NCBI RefSeq assembly: GCF_001194135.2
Contig: NC_068981.1
Span: 45,067,289-45,131,288 of the forward strand
Direction: 5' to 3'
Length of the DNA: 64,000 nucleotides
From: Octopus bimaculoides
Taxonomy: Eukaryota
Each line of letters opens with the position of its first letter. The stretch's first letter is position 1. Of this stretch, positions 1 through 64,000 are shown in pieces. The position numbers and the translations under genes are program-made. The notes beneath the pieces were generated by a model. It was not told the DNA's origin, made no database searches, and saw only the letters and a list, made by a program, of their open reading frames with translations.

Positions 1-288
1 CGTGTGTGAGTGTCAATATGATTGTGTATACTTGTTTATATATGTATAAGTAAGGTTATATATGTACATATATGTATCTAAGACGTTCTATCAATTCACC
101 GTTAGACGATGGTGAGAGGGGCAAACGCACACACACACACATATATGTGTGTGCGTGTTTACATACGTGTATATGCATATGTATATATGTGCGTATATAC
201 AACCTTCAACAAAGTAACTGTCATGTATACAACTTGAACTGACGCACATATCAGTACATAAACATATATTCACATGTACATACATATG

Positions 289-320
<32 letters not shown>

Positions 321-515
321 CACACACACAAACACGTCTACACACTTACCCTATTACTCACATACATTCATAAGTACATACGTGCGTACTCGCATACATA
401 CATATATACATATATACATACATGTGTATAGGCATGCACACATGTACACGCACATACATACATACATACATACATACACACATACATACATACACATGTA
501 CATATATATCATGAA
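1..515. repeat. Compound (AT)/(AC)/(ACAT)n microsatellite tract
   Basis: Direct reading; the overlapping ORFs are HT/CV dipeptide repeats. Confidence 0.9.
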
Positions 516-1249
516 CTAACTATTACTTTCTCAGATGCAGCCCAGAATTTTGTCAGTGAACAGGTCACGGTCTCAAAGCGATGAAAATATTTTGACAAAT
601 TAAATTTAAATGTTGAAGTGAATCTTACGGACTGTGTGTGTTATTTTAAATGGCTTATAAACACCTTCCACGCTGCAATTGAATATGTATATATATATAC
701 ATATATTATTGTACCACTAAAGCAAAACTCTAAAAAAAAGATGTACTCCATCTAGTGAGAGGTAAATATCATTTACTGTACATAAAATAAACATACAAGC
801 TGCTTATATTTGTTGCTTGGAGATGCTGGTCTTTGTAGGTTTACACAAGAAGCCTTGTGTTTCTAAGCAATTTACAGGCTTTGAGCATCTATTCTATTCA
901 ATCTAAACATCAAAGTACCCGGCGAAGAAAGAATCCGAGTGAAAACGAAACGAGTAAATTAGAGTTACGTTCCATTCGGACGTAGAACAATAATTAAGCT
1001 AGCTGTTGTACAAAAATATCGTAGAGATAAGTCAAGAGTCCATGTGAGAGCAATTCAATTTGAACAGAGGTGTGGCCTCCACTCTTCCAAAGAAATGTTC
1101 CCATCTTTTATTATTTCCTGAAAATTTCGGACGTGGAATTTAGTAGGGTGTTGAAATTTTTACATCTGATTTTTACTTATATATATATATACATACATAC
1201 ATATATATATATGTGTGTGTGTGTGTGGATAGGCGCTTGCAAGTGTGCA

Positions 1250-1785
1250 CGTATATAAATATATCGATATTTATATCTATAGTTCCAGCTTACACAAAGT
1301 ACAAACAACAGAGAAAAATAAGGCGATATAAGAAAGGTGTTATAAATCAAACAGCTGTTTCTGGGTTCTCGAAGATCTATAATCATTTTGGTAGATGTGA
1401 TTCATCTCAATATGTGGCCGTAATGAATACAAACGACACTGAATGAGACGAGACTCCATCATCTGTGTAGAAAAGATCTTACATTTCAGATCATAATGCA
1501 GAGATGTTCAAAGATGATCTTTGAAATCCTTTGCATTACGAACTGCATTGTAAGATCTTTTCAATCCTCATGAAGGAGGCTCATCTTGACCAATGTTATT
1601 CGCATCCATACGACTGAATATTGTGATGATCATAACCTACCAACACTTTTATGGATCTCCGAGCACCCATAATTTTATACCTTGGATTTATACCACATTT
1701 CTTGCAATATTTTCATTCTCTCTGTCGTTTGTACCCAGTGTAAGCTGAACCTATTAAGATAAATATCTCTATATATTCATACTTA
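1250..1785. repeat. Long imperfect palindrome (two ~265-bp inverted arms, centre 1516)
   Basis: TTCAAAGAT(1507-1515)/ATCTTTGAA(1517-1525) and GAAAAGATCTTACA(1470-1483)/TGTAAGATCTTTTC(1549-1562) are perfect reverse complements; 1286-1314 matches the reverse complement of 1719-1747 at 25/29. All are symmetric about 1516. Confidence 0.9.
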
Positions 1786-1948
1786 AAAATGCGTTGTCTA
1801 AACATCTACGGTTTTTGCCTTCTCTCGTTGTGCATGTGTACATATATATTTTTTTCCATTTCACACTCAAACTCATATTTAGCACATATAATACATTTAA
1901 TGTATTTAGTTTGCTTATTGCCTCTCTTTGTCTTTCTCTGCCTATCTG

Positions 1949-1983
<35 letters not shown>

Positions 1984-2049
1984 ATGTGTGTGTGCGTATA
2001 TATATATATATATTCATATAAATCATCTTTGAACCTCGGGTGATGAGAA

Positions 2050-2950
2050 ATTGCAAACGGTACTTAGGTGTCTTGTTTAATCTGTGAATATACAACCTAC
2101 ATAAATTAATCCTCTGAAGTCCCTACTCCATGGAACCAATAACAGTATTCAAATCACAATGGAATTTAGCCATAACCAACTACTCTTCTGAGATATTTTG
2201 ATTGTTATGATTGGCTGAAAATAGAATGTGATATCTATTACATACCAACAAACTCTAAAAAATACCTACTATTTTCCTCCCCATGCCACCGAAAATAAAC
2301 CGAATCCAAATATCCCTGTGGTTTACTAGAGAATGGAACACAACACACCAAATAATTAGGTATTGAAGCATTACGTAATGTTAGAAATATTTCAGATACT
2401 CCCAAAATTATATCATTACTTACAACACAATAACCAAGAAACATAGAAATATTGAGTATTATCCATCAGAACAAGCGTTAGTGACCCAAAACCCCGGAAT
2501 GACAAATTCAGTTGAATCGCACAAAATAATCATCTGCAAAGGTCTACCAAAGACCCTAACCTACTAACCCAACGATACAACTTTTGGTCTCAATTCCAAC
2601 AGTTGAAAATACAGCCGATCTTAATGAGGAATTTGTGAGAACATTATTGAATTTAAATAAGGACAAGATCTTACTATGAAAAAAAAACATTTTACTTGTT
2701 CTTCAAAACAATTATGCATTGCAGGCACGGCAAATTAAATTAATTTTGACGATGAAGTTGAATGTTCATCGTCAACAAATGCGTGATATTAAAACTAGAA
2801 TATCTGGACACGTCTGTGGAGACCAAATCGCCCAATTTTCTTGTCTTTCAACTGTACCTATGTCGGGGATAAGACTCCAGACAGAACAAAAAATGACTAA
2901 GTAGAACTGATTTGTTAAAAAATATTAGCCACTGTTGAGTGAGCAGTAAA
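2050..2950 (+). mobile_element. Degraded Penelope-like retroelement (RT C-terminus/thumb + GIY-YIG endonuclease)
   Basis: Frameshifted translation NCKRYLGV.. (degenerate RYLDD), SIQITMEFSHNQLLF*DILI, ECDIYYIPTNSKKYLLFSS; ORF 2719-2904 (KLNVHRQQMRD..GHVC) resembles a PLE GIY-YIG domain. Confidence 0.75.
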
Positions 2951-3689
2951 AAAAACATCAGTAATACATGATCATTCTTTTCCCCTTAAATATTTACAGT
3001 AGAATGTTTTACTTGGACTCATTCTTAAGAATTCAAATTCATGTAGCATATATTATCTATCCAATTTACTCCAAACTTTGTTAACAAAAAGGGGATATGG
3101 TTTTAAATGTTCAATGTGAGAGAACAAGTCCTATTTGATAACAGTGTTCTTCCACATAAATTTAACCAATGCTTATGAATAACACTTTTATGTATATATA
3201 TATTATATCATAAGACTATTTTCTTCCTGTCATATGACATACCCATTGGTGAAAAGGTGTTATGTGACCTTCTTTTGCAAAGTTTATTAAGTTTAATACA
3301 TGAGCGATGACCAGTCCATTTTTACGTTAACCAATCATTTGGTTGACCAATTTATACGTTAATAAATAATAACATTTTGAGCTATACTCTTATTCAAATT
3401 ATATTTGTAACACCGGCCAGAATAGACATAATGCGCATTATAGTTCCATATACCATATAGTTTTAAAATCTAATTTGAAACGTGTAAAATCGGATTCCTA
3501 TATTATAAAATATAATCATATAGTAATGAATTCATATAAATTCTGTGTGTAATTTCAACTTCATTTCTTCAATTTCATTCTACACAGACACACGGATAAA
3601 CACAAACCCACATATGGACACAAACAAACACACACGTACACACACGAGCTCACACACGCAAACAAACACACACACGCACACACATACAT

Positions 3690-3736
<47 letters not shown>

Positions 3737-4854
3737 TATGTATATATGGATATTTATATCAATACTGTCTCATTTAATAATTTATAATATTTAATAAAGT
3801 TTAATTAGATTTAAAATGCGTAATGATGAGCATTCTAAGTGAGAAAGAATTTTCATGTGTATTACACAACAATATATTTCCTTTATTCGTAAACAATATT
3901 AGCTCTCTCCAAAATGTGTATATATTCAAAACATCATTCATCTAAGGATTAGGCAGAAATATAAATAAAATCATTTCTGAATATTTTTCTATGTTGAAAA
4001 ACCATGGATTTGTAGGAAATAGCATGTTATTCATAGCTTCCATTTCCACTATACACATTTAATAACAGCAATGGATTACAATGTTAAATAACATTATGAA
4101 ACTTATTTCTTAATATCCTTGCTAGTGATAATTTATCGCATTTTAAAATTACAAAAAAACTATTTCTATTCGTTTATACATTACCTTCATAACGTACTTT
4201 ATTACGATACATTGCATTTTGATTATACATATGCGAAGACACACACACACGCACACACACATTCATACCTATACGTACACTCACACGCTCACATGCACAC
4301 ACAAGCAAACGCACACCACATACAGATACACACACATATATATAATTACTGTATATACTTTATAGCTTAATTTGAATATTGTGACTATATTAATGTAAAT
4401 CACGATGCTCACTGTTGGTGACTTTTAATGAAGAAATTCTAATTCTGAATTGAATGCTGATATACTTATTCATGTATGCAGCTATGGTCAAACGTTTTCC
4501 TACAGTACTACATTTCGTTCCCTTCCTCGGTTTTTCAAAAGTTAGTTATGTCTATGTGCATGTGTGTACGTATGCATCATGTGTGTGCTTGTGTGTGTGT
4601 GTGTGCGTGTATTTACGTACTTTCGAACGTATGTATGAAGCGTCGAATATCCGTTAATGACAGTTGTATTAAATTAGCATCCCAGTGTCGATGCATACTT
4701 GTTGCTTACACATCGCTGTTTTCCCTTTCACTGACATTCGCTACACTCACTATGCCACCATACTTCCCTCACACTAAGACACTTTGCAAACTTCACATTT
4801 TATCAAATCACTCTACGGTTCCCATTATAGATTTTTAGTGAAATCCAATAAGTC

Positions 4855-4985
4855 TATGATTGAACTGGAATCTCGTTCAACATATATCCAAAGTTTCGTC
4901 AAGATTGGTTCACTGGTGTAGGCAGCAAGATAGTAACAGACTGATCGACAGACAGCAATTGGCATGTCTGTAAAAGACATGTATA
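4855..4985 (+). mobile_element. Possible non-autonomous Helitron/Helentron 3' fragment
   Basis: AAGTTTCGTCAAGATTGGTTCACTGGTGTAGGC..GTAACAGACTGATCGACAGACAG resembles the recalled 3' region of invertebrate non-autonomous Helitrons with an (ACAG)n tract. Confidence 0.4.
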
Positions 4986-4997
4986 TCTATATGTATA

Positions 4998-5029
<32 letters not shown>

Positions 5030-5830
5030 NNNNNNNNNNNNNNNNNNNNNNNNNNNNNNNNNNNNNNNNNNNNNNNNNNNNNNNNNNNNNNNNNNNNNNN
5101 NNNNNNNNNNNNGTGTGGGTGTGTGTGTGTGTGTGTGTATTCTATCCATCTGTCATACTGTAAAACAATTTCATCATTGTCAAGGTAGAAGTAGTCATTT
5201 GGGAGGGAAAGCCCAACATTTGATGGAAACAGCTTGCTTCCAACGTCTAATAATCCTATTAAGCTCTTCAAATGGAGGTATTTTTGACAGTGTACAGTGG
5301 TTAAAATTATGAACTTCAATAGCGATAACTGAGCGAGTTGCATCACGAGATGAAGTAGACTTTAATATTTGAAACTATTATCCTTCCATTTACCTATGCA
5401 GCAGTTGAAGCATGATTATGGATCCCAATCTATTTAAGCTCTTTATAATTTCGCCTTGCTCACACGATTTTCGCACCTCCAGCATATCCTCAATCCATCT
5501 GTATTCTGTTAAATTTTGCGCATATGTAATTGTGTTGATCGACCATTTTGACTGTTCCCTTCTCTGAAGTTATGATATTGCAGCCAGTTATGTTCATATG
5601 TAAGTGTATTGACTAACTTTAATTCGATTTGTTTGAAATTCTTTGTTCGTAAACTGTTCAGAGAAGATGCTTAAGAGAGAGAGGAAAGAGAGAGAGAGAT
5701 ATCGGAAGGAGAGAGAGAGAGGGGGCGGTAAGAAATAGGAAAAATATCTAAACTTGTCCAACGGCAATTTTAATTATAAAGTGATTGTTCTGAACTTTCC
5801 CTCGAAAATCACATTAAAGAGTATTTTGAA

Positions 5831-5936
5831 ACGAATTGGCCAGCGACTAATTGACCTGGGGATACATTGAACAACGTCGAATTGCCCGAAGAGTAATTAA
5901 CCAGCGACGAAATAACCGGGAACGAATTGTCGTAGC
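5831..5936. repeat. Seven degenerate ~15-bp tandem units, consensus ACGAATTGACCAGCG (possible Mutator-like subterminal repeat)
   Basis: Units start at 5831, 5846, 5861, 5877, 5892, 5907 and 5922. Confidence 0.7.
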
Positions 5937-6319
5937 TCATGGGATGAGCTCCTGGATGCTAAGTACATTCCAGTCCAGGGAATAAGGAGTCATCATTTCC
6001 CTTTTCCCCTCCTTTATACGGCCACACCTTGTAAACTGCTGTCCCTGTGATCTTCCAATACAAATCAAAGTATCTCGAAAATTGAATCATCTATGAAACA
6101 ATGCGAACAGGTGTGCAACACCATATGATATATTGTTGGTTATATATTCTTTATTGTTGGCTTAACTAGGCTACAACTGGTTTCATGTTAAGAGCGGTAT
6201 ACTTAGGCATATAAGACACATTATCATCAGTTTCATTGTGACATTTAACTGATTCAGTATTATAATTTCATAATCCTTTCCTTACTCCTAATGTCACAAA
6301 AGTTGAAATATAGAGCGAG

Positions 6320-6468
6320 GGAACACTAGTTTTGCGCTACTACTTAATTTATCGACTGCGATAGGAAGCAAACCAAAGTTAACTTCTACGGAATTTGAAC
6401 TCAGTGTGTAGCGGCTGGCCGAATGCTGCTAAGTATTTCGTCTGGTGTGCTAACGATTTTGCCAGCTC
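6320..6468 (-). mobile_element. tRNA-derived SINE, family A (GAGCTGGCAGAATCGTTAGC head)
   Basis: Reverse complement shows the GAGCTGGCAAAATCGTTAGCAC head and a B-box-like GAGTTCAAATTCC; homologous to copies at 13121, 36008, 45253 and 52978. Confidence 0.8.
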
Positions 6469-7114
6469 TTCATAATATCAACAATTAATCAATTCATACT
6501 TCAGTAAATTACTTGTTTTATCCTTTTAGTTATCAAATTTGTGAACGTCTGTAATACAAATTGAATTGCATTATATGCTGTTTAGTGCAAGTGAAAGGAA
6601 AACATTTTTGTTTACCCCTATCTTCAAATTTATTTGCCTTGCTAATACACTGAACGCTTAATCTTAAACGGATATCCGATATATGGGTTTCTGAAACAGA
6701 ATTGGCTTTATTACGACCTGGCGATATCGTAAATCTTTTGTTAGGAAACGCTAAGATTTCGCCCAGATGATTTCAATCGCATATCATTACTCAATTCAAA
6801 TATATATTACACTCGGGAGCAAGAACTGGATTAGAGTTTTATGGATTCCCATATTTACATAGAAATATCATTTTGGCCTATACAGTGTTGCGCCAGAATA
6901 TTATACTATAAATTCAGAATTTAGATACTTAAATCAAGAAATCCAGAAAGAGAGTTTAGCGCAATTGATATAGTTAAAATTCTTAGCAGTACTCTGCATG
7001 CATATTATCTGAGCACTGTCCATTATTTAAGTACATTAAGTTATATTTTCATAATAACTGACGCATCTATTTCTTCATCTATTTTTACATGTACGTATGT
7101 GTATGTTTCTGTAT

Positions 7115-7296
7115 ACCACAACCCGAAAGGAACATGGAGATTAAATAACCTACACATCTTCAGAGGAGAAAGGAACTACTATAAGAAACATTTCACATAG
7201 TAAGACTTTTACCAAACACTCTACTCTTATTGCATACCATCCGTTGTCCAAATAAAGACAAACATGCTGCATTCAAAATTGAAATGTCAACATATA
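7115..7296 (+). mobile_element. Short degraded Penelope-like RT thumb fragment
   Basis: Translation ..PNTLLLLHTIRCPNKDKHAAF.. resembles the PLE thumb (KPTNT.L.LH..S.HP..K); may resume after the SINE at ~9612 (CCSS..YFHIEV). Confidence 0.35.
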
Positions 7297-7330
7297 GGCG
7301 TAGGAGTGACTGTGTAGTAAGTAGCTTGCT
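7297..7330 (+). mobile_element. 5' head of family-B tRNA-derived SINE, interrupted by a LINE
   Basis: GGCGTAGGAGTGACTGTGTAGTAAGTAGCTTGCT matches the head of the intact minus-strand copy ending at ~19643. Confidence 0.8.
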
Positions 7331-9255
7331 AACCCATTGCGCATGTGCGTCAGTCTTGCTGTTTTCCGTTAACCAATGTGGACGTGAGTTTTGGGTCGGT
7401 CCAAAAAAAAAAAAAAAGAGAAAAGAACAATTTGAAGAGTTCGCCGGGCTAAGTCCGTTTTGTTGCTCAGCTGGGCAATACTTTATTGATTGTATTTATT
7501 TTTTCAGTAGGTTTTTGTCTAGCAGTGTGGCATCTTTGCTTTCCTTGGCAAATTTTTTGTGTGTTCGTTATACGAACAAAATTGTGTATTCGCTGTCTGT
7601 GGTAGGCGTGTTCGCTATACCATAGCGGTGAAAATTTTTATTTGTGGCTTTTTAGTCGAAAAAACTTTGTGTGAAGATACTGTGCGCCAATTTGGGGGCG
7701 TGTCCGCCCAAAGATTTGGATTTTACCATTCCTGATGGCCCGGAGTACCTGTTGGCCGAATACGGTTGTTTCTTTTGCCGTGTAGAACTGTTTTTTTTTC
7801 CTTTTCTCCTCTCAGTCTGTCTCTTTTTATGAACTGTGTGTTTGTATTAACTTTTTATTCAACGTCTTTCTTTTGTAAACATTTTTATTTATTTGACTTT
7901 TTAACATGGCAAACAATAATAAAGTGACTGCCTTGGAGTGGGAGGTTGTTCCGCCCAAGCAGTGGGTGAAAGACTTACAAAATAGAGCGGTGGTGCTAAG
8001 GACCTATTCTAGGTCGCTTGGCACCATCGTACGGGACGCTATAGAGAAAGAACTAGCAGATTATCTGCCCACTGTTAAATATATCTTTCGGGGGGGGGGC
8101 ACATTTTCAACGGTCTGGTTGCTGTTTGGTACCCCCGAGGAGGCTGGTACATCTGCCAGCAGGCCCCTGGAGGGGCGCAAAATTTTTTTGCACCCCTCAT
8201 ACCGTGGGAAAAATAGTTACAGCCTGGGTATGTGGACTGCTCCCAGGTACCAAGGCCGGATGGATTGCTGATGCCATCCGGCAGGGCTTGGGGGAAAGAA
8301 TATGTGCCCCCCCCCATTGGCTGGGGAGACGGAGAATGTCGTGGAGGCACTCGTAGAATTAAAGTCTGTGAGAAAANNNNNNNNNNNNNNNNNNNNNNNN
8401 NNNNNNNNNNNNNNNNNNNNNNNNNNNNNNNNNNNNNNNNNNNNNNNNNNNNNNNNNNNNNNNNNNNNNNNNNNNNNNNNNNNNNNNNNNNNNNNNNNNN
8501 NNNNNNNNNNNNNNNNNNNNNNNNNNNNNNNNNNNNNNNNNNNNNNNNNNNNNNNNNNNNNNNNNNNNNNNNNNNNNNNNNNNNNNNNNNNNNNNNNNNN
8601 NNNNNNNNNNNNNNNNNNNNNNNNNNNNNNNNNNNNNNNNNNNNNNNNNNNNNNNNNNNNNNNNNNNNNNNNNNNNNNNNNNNNNNNNNNNNNNNNNNNN
8701 NNNNNNNNNNNNNNNNNNNNNNNNNNNNNNNNNNNNNNNNNNNNNNNNNNNNNNNNNNNNNNNNNNNNNNNNNNNNNNNNNNNNNNNNNNNNNNNNNNNN
8801 NNNNNNNNNNNNNNNNNNNNNNNNNNNNNNNNNNNNNNNNNNNNNNNNNNNNNNNNNNNNNNNNNNNNNNNNNNNNNNNNNNNNNNNNNNNNNNNNNNNN
8901 NNNNNNNNNNNNNNNNNNNNNNNNNNNNNNNNNNNNNNNNNNNNNNNNNNNNNNNNNNNNNNNNNNGGAGTGATGAAAATTGTGAATTTGTAATATATTG
9001 AAATTGTGTAAAAAATTGTAATATCGATAGTGAAAGAGGTTTGCAACCTCATATGTGTTTTTTAATGGAAAAAAAAAAGAACACTCTTTTCGAGGGGTTA
9101 TCAGTCGGCTGGCGCTGGTGCCTCTCTCATTATTTGTTTCATCCTTATCAGCCTCCTCTCATTAACGTCCATGTCCAGCCTGCAGTTACTTTATGTCTGT
9201 CTATCTTTGTTTGTCCCTTCTATGTAACACCATTATTGGCGAATTTATTGAAATA
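7331..9255 (+). mobile_element. L1/Tx1-like non-LTR retrotransposon flanked by 12-bp TSD AAGTAGCTTGCT (interior in gap 8377-8967)
   Basis: TSD at 7319-7330 and 9256-9267; ~570-bp 5' UTR; GC-rich ORF1; 3' end with A-rich terminus resembling that of the L1/Tx1 ORF2 copy at 13931-15435. Confidence 0.7.
7906..8376 (+). pseudogene. Retrotransposon ORF1 (gag-like) with two homopolymer frameshifts
   Basis: MANNNKVTALEWEVVPPKQWVKDLQNRAVVLRTY..HPSYRGK / KIVTAWVCGLLPGTKAGWIADAIRQGLG / PLAGETENVVEALVELKSVRK; frames switch at A5 (8209-8213) and C9 (8307-8315). Confidence 0.65.
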
Positions 9256-9612
9256 AAGTAGCTTGCTTACGAACCACATGGTTCCGGGTTCAGTCTTCTA
9301 CTATAGCCTCGGGCCGATTAAAGCCTTCTGAGTGGATTCGGTAGCCGGAAACTGAAAGAAGCCCGTCGTATATATGTATATATATATATATGTATGTGTG
9401 TGTATATGTTTGTGTGTCTATGTTTGTTCCCCCAACATCGTTTGACAACCGATGCTGGTGTCTTTACGTCCCCGTAACCTAGCTTTTCGGCAAAATAGAC
9501 CGATAGAATAAGTACTAGGTTTACAAAGAATAAGTCCTGGGGTCGATTTGCTCGTCTAAAGGCGGTGCTCCAGCATGACCACAGCCAAACTACTGAAACA
9601 AGTAAAAGAGTA
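9256..9612 (+). mobile_element. Family-B SINE body (central microsatellite, tail ..GACTGAAACAAGTAAAAG-like)
   Basis: Collinear with the reverse complement of 19215-19643; has a ~27-bp deletion after GGGTTCAGTC. Confidence 0.9.
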
Positions 9613-12487
9613 TATTTCTAATGTTGTAGCTCTTAAAACCATAGAAAACAGTATTTCCATATCGAGGTTTTAGCATTGCCAATGACTTTATACACTTTCG
9701 TTGTTGTGAGACTGGTACTTTAATTGCTGTCTACGATTTTATATAATCTCTGATCTGAAACCAAATAAATAAGTGTAATACGACAAAAATATAAATTTCT
9801 AGCTTTTAGAATCAAAAGCATTCTTTGCTGCAATTCTGAACTGATTTGTTTACAAATGTAGTCTGAAACTCGATGACCTACAAATAACGAACGGAAAAGT
9901 ACAGCATAACAATTCTGAGAAATCTATAGTCCAATGAACGACAAAGAGGAGTCAGGAAAGTGTTCTTTCTGTTCATCATGGCCTATACACACTTATTGCA
10001 AGGCATTAACCCACTATCTATGCTGACAATCAAAACCTAGCATCGCCAAAACTTAATTCAGCACCACCAGATATTGTTACTTCACGAAATGCTGTCGTCA
10101 CTACAGTCTAAATTCACCACTAATCCACAAGAATTTCTATTCTGCTTGGAAGCAGCGAATGCAAAGACGTGTTGTCGTTAAATAAACAATATCGCTGCCT
10201 CCAGACATATCGCCGACAGTTACCTACCTACATCGTGTCTGACCAAGACCTGATAACAGGGATTCTGGTAGTTTCGAAACAAATAACATCACATGATCTG
10301 AGGGAACCAATACAGTCCTAAAATATTGAAGGCATGTTGAATTAGGTCGTTCTAAGTGTCTCGCAGTGCATTTCCTTATGATGGGATGCAGGGGAAAGAA
10401 GTGAATGCTAGAATCGCAGGTACTGGCACATTTATGCGTTATCTTCAACATTGAATCTTCGAAAGAGATGTGTGGGTGTGTGTAAAAAATGAAATCAAAT
10501 TTTCGGTAATGAAAGATAGTTTACGATCGTGACTACAATCAGTCGAAATGGGGTTCCACTAAATTATCTTTCCACTAAGGTCTGCGAAAGAATGTGAAGC
10601 TCAGAGTTTAGGAGTCTGTGTTGGGATGTCTCAGATCTAGTATTGCTGCCATATAGCTATAATGTAGCAAGAAAGTATCGCTAGATATATTTTTCAAGGC
10701 GAGGCAAACTGCGGGAGACATGGAGAGTGACAAATAACCGTTCGTTTTCTTGCATAATATTCATTATAATTGTTGAATCCCGAAGGAAAGTGTGATGGCG
10801 GGTACCTCTCGTAGGTCCCTATTAAAGAGGTACCTGAAGAATCTGCTACTGCGTCTCTCCGAGGAATAGTGGACATCGATGTTGGATAGAAGATGGATAA
10901 ATATATATATATTAGATAAAATGATTAATAGGGACTAAGATTACTTGTAGAATATATTTCTACTGATTTACTACAATATGCTGCTCGGGATGTGGATGAA
11001 AAATGATGATTGAAACTGCTGTTTATTGTTGCTATATGACACGTATAGATACGTATAGACACGCACACCTATTTAAACACAGAATTATCATACATATATA
11101 CACGAACTTATGTATGTATGTATGTATGTATGTACGTATATATGTATATGTATATGGCATTATCGTCTTTATATGTTAGTTAGAACATCAGAAAAAAATA
11201 CATGAGACATGAAGGAAGCAAAAATGTATCACGAGGCCGAAACCTTAGCGTTATAACACAGTGGCCTCCATCAATAACAAACAAGAATCCGTGTGAGGAG
11301 TGACAAAATTGATTAACTTAACTACCATATCCATGACGAAATGTTCGTACGCGAATAGCAATCGTCACGTCTGGCGTAATAATGAAACTGCAAGCCCGAC
11401 ATTCTTCATTATTAATCGAATTCTGAAGAACAAAATGCGGCGTTGAACAATATTTCCTAAATCAGTTATTTCTTTGTTACAGCTGTTAAGCATAGGAAGT
11501 ATTCACGTTGTACATTGGAAATTACACACCTTATCTGCATTATTTAAACCAACCTTAGTTACTATGTCTGAAATACATTTGAGAAAAAGTGTCAGTTGAT
11601 ACATAATATGGCAGCTGTCGCTTAAGATAAAATTTCTATAAATACAAGAGGGAGTTAGTTTATGATGCTTGAAAGTCTCACTATATAAAGTAAAGAATCC
11701 TAAAAGTTAGATGCTTCTATACTTCCATAACTTTAAGTTGGATATATTTATAAGACGTACTCATATTTCACCAGAGAGAAAGCGCCATATTAATTCAACA
11801 TCTATTTATATTTATTTCAATATATTTTTTAGTTTGATATCTCTTTACATTCCTTTTTAGCTGCTTCTACGTCACAACCTATTGTAATCACATTCTCAGC
11901 TGTTGCTTTGCCCATGAGTTATTAGCTGAAATTACTCCTCAAGATTATAATTAAGTTAGACCTAAGAAAAGAATGACTTCAACATACATACATACATACA
12001 TACATATATACATACAGGTTCATGTAATAAGTAAGTATATGTGAGAAGTGTATGTATGCATTCAAGAATGACGTTTCTTCTCAAAATGTATAGTTAATTG
12101 CAGAAAACGTTCACCGAAAGACCCTCTAGCTAATGAGAATGTATAAATGTCGATACCAATACTTCGATAATCATTTATAAAATTACGCTTTTAGGTAATT
12201 TGGGGAAACGAATTGAGCTGTATATTAAGCTCTAATTGCATATATATACCAACCACGCCTACAAATTATCATCAACTAATATTCTTGTTATCGATTCCAG
12301 AAAGACAATGATTAATTACCGTATAATATACTTAATTAATATTTCCTCCCCAATAATGCTTATTAGAATTTAAAAAAAAAAACATATTACGGGTAATAGC
12401 ATTACCACATTCATACACATACACACATGTATGTATATATATATATATATATGTGTTTATGTATGATTGTAAGAACCCATATTCACA

Positions 12488-12523
<36 letters not shown>

Positions 12524-13054
12524 NNNNNNNNNNNNNNNNNNNNNNNNNNNNNNNNNNNNNNNNNNNNNNNNNNNNNNNNNNNNNNNNNNNNNNNNNNNNN
12601 NNNNNNNNNNNNNNNNNNNNNNNNNNNNNNNNNNNNNNNNNNNNNNNNNNNNNNNNNNNNNNNNNNNNNNNNNNNNNNNNNNNNNNNNNNNNNNNNNNNN
12701 NNNNNNNNNNNNNNNNNNNNNNNNNNNNNNNNNNNNNNNNNNNNNNNNNNNNNNNNNNNNNNNNNNNNNNNNNNNNNNNNNNNNNNNNNNNNNNNNNNNN
12801 NNNNNNNNNNNNNNNNNNNNNNNNNNNNNNNNNNNNNNNNNNNNNNNNNNNNNNNNNNNNNNNNNNNNNNNNNNNNNNNNNNNNNNNNNNNNNNNNNNNN
12901 NNNNNNNNNNNNNNNNNNNNNNNNNNNNNNNNNNNNNNNNATCATAAAATAAGGCACATTGAAATTACTTTCAATCACCTGTGTGTTAAACTTCCAGTGT
13001 TGTAATAAATGCAAGGAAATGCGTGTGTATATGTGTGTGTTTGTGTGTGCTGTG

Positions 13055-13109
<55 letters not shown>

Positions 13110-13120
13110 GTGCGCGTGTG

Positions 13121-13256
13121 AAGGCGGCAAGCTGGCAGAATCGTAAGCATGGCGGGCAAAGGGCGATAGAATAAGTGCCAGTCGAGCACTGGGGTCGGTG
13201 GAGTCGGGTCTCCCCATTCCAAAATTGCTGGCATTGTGCCAAAATTTGAAAGCAAT
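13121..13256 (+). mobile_element. Family-A SINE, internally deleted
   Basis: Head GGCGGCAAGCTGGCAGAATCGTAAGCA joined directly to GATAGAATAAGTGCCAGTCGAGCACTGGGGTCG and the tail. Confidence 0.8.
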
Positions 13257-13439
13257 GCGCGTGCGGTGTGCGTGCGTGTGCACTTGCGTGTGTGGGTGTG
13301 CGTGCGTATGTGTGTGTACTGTGAACGTTTTAATATGATTGAATGTCCAGAAGCAATTGACTACTAATTCAGCCTTCATCAAATTTACAATTTCTCAGAG
13401 ATTCTGGCCCGGCTGCAGCTTGTCGATATCCGGAAAGGG

Positions 13440-13930
13440 TCCACCACACACGATGTAGATGGAGCAAGCAAATTAATGTTGGGGTCATGGAGTGTTACTA
13501 CCTGAGCACACTGGTAGATGAAAGTTAGGGGTTATCGACAACGTATGTATGATCATTGGAGAAAAGGGGATTGTTTCCACTCACGGGACAAGGACTATGT
13601 GATCAAGCTACAGAAATAAGAAAAAAACCTTTAGTTCACCGAAGTAGAGTTCGAAGCTATCAAAAGATGGGTCTTGGAAATTAACAGCAGAGCTAACGAT
13701 GAAAATACAGTTTTTACTAATAAGTGTAATCCCATAGCACATGAAATGAGTAGTGGTAGCTTACTTGATGAGAGGCATATAGATGATCTAAGAGCAAACA
13801 ATAACAATAATGGCGGCATGACAGATGAATAAAAGGTAATCCACCACAAAATAAAGGCAAGACTACAGGAGAACGATCTCGATATTATTTGCAAAAAGGT
13901 TGATCGATGGAAATTGAACCAAGAAACCTT
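13440..13930 (+). mobile_element. R4/Dong-like (RLE-clade) LINE N-terminal fragment
   Basis: VMECYYLS..RGYRQRMYDHWRKGGLFPLTGQGLCDQATEIRKK is homologous to the N-terminus of the copy at 36430-36640 (KWNEKGCFEISEQRLADQARAI). Confidence 0.65.
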
Positions 13931-15435
13931 AGGAAAGGTGGATAAGTTATCCAGTAAAGGTTTGAAACTAGTCCATTTGGACTAGAGTAATACCTTTCAT
14001 AGGGTAGACCACCAGTAACTGGCAGCGGTCCTCGTGGCGGCTGGGCTAGACCCAGACTTCCGAGATTAGATCACTGCCAGTTGTCGTGGGACAATGGACG
14101 GAAGGTCCTGTTAAGTTGCATGGAGTCTGGTTTGGACCGGATTCCCAGACTGAGTAGAATTGAAGAGAGGTGGCAGATGGGGTAACGGCCCTAATCCGGA
14201 TCTGGTGTGAAAGGGAGCTATCCCTGAAAAGTAAGGCGGAGGTGGCGCAGGTGTATATTGCACCTGTTATCACCCACCGTCTGACTGTTGTCTCTTGTTC
14301 TGCTTCATGGCTAAACAATTTGGAACACCTCTAACGCTTTTTTGTGGATGGGGAGGAAAACCGCTTGTGAGGCGCTCTGTCTGCTGCCAAAAACCATGGC
14401 TGATGATGCACAAACATACGCTGAGGCTGAGGCACCTTTGGCTCTACCTGGACGGTGAGCAGGTGGGGAGTTCACTGGCAAAGTGATTTTTTCCGCGACT
14501 GAACTCTTTGGAGGAATTCAAAGCCAATTTCGTAAAGAGACGTAACATCACCGAATGGCAAACAGACTGCCGAGAGGCACTTGTGCTAATCCACAAGGCG
14601 GACAAGGCCGGCAGCGGGAGTACCATCTTGATACTTTATAGCGGGCTGGTAGATTTTACGAGGTAAAACGTCCTAGGAGAGACTCTGGGGCTCGATAAGG
14701 GCCAGCTAGCCCATCTGCTGCAAAGAACTTTCGGGTGTACCAACTACAAGTAAGTAATCCCTGTCCTGGCAGTGCTATAGGAGTGCTTTACCTGTTTGCA
14801 ATAAACTGTCTAGGCATGAGATGTCTATGCTACCGGCATGCCCAAGGTGCAAGTAGGACCGTAAAACCCTTATGTACGCCCTTGTACTGTGCCCGGAGCT
14901 TTCAGGCTTGATAAGTTACGCAGAATAGGTGATATCGCACCTAGAAAATCTACAGTTATCAGTCGAGTCCATGATTAAGATTGCACCGCCACCCGGACAT
15001 TCAAAGGAAGGTGAGGCATGATAGTATGCACAGTTGCAGTACTGAAAGCGTATATATGGAAAACTAGAATGAAAGGAGTTGCGACGGGAATATTCATCTC
15101 AGGCTGTGGTTTGCTATTCTACTTCAGATATCATCTGAAGAGTAAGATAGGGCTGGAGAAAAGATGCCTGTCGAGAAATGTAAACAGAACAAGATGGAAG
15201 GATGTGGGGGTTAATGACCCTGCTTAATCCCATCCATAGTAAAGGAGTATGATGTAGCGGGCGGACTTCACAGCCAAGGTGTAAAATTTTAGACTTATCT
15301 AATTTTAATTTTATCTAATATAAAACATCATATTTTTAAAATCTCATTAAATGAACTCATGAACACTCTTTGTTTGTAGTGCTCTGTATTTTCCCCTCTA
15401 TGTTTTGATATTTTATTATTTTAATAAAGAATAAA
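13931..15435 (+). mobile_element. L1/Tx1-like ORF2 3' part (RT fragment, C-terminal zinc knuckle, 3' UTR)
   Basis: HLD*SNTFHRVDHQ*LAAVL (LDQxKAFDRVDH motif), WTEGPVKLHGVWFGPD, LSLKSKAEV, CPRCK..YALVLCP; ends AATAAAGAATAAA. Confidence 0.8.
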
Positions 15436-16125
15436 CCTCTAACCGAACAATTATTCTGTGGGGACAAAGGGAACTTACTAAATGCACTCGTTCGAAAATA
15501 TAACGACACAAATGGTGTCGTGTAGCCAGGTGCAGACGTTGTCTCCTTGGGCTAAATTACAGCAACTTTCATCCTAAAGCAGGACAGAGACCTTATGTTG
15601 GCAAACAATCTTTACTCAACAAATCCGATATATATATATATNNNNNNNNNNNNNNNNNNNNNNNNNNNNNNNNNNNNNNNNNNNNNNNNNNNNNNNNNNN
15701 NNNNNNNNNNNNNNNNNNNNNNNNNNNNNNNNNNNNNNNNNNNNNNNNNNNNNNNNNNNNNNNNNNNNNNNNNNNNNNNNNNNNNNNNNNNNNNNNNNNN
15801 NNNNNNNNNNNNNNNNNNNNNNNNNNNNNNNNNNNNNNNNNNNNNNNNNNNNNNNNNNNNNNNNNNNNNNNNNNNNNNNNNNNNNNNNNNNNNNNNNNNN
15901 NNNNNNNNNNNNNNNNNNNNNNNNNNNNNNNNNNNNNNNNNNNNNNNNNNNNNNNNNNNNNNNNNNNNNNNNNNNNNNNNNNNNNNNNNNNNNNNNNNNN
16001 NNNNNNNNNNNNNNNNNNNNNNNNNNNNNNNNNNNNNNNNNNNNNNNNNNNNNNNNNNNNNNNNNNNNNNNNNNNNNNNNNNNNNNNNNNNNNNNNNNNN
16101 NNNNNNNNNNNNNNNNNNNNNNNNN

Positions 16126-16170
<45 letters not shown>

Positions 16171-16189
16171 TTTCTCTTTTATTTCTTTA

Positions 16190-16578
16190 TTTCAGTCATT
16201 ATACTGCCGCTATACCGGGGCACGCCTTGAAGAATTTATAGTCGAATATAGCCACACCACTACTTTTCATTTGAGCTTGGTATTTATTTCCTCGACCTCT
16301 TTTGCCGACCCACTAGATTACGTGCATATAAACATACCAACACCAACACTAGTTGTCAAAGCTTGGTAAGGGAGGCAAGCACAATCACACATGATAATAT
16401 ACATATGTATACGACGAGCTTCTTGCAGCTTCCTTCTACCAAATCCACTCACAAGTCTTTGACCGGGCCGAGTGTAGAGTAGAAGACACCTGCCCAATTT
16501 ACCACGCAGTGGGACTGACTCTGGAACTATGTGGTTGGGAAGCGAGCTTCTTATTACACATCTATTCTTGCGCAGATT
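16190..16578 (-). mobile_element. Family-B SINE, diverged
   Basis: TTTCAGTCATT..AAATCCACTCACAAGTCTTTG..CCACGCAGTGGGACTGACTCTGGAACTATGTGG is homologous to 19215-19643. Confidence 0.85.
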
Positions 16579-17250
16579 TAAACGTGTCTTGTGTTTGTGT
16601 TTTTGCTCCTAGGAATATCTGGGCGTAGAATCATATATAAATAAATATAAGCACATATACATTTGAAAGTACGTGTGCGTAAGTAAATGGCAAACGAAAT
16701 CTGTGTCTAATATTTGATGTTATCCACTTGCGTGGGATACTGACATGGTAAGTAGCATGTTCTTAGGACTGAGTTCATAAGTTAAAAATCAAATTTCTTC
16801 ATTTTCTTCGAAGGTAATTAATGTGGACTTTACAGCCAAATGCAAATTTAAAATACTTTTCACTGGCATCTCAAAATAGAAATGAAATGTAACATTAGCA
16901 GAATATAATGAGGGCTGCCTTAAGACTTTTAATTCGTTAAAAGGATTTTAGCGTAAATGAAGAGAATCATTTCAATAATAAAAACACCACACATACACAC
17001 ACACACACATACAAACATAGAGGAGCACACGGACTTACACTCACATAACACACACATGTTATATCGGGAAAAATGTTATACATAAGTATACATGTGTGCT
17101 CCTGAAATGTGATCGTATCCATACAGCGTATACAGTACTATGTTCAGCGGAGATTCTGATAAAGAAAATTGCATTCGCAATGAATTCAAAAGACATGAGA
17201 TGGAAAGCAAAATTTAAAAGTCAAAAAAGTCTAAACTGATATCTTCTGAG

Positions 17251-17355
17251 AACGGTAGAATAAGTATTAGGCTTACAAAGAATAAGTACTGGGGTCGATT
17301 TGCTCGATTAAAGGCATGGTCGCAGTTACATGACTAAAACAAGTAAAAGAATACA
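17251..17355 (+). mobile_element. Family-B SINE 3' fragment
   Basis: GTAGAATAAGTATTAGGCTTACAAAGAATAAGTACTGGGGTCGATTTGCTCGA matches 9500-9610. Confidence 0.85.
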
Positions 17356-18360
17356 AGAATATATATATATATACTCGTTCAGAAGCATATAATGCTTTCT
17401 TATATTTCATTACAATGTATATAGAAGTATACTTTATGTAGACACATACACACAAGCACGCAGACACCATGCACGCACACACGCACGCACGCGCGCACAC
17501 ACAGACACGCACACACAGACACACACACACGCACACACACACATACACACGCACATGCAAACACACGGAGACACAGGATTGTATGTTTGAATATCTATAA
17601 GAAACAGCATTTTAAAGTTAATTTGAGTGAAACAATAAACCACAGCCGATCATACACACAGTAATCAGTTTCAGCATGTATCAAAATATTGACCCCACTC
17701 CGTCTGATATCTTCTGAGTTTATTAGTAACATTCAATAATTTTACGTAGACACAGAAGGAAAAAAATATTGATACTCATTTTTCCTCTGGCCAGTCTCAT
17801 TAGTTTTTCTTTCTTCTTCGTCGACATTATAATCGATGTTCATAAGAAATTCATTTACTCTATTTGTTACATGTTTACAGTAACGCTTCCAGCAATCTGC
17901 TAGTTATTGTTCAGTGACACATATAATGTCTACTGCAGAGTTCAACATCATAGATTTACGATTCTTGTCTATTTTGTAACAGGCTGTTTGATTACTCGAC
18001 GCATTGCTGATGTCTAATGTAAGCAAATTATATAGAGCTTCACCAATGTTTAGATTATATTCTTTCACAATAACCACACATATTTATACACACCATGCTT
18101 ACTAACACCTAGGAAAAAGATAAACACATACTTCTTCCTCGATACAAATAATATCACTCAGACACACGTACACTAGCTGTTTAAGGCAGAAATGTCCTCA
18201 TGCATAGACACTCATATGTATATACATACACACACATATTCACATATAACCATACATACACACATGCATACATACTACATGCACACACATATATTTACGT
18301 GTGTATATATAATTGAAATTTACAGAAGAACAAAAGACGAAGATAGGTGTATAAGCAAAA

Positions 18361-18435
18361 CGCATGTGCGTTAATTTGACGTTCGGCAACGTGAGAAAGT
18401 CTTTTACGTTTCGAGACTGAACTCTTCTACCAGAT
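18361..18435 (-). mobile_element. Penelope-type terminal-repeat fragment with hammerhead-like motif
   Basis: Reverse complement AAGAGTTCAGTCTCGAAACGTAAAAGACTT..CCGAACGTCAAATTAA is homologous to 50775-50840. Confidence 0.55.
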
Positions 18436-18498
18436 AGGAAGACGAGGAAATAAATAGAGAGAATAAAAAAAAAAAAACTTTAGCGACCAATCATGTGT

Positions 18499-18638
18499 CG
18501 CGTGACCTATAGTTTAGGGTATTAGGCTCAGCATCGTAAGGTGGTGAGTTCATTTCCGGGCGACGCGTTGTGTCCTCGTGCAAGACACTTTATTTATTTC
18601 ACGTTGCTCCAGTCCATTCAGCTGGCAAAAATGAGTAG
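18499..18638 (+). mobile_element. Family-C SINE 5' part (tRNA-like head + CACGTTGCTCCAGTCCATTCAGCTG domain)
   Basis: Homologous to the reverse complement of 21430-21560. Confidence 0.75.
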
Positions 18639-18876
18639 TTTATATATATATATATATATATNNNNNNNNNNNNNNNNNNNNNNNNNNNNNNNNNNNNNNN
18701 NNNNNNNNNNNNNNNNNNNNNNNNNNNNNNNNNNNNNNNNNNNNNNNNNNNNNNNNNNNNNNNNNNNNNNNNNNNNNNNNNNNNNNNNNNNNNNNNNNNN
18801 NNNNNNNNNNNNNNNNNNNNNNNNNNNNNNNNNNNNNNNNNNNNNNNNNNNNNNNNNNNNNNNNNNNNNNNNNNNN

Positions 18877-18918
<42 letters not shown>

Positions 18919-19214
18919 TCTGTTGTGTCTAGGGAGAGTCATTCTCGTTTTGTTCCTTATAATTTAACACACTCACCGGTAAAATTTCCCTTTATTTCTT
19001 ATTTTAATTTTCCTAAAATTTTCGTTGCGTCTTACAAACTTTTCTATAGTCTTCACTCTGTCCATTATTTACACTGCGTTACATTTTGTTTGTTCGTGTC
19101 TCGGTCAGTGTGTGTGTGTGTGCCTATGCATGCATGCATGTATGTATGTAGGTATCTATACATGCATGCATGTATGTGTATGCGTATATGTGTGTGCATG
19201 CACGTCTTTTATCT

Positions 19215-19643
19215 TTTAAATCTTTTTCTTGTTTCAGTCATTTGACTGTGGCCATGCTGGAGCACCGACTTTAGTGGAGCAAATCGACCCCAGGACCTAT
19301 TCTGTGTAAGCCTAGTACATATTCTATCGGTCTCGTTTGCCGAACCGCTAAGTAACGGGGACATAAACACACCAGCATCGGTTGTGAAGAGATGTTGGGA
19401 GGACAAACACTGACACACAGACATACACACATACACACACACACACACACACACATACACACACACATATACATATATACGACGGGCTTCTTTCACTTTC
19501 CGTCTACTATATCCACTCGCAAGGGTTTGGTCAGCCCAAGGCTACAGTAGAAATCACCTGCCCAAAGTGCCACACAGTGGGACTGAACCCGAAACCATGT
19601 GGTTGATAAGCAGGCTACTTACCACACAGCTACTCCTATGCCT
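19215..19643 (-). mobile_element. Full-length family-B SINE
   Basis: Head, B-box-like GGGTTCAGTCCC, central (CA)n and tail are all present; collinear with 7297-7330 + 9256-9612. Confidence 0.92.
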
Positions 19644-21262
19644 ATGTATATATGTATGTATCGAAATCTAAATCGAAATATATATATATATATATGCATA
19701 TGCAGGTATATTTTATAATCTGTGAATTTCAGTATTCCACAGAGGTTCTACTTGCACGTTGTACTTCCTATTTTCGTATAAATGTCATAAATTATTATTT
19801 TTTAAAATCTCCAATGCAGATATCATATGAACTGATAAGTTGAAACGCATATCTAGCTATGTATTTAAATTCAAATTATACTTTCTAGTACACAGAGAAA
19901 AAGATGTGCAACGCATACCCATAGTATATATAGAGTTTTAAAGCAATAAATATAGACAAGAAAATGTGATAACGATACTTGCTACTTATGGTATGATTTG
20001 AAGATTTTGGAAGTATATCCATCAACATTTTTATAGTAAAGCGGTATGCAGGCTGAGTGAGAAATTGAAATATTGAGAGTACTATTCAGGAAAATGAACA
20101 TAAAAATTTCGAGAAGAATGCAGAAAAGGAAGGCGAATATTTTGAAATTGTTTTTCTGAACCATTTTTTGTTTTGAGAGGAACCGGCGCATGTGTACAGA
20201 TACAATAAACCAAAATGTAACAAAATTAACCACATGTAACAATAGAGTAAATGAATTTGTTATGAACATCGATTATAACGTCGACAGAGACGAAAGAGAA
20301 ACAGAGAGTATTTGTTTCAGGATGAGTGGATAAAGATGAGTGGTACATCGGTGATAATTTGGTGCATATATATTTTAGCAAGTTTCAAAGCTTAGTGAAG
20401 TTTGTTGTTCAGTTTGGGGATATTATTGATGGTCTATAGTACTTAGATTTGTAGAATTAAACCGTGTAATAGAAGATTTGAAAAAAGTACGCGAGTGTGT
20501 ACAGATAAATTATTACTACGAAAAATGTGATGAAATGAGCAAAATATGTCGCTACGTATATAAGTGGAATACTATAAACAAATATAAAAGCGTGAGTTTA
20601 TGATAAAATCATGAGAGTAACAGAAAATGATAAAGGGAAATTCATTCATGGATTTAAATATATTTCCGTCAAACATTTGTTTTTCCTTTAATGAATAAAT
20701 TTGTGTCATAATATGCAAATAGGTTTATTTTCCTAACTAAGAACCTTATTATAGGTTTGTGTATATGTTATACTGATTTAGGTTCTCTGTATTTGTAAAA
20801 CCTTTTCACTAACGTGTTACGATACTTATTCAGTCATTCAGAAATATTTCACATTGACACTTCAATTAAAAATTCTGCGAATATTGCACTCCTCTATACT
20901 TATGTAGTTTTACTCGCTAAATTTTAAAATTCATACAAAGTATATTGCCCCAAAGCTCCACAAAAATTTTACAGGGATATCGGTTTAATGTTTAGGAGAG
21001 GTTGATGATTGATTTGCTATCACCACTAGACTAAGTCTAGCCTCTTGAACTCCAATGTTGAGTTTTACTTAAATACATATATACTGAAATTGCGATAATT
21101 TTATCAAGTCTGCGGGAATTAAAATGACAAAATGTTTGCTGCTTGGTTTCGCGAAATGTTTGAAGGAAAACTGATGAATGTATAATTGAAATTTAAATCT
21201 CTTGTTTTGGTAAAAATGCCATATAGTGAAGATGTTTATCCGCTAGACCAACATGGTAACGT

Positions 21263-21560
21263 GTAAAGACCCCTTTTGGACATGAATGGCTATGGAAGTG
21301 CACCTAAAATGTTTCCCTCCAAGGTGAATGTCTCAGTAAGATTGTTTATGGAAGACCATGTGTCGCCCATGCATTCCGGTGTCAATGATGTCATCCAAGG
21401 GAAAGTTAAAGGATGATGCAGCTAGGTAAAAGTAACGTCACAATTCATTTCTTCAGATGAGTGACCTGGAACAAGAAAAAACAACGCACAACCCAGTCAA
21501 GAAATCCAACTCATTACCTCTCGACTGGGAATCCGACGCTCTTTCCATTGACCATGCGCT
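21263..21560 (-). mobile_element. Family-C SINE, near full length
   Basis: Reverse-complement tail GGGGTCTTTACACGTTAC is identical to 22379-22395; head region matches 18499-18638. Confidence 0.8.
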
Positions 21561-22344
21561 GTCACGAGACCTACATACGCTACATCATATTCAATGCATG
21601 TTTGCTGGAAGGGGTGGCGAGAGGGTAAATACTTTTTTATTTGTGTAAAATGTACATCAGTAGTGTAGTACCTTTAACAAAAGTACAATAGCATATATGT
21701 GTAAGACTTTGAAAGAAAATCGTCTAGGTCTAGATTATCCCTGAACCACAATAAACTATCTGACTTAACAGGGTACATTTTCAAAATGGAGAAAAATATT
21801 AGAGACTGAATACAACTTTTAAAGAAATACCATATTGCAAAATCACACAATAGCAAACCACCTAACAACACTAATACACTGGGTATATAATCTAGGATAA
21901 TGCCTTAAACATAAATGAAGTAAATACATACCTATGAAACGCACAATGCAGAGTAACATAAACCGAAATATAAATGAACAAGAAATATAAATGAACAAGA
22001 ATGTTGGAAAAATATAAAACAAGTGAATTTTTAAGAGGCTTCTTTTACCGTCGTTTCATTCTGCTTTAGATATATTTGTTTGTCACGTTTCTGTTGTTTC
22101 TATATTTTCTTATAGCAGTCTCTCATTGTAGCCTATATTTTGAAATATTTTGTTGTTTTTTGGCTTCCATGAAGTTGGAAATTGGATTTTTTTGTCTATT
22201 TTTCATACACATTAGTTTTAGTTTTCCATGACTCTTTGATAGATATGTTTTCTACTCCAACAAAGTTTATCTTATTAAAGTCTGTGGCCTTATTAAATAC
22301 CTGCCACATTGTTTTCGTGTTAAATATAGTCCTTCGATTATAGG

Positions 22345-22395
22345 TTTTGAGCAATTCCATAGCCATTCATGACCGAAAGGGGTCTTTACACGTTA
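22345..22395 (+). mobile_element. Family-C SINE (or partner LINE) extreme 3' tail
   Basis: TTCCATAGCCATTCATGACCGAAAGGGGTCTTTACACGTTAC matches the reverse complement of 21257-21300. Confidence 0.75.
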
Positions 22396-24115
22396 CTATG
22401 TCGGTCTAGCGGATAAACATCTTCTCTATAATGCATTTTTAGCAAAACAAGAGATTAAAATTTTTATTTTATGTTCTGTCAAGTGGAGGTAAGTGATTTG
22501 GTGTCTACTTGGGAGTATTTAAAGTGTAACATACCATTTGAATAGCTGGCGTATTAATGCTTATTGGTGCCTGGAGATGCATATGTAAGATATACATGAG
22601 ATATTTTTTCTTACATTCGCGTTTGTATCTGCATCCAGTACTATTTAGCATGTGAAACATTTCAAGAACTGACAGGAAATGATTTAAGATATGAAGATCA
22701 CTGGAATATGCATCTTCTCTTGGGGATAGATATAATTTTCACAATTTTCTCGTCTTCATGTAACTTAAAATCTTATACTATTAAAACATTGTATGGTTTA
22801 TGCATATTCCTATTGTTGGCGTGAATTTATTACTTCCATTGGGTACACACCCATCAGTAAAAATAAAAACAATTTAATCCAACAAATAAATAAATTACTT
22901 CACAACTACAAATACAAGAAAGCTAAAACAAAAACCATCCTAAATATTTGCATACAAGCATCACTAGCGGTTACTACACCTTATAACAAATAGTTTACAA
23001 GTATGCATAAAAAATAACGAAATTTCAAGAAACGTATAAAGAAGAAAATTTTCTCGAAGTAGGACTTTCCAAAAGAACATGAAAAACATACTATTTAAAG
23101 AATTACTTGTGAAAACAGTATTAACGTTACATTGTCCCCTTCATAGAAGTGGGTCATGTACATATCCATTGGATCATATACACGTGACAGATTATTTTGA
23201 ATAGCAGCAGGTAGGAATATACATTGCTCACAATTAAAAGTGGTCGGGTTCCGTGATAAAACATTGTGTTTTTACGGTCACCCTAGATGGACTGCGAAGG
23301 CTGGGTCGAGGTTGATGGAAATTGAACGCGTATTTCCAGTCTTGCTAATCTAGCGGAAACCGGTTTTGGGGAGTAAGGTAAGCAGGCAATAACATCGGCA
23401 GGTTTTAAAAAAATAGTGGTTTGCTATGAAATAAACAATAAGATACGAATCAACAAATTTTTGTAAGCCAGTAGTAATGGAGCAAACGTGAAATGCGGGA
23501 GATGTAATGCGAAACTCACTATAGATGCTTCCGAAAAGCATCGTAAACGATGTGCATGCATCGACATTGGGCTTCGCCCATTTCATTTTACTCTAAAAGA
23601 CTAAAACTAGATTGTCAGAACTTAGGCATATGATTTGTAGTGATAGCAGAGGTACAGCGTTGCATCGAAATGACAATGCAGTGTTAGATAAGCGCGTGAG
23701 TCTTTATTCCAAGCAAATCTGTGGGATCTACCAGCAGCAATTTGCTTCACTGTGTGGGACAAGTGGCTGGCGCATTGCAGGATAAATTTCATTGCCTGTC
23801 TCGACAGCTTGCCGCAAGTTTCGGCAGCAGAATCGAAGTAGGCTATTGAGGTAGGTAATAAAATTCTTCAGAGTTTTTCCGTAAAGTCCATAGCAACCAT
23901 AACATTTGGTAATCATATTTTTACTTTTTATCTCACCTACTAACCCTATTACTTCATCACCGTCATCGTTTTTTTATGAACTGAAAGAAATTGTAAAATC
24001 GCTTTATAATGTTCTACTAAACAGATAATTATGTAGTAAATGAAAGAAATCACAATATTTATTGTTAGTCATTTTCTCTTTCTCTTCCTTCGTATTATTA
24101 TAATATGAATGAGTT

Positions 24116-24183
24116 GTGATTAGTGGTATTTCCTCGTCCTTTACGTCTGTGTTCAAATGCCGTCGAAGTCGACTCTACCATTC
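24116..24183 (+). mobile_element. Family-A SINE fragment
   Basis: TTAGTGGTATTTC..TTTACGTCTGTGTTCAAATGCCGTCGAAGTCGACT matches the family-A body. Confidence 0.6.
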
Positions 24184-24204
24184 AACAGGCTATAGCAAGT
24201 AACC

Positions 24205-24640
24205 TTAAATGCCAAGAACCGTCTTAAGTATCCCAGTTGTTCCCAATAACACTGTATATTGGAGCTGCACTAAACTAGGTTTCATGTATATTTCCTCTAT
24301 CCATCTGTTCGAATCTTTATGACTAGTTCCTAATGCACATATATCTACGGGGATATGTTTTACTTGCACATTCCATAGTCTCTATAAATCAATGGCTAGC
24401 TTCTGGCACTTTGCTGTTTACACCTCTCATATTGACTTTTTCACCATTTGGGCCTGTAAAGTCAGTTACCTGTAAAGTCAGCATGGTCAGATCGTATCTT
24501 TCTACATCACTCTCAGTGCATTGTTCTCCCTATTTTATCGTCTTTTCTTGTATTCCTTCTGTACCAGCATACTTCATGCACTAACTATATATGAGTAACA
24601 CTTTCTTCATAACCTAAATTGCGAATCTATAATTATTATC
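24205..24640 (-). mobile_element. R4/Dong-like LINE 3' fragment (RLE domain end)
   Basis: Reverse translation ..RLWNVQVKHIPVDICALGTSHKDSNRWIEEIYMKPSLVQLQYTVLLGTTGILKTVL is homologous to 39370-39540. Confidence 0.7.
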
Positions 24641-25504
24641 TTCATGGTGTTGTTTATAAAGTTTATGTATGTCACATCTCTGCTGTCTGTTGTCTGCCTA
24701 TCTTATTTATTGTACGAAACAATTTACGATACAATACTATGTTTGAAAGAAATATTTTCTTGAAGACGTACAAACATTAGATAATTTCATCTGAAACAAA
24801 TTTATCATCTGCAACTTAATATATATATAGTTCGTATTTTGGGCAACATGACACTTAGGTAGAACTGAGGGCCATGTATTGCATTTTTATATTCATGTAG
24901 ATAGAGGAAACTTTATCTCAATACTGTATCTAAACAATTCATATATATCTATGACTCATCTAATGAAACCATTTCAGCGCTTTGGTTTAACCTGTTTATT
25001 TACATGTCCGAAAATGTGAAAAAAAAAATGAAAGAAAAATTAAAGAAGCGAAGATACGTAAAAGTATCTCATATACAATTTTTGCTTTAGACCCACTTTG
25101 TAATAGAAATCAATTTATTATATTCCAGCAACGTATTTTAGTGTGAATGACATTAACATTTTTCGTTTCCTTAATCTAGATATGCATTGTCATGAATTTC
25201 ATCCGAATCCCAACTGGGACAAACATAAATCATTTGTTTCTTATTGAGAGGTAAGCGACTGAAACTGTTTCTCTACTCTGTTTTAGAAACAGAATGCGAT
25301 CATGTTCTAATCAATATTCTCTGTGCCCGTTGAGATTTTCATTTATGATAATTTGAATTGCAATTGGTTTGACCAAAATATTTTATCATTTTCATTTTTC
25401 TTATATTTTTCACATTTTATTATTTTCTTTTCGTTAATTTTTTTTTCAAAATGATGAAAATATAGAATAAGAATAAAATAGGCACGAACATACAATAAAA
25501 ACAA

Positions 25505-25603
<99 letters not shown>

Positions 25604-25615
25604 CAACAACAACGA
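25505..25615. repeat. Compound trinucleotide microsatellite (ACT)n(AAT)n(AAC)n
   Basis: Direct reading. Confidence 0.95.
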
Positions 25616-27317
25616 TATACTTTTTGTAATTATTATAATCATTGTTGTTATAATTTTTTCCTATCATTGTTATGCGTTACTGATGTTTTTTGAAATACTG
25701 GAACGTGTTCCAAATAAACGATACCAAATATTTAGAATGTCTTTGAATCTTGAGGCAGACTTCTGACAACCATACAAATATTCAAATTAATGAAATTAAA
25801 ACCGTGTACCTAGGATATAAAATTCAGAAATGAAACTAATTTCTATTCATTAGAGCGGAACAAATATTAAAATAAAATAAAATGTTAAAGAAAGCATTTA
25901 AACAAATATTTAGAGACTGTTTTAAAGTATTACTTTAAATTTTACGCTAACGAGTTTATAAGATTTGGTGCAGCTGTGTGTGCATAATTTTAATTATGTG
26001 ACCAAGTATTCAAATTTTAGATTTACATTCACGGCAATGGTGGAGGATGCTAGATATTAAAACAACAAAGAAAAGTGCCGTTTATTAAAATGGGACTTCA
26101 TATGCGAAATGTATGTAAACGATTGTACGTTTGTAATCGATTTCATCAATATTTGTATTTTCCAATCCTCTACATCCGAGATGTGTTTCTGTAATTCTGG
26201 AAAGTGTGCACTGTAATAGAATCTAACCTACGTCTATCTTTGTATTGATAACAACACCGGTATCTCATTTTAACCCTTTGCATCAAATCGTGTAAAAATG
26301 ATCACTGAATAAATAAATTATCAGCATCTTTTAGAGACGTACCTTCCCAGATAATAGGATATATGCAAACAAATACTCGATCTGAAATACGATACAAACT
26401 GAAGTAACTAGAAAATCCAAATTCTACGCAACACTATGACATGATAGAATATATTCTTCAATGGTTCAAAAGCATGTACACGTTGAATGTCACATAAATG
26501 TTTGCAACTAAAAACCTTCGCATACCTGAATAACATACGCCACGTAATCTATGTAACTTATGAGAAAACAAATAGAGTTCATGAGAAGCGTATCAAACAA
26601 TAAAAATTCACTTTCAATGGGAAATAATTAAAGTAACCATCAAAATTCACAGAATAGCTGTCTTCTTGTAAAGTAATAAAAATGTTCACCTTTACTAGTA
26701 TTTATATCTGCTGAGCTAAAAAAAAAGAAAGAACATCAATAGCTGATCTAGATGAGGAGTTATATTTGTACTATTTCAATAGTGAAACGTTTGGTAATCC
26801 AGTCGCAATGTCAGTGTTTAGGAAAATTCTGAACAGGATTGAGAAGTAACAACCCTTCTCACTTATATATGCAAGGCCAATCTAATCTTTCCATGATTGT
26901 GAATGACAATTTCAATCAAATACAAGTGCTAATAAATTGTAATAAGCCAAAACCTTCCGGTGACTCTTCTGAAGATTTGAAAATATCCGATCAAACTTTG
27001 CTTTTCAAGCCATAGGCAGACAGTAGATTAAATATGCTAACTTCGCGTATCAAAATGCTATCAGATACCACCAACATATTACTCGAATCCAGAAATTATC
27101 AATCTGCTGTAAGTTCCAAACCAACTCAGGCAATAATAGAATCCTCACGAATTCTTGAATTGCTAATAATGTCTCAGAGCAGGTAATTTGGCTTTCAAAC
27201 TAAAAACTAGTCAAATACGTTTGTATTGCACACCATAAGATATTTGAATACATCAAATGTGAAGGTTACTGGCGCACGCACACACATACACACACACACA
27301 CACATACACACACATAC

Positions 27318-27366
<49 letters not shown>

Positions 27367-27380
27367 CACGCAAACACATA

Positions 27381-28266
27381 TTAGGGATAACCAAGAAAAA
27401 TTGGTAGTTTGCAATATTATTTTTTTCACTTGTGCATGTTTTCACATTTATCGCCTTGAAATTATTCTCCATATGAAGCAAAGCATCGGTCCAAACGCGT
27501 TTTTCGCTATTGGAAGCAGTGCTGGAATTCTTGTGAAGTGATGCATTTCAATGCCTCCGTCGTTTTTTACTTTATCTCCTGTACATCTGCAAATTCCCAC
27601 ACACTAGCTTTCGTCACCAGTGATAACATTCGCAAAAAGGCCCGGATCAAATTCAAGCTGTTTTTTTTAGTTCACGACACGCATTCAGCAGTGGGTTCTT
27701 TGAACTTCCGTGAGCAAGCCGAACACAAATCTTACTACATCTATTTTCATTCGCAATTCATCTCTCAAAATTCGTTGACAGGAGTTCCAGCACACACTAG
27801 TCATATCAAAAATGTCGTCAATTTTCGGTGATGGTACTCCAACATCAGTTCATGAAATTTCACTTTTTCATTCCATCGAAGGTCGACTGTGGCACTGAAG
27901 GACTTAGGTTTTTGAAGCCAAATGTAACCCTTTCTAAAGCATGTAAACCACTCGAAAACTTGTGTTTTGCTCGTTGAATCTTTCGTGGGAGCATTTTGAA
28001 GCATGACAACTGTTTCGTCCACCGTTTTCCCCGGCAGATAACAGAATATCTCAAAAGCACGCTGTTCCTTCGCTTCTACCAAAAATCGACAAACAGGGGA
28101 GACGTACTCATAACAAAGACTCACTACGTGGCAGTTCTACTATATTGCAAGGCGTATGTCGGAAACTGATGCCTGAGGTCGCATCAACAGGCTTCCAACA
28201 TCGGAAGTTCTAACTACAAAGAACTTATCCAATAGAGAACGTTTATGATTATTTTTGGGTACCTCG
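27381..28266 (-). mobile_element. Internally deleted mariner (Tc1/mariner) transposon with degenerate TIRs
   Basis: KEQRAFEIFCYLPGKTVDETVVMLQNA..KTQVFEWF (HTH), NVITGDES (first catalytic D), FQHCFQ*RKTRLDRC; TIR-like ends TTAGGGATAACCAAGAAAAA (27381) and TATTTTTGGGTACCTCG (to 28266). Confidence 0.85.
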
Positions 28267-29579
28267 CAGATAATTACATATGTACAAAAATAGATATATA
28301 CACACATAAACACAAAAATTTATGGGCGTATAGATTATGCGTTTTTGCGTGTGTGCATATACATACATTTTTATGTACGTGTATAAACATGAGTATAAAC
28401 ATATATGTATCCATGTATGATGCATTACAATTTGTATGACTGATGACTATCACATATATATGCCGGTTAAAATATCAATATTACTTCTGTTGATCTCATA
28501 TTACACAGACATTTATCCTCTCTTGTTATCTGATCGAGGGGTTTATAATAGCATTAGAAATACCTATACATTTTTGCATAGACTTTTTCCTGATGTATCA
28601 TTAAACCTATTCCCGAATGAGATTCATTTATTAACTTTCTGTTTCCAAAATTATTTACTACTCTCAAGAACAATCTAATGTAAAAAGCTAAAATTAAAAT
28701 ACGTTATCATGCAATCACAACAACTAACTGATAATCCTATATATTGTTTTACGAGTTTTAATCATTAAGACATTGTCACTGTACCACATTGATCAAGTTT
28801 ATACTTTTACATAAATGAAATCAGGCGCAGATCTTCGACTCATACCCATTTTATCGTTCCCTATGGTTGAATTCACTACATGAAATACGCGAATATGTAT
28901 GTTTGTATTTCATACACACATACATACGTATACATATATGCATATAAATAGATAGAAGATATAGATATGCATATACACACATACATACATGCATACATAC
29001 ATACATATACATACATATATANNNNNNNNNNNNNNNNNNNNNNNNNNNNNNNNNNNNNNNNNNNNNNNNNNNNNNNNNNNNNNNNNNNNNNNNNNNNNNN
29101 NNNNNNNNNNNNNNNNNNNNNNNNNNNNNNNNNNNNNNNNNNNNNNNNNNNNNNNNNNNNNNNNNNNNNNNNNNNNNNNNNNNNNNNNNNNNNNNNNNNN
29201 NNNNNNNNNNNNNNNNNNNNNNNNNNNNNNNNNNNNNNNNNNNNNNNNNNNNNNNNNNNNNNNNNNNNNNNNNNNNNNNNNNNNNNNNNNNNNNNNNNNN
29301 NNNNNNNNNNNNNNNNNNNNNNNNNNNNNNNNNNNNNNNNNNNNNNNNNNNNNNNNNNNNNNNNNNNNNNNNNNNNNNNNNNNNNNNNNNNNNNNNNNNN
29401 NNNNNNNNNNNNNNNNNNNNNNNNNNNNNNNNNNNNNNNNNNNNNNNNNNNNNNNNTCTCTCTCTCTCCCTCTCTCTCTCTCTCTCTCCCTCTCTCTCTC
29501 TCTCTCTCCCTCTCTTCCTGAACAGTTCCACGCTCTCTCTCACTTTGTCACCTTTCTTCCACAAAATTTCAACTGATGG

Positions 29580-30841
29580 ACACGATCAGTTCCAAATCCA
29601 TACAAAGTCAGAGTCAGGTAAACAAAAAACAAAAGATGCGTCGAAATTAGCAGTTCTAGGAGCTCCATCACTTTATTCAAGTTTAGAGCATGGGCGAGGG
29701 TTCTCTCTCCAACGACCTGATAGCGGCGACCTAGAAAAGCTATGGTTAACATAGATCCATGGCACAGATCGTTCGAAAGAAGCAAGAGTTCATATGCTCA
29801 TGTTCTCTTGTCAAACTGCATATCACCCTTCTAGAAAATATAAAGGAGACAGGAGTGCTCAATGACGACCCTGCATGCCTGGAAGTTGATGAAACTGAGA
29901 ACATTACTGACCCCAAAACAGCACTGAAAAAGAATCTGCGAACAACACTGAGAACAGAAATAAGAATAGTCAAAGCTGCACTGTGGTGATAAACAGAAGC
30001 AGACAAAAAACTGACACAGCCAGAGAAACCGATGTCCTTATGTCCAAAGTTAACAAGAAGGACAAGCAAACAGACAAAAAAAAAAGACGAAAGCGCCAAA
30101 AGGAAAAACGAAGAAGCATAAGGATAGAAACTGACAGTGTCCAGGTTGTATATAAATTTAATTAAATGCTACCTGTTGGCATGGAGAAACAGGAGAGGGC
30201 TGCAGCTTTGCTCATCCCAAAACTTATCGGAACAACAAACAGGGAAACCTGAAACAAAACCAGCAAAACCATGGTAGCAGATCATCAAGCATGGCTTTGC
30301 AGACTAATAATGTACCAACTGACAGAGACACGTCTGAAAGGAGAAGGAAACCAGATCAACGCATGCATTTTACACGCATCAAAAGACAATTTTCAGAGGC
30401 TGTACGAACAACAGCTATCGAACAGTAGTCTATTTTTATCATGGCCCAGAAAATATTATAGCATCTGGAATGGATGCAGAGAATGCAAGCTAAAAGCCAT
30501 GCATTTCACAAGACCACCTCAGGTGACAGGCCCAAGATGGCCACCACTAACACTTACCTCGATATCGCACCCATATTGAAGGTCTGCTACAACTCAGCAA
30601 TAGAGGGAAAATTCTCTCTCTAAAGGAGCTTGCTACATGCAGTGAAGCATGACACTCACTGAAACGAATCTAGCCCCTGATGTAACAGATGCGTAAGTGT
30701 ACATACCAGGGTATGTTGTATTTCGTACAGACAGAAGAGAAAAAGTCACGGTGGAGTTGCCATATACATCCGTGAAGACGTTACGCCTCTTGTATTATTG
30801 TCACATTCAAATTCAATTTGCGACACCTTAATAATACATAT
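29580..30841 (+). mobile_element. CR1/L2-group LINE 5' part: degraded ORF1 and start of ORF2 APE endonuclease
   Basis: LTETNLAPDVTDA*VYIPGYVVFRTDR..HGGVAIYIREDV (APE N-terminus, ~30655-30840); upstream LNATCWHGETGEGCSFAHPK zinc-finger-like motif; truncated by a gap. Confidence 0.7.
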
Positions 30842-31590
30842 NNNNNNNNNNNNNNNNNNNNNNNNNNNNNNNNNNNNNNNNNNNNNNNNNNNNNNNNNNN
30901 NNNNNNNNNNNNNNNNNNNNNNNNNNNNNNNNNNNNNNNNNNNNNNNNNNNNNNNNNNNNNNNNNNNNNNNNNNNNNNNNNNNNNNNNNNNNNNNNNNNN
31001 NNNNNNNNNNNNNNNNNNNNNNNNNNNNNNNNNNNNNNNNNNNNNNNNNNNNNNNNNNNNNNNNNNNNNNNNNNNNNNNNNNNNNNNNNNNNNNNNNNNN
31101 NNNNNNNNNNNNNNNNNNNNNNNNNNNNNNNNNNNNNNNNNNNNNNNNNNNNNNNNNNNNNNNNNNNNNNNNNNNNNNNNNNNNNNNNNNNNNNNNNNNN
31201 NNNNNNNNNNNNNNNNNNNNNNNNNNNNNNNNNNNNNNNNNNNNNNNNNNNNNNNNNNNNNNNNNNNNNNNNNNNNNNNNNNNNNNNNNNNNNNNNNNNN
31301 NNNNNNNNNNNNNNNNNNNNNNNNNNNNNNNNNNNNNNNNNNNNNNNNNNNNNNNNNNNNNNNNNNNNNNNNNNNNNNNNNNNNNNNNNNNNNNNNNNNN
31401 NNNNNNNNNNNNNNNNNNNNNNNNNNNNNNNNNNNNNNNNNNNNNNNNNNNNNNNNNNNNNNNNNNNNNNNNNNNNNNNNNNNNNNNNNNNNNNNNNNNN
31501 NNNNNNNNNNNNNNNNNNNNNNNNNNNNNNNNNNNNNNNNNNNNNNNNNNNNNNNNNNNNNNNNNNNNNNNNNNNNNNNNNNNNNNNNNN

Positions 31591-31623
<33 letters not shown>

Positions 31624-32369
31624 ATATATTATCTATGTGAATATAAATGCATACATAGGTACATATATACATATGATTGTATATACGTATAGGGACGCCT
31701 TAGGCGCAATCAGTAGTATTTGGACAGAGAAGATTAGTAGTTTAAGCTGTTTGGTCTCGACAAAAAGAGTATTTCTGCACATGTATTTATGCACGTATGA
31801 GAACGTATGACACTTAATAACGAAATGAGATGCAGCTGCTCTAGATGATAATAAAATATTCAATAACTATATAGCGAACTCTAATGAAATCTTTAAAATA
31901 ATTGAGTGCTTTTATTGTCAATCATATATTGCTTTTGATAAATCCAAGGTTAGTTCTTCTTCAGGACCATCTACCATGCAAGTTACATACAAAAGTTGAT
32001 ATATACAGTTTGCACTTTACATGATAATCGATGAATGATGTTTATAAAAAACAATTATTGAAGTGTCGGGCTATCGTCATCATCATCCATTTCAACACAC
32101 ATACACATGCGTCGTCATGAGTTTGTGTTCTCGCTATTGATGTGCGTGTATTCATATGTTCATATCTAGCTCTCTCTTTCTCTCTCTTCATNNNNNNNNN
32201 NNNNNNNNNNNNNNNNNNNNNNNNNNNNNNNNNNNNNNNNNNNNNNNNNNNNNNNNNNNNNNNNNNNNNNNNNNNNNNNNNNNNNNNNNNNNNNNNNNNN
32301 NNNNNNNNNNTATATATATGTATATATGTTACTGTGAAGCATTGTGTAGAATATATTTTATAAAAGATC

Positions 32370-33725
32370 GTGGGTAAAGCCAAAATAATTCGAAGTAAAT
32401 GCAAGATCAATAACAAGAAAACAAATATGTGGCTTAACGTAGAATTACCTTGTATTCGATATTTTTGGGTTTTGACCCCCATTTTCAAGAAATTGATCTT
32501 GTGTTTCTTTTGGTGTATGAGGATAGCCTAAGAGATAACCTCAGAGAGGTTGCCCCTGTTCCGCTGTCCTGCCTTGATGTGGACAGTGTACTACCGTGTC
32601 TGGCATTTTCGTAGATATTTCTTAACAGAAGTGTCTGCCTGCATGTGTTCCTTAATGCCTACATGCACTTGTGTGATGGGCTTTCGATATAGGATGCGCC
32701 ATATTTTCCACAGATGATGTCATATGCGACTTAGGTCCTGTGGCACAATTCACTGTCATTGATGGGCAGTTCGACAATGTGCACTACTTAGAGTAGTGGG
32801 AGGTATTGTTCTTAGGCACAGCTTTTCTCAGGGAAGGGCCAGCGTGCACTAACTGTATGCCGAGTTCATCCCTTCGGACTGCGAGTTGTATCGCTGCTAT
32901 AGTTCTGTGTGGTAGCTTTAGGAAGCACGTGCTGGTTCTTCCGGGGTTTACTGACCTTGATGCTTTTCAGGCGCCGTTGTTTAGCTAAAGATGGTGGGTA
33001 GCCATTCTGGGTTAGACCTCTGAGGAACTGCTTGGTGTAGACGGCTTTGTCGGTCACGTTGCTCCATATGTTATTTATATGCTCTGGTGGGCAGGGCTGT
33101 CTGGCAGTGAACGGAAAGTTTTCTATTAGCGGCTTTTCTATAGAATCTGGTGAATATGCAGCCTTCCTCTGTCATCTTGCGCTGGAAGTCTAGTAGAGAG
33201 ATCGTTACGGATTCCTCTGTATGTTCAATCAAGAATTTGATATTTACCTCGGTGCTATTGCAGGTCCAGTATATGCTAATGACCTCATCCCCGCAGGACC
33301 TGATGATAAGGATGTCATCAACGTACCTGGAGAATATGCATGAGCAGCAGGGCTTGAGTGCTGTGCGTTCTAGCTTATCCATGTACGTGATGGCAAGCAG
33401 CACTGAAAGGTTAGATGCCATAGGTAGGCCGGAAGTCTGTAAATAACACCGTTATATTGAAAGTAGGTGTTACCAACTATAATGGTTAGTAACTCTCGTA
33501 TGTCTGATAGTGTGAGTTCGAAGAGCTGGACGTTGATTGACAGGGAGGTGTGGGAAGATGAATGGGAAGGTTGGGAGGAGGAATTTGCGAGGGAGCAATC
33601 CCCTCCATCCTTTTTGACGACAGAAGTTCTACAGCGATACAACACGCAGTTCACATGGAAGGACTCGACATAGGAGTTGGTACACATCGGCACTTCCCTG
33701 ACAAAAGCTCTGTCCACGAACAAAA
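32370..33725 (-). mobile_element. Penelope-like element, 5'-truncated (RT, thumb, GIY-YIG, terminal repeat)
   Basis: NTYFQYNGVIY..GLPMASNLSVLLAITYMDKLE..FSRYVDDIL..FYRKAAN; QNGYPP; VAYDIICGKYGASYI. Confidence 0.9.
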
Positions 33726-34264
33726 CCGCTCACAACTCTAAGAGTTGCACATTGTCGAACGGTCCCATCAATGACCCTTAATTTTGCCAGAGGACCTATG
33801 TCGTATATGAGATCATCTGTGACAAATGTTGTGCATCCTACACTGGAAACACATCAACAAAACTGCATGTACGAAATGCAGGCAGGCACTTCCGTTAAGA
33901 AACATCCATGGAAATGCCAGACACGGGAGTTAACAGTGCATATTAAAGCAATACAGCGGGTCAGGGGCAACTTTAGATTCTCTGAGGCTATTCTCATACA
34001 CCAAAAGAAACCAAAGATAAAAAAATAGAAAGGAGTTACAGGAAGCTAAGTGGTAGCTATAGCAACACCCTTCTGCGCATGTCCACTCCACACACGCTCA
34101 CAACACACATGCACATCGGCAACTGTCGCCAAGTTCTTGAAAATGGAGTCATAACCCCAAAATATTGTTTATAATTTAAGTCTACATTAATTCACATATT
34201 TTTCTTATGATTTAGCTTGCATTTACTTCTCATTGTTTTGGCTTTACCCTCGATCTTTTATACA

Positions 34265-34265
<1 letters not shown>
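33726..34265 (+). mobile_element. Inverted partial copy of the same Penelope-like element (GIY-YIG + terminal repeat)
   Basis: TGCACATTGTCGAAC..CCCATCAATGAC and CTTGCATTTACTTC..TTTTGGCTTTACCC.CGATCTTTTATA match the reverse complement of 32370-32800. Confidence 0.9.
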
Positions 34266-34317
<52 letters not shown>

Positions 34318-34327
34318 NNNNNNNNNN

Positions 34328-34374
<47 letters not shown>

Positions 34375-35404
34375 CATACGAATATGCATATATAGCTACA
34401 CATACGTACATACGTGCATGCAAACATACATGAGTGCAAAAGGTTTTGTGTTTAAGTGGATGTATATCACTTGAACATAAAAGAAAACTCCCTGCATGCA
34501 TATCGCTTGAACACGCAGCATTACCTCCAGTAAAACTAAGAACCTGACATACATTCCCTTACTCCATATTTCATTATAGTAGTCTTATTTCAGATTTTTT
34601 TTTCTGTGACGCGACTACTAACGTCTTCTCTTCGTACTCATTGAAATGAACAAATCCAACTAATTACATTCTTCGTGATTTCTGTTAATATTTTTTCTCT
34701 TTCTTTCTTTCACATGTCTTTATTTGTTCATTCATTGTATGAGCGCTCCAATTTTCTTACTGATAATGTTGCAAATTTCAGACTAGCTAAACGTAGGAGA
34801 TTAAAATGCCTTCAAATTTAGTCAGAAAAACTGCAATATAATGTAGCTGTTCTAATCATCTTTAGAAATCTCACTTTCGGCTTTGTGAATGCTATGTTAA
34901 AATGTAAATAGAGACAAGTAGAATATATTTAATTTAGAATTGATACCAGCCGTCTATGTCACTTGTTATGTGTACAGCTCTAGAGCTTCATGGTAGTTTG
35001 CGATTGGTACTTTAATTGTGTTTTGCTACGTTGGGTTTCCTATTGATTAAGTTGCCAAAACGGTTGCAGCTTATTGAAATATAGGCTATAATGGTTAGTT
35101 CTGTAACTGATTGTCGGAAAGAAGAAAAACAGCAACAACAAAATACTATTACTGGTACTATAATTTCGCTTACTTGTAAAATATTGGCTTGCAGAAGCGC
35201 ATACAATAGAGGCGTCTGGTTTATTTGTTAGGAACGGCGAAAATCTTCAAAAGTTCTTGGTTGGCTGAGGTCACAGATTTTGACTTGTTATCCACGTGTA
35301 AGCTAACCAAAGTTCCATCGTAGAGGTGAGATATAAAAAAATATTGAAATAATAACGACGACGATGACAGCAGCAGCAGCAACAGCAACAACGACAATAA
35401 TAAT

Positions 35405-35990
35405 AGGAGTGCATCCAAAATTAAATAAAAGGCATGGCAGTGTATTTGAACAAGACCTTCTACAATATGCTGCTAATGCACAAGGATTTACTACAAATGG
35501 ACTCGAGAGCGCTAAGGAATTCCAATCGCGAATAGCCAACGAGTGAGATGAAACGCTACTCCGCATGAATTAAATGGTCAGTCCCACTGTAAAGCTAACA
35601 ACTTAACAGAGCAGGAAACATCATGGAGGTGGCTCAGCAAGAGTGACCTTAAAAAGAATATTGAAAGCCTCATCATCGCTGCTCAGGATGAGGCATTAAA
35701 TACAAATTTAGTGAAAAGGGATATAGACCACAAAAGTGCAATGAAACTCTGCAAAATGTGTGGAGAGTCGAACGAGTGACTCACATTGTTAGTGCTTGTG
35801 AAAGTTTTGGGCAGAAAGCGTACTAGCACAAACACGACAGTGTAGCTCAAAACCTTCACTGGCTACTATGTCCGAAATATGGATACGAGGTAACGGGTGC
35901 TTGGTACCAACATATAACGAAAAAATTAATTGACGTAAAAGGGAAGGAAAAAGTCCTCGGGGAGTTTGACTTCCAGAGACAGACATCTTA
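35405..35990 (+). mobile_element. R4/Dong-like LINE fragment (CCHC knuckle region)
   Basis: WRWLSKSDLKKNIESLIIAAQDEALNTN..LCKMCGES..THIVSAC..HKHDSVAQNLHWLLC. Confidence 0.85.
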
Positions 35991-36007
35991 ATTTATTAAT
36001 GCAGAAA

Positions 36008-36105
36008 TTTTGAAAGACAAACTCGGCCTCGGCGGAATTTGAACTTAGTACATAAAGAAATGCTTTTTGTGAGGCCTGATAAAGTTTCTGCCAGCATGCC
36101 GCCTT
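36008..36105 (-). mobile_element. Family-A SINE 5' fragment
   Basis: CTCGGCCTCGGCGGAATTTGAACT and TTCTGCCAGCATGCCGCCTT. Confidence 0.75.
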
Positions 36106-36299
36106 AATAACGAAGACAACAACAACAACAATAATAATAATGAAAATAATAATAATAGTAATTATTATTGGTTGACAATCTTGGTTAACACTCCTACTAG
36201 AAATGATGACTCAATAAAAATACCTGTTGGTGGCTAACCTTAAAACACAAAACTTGAATTTGAGTGAAAATGTCTAATACAAATGTATGAAATAACGGT

Positions 36300-39200
36300 G
36301 TTAATGAAGCTAGAACCAAAAGTGAAAGCCTTTCGCACGACAGGTGCCCTTTGGTTGAGCAGCGCAGGCCCGCTCGTCATCCAGAGATTGTTTGTACTCT
36401 AAGCCAGAGGCAGAGATGCAGATGGAACAAGGAGTTAAACCGAAAGGTAATTGGATGCTGGATCGGGAGTGAACCCAGCAGAAGGGGATTCCAGCAACGA
36501 ATTGAAAACAAAATGGAATGAAAAGGGATGCTTCGAAATAAGTGAGCAAAGGTTAGCTGACCAGGCAAGAGCAATAACAGCAAAAGGGTTACTAACAGAC
36601 ATGGAAGTTAAAGAGATGAAAACGAAAGTAGAAATTTAAAATAATTCTTCACCAATAGATAACGTGACCAGTGAAAACAGAGGAGTGAATGGCGGCACGG
36701 TTAGTGAAGACTTAGTGCTAAGTGTAAATGTAAATGCATTCTCAGCAAATGAAGCAGAAGTAATAGAAAAAGCTATATCACAAGAATATTGTTATGGCCA
36801 ACAAGAAGTAGTGATGACGTTGTGCCGATATATTAGAAAAGAACCAGGATCACCGCCCCCCCCCCATCTGTGATATTGATTGACGCCAACTCGAATTTGA
36901 AACCAAAAGGTAGATTCGGTTCTTGGGCTATTCCACACGAGAAATATAACTGCAACGAAGAAGATTATTTGGGCTGCAGCAATGGCTGGTATAGATAGAG
37001 TTGGATACAAAAGAAGACAACAAACAGAAAGTAAAGAAACATACTGACATAGACGAATTTTAGAGAATCAAAGTTAAAAAGACATTTAGGACAAGTTGAT
37101 ACATTGAGAAGAGGAGAACTGCAGAATGAAAGCGTAAGAATAATGTTGGAAAGAACATATAGAATAAGAGCTAACGAGCATGATGTGATATTTGAAGAAT
37201 TGAATCAAAGAGTAGTAGCAATCAAAGCAAAATTAAAAAAAAATATGACAACAGAATAAAACAAAACAATTCAGAGAAAACAGATTGTTTGAAGAAAATC
37301 AGAAGCAGTTTCAGGAATGGGAAATTACACGTAATAGTGATACCAGATCTAGAAGAATGCAGAATATTCTGAGGAGGGCTCTGGGACCAACCTATGATGA
37401 AGCGGAGTGGATGCATGAAATCCAAGTTAGGTTAAGAAATATAGAAGGTCAAGAAGATTTTAAAATAACAACAGAAATGATAAAAGTGTGTTAAGTATAT
37501 TCCCAAATTGGATGAAGAAGCTGAGAGATCTCAATGAAAGGATAGTGCAACACCTTGATGAATGCTTGTAGGAAGGTGCATTACTCAGTTGGATAACATA
37601 TGCAAAGACATTCTTATGTGCTAAGGATGCTGAAAAGGGAAATCATGCATCCAACTTTAGACCAATAACGTGACTTCCGCTAATGTGGAAACTAATGTCA
37701 GGTGCTTTGGCCAGTGAACTCTATAGATACTTGGAAAAAAGTGCGCTGATACCTATTGAAAAGAAAGGGTGCCAACACATGAGCCGAGGAACGCATGATG
37801 AGCTCTTAATTGATCTAAATATCAGGAACTGCAAGAGAAGACACACATAACTCAGCAAGCCATCGGTCAACTATTGTAAAGCATAAGATACGATACCACA
37901 CTCCTGGATAATAAGAACAAGGGAATGTATGGAGTAGGTGAAAAAATGAGAAGCCTTATATGGAATAGCAAGAACTGCTGGAGAACGGAATTGACAGCAG
38001 GGAATCAAGTATAAGAAGAGGTAAAAATCAAGAGATGAATCTTTCAGGGGGACAGTGTGTCCTCGGTGATATTTCTCGCTGGAAGCGATCCCCTTGAATG
38101 AGATACAACAGAAACAAAGTTGGGGTATGATCTGGGAAGAGATAATGGAAACCAGAACCATTTGCTATTCATGGACGACCTGAAGCTTTTCATAAAAAAT
38201 GAGTCGGAACTGGACAGCCTAGTCAAGTCTGTGCAGATTTTCGCCAATGATATTAAGATGGAATTTGGACTCTCAAAATGTGCTGCGATGGTTATGAAAC
38301 GAAGGAAGTATATCAGGATAGAAGCTGCATGGTTGCCAAGTGGTGAAATGATGAAGGCAATTCAACCTCAATCCTCCTATAAATTCCTGAGAATACATGA
38401 GTCAGATAGAATCTGACACATCGATATGAAGAACAAAAACGAAAGGAGAGAATCTGAGGCAAGTGAGGAAAATATTGACTTGAAAGCTGAATGCCAGAAA
38501 TATAATGTGGCAATAAACTCGTGCTCAGTTGCAGTGGTTCGATATGACGCTGGAATCCTTAAGTAGACAGAAGAGAAACTAAAGCAGATGGACAGGAAGT
38601 CAAGATAACTCATAACGATGCATGGAACCCATCATCCTCGTGCAGGCACTGATCGCCTATACATGAACAGAGCAAATGGAGGAAGAGGACTGATAAGTGT
38701 GGAAGACTGCGTGCGTATTGAACTCGCGAGCTTAATGTGATACCTAGCCCAAAGTAAGGAAACCTTGTTAGTATCAGTTTGGAGAGGGTGGGGTATTGAC
38801 TGCAGAAGAAAAAAGGAAAAAGTTCAAAAAGGACAGGAAGAAGAATTACACTTCCTGGGGCTACACAATCATTTCCATGTAGCCACAACAGAAGCTGCAG
38901 GAAAATATAGGTCGGAGTGACTGAAAAAAGGAACATTAGAAAATGAGACTGAGAACACTATATTTGGCAGCGCAAGGCCAAATATTTGCCACGAACTGGC
39001 GTATCAACCAGTGGAATGAGTAAGTGTCTCCGCTGTGCCACATCTGTAATAGTGTGGATGTAAACCAATGCCCATATCATAAATGAATACTTTAAACTTG
39101 CCCAAAACTACCACAAGATGTGGCGACACGATTAGGTAGCGAAAGTGCTATATTGGAAATTGAGAAAAGTTGGGGCTAGCATATTCCTCTGCGATTTCCC

Positions 39201-39650
39201 AATCCTAACAGATCAGATTGTTAGAGCATAACAGGCCGGACCTAGTGGTGGTGAAAAATATGCTCTCAATGCTCCCTCGATCCTAAATGTACCCAATAGT
39301 CGATGTTACATGCCTCTTTGACCCAGGAATAGTCAAAGCAGAGGGCAAAAAAATACAACCCTCTTAAGTACGGAATAGCTCGCCTATGGAAAATGAAGAA
39401 GGTGAAGATAATGCTACCAATTGTTGGGTCCTTGGGAACAGTATCAGAACGCATCAAGAGGAATATAAAGGAAATTGCAATAGAGTGCCCAGTAGAACTG
39501 TTACAAATATTTTGCCCTCTTAGCATGGCAAAATAATCAGCAATTAGATAGGTGTAACGATCGGATAGTATGTTACCGTAGGCTGCAGGTAGCAAACCCG
39601 CTACGCATGCAAGACTCCAGGACTTCCAACAAAGCCTGTGATAAGAAATA
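36300..39650 (+). mobile_element. Near-full-length degraded R4/Dong-like (RLE-clade) non-LTR retrotransposon
   Basis: SNFRPIT*LPLMWKL, IFQGDSVS, NHLLFMDDLKLF, MEFGLSKCA, RLYMNRANGGRGLISVEDC, PLCHICN, HNRPDLVVV (RLE), LWKMKKVK..IVGSLGTV; many stops and frameshifts. Confidence 0.92.
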
Positions 39651-39666
39651 ATGATGACGAAGATGG

Positions 39667-39711
<45 letters not shown>

Positions 39712-39755
39712 CGACGACGACACCGATGACCACGATGACGATGATGATGATTATA
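39651..39755. repeat. (GAT/GAC)n tract at the 3' end of the R4/Dong-like LINE
   Basis: Direct reading. Confidence 0.9.
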
Positions 39756-39857
39756 ATGGGCCCACTCGTCGAAGATGACATATCAGTGTTCAGCTTTTTC
39801 GACGAATGACTTGCATGAATGATTTCTTCATAGTGATAAAACGTCTGCGCTGCTATC

Positions 39858-40015
39858 ATCATGCGTGCCTCCTTGGAACTGTGAAAATCGCAAGGAAATT
39901 ACAAGATATTTTGAAGGGAACAAATAGCATGTTGCCGCGTTCTTAGGTTGAACGCTCACTACTCATGCAAGTTTCCAGGAGTTAAAAGAATAATGATAAT
40001 GATAATAATGCTAAC
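39858..40015 (+). mobile_element. Very short 3' end of another R4/Dong-like copy with (ATA/ATG)n tail
   Basis: ACLLGTVKIARKLQDI; 3' UTR CATGCAAG.TT/CTCCAGGA is similar to 39606-39621. Confidence 0.7.
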
Positions 40016-40734
40016 AATATTCGCCCCTACAGTATAATCTAACGTGAAGGCCTAAATATATTCATGATAGCTGATGAAATTAATGCAAAAATTTTTCCCA
40101 GGGGAATGTTGAGAATGTTAAGGGAATCTATTGTTTGCAAGTTTATAAGTTTCTCTCGCAATGGTATTACTTTTGTTAATATTACTAATTATTGACTAAT
40201 CCCTATCTGAACTTACACTCGGGCAGTATCGACTAACCTTTGATGCGAAATTTACCGTTCAACTTTCACTAGAATTAGGGATTGTGATGTACATTATATT
40301 GAATCATTGATTGGTCAGCGCTCAGAGAAAAAATATATATATTTAAACGGAAATATTTAACCAGACAACTGTATTGCCCAGTTGTTGCAAATACAATAGG
40401 TATATAATCTTGCTCAATCTGACATATATCTACTTCCATTAAGACATTGCCTACGTATCAGCATGAAACCAAATAATAACTGTATGAATCATGATATATC
40501 TCAGCGTATGAGTATGAAGGACGTATGATAATATGTTAATGCTTGTTCCAAGATTTTTAATCTAGTTGGTGATATGTAGGTGTTTCTCATTTCACCACCT
40601 CAGGAAACGAACCGAAGCATCAAACTGGAAAACCAAGACACAAACATTGATGTGCATGTATCCTCTTGCATGAAATGAAATCGGAAATCTCTCCGCAATT
40701 GAGTCATTTAAATGGAAATACAAATACTTTTCAC

Positions 40735-40750
40735 CTATTTATCTATCTAC

Positions 40751-40788
<38 letters not shown>

Positions 40789-40789
40789 G

Positions 40790-40854
<65 letters not shown>
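40735..40854. repeat. (CTAT)n(CT)n microsatellite
   Basis: Direct reading. Confidence 0.95.
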
Positions 40855-42566
40855 NNNNNNNNNNNNNNNNNNNNNNNNNNNNNNNNNNNNNNNNNNNNNN
40901 NNNNNNNNNNNNNNNATATATATATATATATATATATACTGCATCAATATAAATACAAGACTTGTCTAAAGAAAGTGAAAGCAAATAGCTTTGTTTCACA
41001 AATTAACTGCAATTATGCAGTACATACATCGTATTCATTTGTATATATTATGCAATAAACATTTCTACCATTATTATACTTTCCTCCTAGACATCTCAAA
41101 ATGCTTGACCAAATATTTAAATGCTTTAGCACCATTCGTCGAGGTGTTCATGCAAGAACAACACATAGCTAGTTTATTCTTTAGGTCTACACAAACGTAG
41201 CAGTTACGTTCTTTTCCATTCATGAGAATCGCGAGAGTGGGCATGTATACTAACCTTTTACTTGGAATTTGTAATACCAAAATATGTACATATTCTATTT
41301 CGCAAATGTTCACTCCAATGAGAAGTTAATGAGATAGAAAAGTATCAGCCAACAACGATTATACTAGTATTTTAGTGCATCCAAATATTCAATAATACAC
41401 AAAGAAATGTGATGCAATACGCAGGATAGACACAGCACATTAAAACAAATACATGCACCAAGAGTATTGCATTAAATATAATCTTGCTATTGAATAGATG
41501 AACTCATCAAAGTATTCATCAAAGCGAACTCAAAATATATTATACTCACGCATTGTTAATACATTAGAAAAAATATTAACAAACCACATGTCTGTAATCA
41601 CCTGACTGAACTTCAGATGTCGAAAGCAATTTATAAATTCCGATGGAATGATGAAAGCTGTAAAATTCATGATTTTATCTTTCATATTCAGCATTAAAAG
41701 CATCATACATTTCCATTGGTTAATCACTAAAATACAATGTTATACACAATGTTTTATTATATTATATAACATAAAGCAGAACTAGAACAAACAGTTGCAA
41801 ACAAACACGCACACATACATATATGTGTGAGTGACTATGTAGCTGTGCGTTTGTCATTTGTTGTGTGAACATCTGAAAACCGATAACGAAATACAGAAAA
41901 ATAATAGTAAAATAAACTACAATAGGGACCTAAATTTACAGAAAGCTGAGAAACAAACGCCAGGCAACACAATCAGGACAATGTATTTTGTGATAGACGT
42001 TGAATATATGTTGATATGTTGTCAATGTATGAAATAATTAGATATTACAAACGACGACTGATTAATACACATACATTTTTCCGTTATACTTCCTACAAAT
42101 AAATGAACAATATAACGACCATGAGTGAAATATAGTGGGAACCTAATATAGCTCAGAAATTTAATAGTTTCAAGGAAGTAAATCATTTATTTAGAATGCG
42201 TAACTTCACAAAGGAAAACTATATCGATAATATTCATGATCATATGAAAATAACATTATCATAACAGGCAAAAGACTAGCATATGTATATATTTGAGCAG
42301 TCATATACACGAGACATGGAAGAAAGCATTCAATCGATCAGTGCATGCCGTGTAACACATAACACATAAATCTAAAGCCTGCATAAACAATCAAGTACAT
42401 CATTTATGTATTTAGACATGCATATGTAAATGTGTGCATTCACGTGAGTAGGCATGCATGCACATTTGAATGTAAGTCTTTGCATTCTAGTATTTTAGTC
42501 GTAAGAGTCGGCAAAAATAAGCATCTATAGGTGAAACTCAGTGACTGACTCCAGCAAACTAAAATA

Positions 42567-42668
42567 GAAGAAGAAGAAGAAGAAGAAGAAGAAGAAGAAG
42601 AAGAAGAAGAAGAAGAAGAAGAAGAAGAAGAAGAAGAAGAAGAAGAAGAAGAAGAAGAAGAAGAAGAA
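42567..42668. repeat. Perfect (GAA)34 microsatellite
   Basis: 102 uninterrupted bases. Confidence 0.97.
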
Positions 42669-42674
42669 GATCGA

Positions 42675-42790
42675 AATTCCCCCAAGATATAAGATAATGG
42701 CTGGAGGGTATATCAGCTGAAACGCTGTGTTAACAACAAACAAGATGAGGACAAATATTCGCCAAATTTAAATAATGTATATAATATAAA
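42675..42790 (+). mobile_element. Probable Penelope-type terminal-repeat fragment with degenerate hammerhead-like motif
   Basis: GATAAT-GGCTG-GAGGGTATAT-CAGCT-GAAAC followed by GCTGTGTTAACAACAAACAAGATGAGG. Confidence 0.5.
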
Positions 42791-44328
42791 CGATAATATT
42801 TACTTACATCTGCATTCAATTATAATATTTTTTATAATGACTTATTACAATATTTATTTTCGTCAACTCAGGGCTTTATTCATGTTTTACGATATTACAG
42901 TTCTCAGCAAATAAACGTCTTCGTGAGTTTCACGATTTTATTCGTACTAAAGTTTTCAATTTACCTTCATTGTATAGAGCACTCATTTTCATTTCTGCTT
43001 CCTTTCTCAGGTCTTGTTCACATATTGTATTAATTTTCTACTACACAGATGTGCCTTTCTTAGCTATTCATTCGTTAGAAATCACACAATATGATACCGA
43101 CGCAACATTTCATATACCTTAATATTACAGCCATTTATATTTCTATACCCATCTATAATTAATTACACATCATTAGATTTATTAATATTGCATCTGTTGT
43201 TAATATTATTCTTAGCAGAAGTATTTCTATTTTAATTATTTATTTTTTATAATTAATTTCGTCATGTTTAGGATACCTGAGTCATTATCATTATCATTCT
43301 AATCATTTCTACACTTTTCTCTTTAATTATTTTGGTGACAATATAAAGTAATCTTTTACTTTTATTTTTAATTAGTGTTTCCAGCTTTTTCTCGCCAATT
43401 CTTAATTTAGCAGCACTTAATTACAAGGAAACACAGAGCTATATTATTTTAGCTTTAATTACATAGCATTTTATTCTTCATTTATCCACAGTTTCTTACA
43501 TTCTATCTTCTTTAGTGCACACATATGATTAGCTGCATATTTGCTTATTTAGATATTTATTTTACATGTCACGATTATAAGGAACACGTTTATAGAGATT
43601 GTTTCTTTGAGATCTGGCACAAAAAGTTTGCCATGAATAAGTATTCAAAAGTTACATTCATTTTTTGTATTTATACACACATTTCTTTGTAAGTGCATTG
43701 TGTTTCATTACAAACCGTAATATTTATACTTCCGATTATGAAATCGCTCATTAGTTTATAGAAAAAAAGAGATAGTATAGCCCACATTGAAACTTGCATA
43801 TGACTAATTTTTCTTTTCCAAACGCATCTCCAAATATATATGTCCGTGTGGAAATCTACATTTATACATATATACATACTCTCCCTCTCTCTCTCTCTCA
43901 AACACACACACACATACATGTATACACACATATCTACATACATACATTTATATGCATACACATACATATATATATTTATATATGAAATCATATTATATAC
44001 ACATATATACACATATACATGTATAGGTTTCGAGTATAATGTTTCTAAAATTACTTTGTTCTTTGTTTCGTTATGTAATAATTAGATGTTTGTTTATACT
44101 TTAGTAATAAAGATGGTTCCGAACTCTGCTAAAGTTACAAGATACTTTGTTTTCATAGTGAATAATGATGGTGATGAAATGTTTGAACTGTCACGGTGCT
44201 ACACACTTTTTGAAAGTAGGAAATTTCCATACTATGTATATACATGCTCGGGTGTATATGTGTGCAGGCGCATGCATGTATATGTGTTCATGGGTGTGTG
44301 TATCTGTGTGCGGTAATGTATTATTGTT

Positions 44329-44375
<47 letters not shown>

Positions 44376-45252
44376 NNNNNNNNNNNNNNNNNNNNNNNNN
44401 NNNNNNNNNNNNNNNNNNNNNNNNNNNNNNNNNNNNNNNNNNNNNNNNNNNNNNNNNNNNNNNNNNNNNNNNNNNNNNNNNNNNNNNNNNNNNNNNNNNN
44501 NNNNNNNNNNNNNNNNNNNNNNNNNNNNNNNNNNNNNNNNNNNNNNNNNNNNNNNNNNNNNNNNNNNNNNNNNNNNNNNNNNNNNNNNNNNNNNNTATAT
44601 ATACATATATATATATATATATGATATGATAATCCAGGATATGGTTAATTTGTCATAGACGATAAATTCTTAATTTTCCATTGAGTTTTAAACAACCCTA
44701 TACGTTTCCTTTATTCACTCACACTCACACCATTCACTCTCTCCTTTTCTCATCGATACATTGACTCACCTCCAAACATATGTCCATGGATGGTGTAATG
44801 TATATTGTTTGACTATTGGTTCTTTTTGTTCTTATGTGAAAGAAAAAAAATAGAAAATAGAAGTCATCATCGATGCAGATTAATGAAATTCAGTTTTCTA
44901 ATGAAAATATGAAATTTTATTTGAAATGTAACAGATACGTTCAATATTTTGTACCAGATTACACCTTTCAGGAAAATCGGAATAAGATGTATGATAAATA
45001 ATTTGGCATCGGAAAATTAATTATTGTTCGTTTCTTATTTCAGTATTGTATTTAAGGGCGAACTGACATTTTTTGGTAAAAAGAAATGGATTTCTGTTTA
45101 ACAAAAGTACTTGACGTGATTGAAAATATTCGAGGGCATTTCTGAGCCCAGCATCATCAAATTAGTTAGGACTAATTGTAAAAAGTGAAACAACTAATTT
45201 TTTTTTTGAAAATGCTGACGGAATTATATGTTCTTATACATTCGTGCATTTT

Positions 45253-45405
45253 AAGGAGTTGTGCTAGCAGAATGATTAGCGCCCCTAGCGAAATGCTAGC
45301 GGCCTTTCGTTCGTCTTTACGATGTACATTCGAATTATGACGCGGTCATATTTGCCTTTAATCCTTTCGGACTCGATAAAACTATTATTAGTTGAGCACT
45401 GGAGT
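45253..45405 (+). mobile_element. Family-A SINE, diverged
   Basis: GCTAGCAGAATGATTAGCGCC..GAAATGCTAGCGG..TTTGCCTTTAATCCTTTCGGACTCGATAAA..GAGCACTGG. Confidence 0.8.
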
Positions 45406-47754
45406 TCATTCGCTAAAAATATCTGACCCGGTTCCAAAATTTGAAACGTTATATTAATGTATCATATGGAAGAGTAGCTTTAATATCACATGAGGCCTCG
45501 TAGGTTCGTTACAATGAAATTAAGGTTTTGATCAAGGTTTTGTTTCTGTCACTTGTTGAAAAGTACTATCGAAAACCACCTAATGCATCATAGGTGCTAG
45601 CATTATAATAAAAACGGATGTATTTCTGTGACGAAATAATTAGTAGTAATCCACGAAAGTGATAAAATCTTATTTCAATAAAATCGCAATATTATCAACT
45701 AAATATTATTGATTTATTTCTATAGCTGGTCATTAGCAACAATCTGTTGAGTAGAATAATTCAAGACTTTATAGCCCACATTTTTCAGATTTATAATAAT
45801 GAATCACTTTTAATTGCACAATGGCGTATAGATTTTTTCACTAAAATGATTGCATTCATGAGGGTCTTTATCTAGGTTAATAAAAGAATTCTTTTTTTTT
45901 TCAATAGAGTTACATAAATTCGTGTAACAGCCTAAAATTTTCAAATAAACAGGGATTACAATTCGGCATTCATAAATAATATTTTGTCTCCTAAGGCTGG
46001 CAAAATGCACCTTATTTTATTCTATATAGTAATTTTGGCATTCTTGAAAATTGTTTATGTATTGAGAAATGTATAAATGGACTTGTTAGATTACTGCGCA
46101 ATGTCTAGCAAAATCACATGATAGTTGGTGATACAGCATTCTGTTGCAGCTATATGACATTTGTTTGCGACTAAGTGATATGTGGTGACGATTCACTCCC
46201 AAACTGAAATAGCCTTCCAGACAATGTATCATGAATGGTTATGTGGACCATTCCTAACGAAAGCCTGAGCTTCCTTCGACTACTACATAGAAAGTATTAA
46301 GAAGAAAATGTTATTTAGATATACTTTTATTTTAGTTGTTTACACTGTTTTCTGCTTCTTTACACTCTTATACTTTCAAAGTTCACAAATATCCTTATTT
46401 AAATTATGAATCATATTCGTTTCGATAATATCAATATGATTACAAAACTACTTTGTAGACGATATTCTCTGTTTGGTCGACACTGATTTTTCAAATTACT
46501 GGAGTCCGTTGTTATAATCATAACGACATATAACTGGCCGTGTGTAAACATCAGTGTTAGGTAAAAATACACCTACACGATCTAAAATCTGGCCCTGTGC
46601 CTTGTTTATATTGAATGCACGAGTGGAATCTTTAGGGTTCCAAAAAAAATCAAACTAAGACAGACCTCTCATTTTTCTATGCGCATATGACTGACTGACT
46701 GACTGACTGACTGACTGAATGACTGACACAAATATTGTCTGGATGTTCTGGTTCAATGGGTTATTTTGATTGATAAAACTGAGATGTAAACAACAGCCTT
46801 AGAAGTACATAGATTTTCCCTTAGTTATGATTTTGGGACTAGTGTATTCGTTCTTGCAGTCACGTCTATTTGAATCAAGACTGAAAAATATATATTAAGT
46901 GTGTGCTAATATATGTAATATTAAAAACTGACATACTCTCTATGAAATCCAATAAGTGTGCCTATTTAAAACACCTTAAATGAATTTTATTGCTGTCAAA
47001 CTTATTTATATATACGTTGTATGCACCATATATGGAAGTGTATGAATTTTCAAATACAAATTTATTTTTTATTTACACGTCAATTCTCCTTCCGACTTAA
47101 GATATCTTCAGAAAAACTGGTGGTTAATAATAGTATTAAATAATAATTTCAGGTTTATAAAATTTATGATTTAATCATGTATTGGAAATAAGTCTACTAT
47201 TCGTAGACAAAAAGAACTTTACATGTCGTTACTAATTATCTAGTCACAGTTTTGATATATTTTAAAGAAATAAATACTCTACGTGTAATAAGGTCTAAAT
47301 AAAGGGGATTGCGTATGTTATAAACTGATATAATCAGCTATAGAGTCATTACTATATAATGATTTGTGTGAACATATTTCTATATCTGTGTTAGTGTATT
47401 TACGTAAAATATCCAGGTATATTAATTATTTTCTCTCCTATATTAAATCAAATTTCCCCAGCTCTCCTTTTCAGTTCCTTTTCCTTTTCTATGAAAACAT
47501 ACTCAACAATCATATACACAACAAATTCGAAATACACTTAATAAAAAAATATCTTGACATATCAATACTGGGACTAGATGATTAATTACGTTATATAGCT
47601 TATTTTTGTCTATGAATATAAGTTAAATCATATACTGATTATTTGTATAGAGATTTTCATACTTATACTAATTTATATAAGTAAATCATGAAGAAAAGAT
47701 ATTAGAATTCTTTGGAAATAATTCTAATTAAAGGACGAACTTACATTCATCCGA

Positions 47755-47776
47755 TAAATATATATATAAATATATG

Positions 47777-47867
<91 letters not shown>
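47755..47867. repeat. (TA)n(TG)n microsatellite
   Basis: Direct reading. Confidence 0.95.
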
Positions 47868-47872
<5 letters not shown>

Positions 47873-50769
47873 TAAATGTATGTATTCATAAATATTATTG
47901 CACATAGGTATCATTTGAGCGCAATATCAAGGATTCGATAAATATCGAGGAAATATAGGAGCTGAAGGAAATGTTCAGGTAGATACTTTTGACAGATACT
48001 TTATATATTCATGCCTTCCCCAGAAGATGAGGTAAAACGCAATTGAGAGAAGAGAAACAATGCTTTTAAAACGATTGGCTACTACTTGAAAATGCGGAAT
48101 TTAATCTCGAAGTTTAAAAACTAAGTTATAGGTATAGAAGTGTATGCGCATCTTATACGTTGATTCGGGTTTGTTCATGAGTAAAAGTGCATGATAACGC
48201 CTGCACGTACAACGTAATGTTACTTAGATCTACTTCGAACATCATAATAGGTTTAACGTATATTATTGTTGTATGTGAAAAAATGTGTTTGCCTCTGAAT
48301 TTCTAGTGATGTTAGTGGGCGATTGAGTGAGAATAGAACAGCTTAATAAACGTAGTTCCTGCAAATAATTTGAGCGCTTTAATTATATGCTTTTTGTCCT
48401 AGTATGTGTGAGGTGTGTACTAACATCAGTGATATGCATATTACTTGAAGTGACATGTATTAAAAATACAACAACTGCTTATCAAACACTTACAATGAGT
48501 TATTTTCTTTGATAGGGAATTCAACATACAAGAAGTACAAGTCGCTTACGTTCTATTCAGATCGCGTTTAAGGGGGAAATTATTAGAAAGAATGATACAT
48601 AGAATCATTTATATATGAGTAGGTGTGCATTTTGAAACGTGCCTCTATGTAGTTTGTTAAAATACACAAGGAGTATAATAAGATATACATTGTAAACTTC
48701 CATACTTCGGTTCGATTTCACCTGTAGAAGCAGATTTATTTGTATTCATATACTGTATTAAGTACGCTGACTGGAAGCTACACGGTCAAACGTAGGATAT
48801 AGTTTATAGAGTATAAGCTATTAACTGAAGATCTCCACGAGTGATGCGGCTGAAATTTTTTTCTAGTGTTACCTGCAAAGATATTACTTTTGACGAAGTT
48901 CTCTATAGCATTGGATCATTCCAAAATGGCAGCTAAAATCTCATACATTGCAGATGAGATTCTACGTAAATGGTTATAAAAACGTTTATCGACTGAACGT
49001 TATAACGAAGAGCCTTATAAGAAAAATATATCTTTCTGCATTTACATCAACGGAAATAATTTGTGTGATGGTGTTTTACTCTATAAAATATCTGCTGCAA
49101 GCTTCCAATAAATTGAAGTCAATCATGTAGATCAACGGAGAAAATCCTAGAATTTATTAAAAAAAAAAAACAATTCAAGGATTATTGATTCAGAAAGTAT
49201 ATGCCAGCATTCTATACATTACACGAATGTAGTAATGGCTGTGATGTTATGTAGATCAGGGACTAAACAAAAAGTATGGCTTCCGTCCCAAAATGTGGCA
49301 TCTTGAGAAGAAGCTAAAAGCTGGAATAGCTCAAATTTGATGAGTTGTGTATGCATTTGTGAAGGATTCTGTGTATGAATGTGCGTGCGAGTGCGTAGGT
49401 GTGCTCATGGGCTCATAACATTATTGATACTGAAATAATTGTGTTGGTTAGTCATAAAACGTCGTCCTTAGATGCCAAATATTGAAGGTTATTATTCCAA
49501 GAATGATAATTGATGAAAAATATACAATTAGAGTGGAGGATGTAAAAAATGAAACCGTTTAAATTTAATGCCGAATCTCCATTACAATAACAGAAGCTTT
49601 TGAAAGAATAAACTGATTTTAAACTGCTGTTAATCGTCTTCTAGAAAAAAACATCTAATTACGATGTTTTATATGAAGAGAAGAAGCATAGATAGTTATG
49701 AAACGGATATCTTTCCGATGAGCGGATATATGTCCTGCACTACGTTTTCAAGCAGTGTTGAAAAATATTTTGTGTTGTGTTTAATTCATTGCTCAAGATT
49801 ACAGAGACGAAAATCTTCTTTGGAATGAATTTTTATCTCTCAAAAAATACGTTTAGCATAGAAAAATAAACTAAACACTTATTGCTAACTTAGGATGCCA
49901 TGAATATATTTGTTTTTATTAAATCACACATTTTACAGGGGACTTCCTTGAGCAATCGGTATTAAAAATGTTAAACTGTAAAGAGATATCAGTAAAGATA
50001 CAAACTGAAAATTATATATATATGTATATATAAAATGAAGGTGGCAAACAAAAACTTAAAATCGCTAAGAGTGACAAGTGTGCAGTGAACACCACTACTG
50101 CTAGAAATAGGTGACGCAGATCCTTCACTCACAAAAGCACCTGGACTCTTTGTAATTACAGGGGAGAAAACTCTCCCCACTGTGAGCGAGATGTATTTGT
50201 TTATCATGCTAATTTCGTTTGTGTATAAATACTCATAAGTAATGCTCACTCCATCACAGCTGGCAGAGGCCAACTCACCCTTTAAATATTATGGAGAATG
50301 GTTACTGGAATTAGATGCTGATTGCACAACATTTCAATGTAAAAATTATAAAGTAATCAAGGTGGCTGGCAGCAATTCAAAACCCTCACGCACATTATGG
50401 TCAAGGCCTACTAAGAAAAAGCTAAATGAAGCTAATCATTCTTAGGCATTCTACGTTGCAACGGGTTTAGTGAGTATGTGGATTGTACACATTTTCTCGG
50501 ATAGGAAGGAGGCGAAACATTTGATCGCAGTATCTTAAAACTATGTTTTATTTATAGAAACTGTAATTTATCATTTGTTACTCGGCTGCTCCAAATTCAT
50601 GGAAATATAGCCTATAAGTTAAAGCCTTGTTATGAAACTTTTGAAAATAGTGACACAGCCCAGATAGGTGACGCGTTGTATGTGGGGAAAATGAATAACC
50701 GAGATAACGGATGGAATGATGTTCAGAATCTGAGGTTCGTTTATTCGTTATTTCATTAACGACTGGTGT

Positions 50770-50896
50770 TTTATCTGTGCAAGAGCGCAGGCTCGAAACG
50801 TTAAAGACTTCAATTTCCGAGCGTTATACTAATACATCTGTTTGTTTTCTACACAACCTGTCTACGTGTTGTGCTTTTTTTCTATGAATTCTCCCT

Positions 50897-50900
<4 letters not shown>
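50770..50900 (+). mobile_element. Penelope-type terminal repeat with hammerhead-like motif, upstream of gap and GIY-YIG
   Basis: CAAGAGCGCAGGCTCGAAACGTTAAAGACTT..CCGAGCGTTATACTAATACATC; homologue at 18361-18435. Confidence 0.55.
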
Positions 50901-50941
<41 letters not shown>

Positions 50942-51555
50942 NNNNNNNNNNNNNNNNNNNNNNNNNNNNNNNNNNNNNNNNNNNNNNNNNNNNNNNNNNN
51001 NNNNNNNNNNNNNNNNNNNNNNNNNNNNNNNNNNNNNNNNNNNNNNNNNNNNNNNNNNNNNNNNNNNNNNNNNNNNNNNNNNNNNNNNNNNNNNNNNNNN
51101 NNNNNNNNNNNNNNNNNNNNNNNNNNNNNNNNNNNNNNNNNNNNNNNNNNNNNNNNNNNNNNNNNNNNNNNNNNNNNNNNNNNNNNNNNNNNNNNNNNNN
51201 NNNNNNNNNNNNNNNNNNNNNNNNNNNNNNNNNNNNNNNNNNNNNNNNNNNNNNNNNNNNNNNNNNNNNNNNNNNNNNNNNNNNNNNNNNNNNNNNNNNN
51301 NNNNNNNNNNNNNNNNNNNNNNNNNNNNNNNNNNNNNNNNNNNNNNNNNNNNNNNNNNNNNNNNNNNNNNNNNNNNNNNNNNNNNNNNNNNNNNNNNNNN
51401 NNNNNNNNNNNNNNNNNNNNNNNNNNNNNNNNNNNNNNNNNNNNNNNNNNNNNNNNNNNNNNNNNNNNNNNNNNNNNNNNNNNNNNNNNNNNNNNNNNNN
51501 NNNNNNNNNNNNNNNNNNNNNNNNNNNNNNNNNNNNNNNNNNNNNNNNNNNNNNN

Positions 51556-51845
51556 CTACAAAATAAGCTGTATGGATGGTGAGTGTAAAAAACAGAAACA
51601 CCACATATATAGGTGAGACGGCAAGAAGTTTGGCTGAGCGTGTAAACGAACATTGGAGGGACTATAATAATCAAACACAAACCTCGGTGCTCTACCAGCA
51701 TGCCAAAGAACAACATGGTGGTGTACTGGACAGAATTAACATAGAAATCCTGTCTAGACACCCCGGTCACGCATTGTTGCGACAAATACAGGAGTCGGTC
51801 CTCATAACTGAAACGCAACCAAATTTAAACACCAAATACACGTAG
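51556..51845 (+). mobile_element. Penelope-like GIY-YIG endonuclease C-terminus
   Basis: YKISCMDGEC..TTYIGETARSLAERVNEH..SVLYQHAKEQH..LRQIQESVLITETQPNLNTK. Confidence 0.88.
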
Positions 51846-51959
51846 ATTAGGGCCTTACAATTGCCCATGGTTGCATGTGTTGTTCACACATATGATGCGG
51901 AATATGAACGTAAATAAATTAATTAAAACGTCTATATCTGATCTGATATAAACGAAATT

Positions 51960-52811
51960 GTTACAAACACACATATGGCTGGCCAAGATTATCCTGCCCG
52001 GAGTGCAGCGGGACATCGACGTATTGCTGGGGTTCAGCGACTTGATCCTGCCGACCAAGGTGGGGGACTCCGCTACATGCAGCGTTAGCATTTCGTCTAC
52101 AATTCTTCTATCTATCATAGACTGACGGACGCGAATGCCATAATTTTGGGCAAACGACTCAGCAAAGCTGAGTTGACGTGCTTTCTTTGCAAATGGCTGC
52201 GACGACTGGCTACTGGCCCTGCTTGCACAACATTGTGTTTCCCACGGAAACAGCTGGCCATAATCCTCTCTTCAAACTGGATGACATGCGCTGGGTGCTT
52301 CCTGTTGACATGTGACTTCAAGTTGTAGAGCCTCGCCGCTTGTCTCTTAATGGTGGGCAACTTGAGCTGGTACATGAGGCACCGGAAGAACAGGATTTTG
52401 GTGTCCCTCTTGTCCCTTAACGTAAGAACAAAATAGTCTTCCATGTAGAGCAACGATTTCTGAGACATCTGGCTCCCAGCCTGAGCAAACTCTGTCTTAA
52501 ATACAGCCGTTGCAGACTCCCCAATAGGCTCTTCATTCTCAAGCCAAACAAAAGCGTCGTCACCTTACATAGCTATAAACCATAACGTGATAAGCCGATA
52601 ACGTACAGTGCAGTCACTGACAATATAAGACTGACTATAATGTGATACCATCGTAAATGTACAGAACTCAAAACTGCACAATTGCACAATGCTGATCAGT
52701 TACATGCTGTTGCGTCGACCAATCACGTCTTGTCACGTGTACACGTAGTAAGCCAATAGCGTGCCCGATGGACTTCGAGGCATGGCCGCAACAGACAGGA
52801 ATTTTGATCTA
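51960..52811 (-). mobile_element. hAT-like DNA transposon 5' fragment (BED zinc finger N-terminus)
   Basis: DYFVL..FFRCLMYQ..LYNLKSHVNRKHP (BED-like), then DRRIVDEMLTLHVAESPTLVGRIKSLNP..SRCT; CCAAT-like boxes lie upstream (52718, 52753). Confidence 0.7.
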
Positions 52812-52916
52812 GTGATTTAATTTTCACCCAAGTGCATTATCACACATACTAACATATACACATATTTATAGATGTGGGTATGTGCATGTATACATGTGCA
52901 TGCGTCTGTTTGCGTG

Positions 52917-52966
<50 letters not shown>

Positions 52967-52977
52967 CATAGAAAGTA

Positions 52978-53083
52978 TGAAAGGCGAGGTTGATCTTGGT
53001 GGCATCTGAAATCAGAACACAAAGAACCCACAGAAATTTCTCTTAGTGTTTTGTCCGTGCAGCAACCATTCCACCAGCTCGCC
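52978..53083 (-). mobile_element. Family-A SINE 5' fragment
   Basis: TGAAAGGCGAGGTTGATCTTGGTGGCATCTGAAATCAGAAC..CATTCCACCAGCTCGCC. Confidence 0.7.
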
Positions 53084-56000
53084 GACGTTGTAATTACAAT
53101 AATACTAATGACAATAAAACAATTACAACAGTAAAGCTTGTATTATTTAACACATCGTGAAACAAAGCGTGGATGGCAGAACAGGCTGTATTGGATAACT
53201 AATAATTATGTTCGAGTAAGCCCTCCTACCAAAAAAAAAAAAAAAAAACATATCTCAAAACGCTTTCATGATCCAGAATTGCAATACGTATTACGAAATA
53301 CAGATGCTTCTCTTGAAACCATCTGCTCTGCTTCCCCAAACCCTCTGACTTGAACAATGGTACACAGTTTAGCGGCTGCATCTAGACCTGAAATCTGCAT
53401 CTAGATCTGAAATGTTTAATGAGCTATTCATGCTTATAAAGCGACTCTACGTAAGCGACTCTGTGTAAGGACATGTTGAAGTGACAACTTACTGCTCTGA
53501 AAACATAGGGAATTCTATCTTTAAGGTTATTGGAGTATTTCAACAGTAACATTTTAGTAAATACATACTTCAACTGTCAGTCGAATATTTCTCGTTCTGT
53601 CAGAATATGTTTCTACTCCTCCGTGAATTTCGTTGGTTATAAGATTTTGCGTGCAGCGGTGTTGTTCATCTACGCAATGTTGCTGCTGAATATGGTTCTT
53701 TAAATCGTGTTTGTTTTTCTTGATTATAACGCTTTATGTGTGCTACACATATATTTTTTATTTTCGTTGCGTGTAGATTAAATTCCGTTTGCATTTCTTG
53801 CAGGCTTTCCAATGTTAGTGCTGTCTGCGCGGTTGATTGTTGTCGTGCTCGATTTGGGTTTGATATTACATTGTATCAAATTAGAGCTAAAAGTCACCAC
53901 GCTGAATATGAGTTTCCATCACAATGTGACCATTGCTATGTTTTACAGTTGTATTCTTTTTAGTGAAAATATCAATGTAAGAACGCATATCTTTAAATTT
54001 TGGAAACTTCTAGTATTTGACGTGTATTGTTCTCAAATGCACTTTGAAAGTTGTGAAATCTGGTCAAGTTACTTTCTGAATTTTAACACACTTATATATA
54101 TCGCTACTTTTTCTAAAATGTATTTGTTTCGGGAGATCTGGTTCGTGTGCTTGCCCCATATTGCATGTGATGTGATAAGCAACTACAAATAAGGAATTAA
54201 AGCATGGAGTTTTACATATAACTCCTTTATTTTGCCTAACGTAAACATAAGGCACGTTACGCATATGATCAAAGTTACAGAGAAATATTTTTTATACGTT
54301 GTTATATTTTGAATTCCTTTCAACATGCTAAGATGTTATATTAAAGGTGTTTTTAGAACTGTCCCAGAAGGGCATGTTTAGCATTCAGTACATAATTTAG
54401 ATAATCCCATGCCTTTATGCTTCAGTTTAGCTCTGTATTTATGTATTAAACATCCGGCGTTATTTGTTCTCTTAGAACAACGATAGTTACCAATAGTAAT
54501 CGACGATTACGTCGCCATAATCTTCATACATGGAAGAATCTTAATATAACAACGGTTTCCTTTCGACCAAGATTATATTGCACTGCTGTTGGCTCAAGCG
54601 GAATATACATTAGAGCTTGCAGCAAATTTCTAGGCATAGAAGAATAAAATTTTACAAAATAAAAATCGATTTGTGTGAAATCGTTTTTGTCTAAGATATC
54701 ATTAATTTGCGTGATATTGGTGACACTGAAATGTATTCGTTTAGTCTCCCGACTAGCCTTATTTGTGAGGGTATTGAAGGCAATAAATAAGTTCTGATAA
54801 CAGCGCGTTCACTACTTTTGACGGAGTGGTAAAGATTTATTAATATTTACTTTCTCAGCAAAAGCTATCTTTATTTTCTACAAGAGAAACGGTCTATGTG
54901 CTGTGAGACGCTTAAAAAATGTCGTCTATATATAAATGCATATGTAATTATTTTGTCTCGCCATTTGAAATATTCCGTATGCTTGTAATAGCATTTAACA
55001 GATAAGATTTGTTTTGTCTAAAAGTAGTTTATGCGCATTTCTTGCTTAAATCATATCACACACTAAACTTAATTAAGTCTTCCACATACGTTACCGGTTA
55101 ATTTGGTTGGACGTAAACCGATGTTCTTATTGAAATTGAATTTATATGTAGGTAAGTAGCACAAATAGTTTTCGAAGATGAATACCTTGCATCTCATATT
55201 TATTATTAACATTCTGTCTTCGATACATTTTTTGTTTAATTTCCTCGTTAGCAAGCAATGCTAAATTCAGTGTGAGTATGATTAGGACTTTCTATTATTC
55301 AGTATGTAGATGCCCATTTAATTTAGTAAGTAGCCGAGGGTTACTGAACGGGATCTACATATACTAATAGTAGCAAGATATAAATGTAACGAAGAAATTG
55401 TATAGTGTGCTTCATTTACAAATTGAGACATGTGCACTAAAATTGTAAGTCATTCTTATTCAATAATATAAATATACAGCAAATGACAAATTGCATATGG
55501 TGTAGAAATATATTCATTTACGTGTAAAGTGAGCAACGCATGACTGATAAGTTGAATCTACATAAAAAAGACGAAGAAGAACTTAAACTTTAACTATAAA
55601 ACATGAATATTTCAGTTATATGACCAAGGGTGGAAGCAAGATATATTTACTGAAATTTATGTACGGAATATCAAGCATAATGATTAAACTTGTATAAACA
55701 TACACACAAACAGTCACTCACAAGCACACAAACGCACACATGCACACACACAACACACACACACAAGCACGGTGTGACATAACTACACATGTACATACAG
55801 GCTTGTATATATATTACATTAATGTGAATCAATCAGTATACATATCTATGTACGTCTATGTACATCTAAGCATAAAACTATATATGTAATGGAGAAAAAA
55901 CTATTACAAGAAAATACTACACAGAAACTCTCATACGAGTGTCCAAGCATGCGTAAGCAATGCATACAATGAGAGCTTCTGGTGAATGATGAGAGTGATG

Positions 56001-56954
56001 AAAAAATAAAATAAGAAATATGAAACGAATGACTATAGCTCGCAAAGCAAAAACGTGCGGTTTCTTATACGTTGTGCTGTACAAGACAATCTTGTGTGTA
56101 CAGAAAATTGATTTCAATACTGATTCCGTTCAGTAAATGTATATACGTTCAATTTATTCAGATGTAACTGGAACAATTGGATGTCTAGAACATAACGTGT
56201 AAGCATAGATAGGAATCTATGTACATTAATAACTGTTAAATATAGAAATGTAGGTGTATAAAGGGTAACGAGGGCAAATATATGTACTACAAATAGCGCG
56301 TCGTTAAAGGGACATAACCACAAATCTTTGAAGCTATCCGTAATGAAACACAGAAGATATGAACTAAAAGATATAAGAAAGCCTCACATATCTTCAAATG
56401 AAGTGTGTAACGTGTTCCTGACAAGCTGAATATATCTAAGAGGTATTAAGAGGAGCATTTAAACTATATACAACGATGAATTATTACAGATTTTAATTTC
56501 TAGAAGAGTTAGCAATAAATAGCTGCTCATCAGAACTTCTCTCAACTGCAAAGTCCAATATCTGGAAAGGATACAAACTTCAGATCACTCTCGCTATATT
56601 ATATTCATGTATTAACTTAGACACCGAGATGCTTGTTTGGCACCAATGTTTAATATTTCTACCCCATTTGAAAATTACATATTTCACTATGATTGTTTAT
56701 GAAAACATCATGCTTATAGCTTCATTATCTTTATTAACGACCAATAAAGAAATTGGGCTGTTATGCAACGGTAAGGATTTACATAATGATATGTTGCGGT
56801 TTATGCTATCTACTTTGCAATGTCAATAGATATCCTAGCATTTGAAACGCGTGCAGTGATATTTTTATTACTTATTCCTTCTCACACGTACACAGACTCA
56901 CACAAACACGCACACATATGTACGTATGTATATACATTTATATACACATAGACA

Positions 56955-56999
56955 GACAAACATATAGACAGACAGACAGACAGACAGACAAATAGATAT

Positions 57000-57046
<47 letters not shown>

Positions 57047-57065
57047 TATAGATAGATAGATATAC
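56955..57065. repeat. (AGAC)n(AGAT)n microsatellite
   Basis: Direct reading. Confidence 0.95.
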
Positions 57066-57339
57066 ATATTAACAAACATATGCATGTTTATAAACGGTCT
57101 GAAATATTAAAATTCAATTTTTCAAGCACGGATGAAATAAATTAGCGAACCAAGAGTTGGCTTATACAATTTATAGCTCGTGCTTGTTATACTGAGAGCA
57201 ACCATGGACAACCATATCATTTGTAGCATTATATCATACGTTTGATTTTTAATGTTTCATAAACAGTACCATAAATATATCTGAGGAAAACTACGTTATA
57301 GTACTTAGTGGAAAATGCAAATTTTATAGCTTTAAACCG

Positions 57340-57900
57340 ATTTTTAAGAGCATAGTAACATCGATAAAAAGATGGTGAATGAGGAGGACTAGTGATACTG
57401 AGGTGGAAAGAGCGATGGAAGGAAATGTAAGATGAAGAATGCGAAGATATAAGTCAAATTGGTAGCGAAAGATTGTGGGATACATACATTTCGATAAATG
57501 TTAAACATGTAAAGATGTAAGGATTTAGACATTTAAGATAAAACTCGTTATGACAAATTATAAATTTAGCTTTGAGGAAAATAGTAAGAAAGAATTCATT
57601 AACATAAAGAAAATACGAAGAGGAAAGAATAAAATAGCCGTAGATTACATTTTTGCGGCCTTGATATAGATTAAGCTCTCAAAATTGTAGACAAGATGGA
57701 AGTCTGTATAATAATGTAAAGTATTAAAAATTGTTTATGAAAGAATTGGAAGATAAAGTGAAGAAGAATATAAGGTAAAGTAGAAAATTTAAGAAGTACA
57801 ACTATAAAAAATCGCTTTATATAACTTTGAACTGAATTTTAAGCTCTATGTTATCACAAGAATGTAGCCCTTTTTTTATATATGATAGTAAATAATGAAG
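57340..57900 (+). mobile_element. Possible very old LINE RT remnant
   Basis: Purine-skewed strand; fragments EVERAME, VDYIFA, LDID*AL.IVD faintly resemble the RT LDIxKAYD.VD motif. Confidence 0.25.
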
Positions 57901-58494
57901 AATGACGAGATGTAGGTGGAAATACAGATTTTTGATTATCAAAGACGATTGGACGTATTTGACTCACGAAATAAAAATGAATGTATTCCGAAAATCGATG
58001 GCAACAGTTAGCTGTTGCTCTACACTGTTTGCTAAGACGAAAATAACCATTTTCACGTTATATTCCAGAGACATCTTATGGTACATATTACATATAATGT
58101 CGCCACATTGGTAAGTTCCTCCACTCCTAATTGTGGACCTGGTGAAATTACAGGAATTTTTTTTCTTTTTGATTCAGGCAGTGGTTACAACTTCCTATGA
58201 GGATTAAACTTTGAAAATAATATTATAAAATAACTGCTAGCCGCTATGTCGAAAAGCCAAAGTATATTTTGTTAAGTTTACGTATTAACAGAAGAGATAT
58301 ACGAAGCACGCTACGCAAATGCTATAACTCGTATCATGGATCATCCCCCATCATGGCTACACTCTAATGAATGAATAACCAAATGAATATACATGTGTTT
58401 CTGTGCGGTGTATTTGTGTGTGAGTAAAACAGTGTAATAAAAAACTGCCTAAATTAGATATAAGGTACGTTCATTATAAATTATAGAATTGTGT

Positions 58495-58558
<64 letters not shown>

Positions 58559-58915
58559 TTCTATTCTTTTATTCTCTCACACACCCATTCTTTCTCTCTC
58601 TTTTCTTATTACTCATATTGCCACCATCAACACTACTACTCTTAATAAAACGGCATTAACTCTCCCTAAATTTCTTTGTCCCTCTTTATTTCTTTCTTTA
58701 TCTCTCTCTCTTTCTCTCTCTCTGTCTGTCTTCTCTACTGCCCTCACCGTCTCTATGCCGATTATCACTCTCACCCCATCATGTTAAATAGAAGGAGCGT
58801 CATTGAATAGTGAGAGAGGGTACTTAAATGTGACACGCTGACACACACACATTTGCTTCCGCGTTAATTATATTTGATATATTTGGTATATATATATATA
58901 TATATATATAAAGAA

Positions 58916-58946
<31 letters not shown>

Positions 58947-60356
58947 GACAGAGAGGGGGAAAAGAAGGAATAAAAATAGATGAGTGTACAAGTACAAATC
59001 CTTTACGGCTGTTTCTATCATGTGGCCTCAGAATCGTCCATGTCATCATCATCATGTCAGTGATATAAAGAGATGAACAAACATTGGACAGAGATTGGAT
59101 AATGCTTGAGCCTCAAGGCTTCTTCAGAGAGGAAGCTAACATGTAGGAAATTCAATTAGAATAATAGAGTAGGCTAAATAACATAAAATAGAGTAAAATA
59201 GCTAAAAATAATGAATAATCTAAAGTAATAGACATGGTAAGGGAAAGTAAGAACTTCATTTTCAGGTGTTATTATATATCCGTTGTATTACATCACGTGG
59301 TAAGTAAGTAAAGTCACTCTAAGAAATACCAAGTTACAAGTATATATATAAATAATACACATGAGCAAATGCATTAAATTTATGAGAGAACGTTTTGGAA
59401 AACAAAACCGTTTGTGAATCCGATATACTGGATTCAGAATTGTCTATACCTATATAACGCATTACTCTGCAACCTGTACACAATGTTCTTCTTGCCTATA
59501 TATTGCAAAAATAAAATACAACAATTGTTGGCCGGTTTACGTGGCAGTGCTTCACTATTCATTCGTATTTGCGTTTTCACATAAGTTGGCTATATAATAT
59601 TCTACATATTAGATTACTTCTGCTATGACTTATATCAGAGATCATGACTTAAAATTAAGTATTATAGATTACATATTGTTCACCTTAGGTTAGTTGCTGA
59701 AAATCGAAAAAGAGAAAAGAGAAATAGATATCAAATTACAAATAAGATATTGCCAAGATAAACTGCAGGTGGATCTGGCTTTTCAGCGAAAGAGATAAAA
59801 ATAATTTGGAAACAAAATGATTGAATATGCGAGTGAAAAAATGGAACGAAGTAACCAGAAATGGAACACTACTTAGACAAAATTAAATATACTCAAAATA
59901 TCTAGTTGGCAGTAATAGAGAATTAAGTGATATTACTGATAGATTTCCACGTATTTTGTTTTCCTCTTGCGGATATCTATATTAAATTTGGTCACATATT
60001 TTCAAGCAAAACGCAAGTACATTTCTACCTAACAAAGAGTAGCAGTTGAGATAACTAATGAATTATAAAAATATATATGTGAATGCATATATGCATTAGA
60101 TCGGCCGCTTTTAAAATGTGTTTGGGAGTGCGATATTATTACTCATCGATATGATATTTCAACCAAGAATTATCTGATTTAGGGCATATAAAGTGAGTGT
60201 ACAGTAGAATTATCCCATCGCTATTCTATTGTGAGAATCCACTGAAAATGACACATAATAAAGATAATGACGTGTGTGTTAGGAAATGAAACATGCAATG
60301 AACATATTAAATGACGTGATGGCTTCGAATTAAGAATCAATAATTCCGCTCATAGG

Positions 60357-60448
<92 letters not shown>

Positions 60449-60578
60449 CAGAGAGAGAGATGAGTGTGCGCAATAAAAAAGGTAAATTAAGAGCGTATAT
60501 TAACGTGCTAAACTTGACATGTGTGACTTAACATTTAGCACATAAAAATACCGTTTGGCTGTCACTTAGGTCTAATTA

Positions 60579-61761
60579 CAGTGTACAACATATATGAATA
60601 TTATTTCGACTACGGAGATGAACATAACATTTTCTAGCGTAGTTTTATGCGTAGACCACAAAAATGGCAACCGTAAGGAATCTACTTTATGGTAATTCAG
60701 CTTTTTAATATTAGGATATTTTTATAATTTCAATCTTTATTATCTTACAGCAGTTCAGAAAAAAAATTATTTATAAATATTTAATTAAATTTTAAATTAG
60801 AATAAAATGTACATTAAACTGCTACGAAGCTGGTGTAAAAATCAAACAGACAAATTTTTTTATATCTGTGGTACTATGGTATTCCAGAAGAATACAAGAA
60901 CAATACGTCGTTGGTTTATAAACAGTATTACTTATATTTTGATGTCAATATAGGAGACCAAGATAAAGTTTGGGCACAACATGTACCAATGGTCTTTCAA
61001 AATGGTCTTTGAGAAAGATAGGAATTATGCAGTTTGGCATTCCAATGATTTGCCGCGAAACACAAGTGATTGTTGATTGCTATTCGGCAAATGTTTGACA
61101 GGCGATAATTTTGAAAACACCTTAAATGCATTAGAATTGGATGCATCGCAAAGTTTCAAGAACGTATGTAACGGTCCACTTGGGAAGCACAGAGCTGCCA
61201 ATTATGAAGTACTTGTAGAAACGTTTATTGATTCCTTACAAATCATTAGGGTGTTAAATCATTATGTCTTTAAAAGTTCACTATTTGCATTCGCATCTAG
61301 CTTTATTTCCTCAGAATGCAGCAGACGTCAGCGACAAGCATGGTGAGAGATTCCAAGACATAAGTAAAATGGAAACTCGATATAAGGGGAAAAGGAGACC
61401 CGCTATGCTTGCTGACTTCTGCTGGTTTCTTCTGAGCGATAGACCTGATGCTAAACATAGAAAGAAACAGAAATATGTTACTAAAAAATAAATGTTCTTC
61501 CTTTGATAAAAGCCGCAAGTAACGTATTTACTATCAATAACAGCCCATTTTGCAGAAAACTCGCTTTAATTCTAGGAACAAATGTTATTTTCACTGAAAA
61601 TGGCTCAATGCCTAGCAAAAACATACTGTTTAGTGCCAGGTCATTTTACGAAACACCGGAGTCGTTTCATGAAAAACGGTTTCATTTTCGTTATCTGTGG
61701 TAAAATCTGTTCCAGAAAAATTATTTTCTCTTCTCTGTAGCAAAATCGTTATTGTGCAGTG
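60579..61761 (+). mobile_element. Chapaev3-like (CMC) DNA transposon, internally deleted, TTA TSD
   Basis: TTA|CAGTGTACAA..ATTGTGCAGTG|TTA; transposase pieces FYICG, GDQDKVWA, FGIPMICRE..DCY, MSLKVHYLHSHLALFPQNAADVSDKHGERFQDISKMETRYKGK..MLADFCW. Confidence 0.85.
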
Positions 61762-61799
61762 TTACCAGTGACTGGTTGCATCATTGCAAGGAAATATAT

Positions 61800-61808
61800 G
61801 AATGTGTA

Positions 61809-61842
<34 letters not shown>

Positions 61843-61995
61843 TGAGTGTGCGTTTGTGCGTGCGTGTTTGTGTGTGTGGGCGTGTGTCTGTGTGTGTATA
61901 CGTGTGTGTCTGTGCGTGCGTGTATATGTGTGTGTATGTATATATGTATGTATGTATGCATGGATGTATGTATGTGTGAATGTGTGTGTGTATGT
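61800..61995. repeat. (TG)/(TATG)n microsatellite
   Basis: Direct reading. Confidence 0.9.
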
Positions 61996-62714
61996 AACAA
62001 TTTTCACTGGTACTACACTTGAATACCACAAATAAAATGGTATAATTACGATATAAAAATATTGAAGGAAATAGAGAAATATACTTGACATAATAAAAAT
62101 ATCTTTATATGGTAATATAATAAAGGTATACTATAACAAGATACACTATAATCCAACACATAATAAAAACAAATATAAATCCACTAGTAAATTTATGAAA
62201 ACTCACCATTATGCTATGTATCCTCAGGGTACGAGAAGTGCCAAATCATAAAAGAGACTGATTTAAAATATACCTATGCTTACAAGTGTGAGCGTTGATA
62301 ATTCAGAAATATAATGAATATAATACAAAACAAGAACAACATTCAAATAGATAAAATAATTCAGTAAAGAAAAATTGTAACGGTCGTAAAGTATTCTTAT
62401 GCATCTCCAATAATGCTAATTTAAAGATATTTTAATCTAAAATAAAGGCTATATAATTTGCTACATAATAAGATCTATATTATATGCTAAGAAATTATGG
62501 TAGAGTATGAAATATATTTTATTTAAAATTTCTATATACTTATGATGAAAAAAATATATAGATAAAGATATATTTTATTGAGACACCAAATTCATTAAAA
62601 GAAAATTTTGATCAACAGTTCATTCACTGAAAATATTCTACTAAATAGGCCGATGTTAAACAAACGTATAAAGCTTCGATTATTGTAAACTATACTGCTT
62701 CTTACGTAAGAATG

Positions 62715-62752
<38 letters not shown>

Positions 62753-62888
62753 NNNNNNNNNNNNNNNNNNNNNNNNNNNNNNNNNNNNNNNNNNNNNNNN
62801 NNNNNNNNNNNNNNNNNNNNNNNNNNNNNNNNNNNNNNNNNNNNNNNNNNNNNNNNNNNNNNNNNNNNNNNNNNNNNNNNNNNNNNNN

Positions 62889-62906
62889 ACGACGCTCTTC
62901 CGATCT
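62889..62906 (+). other. Illumina adapter remnant (assembly artefact)
   Basis: ACGACGCTCTTCCGATCT, an exact 18-nt match to the 3' end of the TruSeq universal adapter, directly at a gap edge. Confidence 0.95.
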
Positions 62907-63867
62907 ATATATATGTGAAGTATCAGCATTTTACTTAGCTTTACAAAAGGAAATAAATTAGAGTAAGCCAATAGTTTATTATTCTATAATGTTCATGTGC
63001 ATACAAGTCTGAAAGAACAAAATATAACGATATATACTATGTATTATAGGCTATACAAAAAAATATTTATATATGCATAATTATTCAAAAATATATGTAA
63101 TTATGGATAATAATTATTCAAATCTCTTTATTCGTACTAATATAAATATTATGCTTAGTAAATAACAAGTAAAAAACAAGACTTAGTTTCTGAGAGGAAA
63201 ATACCACTGTAAATCAATGTTTCTGTATTTATACTTTCATTGATTACGGAAAAACAACCGGGAATACGTACTTACAATAGAAATGTGTTTAATGAGTATA
63301 GGGTCTTTTTTTTTAATAAAATTATTTATTACTATTATTAATTTTCGCTTATATACATATAATCATTTTATATAAATATGATAGCATAGTTAAAACTTAT
63401 ATCTTAATGTTAAATAGGAATATAGCGATATAGTTTACAATTAAGACGAATATATTCTATGGTACATAATATTAAATTTATAAATTAATCCACCGAAACA
63501 TTATAGATATCCTCCTTAATACACTAGTTTAAAGCTACAAACCTTTCAGTTAAAATAAAATAAAAACAACTTACGTATCATTCAGTAAAATAACAACTAT
63601 TATGCTTCAAGCTACAAACCATTAAGTTTAAATAAGGAACTTACAAAACGTTAAGAATAATAACAACATTTGGCCTCAAATAGCATTACGTTAAATAATC
63701 TTGGCACAAATATTCCGTCCTCTTGCCTAACTTCAAAATTTACCACAGCCTAATGCACCACTCAATTCTTTAATTTGAAAAAATAAATTAATAGAAATTA
63801 GTATCACATTATCGATTCATATATTAATTAGTTTATTTATCATTGTAATTTTTTAAGATGCATGGAA

Positions 63868-63939
63868 ATTCATATATATACATACATACATACACACACA
63901 CATGCGCGCGCACACACATACACACACACATACACACAC

Positions 63940-64000
<61 letters not shown>
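63868..64000. repeat. (AT)/(AC)n microsatellite
   Basis: Direct reading. Confidence 0.9.

What the first reader, a model, noticed from the sequence alone, without database searches (positions are those of the whole stretch)
1250..1785. Unexplained ~535-bp imperfect palindrome with a 1-nt centre (giant hairpin)
Seen: exact mirror symmetry about base 1516. The 9-bp and 14-bp segments are perfect, 1286-1314 vs 1719-1747 match at 25/29, and similarity continues to about 1250/1785 with very few indels (roughly 70-75% by eye). It has no ORF and matches no other element in the window. Inference: an old foldback/palindromic MITE, a hairpin-capped break or replication scar, or a long hairpin-RNA locus (endo-siRNA or ADAR substrate; cephalopods edit dsRNA heavily). 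Many arm differences appear to be A vs G, which would be G-U wobbles in a minus-strand transcript; this was not counted rigorously.
Basis: partly seen in the sequence, partly recalled or inferred. Interest (0 to 1): 0.72.

Follow-up and report, generated by a model that had tools for sequence, protein, structure and literature searches.

The report
Old decayed 530-bp DNA palindrome
A real but ancient and heavily mutated 532-base DNA palindrome, most likely the dead relic of a small hairpin-shaped transposon or of a one-off fold-back copying error, with no sign that it is kept for any function.

Summary
The palindrome is real. The arms are 1251-1515 and 1517-1782, around the single base 1516. 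They match at 189 of 263 aligned positions (72%), with 5 gap columns. The local alignment scores 102, against 12 +/- 1.6 for shuffled sequence. Either strand folds into one long hairpin.

Everything measurable looks like neutral decay of a palindrome that was once near-perfect:
- Identity is flat along the arms.
- Mismatches are 36 transitions and 38 transversions.
- The longest perfect helix is 14 bp.
- There is no ORF of note, no Rfam family, no tRNA, and no third copy in the 64 kb, even with a two-arm profile.
- Target-site duplications cannot be read, because the ends are TA-rich and self-complementary.

Every external search returned nothing. Two control ORFs from the same window also returned nothing, so those negatives carry little weight. 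Genomic copy number and host identity stay untested.

My estimates:
- Relic of a fully palindromic (foldback-type) MITE: about 0.5.
- In-situ fold-back or template-switch inverted duplication: about 0.3.
- Dedicated hairpin-RNA gene: about 0.03.
- Assembly artefact: about 0.02, because 28% arm divergence is not what an assembly error produces.

Interest is low.

The parts
1251..1515 (+). Left arm of the palindrome (265 nt)
   Evidence: aligns to the reverse complement of 1517-1782 at 189/263 (72%), score 102 against shuffles at 12 +/- 1.6. nhmmer finds the other arm at E = 1e-26.
1516..1516 (.). Single unpaired centre base (G), the axis of symmetry
   Evidence: a perfect 9-bp run on each side (1507-1515 / 1517-1525). 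The perfect runs near the centre have midpoint 1516; in the outer part the midpoint shifts to 1516.5 because of indels.
1517..1782 (+). Right arm of the palindrome (266 nt)
   Evidence: as for the left arm.
1176..1250 (.). Compound microsatellite, (TA)n(TACA)n(TA)n(TG)n, plus 23 unique bases, abutting the left arm. Possibly a later expansion or insertion inside an originally longer left arm.
   Evidence: TRF. If this block is removed, 1150-1175 lines up with 1784-1809. Weak.
1150..1175 (+). Possible outer continuation of the left arm (weak)
   Evidence: 18 of 26 positions complementary to 1784-1809 at one anchored offset, against 5-11 of 30 at the neighbouring offsets. In a free alignment 16.5% of shuffles do as well. 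Not established.
1784..1809 (+). Possible outer continuation of the right arm (weak)
   Evidence: as above.

Best explanation
This is a non-functional relic. A palindrome that was perfect or nearly so was created in one step: a roughly 265-bp sequence joined to its own reverse complement with no spacer. It has since decayed neutrally to 72% arm identity. Most likely it arrived as one copy of a fully palindromic (foldback-type) miniature DNA transposon that was cut and pasted into TA-rich DNA. The family, and this copy, are now dead. If the locus lies in a transcribed region the RNA would fold into a long imperfect hairpin, and ADAR could edit it incidentally, as it edits any inverted repeat. 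Nothing indicates that the hairpin is maintained. Shown: the palindrome, its extent, its decay pattern, and the lack of coding or known-RNA content. Inferred: the single-step origin, the transposon identity, and the neutrality.
For: The palindrome is far beyond chance. Total length is 532 bp with no coding capacity, which fits the MITE size range. The whole element is an inverted repeat down to a 1-nt centre. Its ends are TA-rich and it sits among TA/TG microsatellites. The decay looks neutral: identity is flat along the arms, K2P distance between arms is 0.356, transitions and transversions number 36 and 38, there are 4 indel events, and wobble-compatible mismatches show no significant strand bias. 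The arm-to-arm divergence (28-30%) falls in the same range as the pairwise divergence of other old dispersed repeats in this window, which are 62-76% identical. That is what two halves of an old transposon copy should show. There is no Rfam family at gathering score and no tRNA-like part. Precedent: Xenopus has a roughly 200-bp Harbinger repeat with a palindromic consensus that folds on itself, and the octopus genome has an exceptionally high fraction of loci able to form long dsRNA (PMC5625713).
Against: There is no second copy in the 64-kb window, even with a two-arm profile. This excludes only families above roughly 10^5 copies in a Gb-sized genome. No unambiguous target-site duplication was found: the candidates, such as TATATAAATA / TATATTCATA, are TA-rich, and such sequence is at once a direct and an inverted repeat. 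No recognisable superfamily terminal motif was seen. No relative was found in any collection I could reach, but control ORFs from the same window also found nothing. If the weak outer extension (1150-1175 with 1784-1809) is real, the ends are not at 1251 and 1782.
Confidence: 0.5

Rival explanations
1. An in-situ fold-back inverted duplication that never moved. During replication or break repair, a 3' end snapped back on its own strand, or switched to the complementary template, at a short inverted repeat. It copied about 265 nt backwards and then returned to the original template. This left original plus inverted copy with no spacer, and the pair has since decayed neutrally.
For: A 1-nt centre is what fold-back priming leaves (PMC7467729, PMC10622511). 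Short-range template switches are documented to create perfect hairpins in one event (PMC8794818, PMC10710096, PMC5453318). The sequence is single-copy in the window and has no clear TSD. Its decay pattern is the same as under the transposon model.
Against: Documented short-range template switches are mostly tens of bases, and documented fold-back inversions are kilobases to megabases and usually end at a telomere or involve further rearrangement. A clean interstitial 265-bp event is less usual. Nothing in the sequence separates this from a transposon copy. A 13-nt echo of the centre sequence at 2022-2034 is at chance level (E = 0.42).
Confidence: 0.3
2. Two copies of one short dispersed repeat (SINE-sized, about 265 bp) that inserted head to head independently, the second exactly at the end of the first.
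For: The arm length is typical of a SINE. Inverted pairs of old repeats do occur in this window (21176-21301 / 22351-22476 and 32311-32908 / 33620-34311).
Against: A junction with a 1-nt spacer that ends both copies at the same position is very unlikely for independent insertions. The other inverted pairs in the window have spacers of 711 and 1049 nt. There is no tRNA-like head, no simple-repeat tail at the centre, and no third copy in the window.
Confidence: 0.05
3. A functional long hairpin-RNA locus, transcribed (minus strand favoured) and processed into small RNAs, or serving as a dedicated ADAR substrate.
For: Both strands fold into one long hairpin: plus strand -190.6 kcal/mol (z = -13) and minus strand -232.8 kcal/mol (z = -17). 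The minus strand has more G-U-compatible mismatches (22 vs 14) and a 21-bp uninterrupted helix. Hyper-editing is very high in octopus and tracks dsRNA-forming loci (PMC5625713).
Against: Any palindrome folds this way. The strand bias is not significant (p = 0.24). [quoted passage not shown] Transitions and transversions are equal, and identity is flat with no better-kept segment. Molluscs, including O. bimaculoides, show no evidence of an endo-siRNA pathway (PMC12479628). No Rfam match reaches a gathering score. Transcription is unknown and the host is unverified.
Confidence: 0.03
4. An assembly or library artefact (chimeric fold-back read).
For: The window is a gapped draft, with 13 runs of N totalling 4133 bases.
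Against: Artefactual palindromes have near-identical arms. Here the arms differ at 28% of positions and by 4 indels. There is no N within 3 kb of the palindrome.
Confidence: 0.02

Closest known systems
Palindromic MITEs, for example the roughly 200-bp Harbinger-class repeat of Xenopus tropicalis with a palindromic consensus (PMC5625713). From memory, also zebrafish Angel and the C. elegans Cele/PAL-type elements.
   Same: Short, non-coding, and inverted-repeat over essentially the whole length with a very short loop. Folds alone into a tight hairpin. Would be an ADAR target if transcribed.
   Different: Those are families with thousands of recognisable copies, defined ends and TSDs. Here only one copy is seen, no TSD can be read, and no family or superfamily can be assigned. 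The arms are far more decayed (72%) than the heavily edited frog copies.
Fold-back inversions and short-range template-switch mutations (PMC7467729, PMC10622511, PMC3907307, PMC8794818, PMC5453318)
   Same: An inverted duplicate abutting its original with little or no spacer, created in a single event.
   Different: An intermediate size class (265-bp arms) and interstitial, with no associated rearrangement visible. The event is ancient, so the diagnostic microhomology and the ancestral state cannot be read.
Drosophila hairpin-RNA (hpRNA) endo-siRNA loci (PMC5392987; the original descriptions are recalled from memory)
   Same: An inverted repeat of several hundred bp with a short loop that could form long dsRNA.
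   Different: hpRNA arms are near-perfect and yield Dicer-2-dependent 21-nt siRNAs. Here pairing is 72-80% and the longest perfect helix is 14 bp. The presumed host phylum shows no evidence of an endo-siRNA pathway (PMC12479628).

Membership tests
MITE / foldback-type non-autonomous DNA transposon | Terminal inverted repeats | tested here: met
   The whole 532 bp is an inverted repeat, including the outermost 28 nt at 20/28.
MITE / foldback-type non-autonomous DNA transposon | Small size and no coding capacity | tested here: met
   532 bp. Stops in all six frames. The longest overlapping ORF is 77 aa, with no homologue.
MITE / foldback-type non-autonomous DNA transposon | Target-site duplication flanking the ends | tested here: inconclusive
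   The scan of all boundaries within about 15 nt found only TA-rich candidates (a 6-mer ATATAT; a 10-mer at 8/10). Such sequence is simultaneously a direct and an inverted repeat.
MITE / foldback-type non-autonomous DNA transposon | Multiple dispersed copies in the genome | not testable with these tools
   No further copy in the 64-kb window, which has power only against very high copy numbers. The source genome is not in any searchable collection.
MITE / foldback-type non-autonomous DNA transposon | Ends shared with an autonomous element, or a superfamily terminal motif | not testable with these tools
   No repeat library (Dfam/Repbase) is available. No canonical motif is evident at 1251 or 1782.
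Fold-back / template-switch inverted duplication | Inverted copy adjacent to the original with a short or absent spacer | tested here: met
   1-nt centre.
Fold-back / template-switch inverted duplication | The ancestral or orthologous locus carries exactly one arm | not testable with these tools
   No orthologous sequence could be retrieved.
hpRNA / endo-siRNA locus | Long near-perfect dsRNA stem | tested here: not met
   72% Watson-Crick, 77% (plus strand) or 80% (minus strand) with G-U. The longest uninterrupted helix is 14, 14 and 21 bp respectively.
hpRNA / endo-siRNA locus | Transcription and Dicer-type small RNAs from the arms | not testable with these tools
   No expression data. The literature reports no evidence of an endo-siRNA pathway in molluscs (PMC12479628), but the host is unverified.
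ADAR hyper-editing substrate (inverted-repeat dsRNA) | Long stable intramolecular dsRNA in a transcript | tested here: inconclusive
   The predicted hairpin is very stable but is not 'nearly perfect' as described for hyper-edited loci (PMC5625713). Transcription is unknown.
ADAR hyper-editing substrate (inverted-repeat dsRNA) | Clustered A-to-G RNA-DNA differences | not testable with these tools
   No RNA-seq. The DNA-level A/G mismatches between the arms show no significant strand bias, and they would not be evidence of editing in any case.
miRNA or other described RNA family | Match to an Rfam covariance model at its gathering score | tested here: not met
   No match at gathering score in the window. 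The best hit inside the palindrome is mir-3118 at 26 bits, against a gathering score of 89.

The most novel reading that the evidence does not exclude
The palindrome is a dedicated, transcribed long-hairpin gene of a cephalopod. The minus-strand RNA, stabilised by G-U pairs, would be kept as a source of small RNAs or as a structured ADAR-binding RNA. That would be an hpRNA-like locus in a phylum reported to lack endo-siRNAs.
Probability: 0.03. Interest if true: 0.55.

Novelty: new member of a known kind. Interest (0 to 1): 0.15.

Why it matters
It matters little by itself. Decayed palindromic repeats are a routine component of repeat-rich animal genomes. They are one of the sources of intramolecular dsRNA that ADAR edits promiscuously. 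If the host is an octopus, this is one of very many such loci, since that genome has an unusually high density of dsRNA-forming loci (PMC5625713). It would become interesting only if it proved single-copy, conserved across species and expressed as a hairpin RNA. The useful result here is negative. The feature is real and is not an artefact. The sequence-level hint of function, a wobble bias, does not hold up when counted.

Tried and rejected
1. Copy search in the window. I used blastn with word size 7, nhmmer with each arm, and a two-arm profile HMM run with --max. Only the two arms themselves were found, apart from TA-rich low-complexity noise.

2. Exact-protein look-ups of the two longest ORFs overlapping the arms. 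Neither is on record.

3. Protein-space searches with the 77-aa arm ORF.
- Word-indexed search: no candidate.
- Exhaustive phmmer against 1.84 billion representatives: 0 hits.
- As controls, a reverse-transcriptase ORF (33074-33421, minus strand) and another long ORF (7906-8268) from the same window also gave nothing.
- So these collections do not appear to hold this genome. The negatives say little, and the host could not be identified.

4. Degenerate DNA patterns built from the two best-conserved arm blocks. There were 0 matches in metagenome contigs and 0 in viral contigs. Distant blastn against phages and plasmids found no match.

5. Rfam at gathering score over the whole window gave nothing. 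At E <= 10 over 1000-2100 it gave only sub-threshold miRNA-like hits, mostly on the flanking microsatellites. ARAGORN found no tRNA-like sequence.

6. Extending the palindrome outwards.
- The direct flanks do not align.
- A mirrored GCCTATC next to the microsatellites on both sides (1228-1234 and 1940-1946) is intriguing. The motif occurs 3 times in the window, as expected by chance, and the sequence between it and the arms does not align.
- The pairing of 1150-1175 with 1784-1809 appears only when 1176-1250 is removed, and it is not significant as a free alignment.

I did not pursue it.

8. I considered an origin from a parvovirus- or densovirus-like hairpin terminus and dropped it. There is no viral ORF nearby and no match in the viral contigs.

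Full report
**Observation**

The sequence at 1250-1785 is a genuine palindrome. The repeat finder reports two collinear inverted pairs, 1251-1351/1682-1782 and 1423-1515/1517-1609. The second has a single base between its arms.

A gapped local alignment of the left side against the reverse complement of the right side merges these into one alignment, 1251-1515 versus 1782-1517. It has 189 matches, 74 mismatches and 5 gap columns in 4 indel events, which is 71.9% identity. It scores 102, whereas 300 shuffles gave 12.0 +/- 1.6 with a maximum of 19.

The one correction is that solid similarity ends at 1251 and 1782.

**Anatomy**

- Identity is even along the arms, at 18-24 matches per 30 columns, with no gradient toward the centre or the ends.
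- The Kimura two-parameter distance between the arms is 0.356, or about 0.18 substitutions per site per arm if they started identical.
- Mismatches are 36 transitions and 38 transversions. Four are of the CpG-decay type.
- All six frames are full of stops. The longest overlapping ORF is 77 aa.
- No Rfam family reaches its gathering score anywhere in the window. The sub-threshold hits at 1000-2100 are weak miRNA-like matches, mostly on the flanking TA/TG microsatellites.
- ARAGORN finds no tRNA-like sequence, so nothing suggests a tRNA-derived SINE head.
- The left arm abuts a compound microsatellite at 1174-1227. A second microsatellite lies 160 nt beyond the right arm, at 1949-2013.

**The hairpin-RNA idea**

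As any palindrome must, both strands fold into one long hairpin. The plus strand gives -190.6 kcal/mol (z = -13) and the minus strand -232.8 kcal/mol (z = -17).

The minus strand is more stable because 22 of the transition mismatches are G-U-compatible on that strand, against 14 on the plus strand. It is not significant (binomial p = 0.24).

- Pairing is 72% Watson-Crick, 77% with G-U on the plus strand and 80% on the minus strand.
- The longest uninterrupted helices are 14, 14 and 21 bp respectively.
- The equal numbers of transitions and transversions, the indels and the flat identity profile are what neutral decay gives. No segment is better kept than the rest.
- A recent survey of 32 molluscs, including O. 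bimaculoides, found no evidence of a dedicated endogenous siRNA pathway (PMC12479628).
- If the locus is transcribed, incidental editing is plausible, but that is a generic property of inverted repeats.

Whether the host is a cephalopod at all could not be checked. Two control ORFs from the window found no relatives in the protein collections.

**Artefact**

An assembly or library chimera would give near-identical arms. Here 28% of positions and four indels differ, and there is no N run within 3 kb. The window is a gapped draft with 13 N runs, but that does not bear on this feature.

**Origin**

The arms meet at a single base, so the palindrome was almost certainly born in one step as a perfect or near-perfect fold-back. 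Two routes fit.

(a) It is one copy of a fully palindromic miniature DNA transposon.
- Such families are well known. One example is the palindromic Harbinger-class repeat that is the most edited repeat of Xenopus (PMC5625713).
- The size (532 bp), the lack of coding capacity, the TA-rich ends and the TA-rich surroundings all fit.
- The arm-to-arm divergence falls in the range seen between other old dispersed repeat copies in this same window, which are 62-76% identical.

(b) It is an in-situ fold-back or template-switch duplication that never moved.
- These are documented at smaller and at larger scales (PMC8794818, PMC5453318, PMC7467729, PMC10622511).

The tests that would separate the two routes are copy number, target-site duplication and the orthologous empty site.

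- Copy number. There is no third copy in the window by blastn, nhmmer or a two-arm profile. This excludes only families of roughly 10^5 copies or more in a Gb-sized genome. Nothing outside the window could be reached.
- Target-site duplication. The only candidates are TA-rich strings that are direct and inverted repeats at once, so this is inconclusive.
- Orthologous site. Not retrievable.

On priors I put the transposon relic at about 0.5 and the in-situ duplication at about 0.3. Two independent head-to-head insertions of a SINE-sized repeat get about 0.05, because a 1-nt junction ending both copies at the same position is very unlikely. The other inverted pairs in the window have spacers of 711 and 1049 nt.

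**Possible larger extent**

If the 75-bp block 1176-1250 (the microsatellite plus 23 unique bases) is removed, 1150-1175 pairs with 1784-1809 at 18 of 26 positions, directly continuing the arms. This would make the microsatellite a later expansion inside a longer left arm. However, the match is anchored on a chosen deletion, and 16.5% of shuffles do as well in a free alignment.

A mirrored GCCTATC sits beside both flanking microsatellites, but its count in the window is at chance level and the neighbouring sequence does not align.

I list both observations as weak and do not build on them.

**Verdict**

This is a real, ancient, neutrally decaying palindrome of a known kind: a palindromic MITE relic or a fold-back duplication. 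Its family membership cannot be tested here. There is no evidence for function. Interest is low.

Noticed in passing
window 32311-32908 and 33620-34311 (spacer 32909-33619): A second large inverted repeat. The arms are about 600 nt at 76-79% identity, with a roughly 108-nt extra segment in the right arm, around a 711-nt spacer. Minus-strand ORFs at 33071-33723 carry a reverse-transcriptase fragment with a YVDD motif (weak Pfam RVT_1 hit, E = 6e-4). Both outer ends abut assembly gaps (N runs at 32192-32310 and 34318-34327), so the arms may be longer. It looks like a retroelement with inverted repeats (DIRS- or Penelope-like) or two inverted copies. It is unrelated in sequence to the 1516 palindrome.
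   Followed up: partly
window 21176-21301 and 22351-22476: A 126-nt inverted pair at 88% identity, separated by 1049 nt. It could be the terminal inverted repeats of a roughly 1.3-kb element or two inverted copies of a short repeat.
   Followed up: no
window 9256-9609, 16133-16587, 17248-17361, 19170-19655: An old dispersed repeat family with at least four copies or fragments in the window, 62-76% identical pairwise and in both orientations. I used it only as an age yardstick for the palindrome arms.
   Followed up: no
window 1228-1234 (minus strand) and 1940-1946 (plus strand): The 7-mer GCCTATC sits directly against the inner edge of both microsatellites that flank the palindrome, in mirrored orientation. 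Only 3 copies exist in the window, which is the chance expectation, yet two are placed this way. The sequence between the motif and the arms does not align.
   Followed up: partly
window 2022-2034: ATCATCTTTGAAC is the exact reverse complement of 1506-1518, which spans the palindrome centre. It lies just beyond the right-hand microsatellite. The BLAST E-value is 0.42 within the 2.2-kb region, so this is probably chance.
   Followed up: partly
window 52115-52468 (minus strand): A 117-aa ORF with a weak match to the Spin-doc/C2H2_12 zinc finger (E = 1e-3). This finger is the kind found at the N-terminus of hAT-like or domesticated transposase proteins.
   Followed up: no
whole window: There are 13 runs of N totalling 4133 bases. 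Many of them are bordered by (TA)n or TG-type microsatellites, so this is a short-read draft assembly that breaks at simple repeats. GC content is 23-42% per 2 kb.
   Followed up: no
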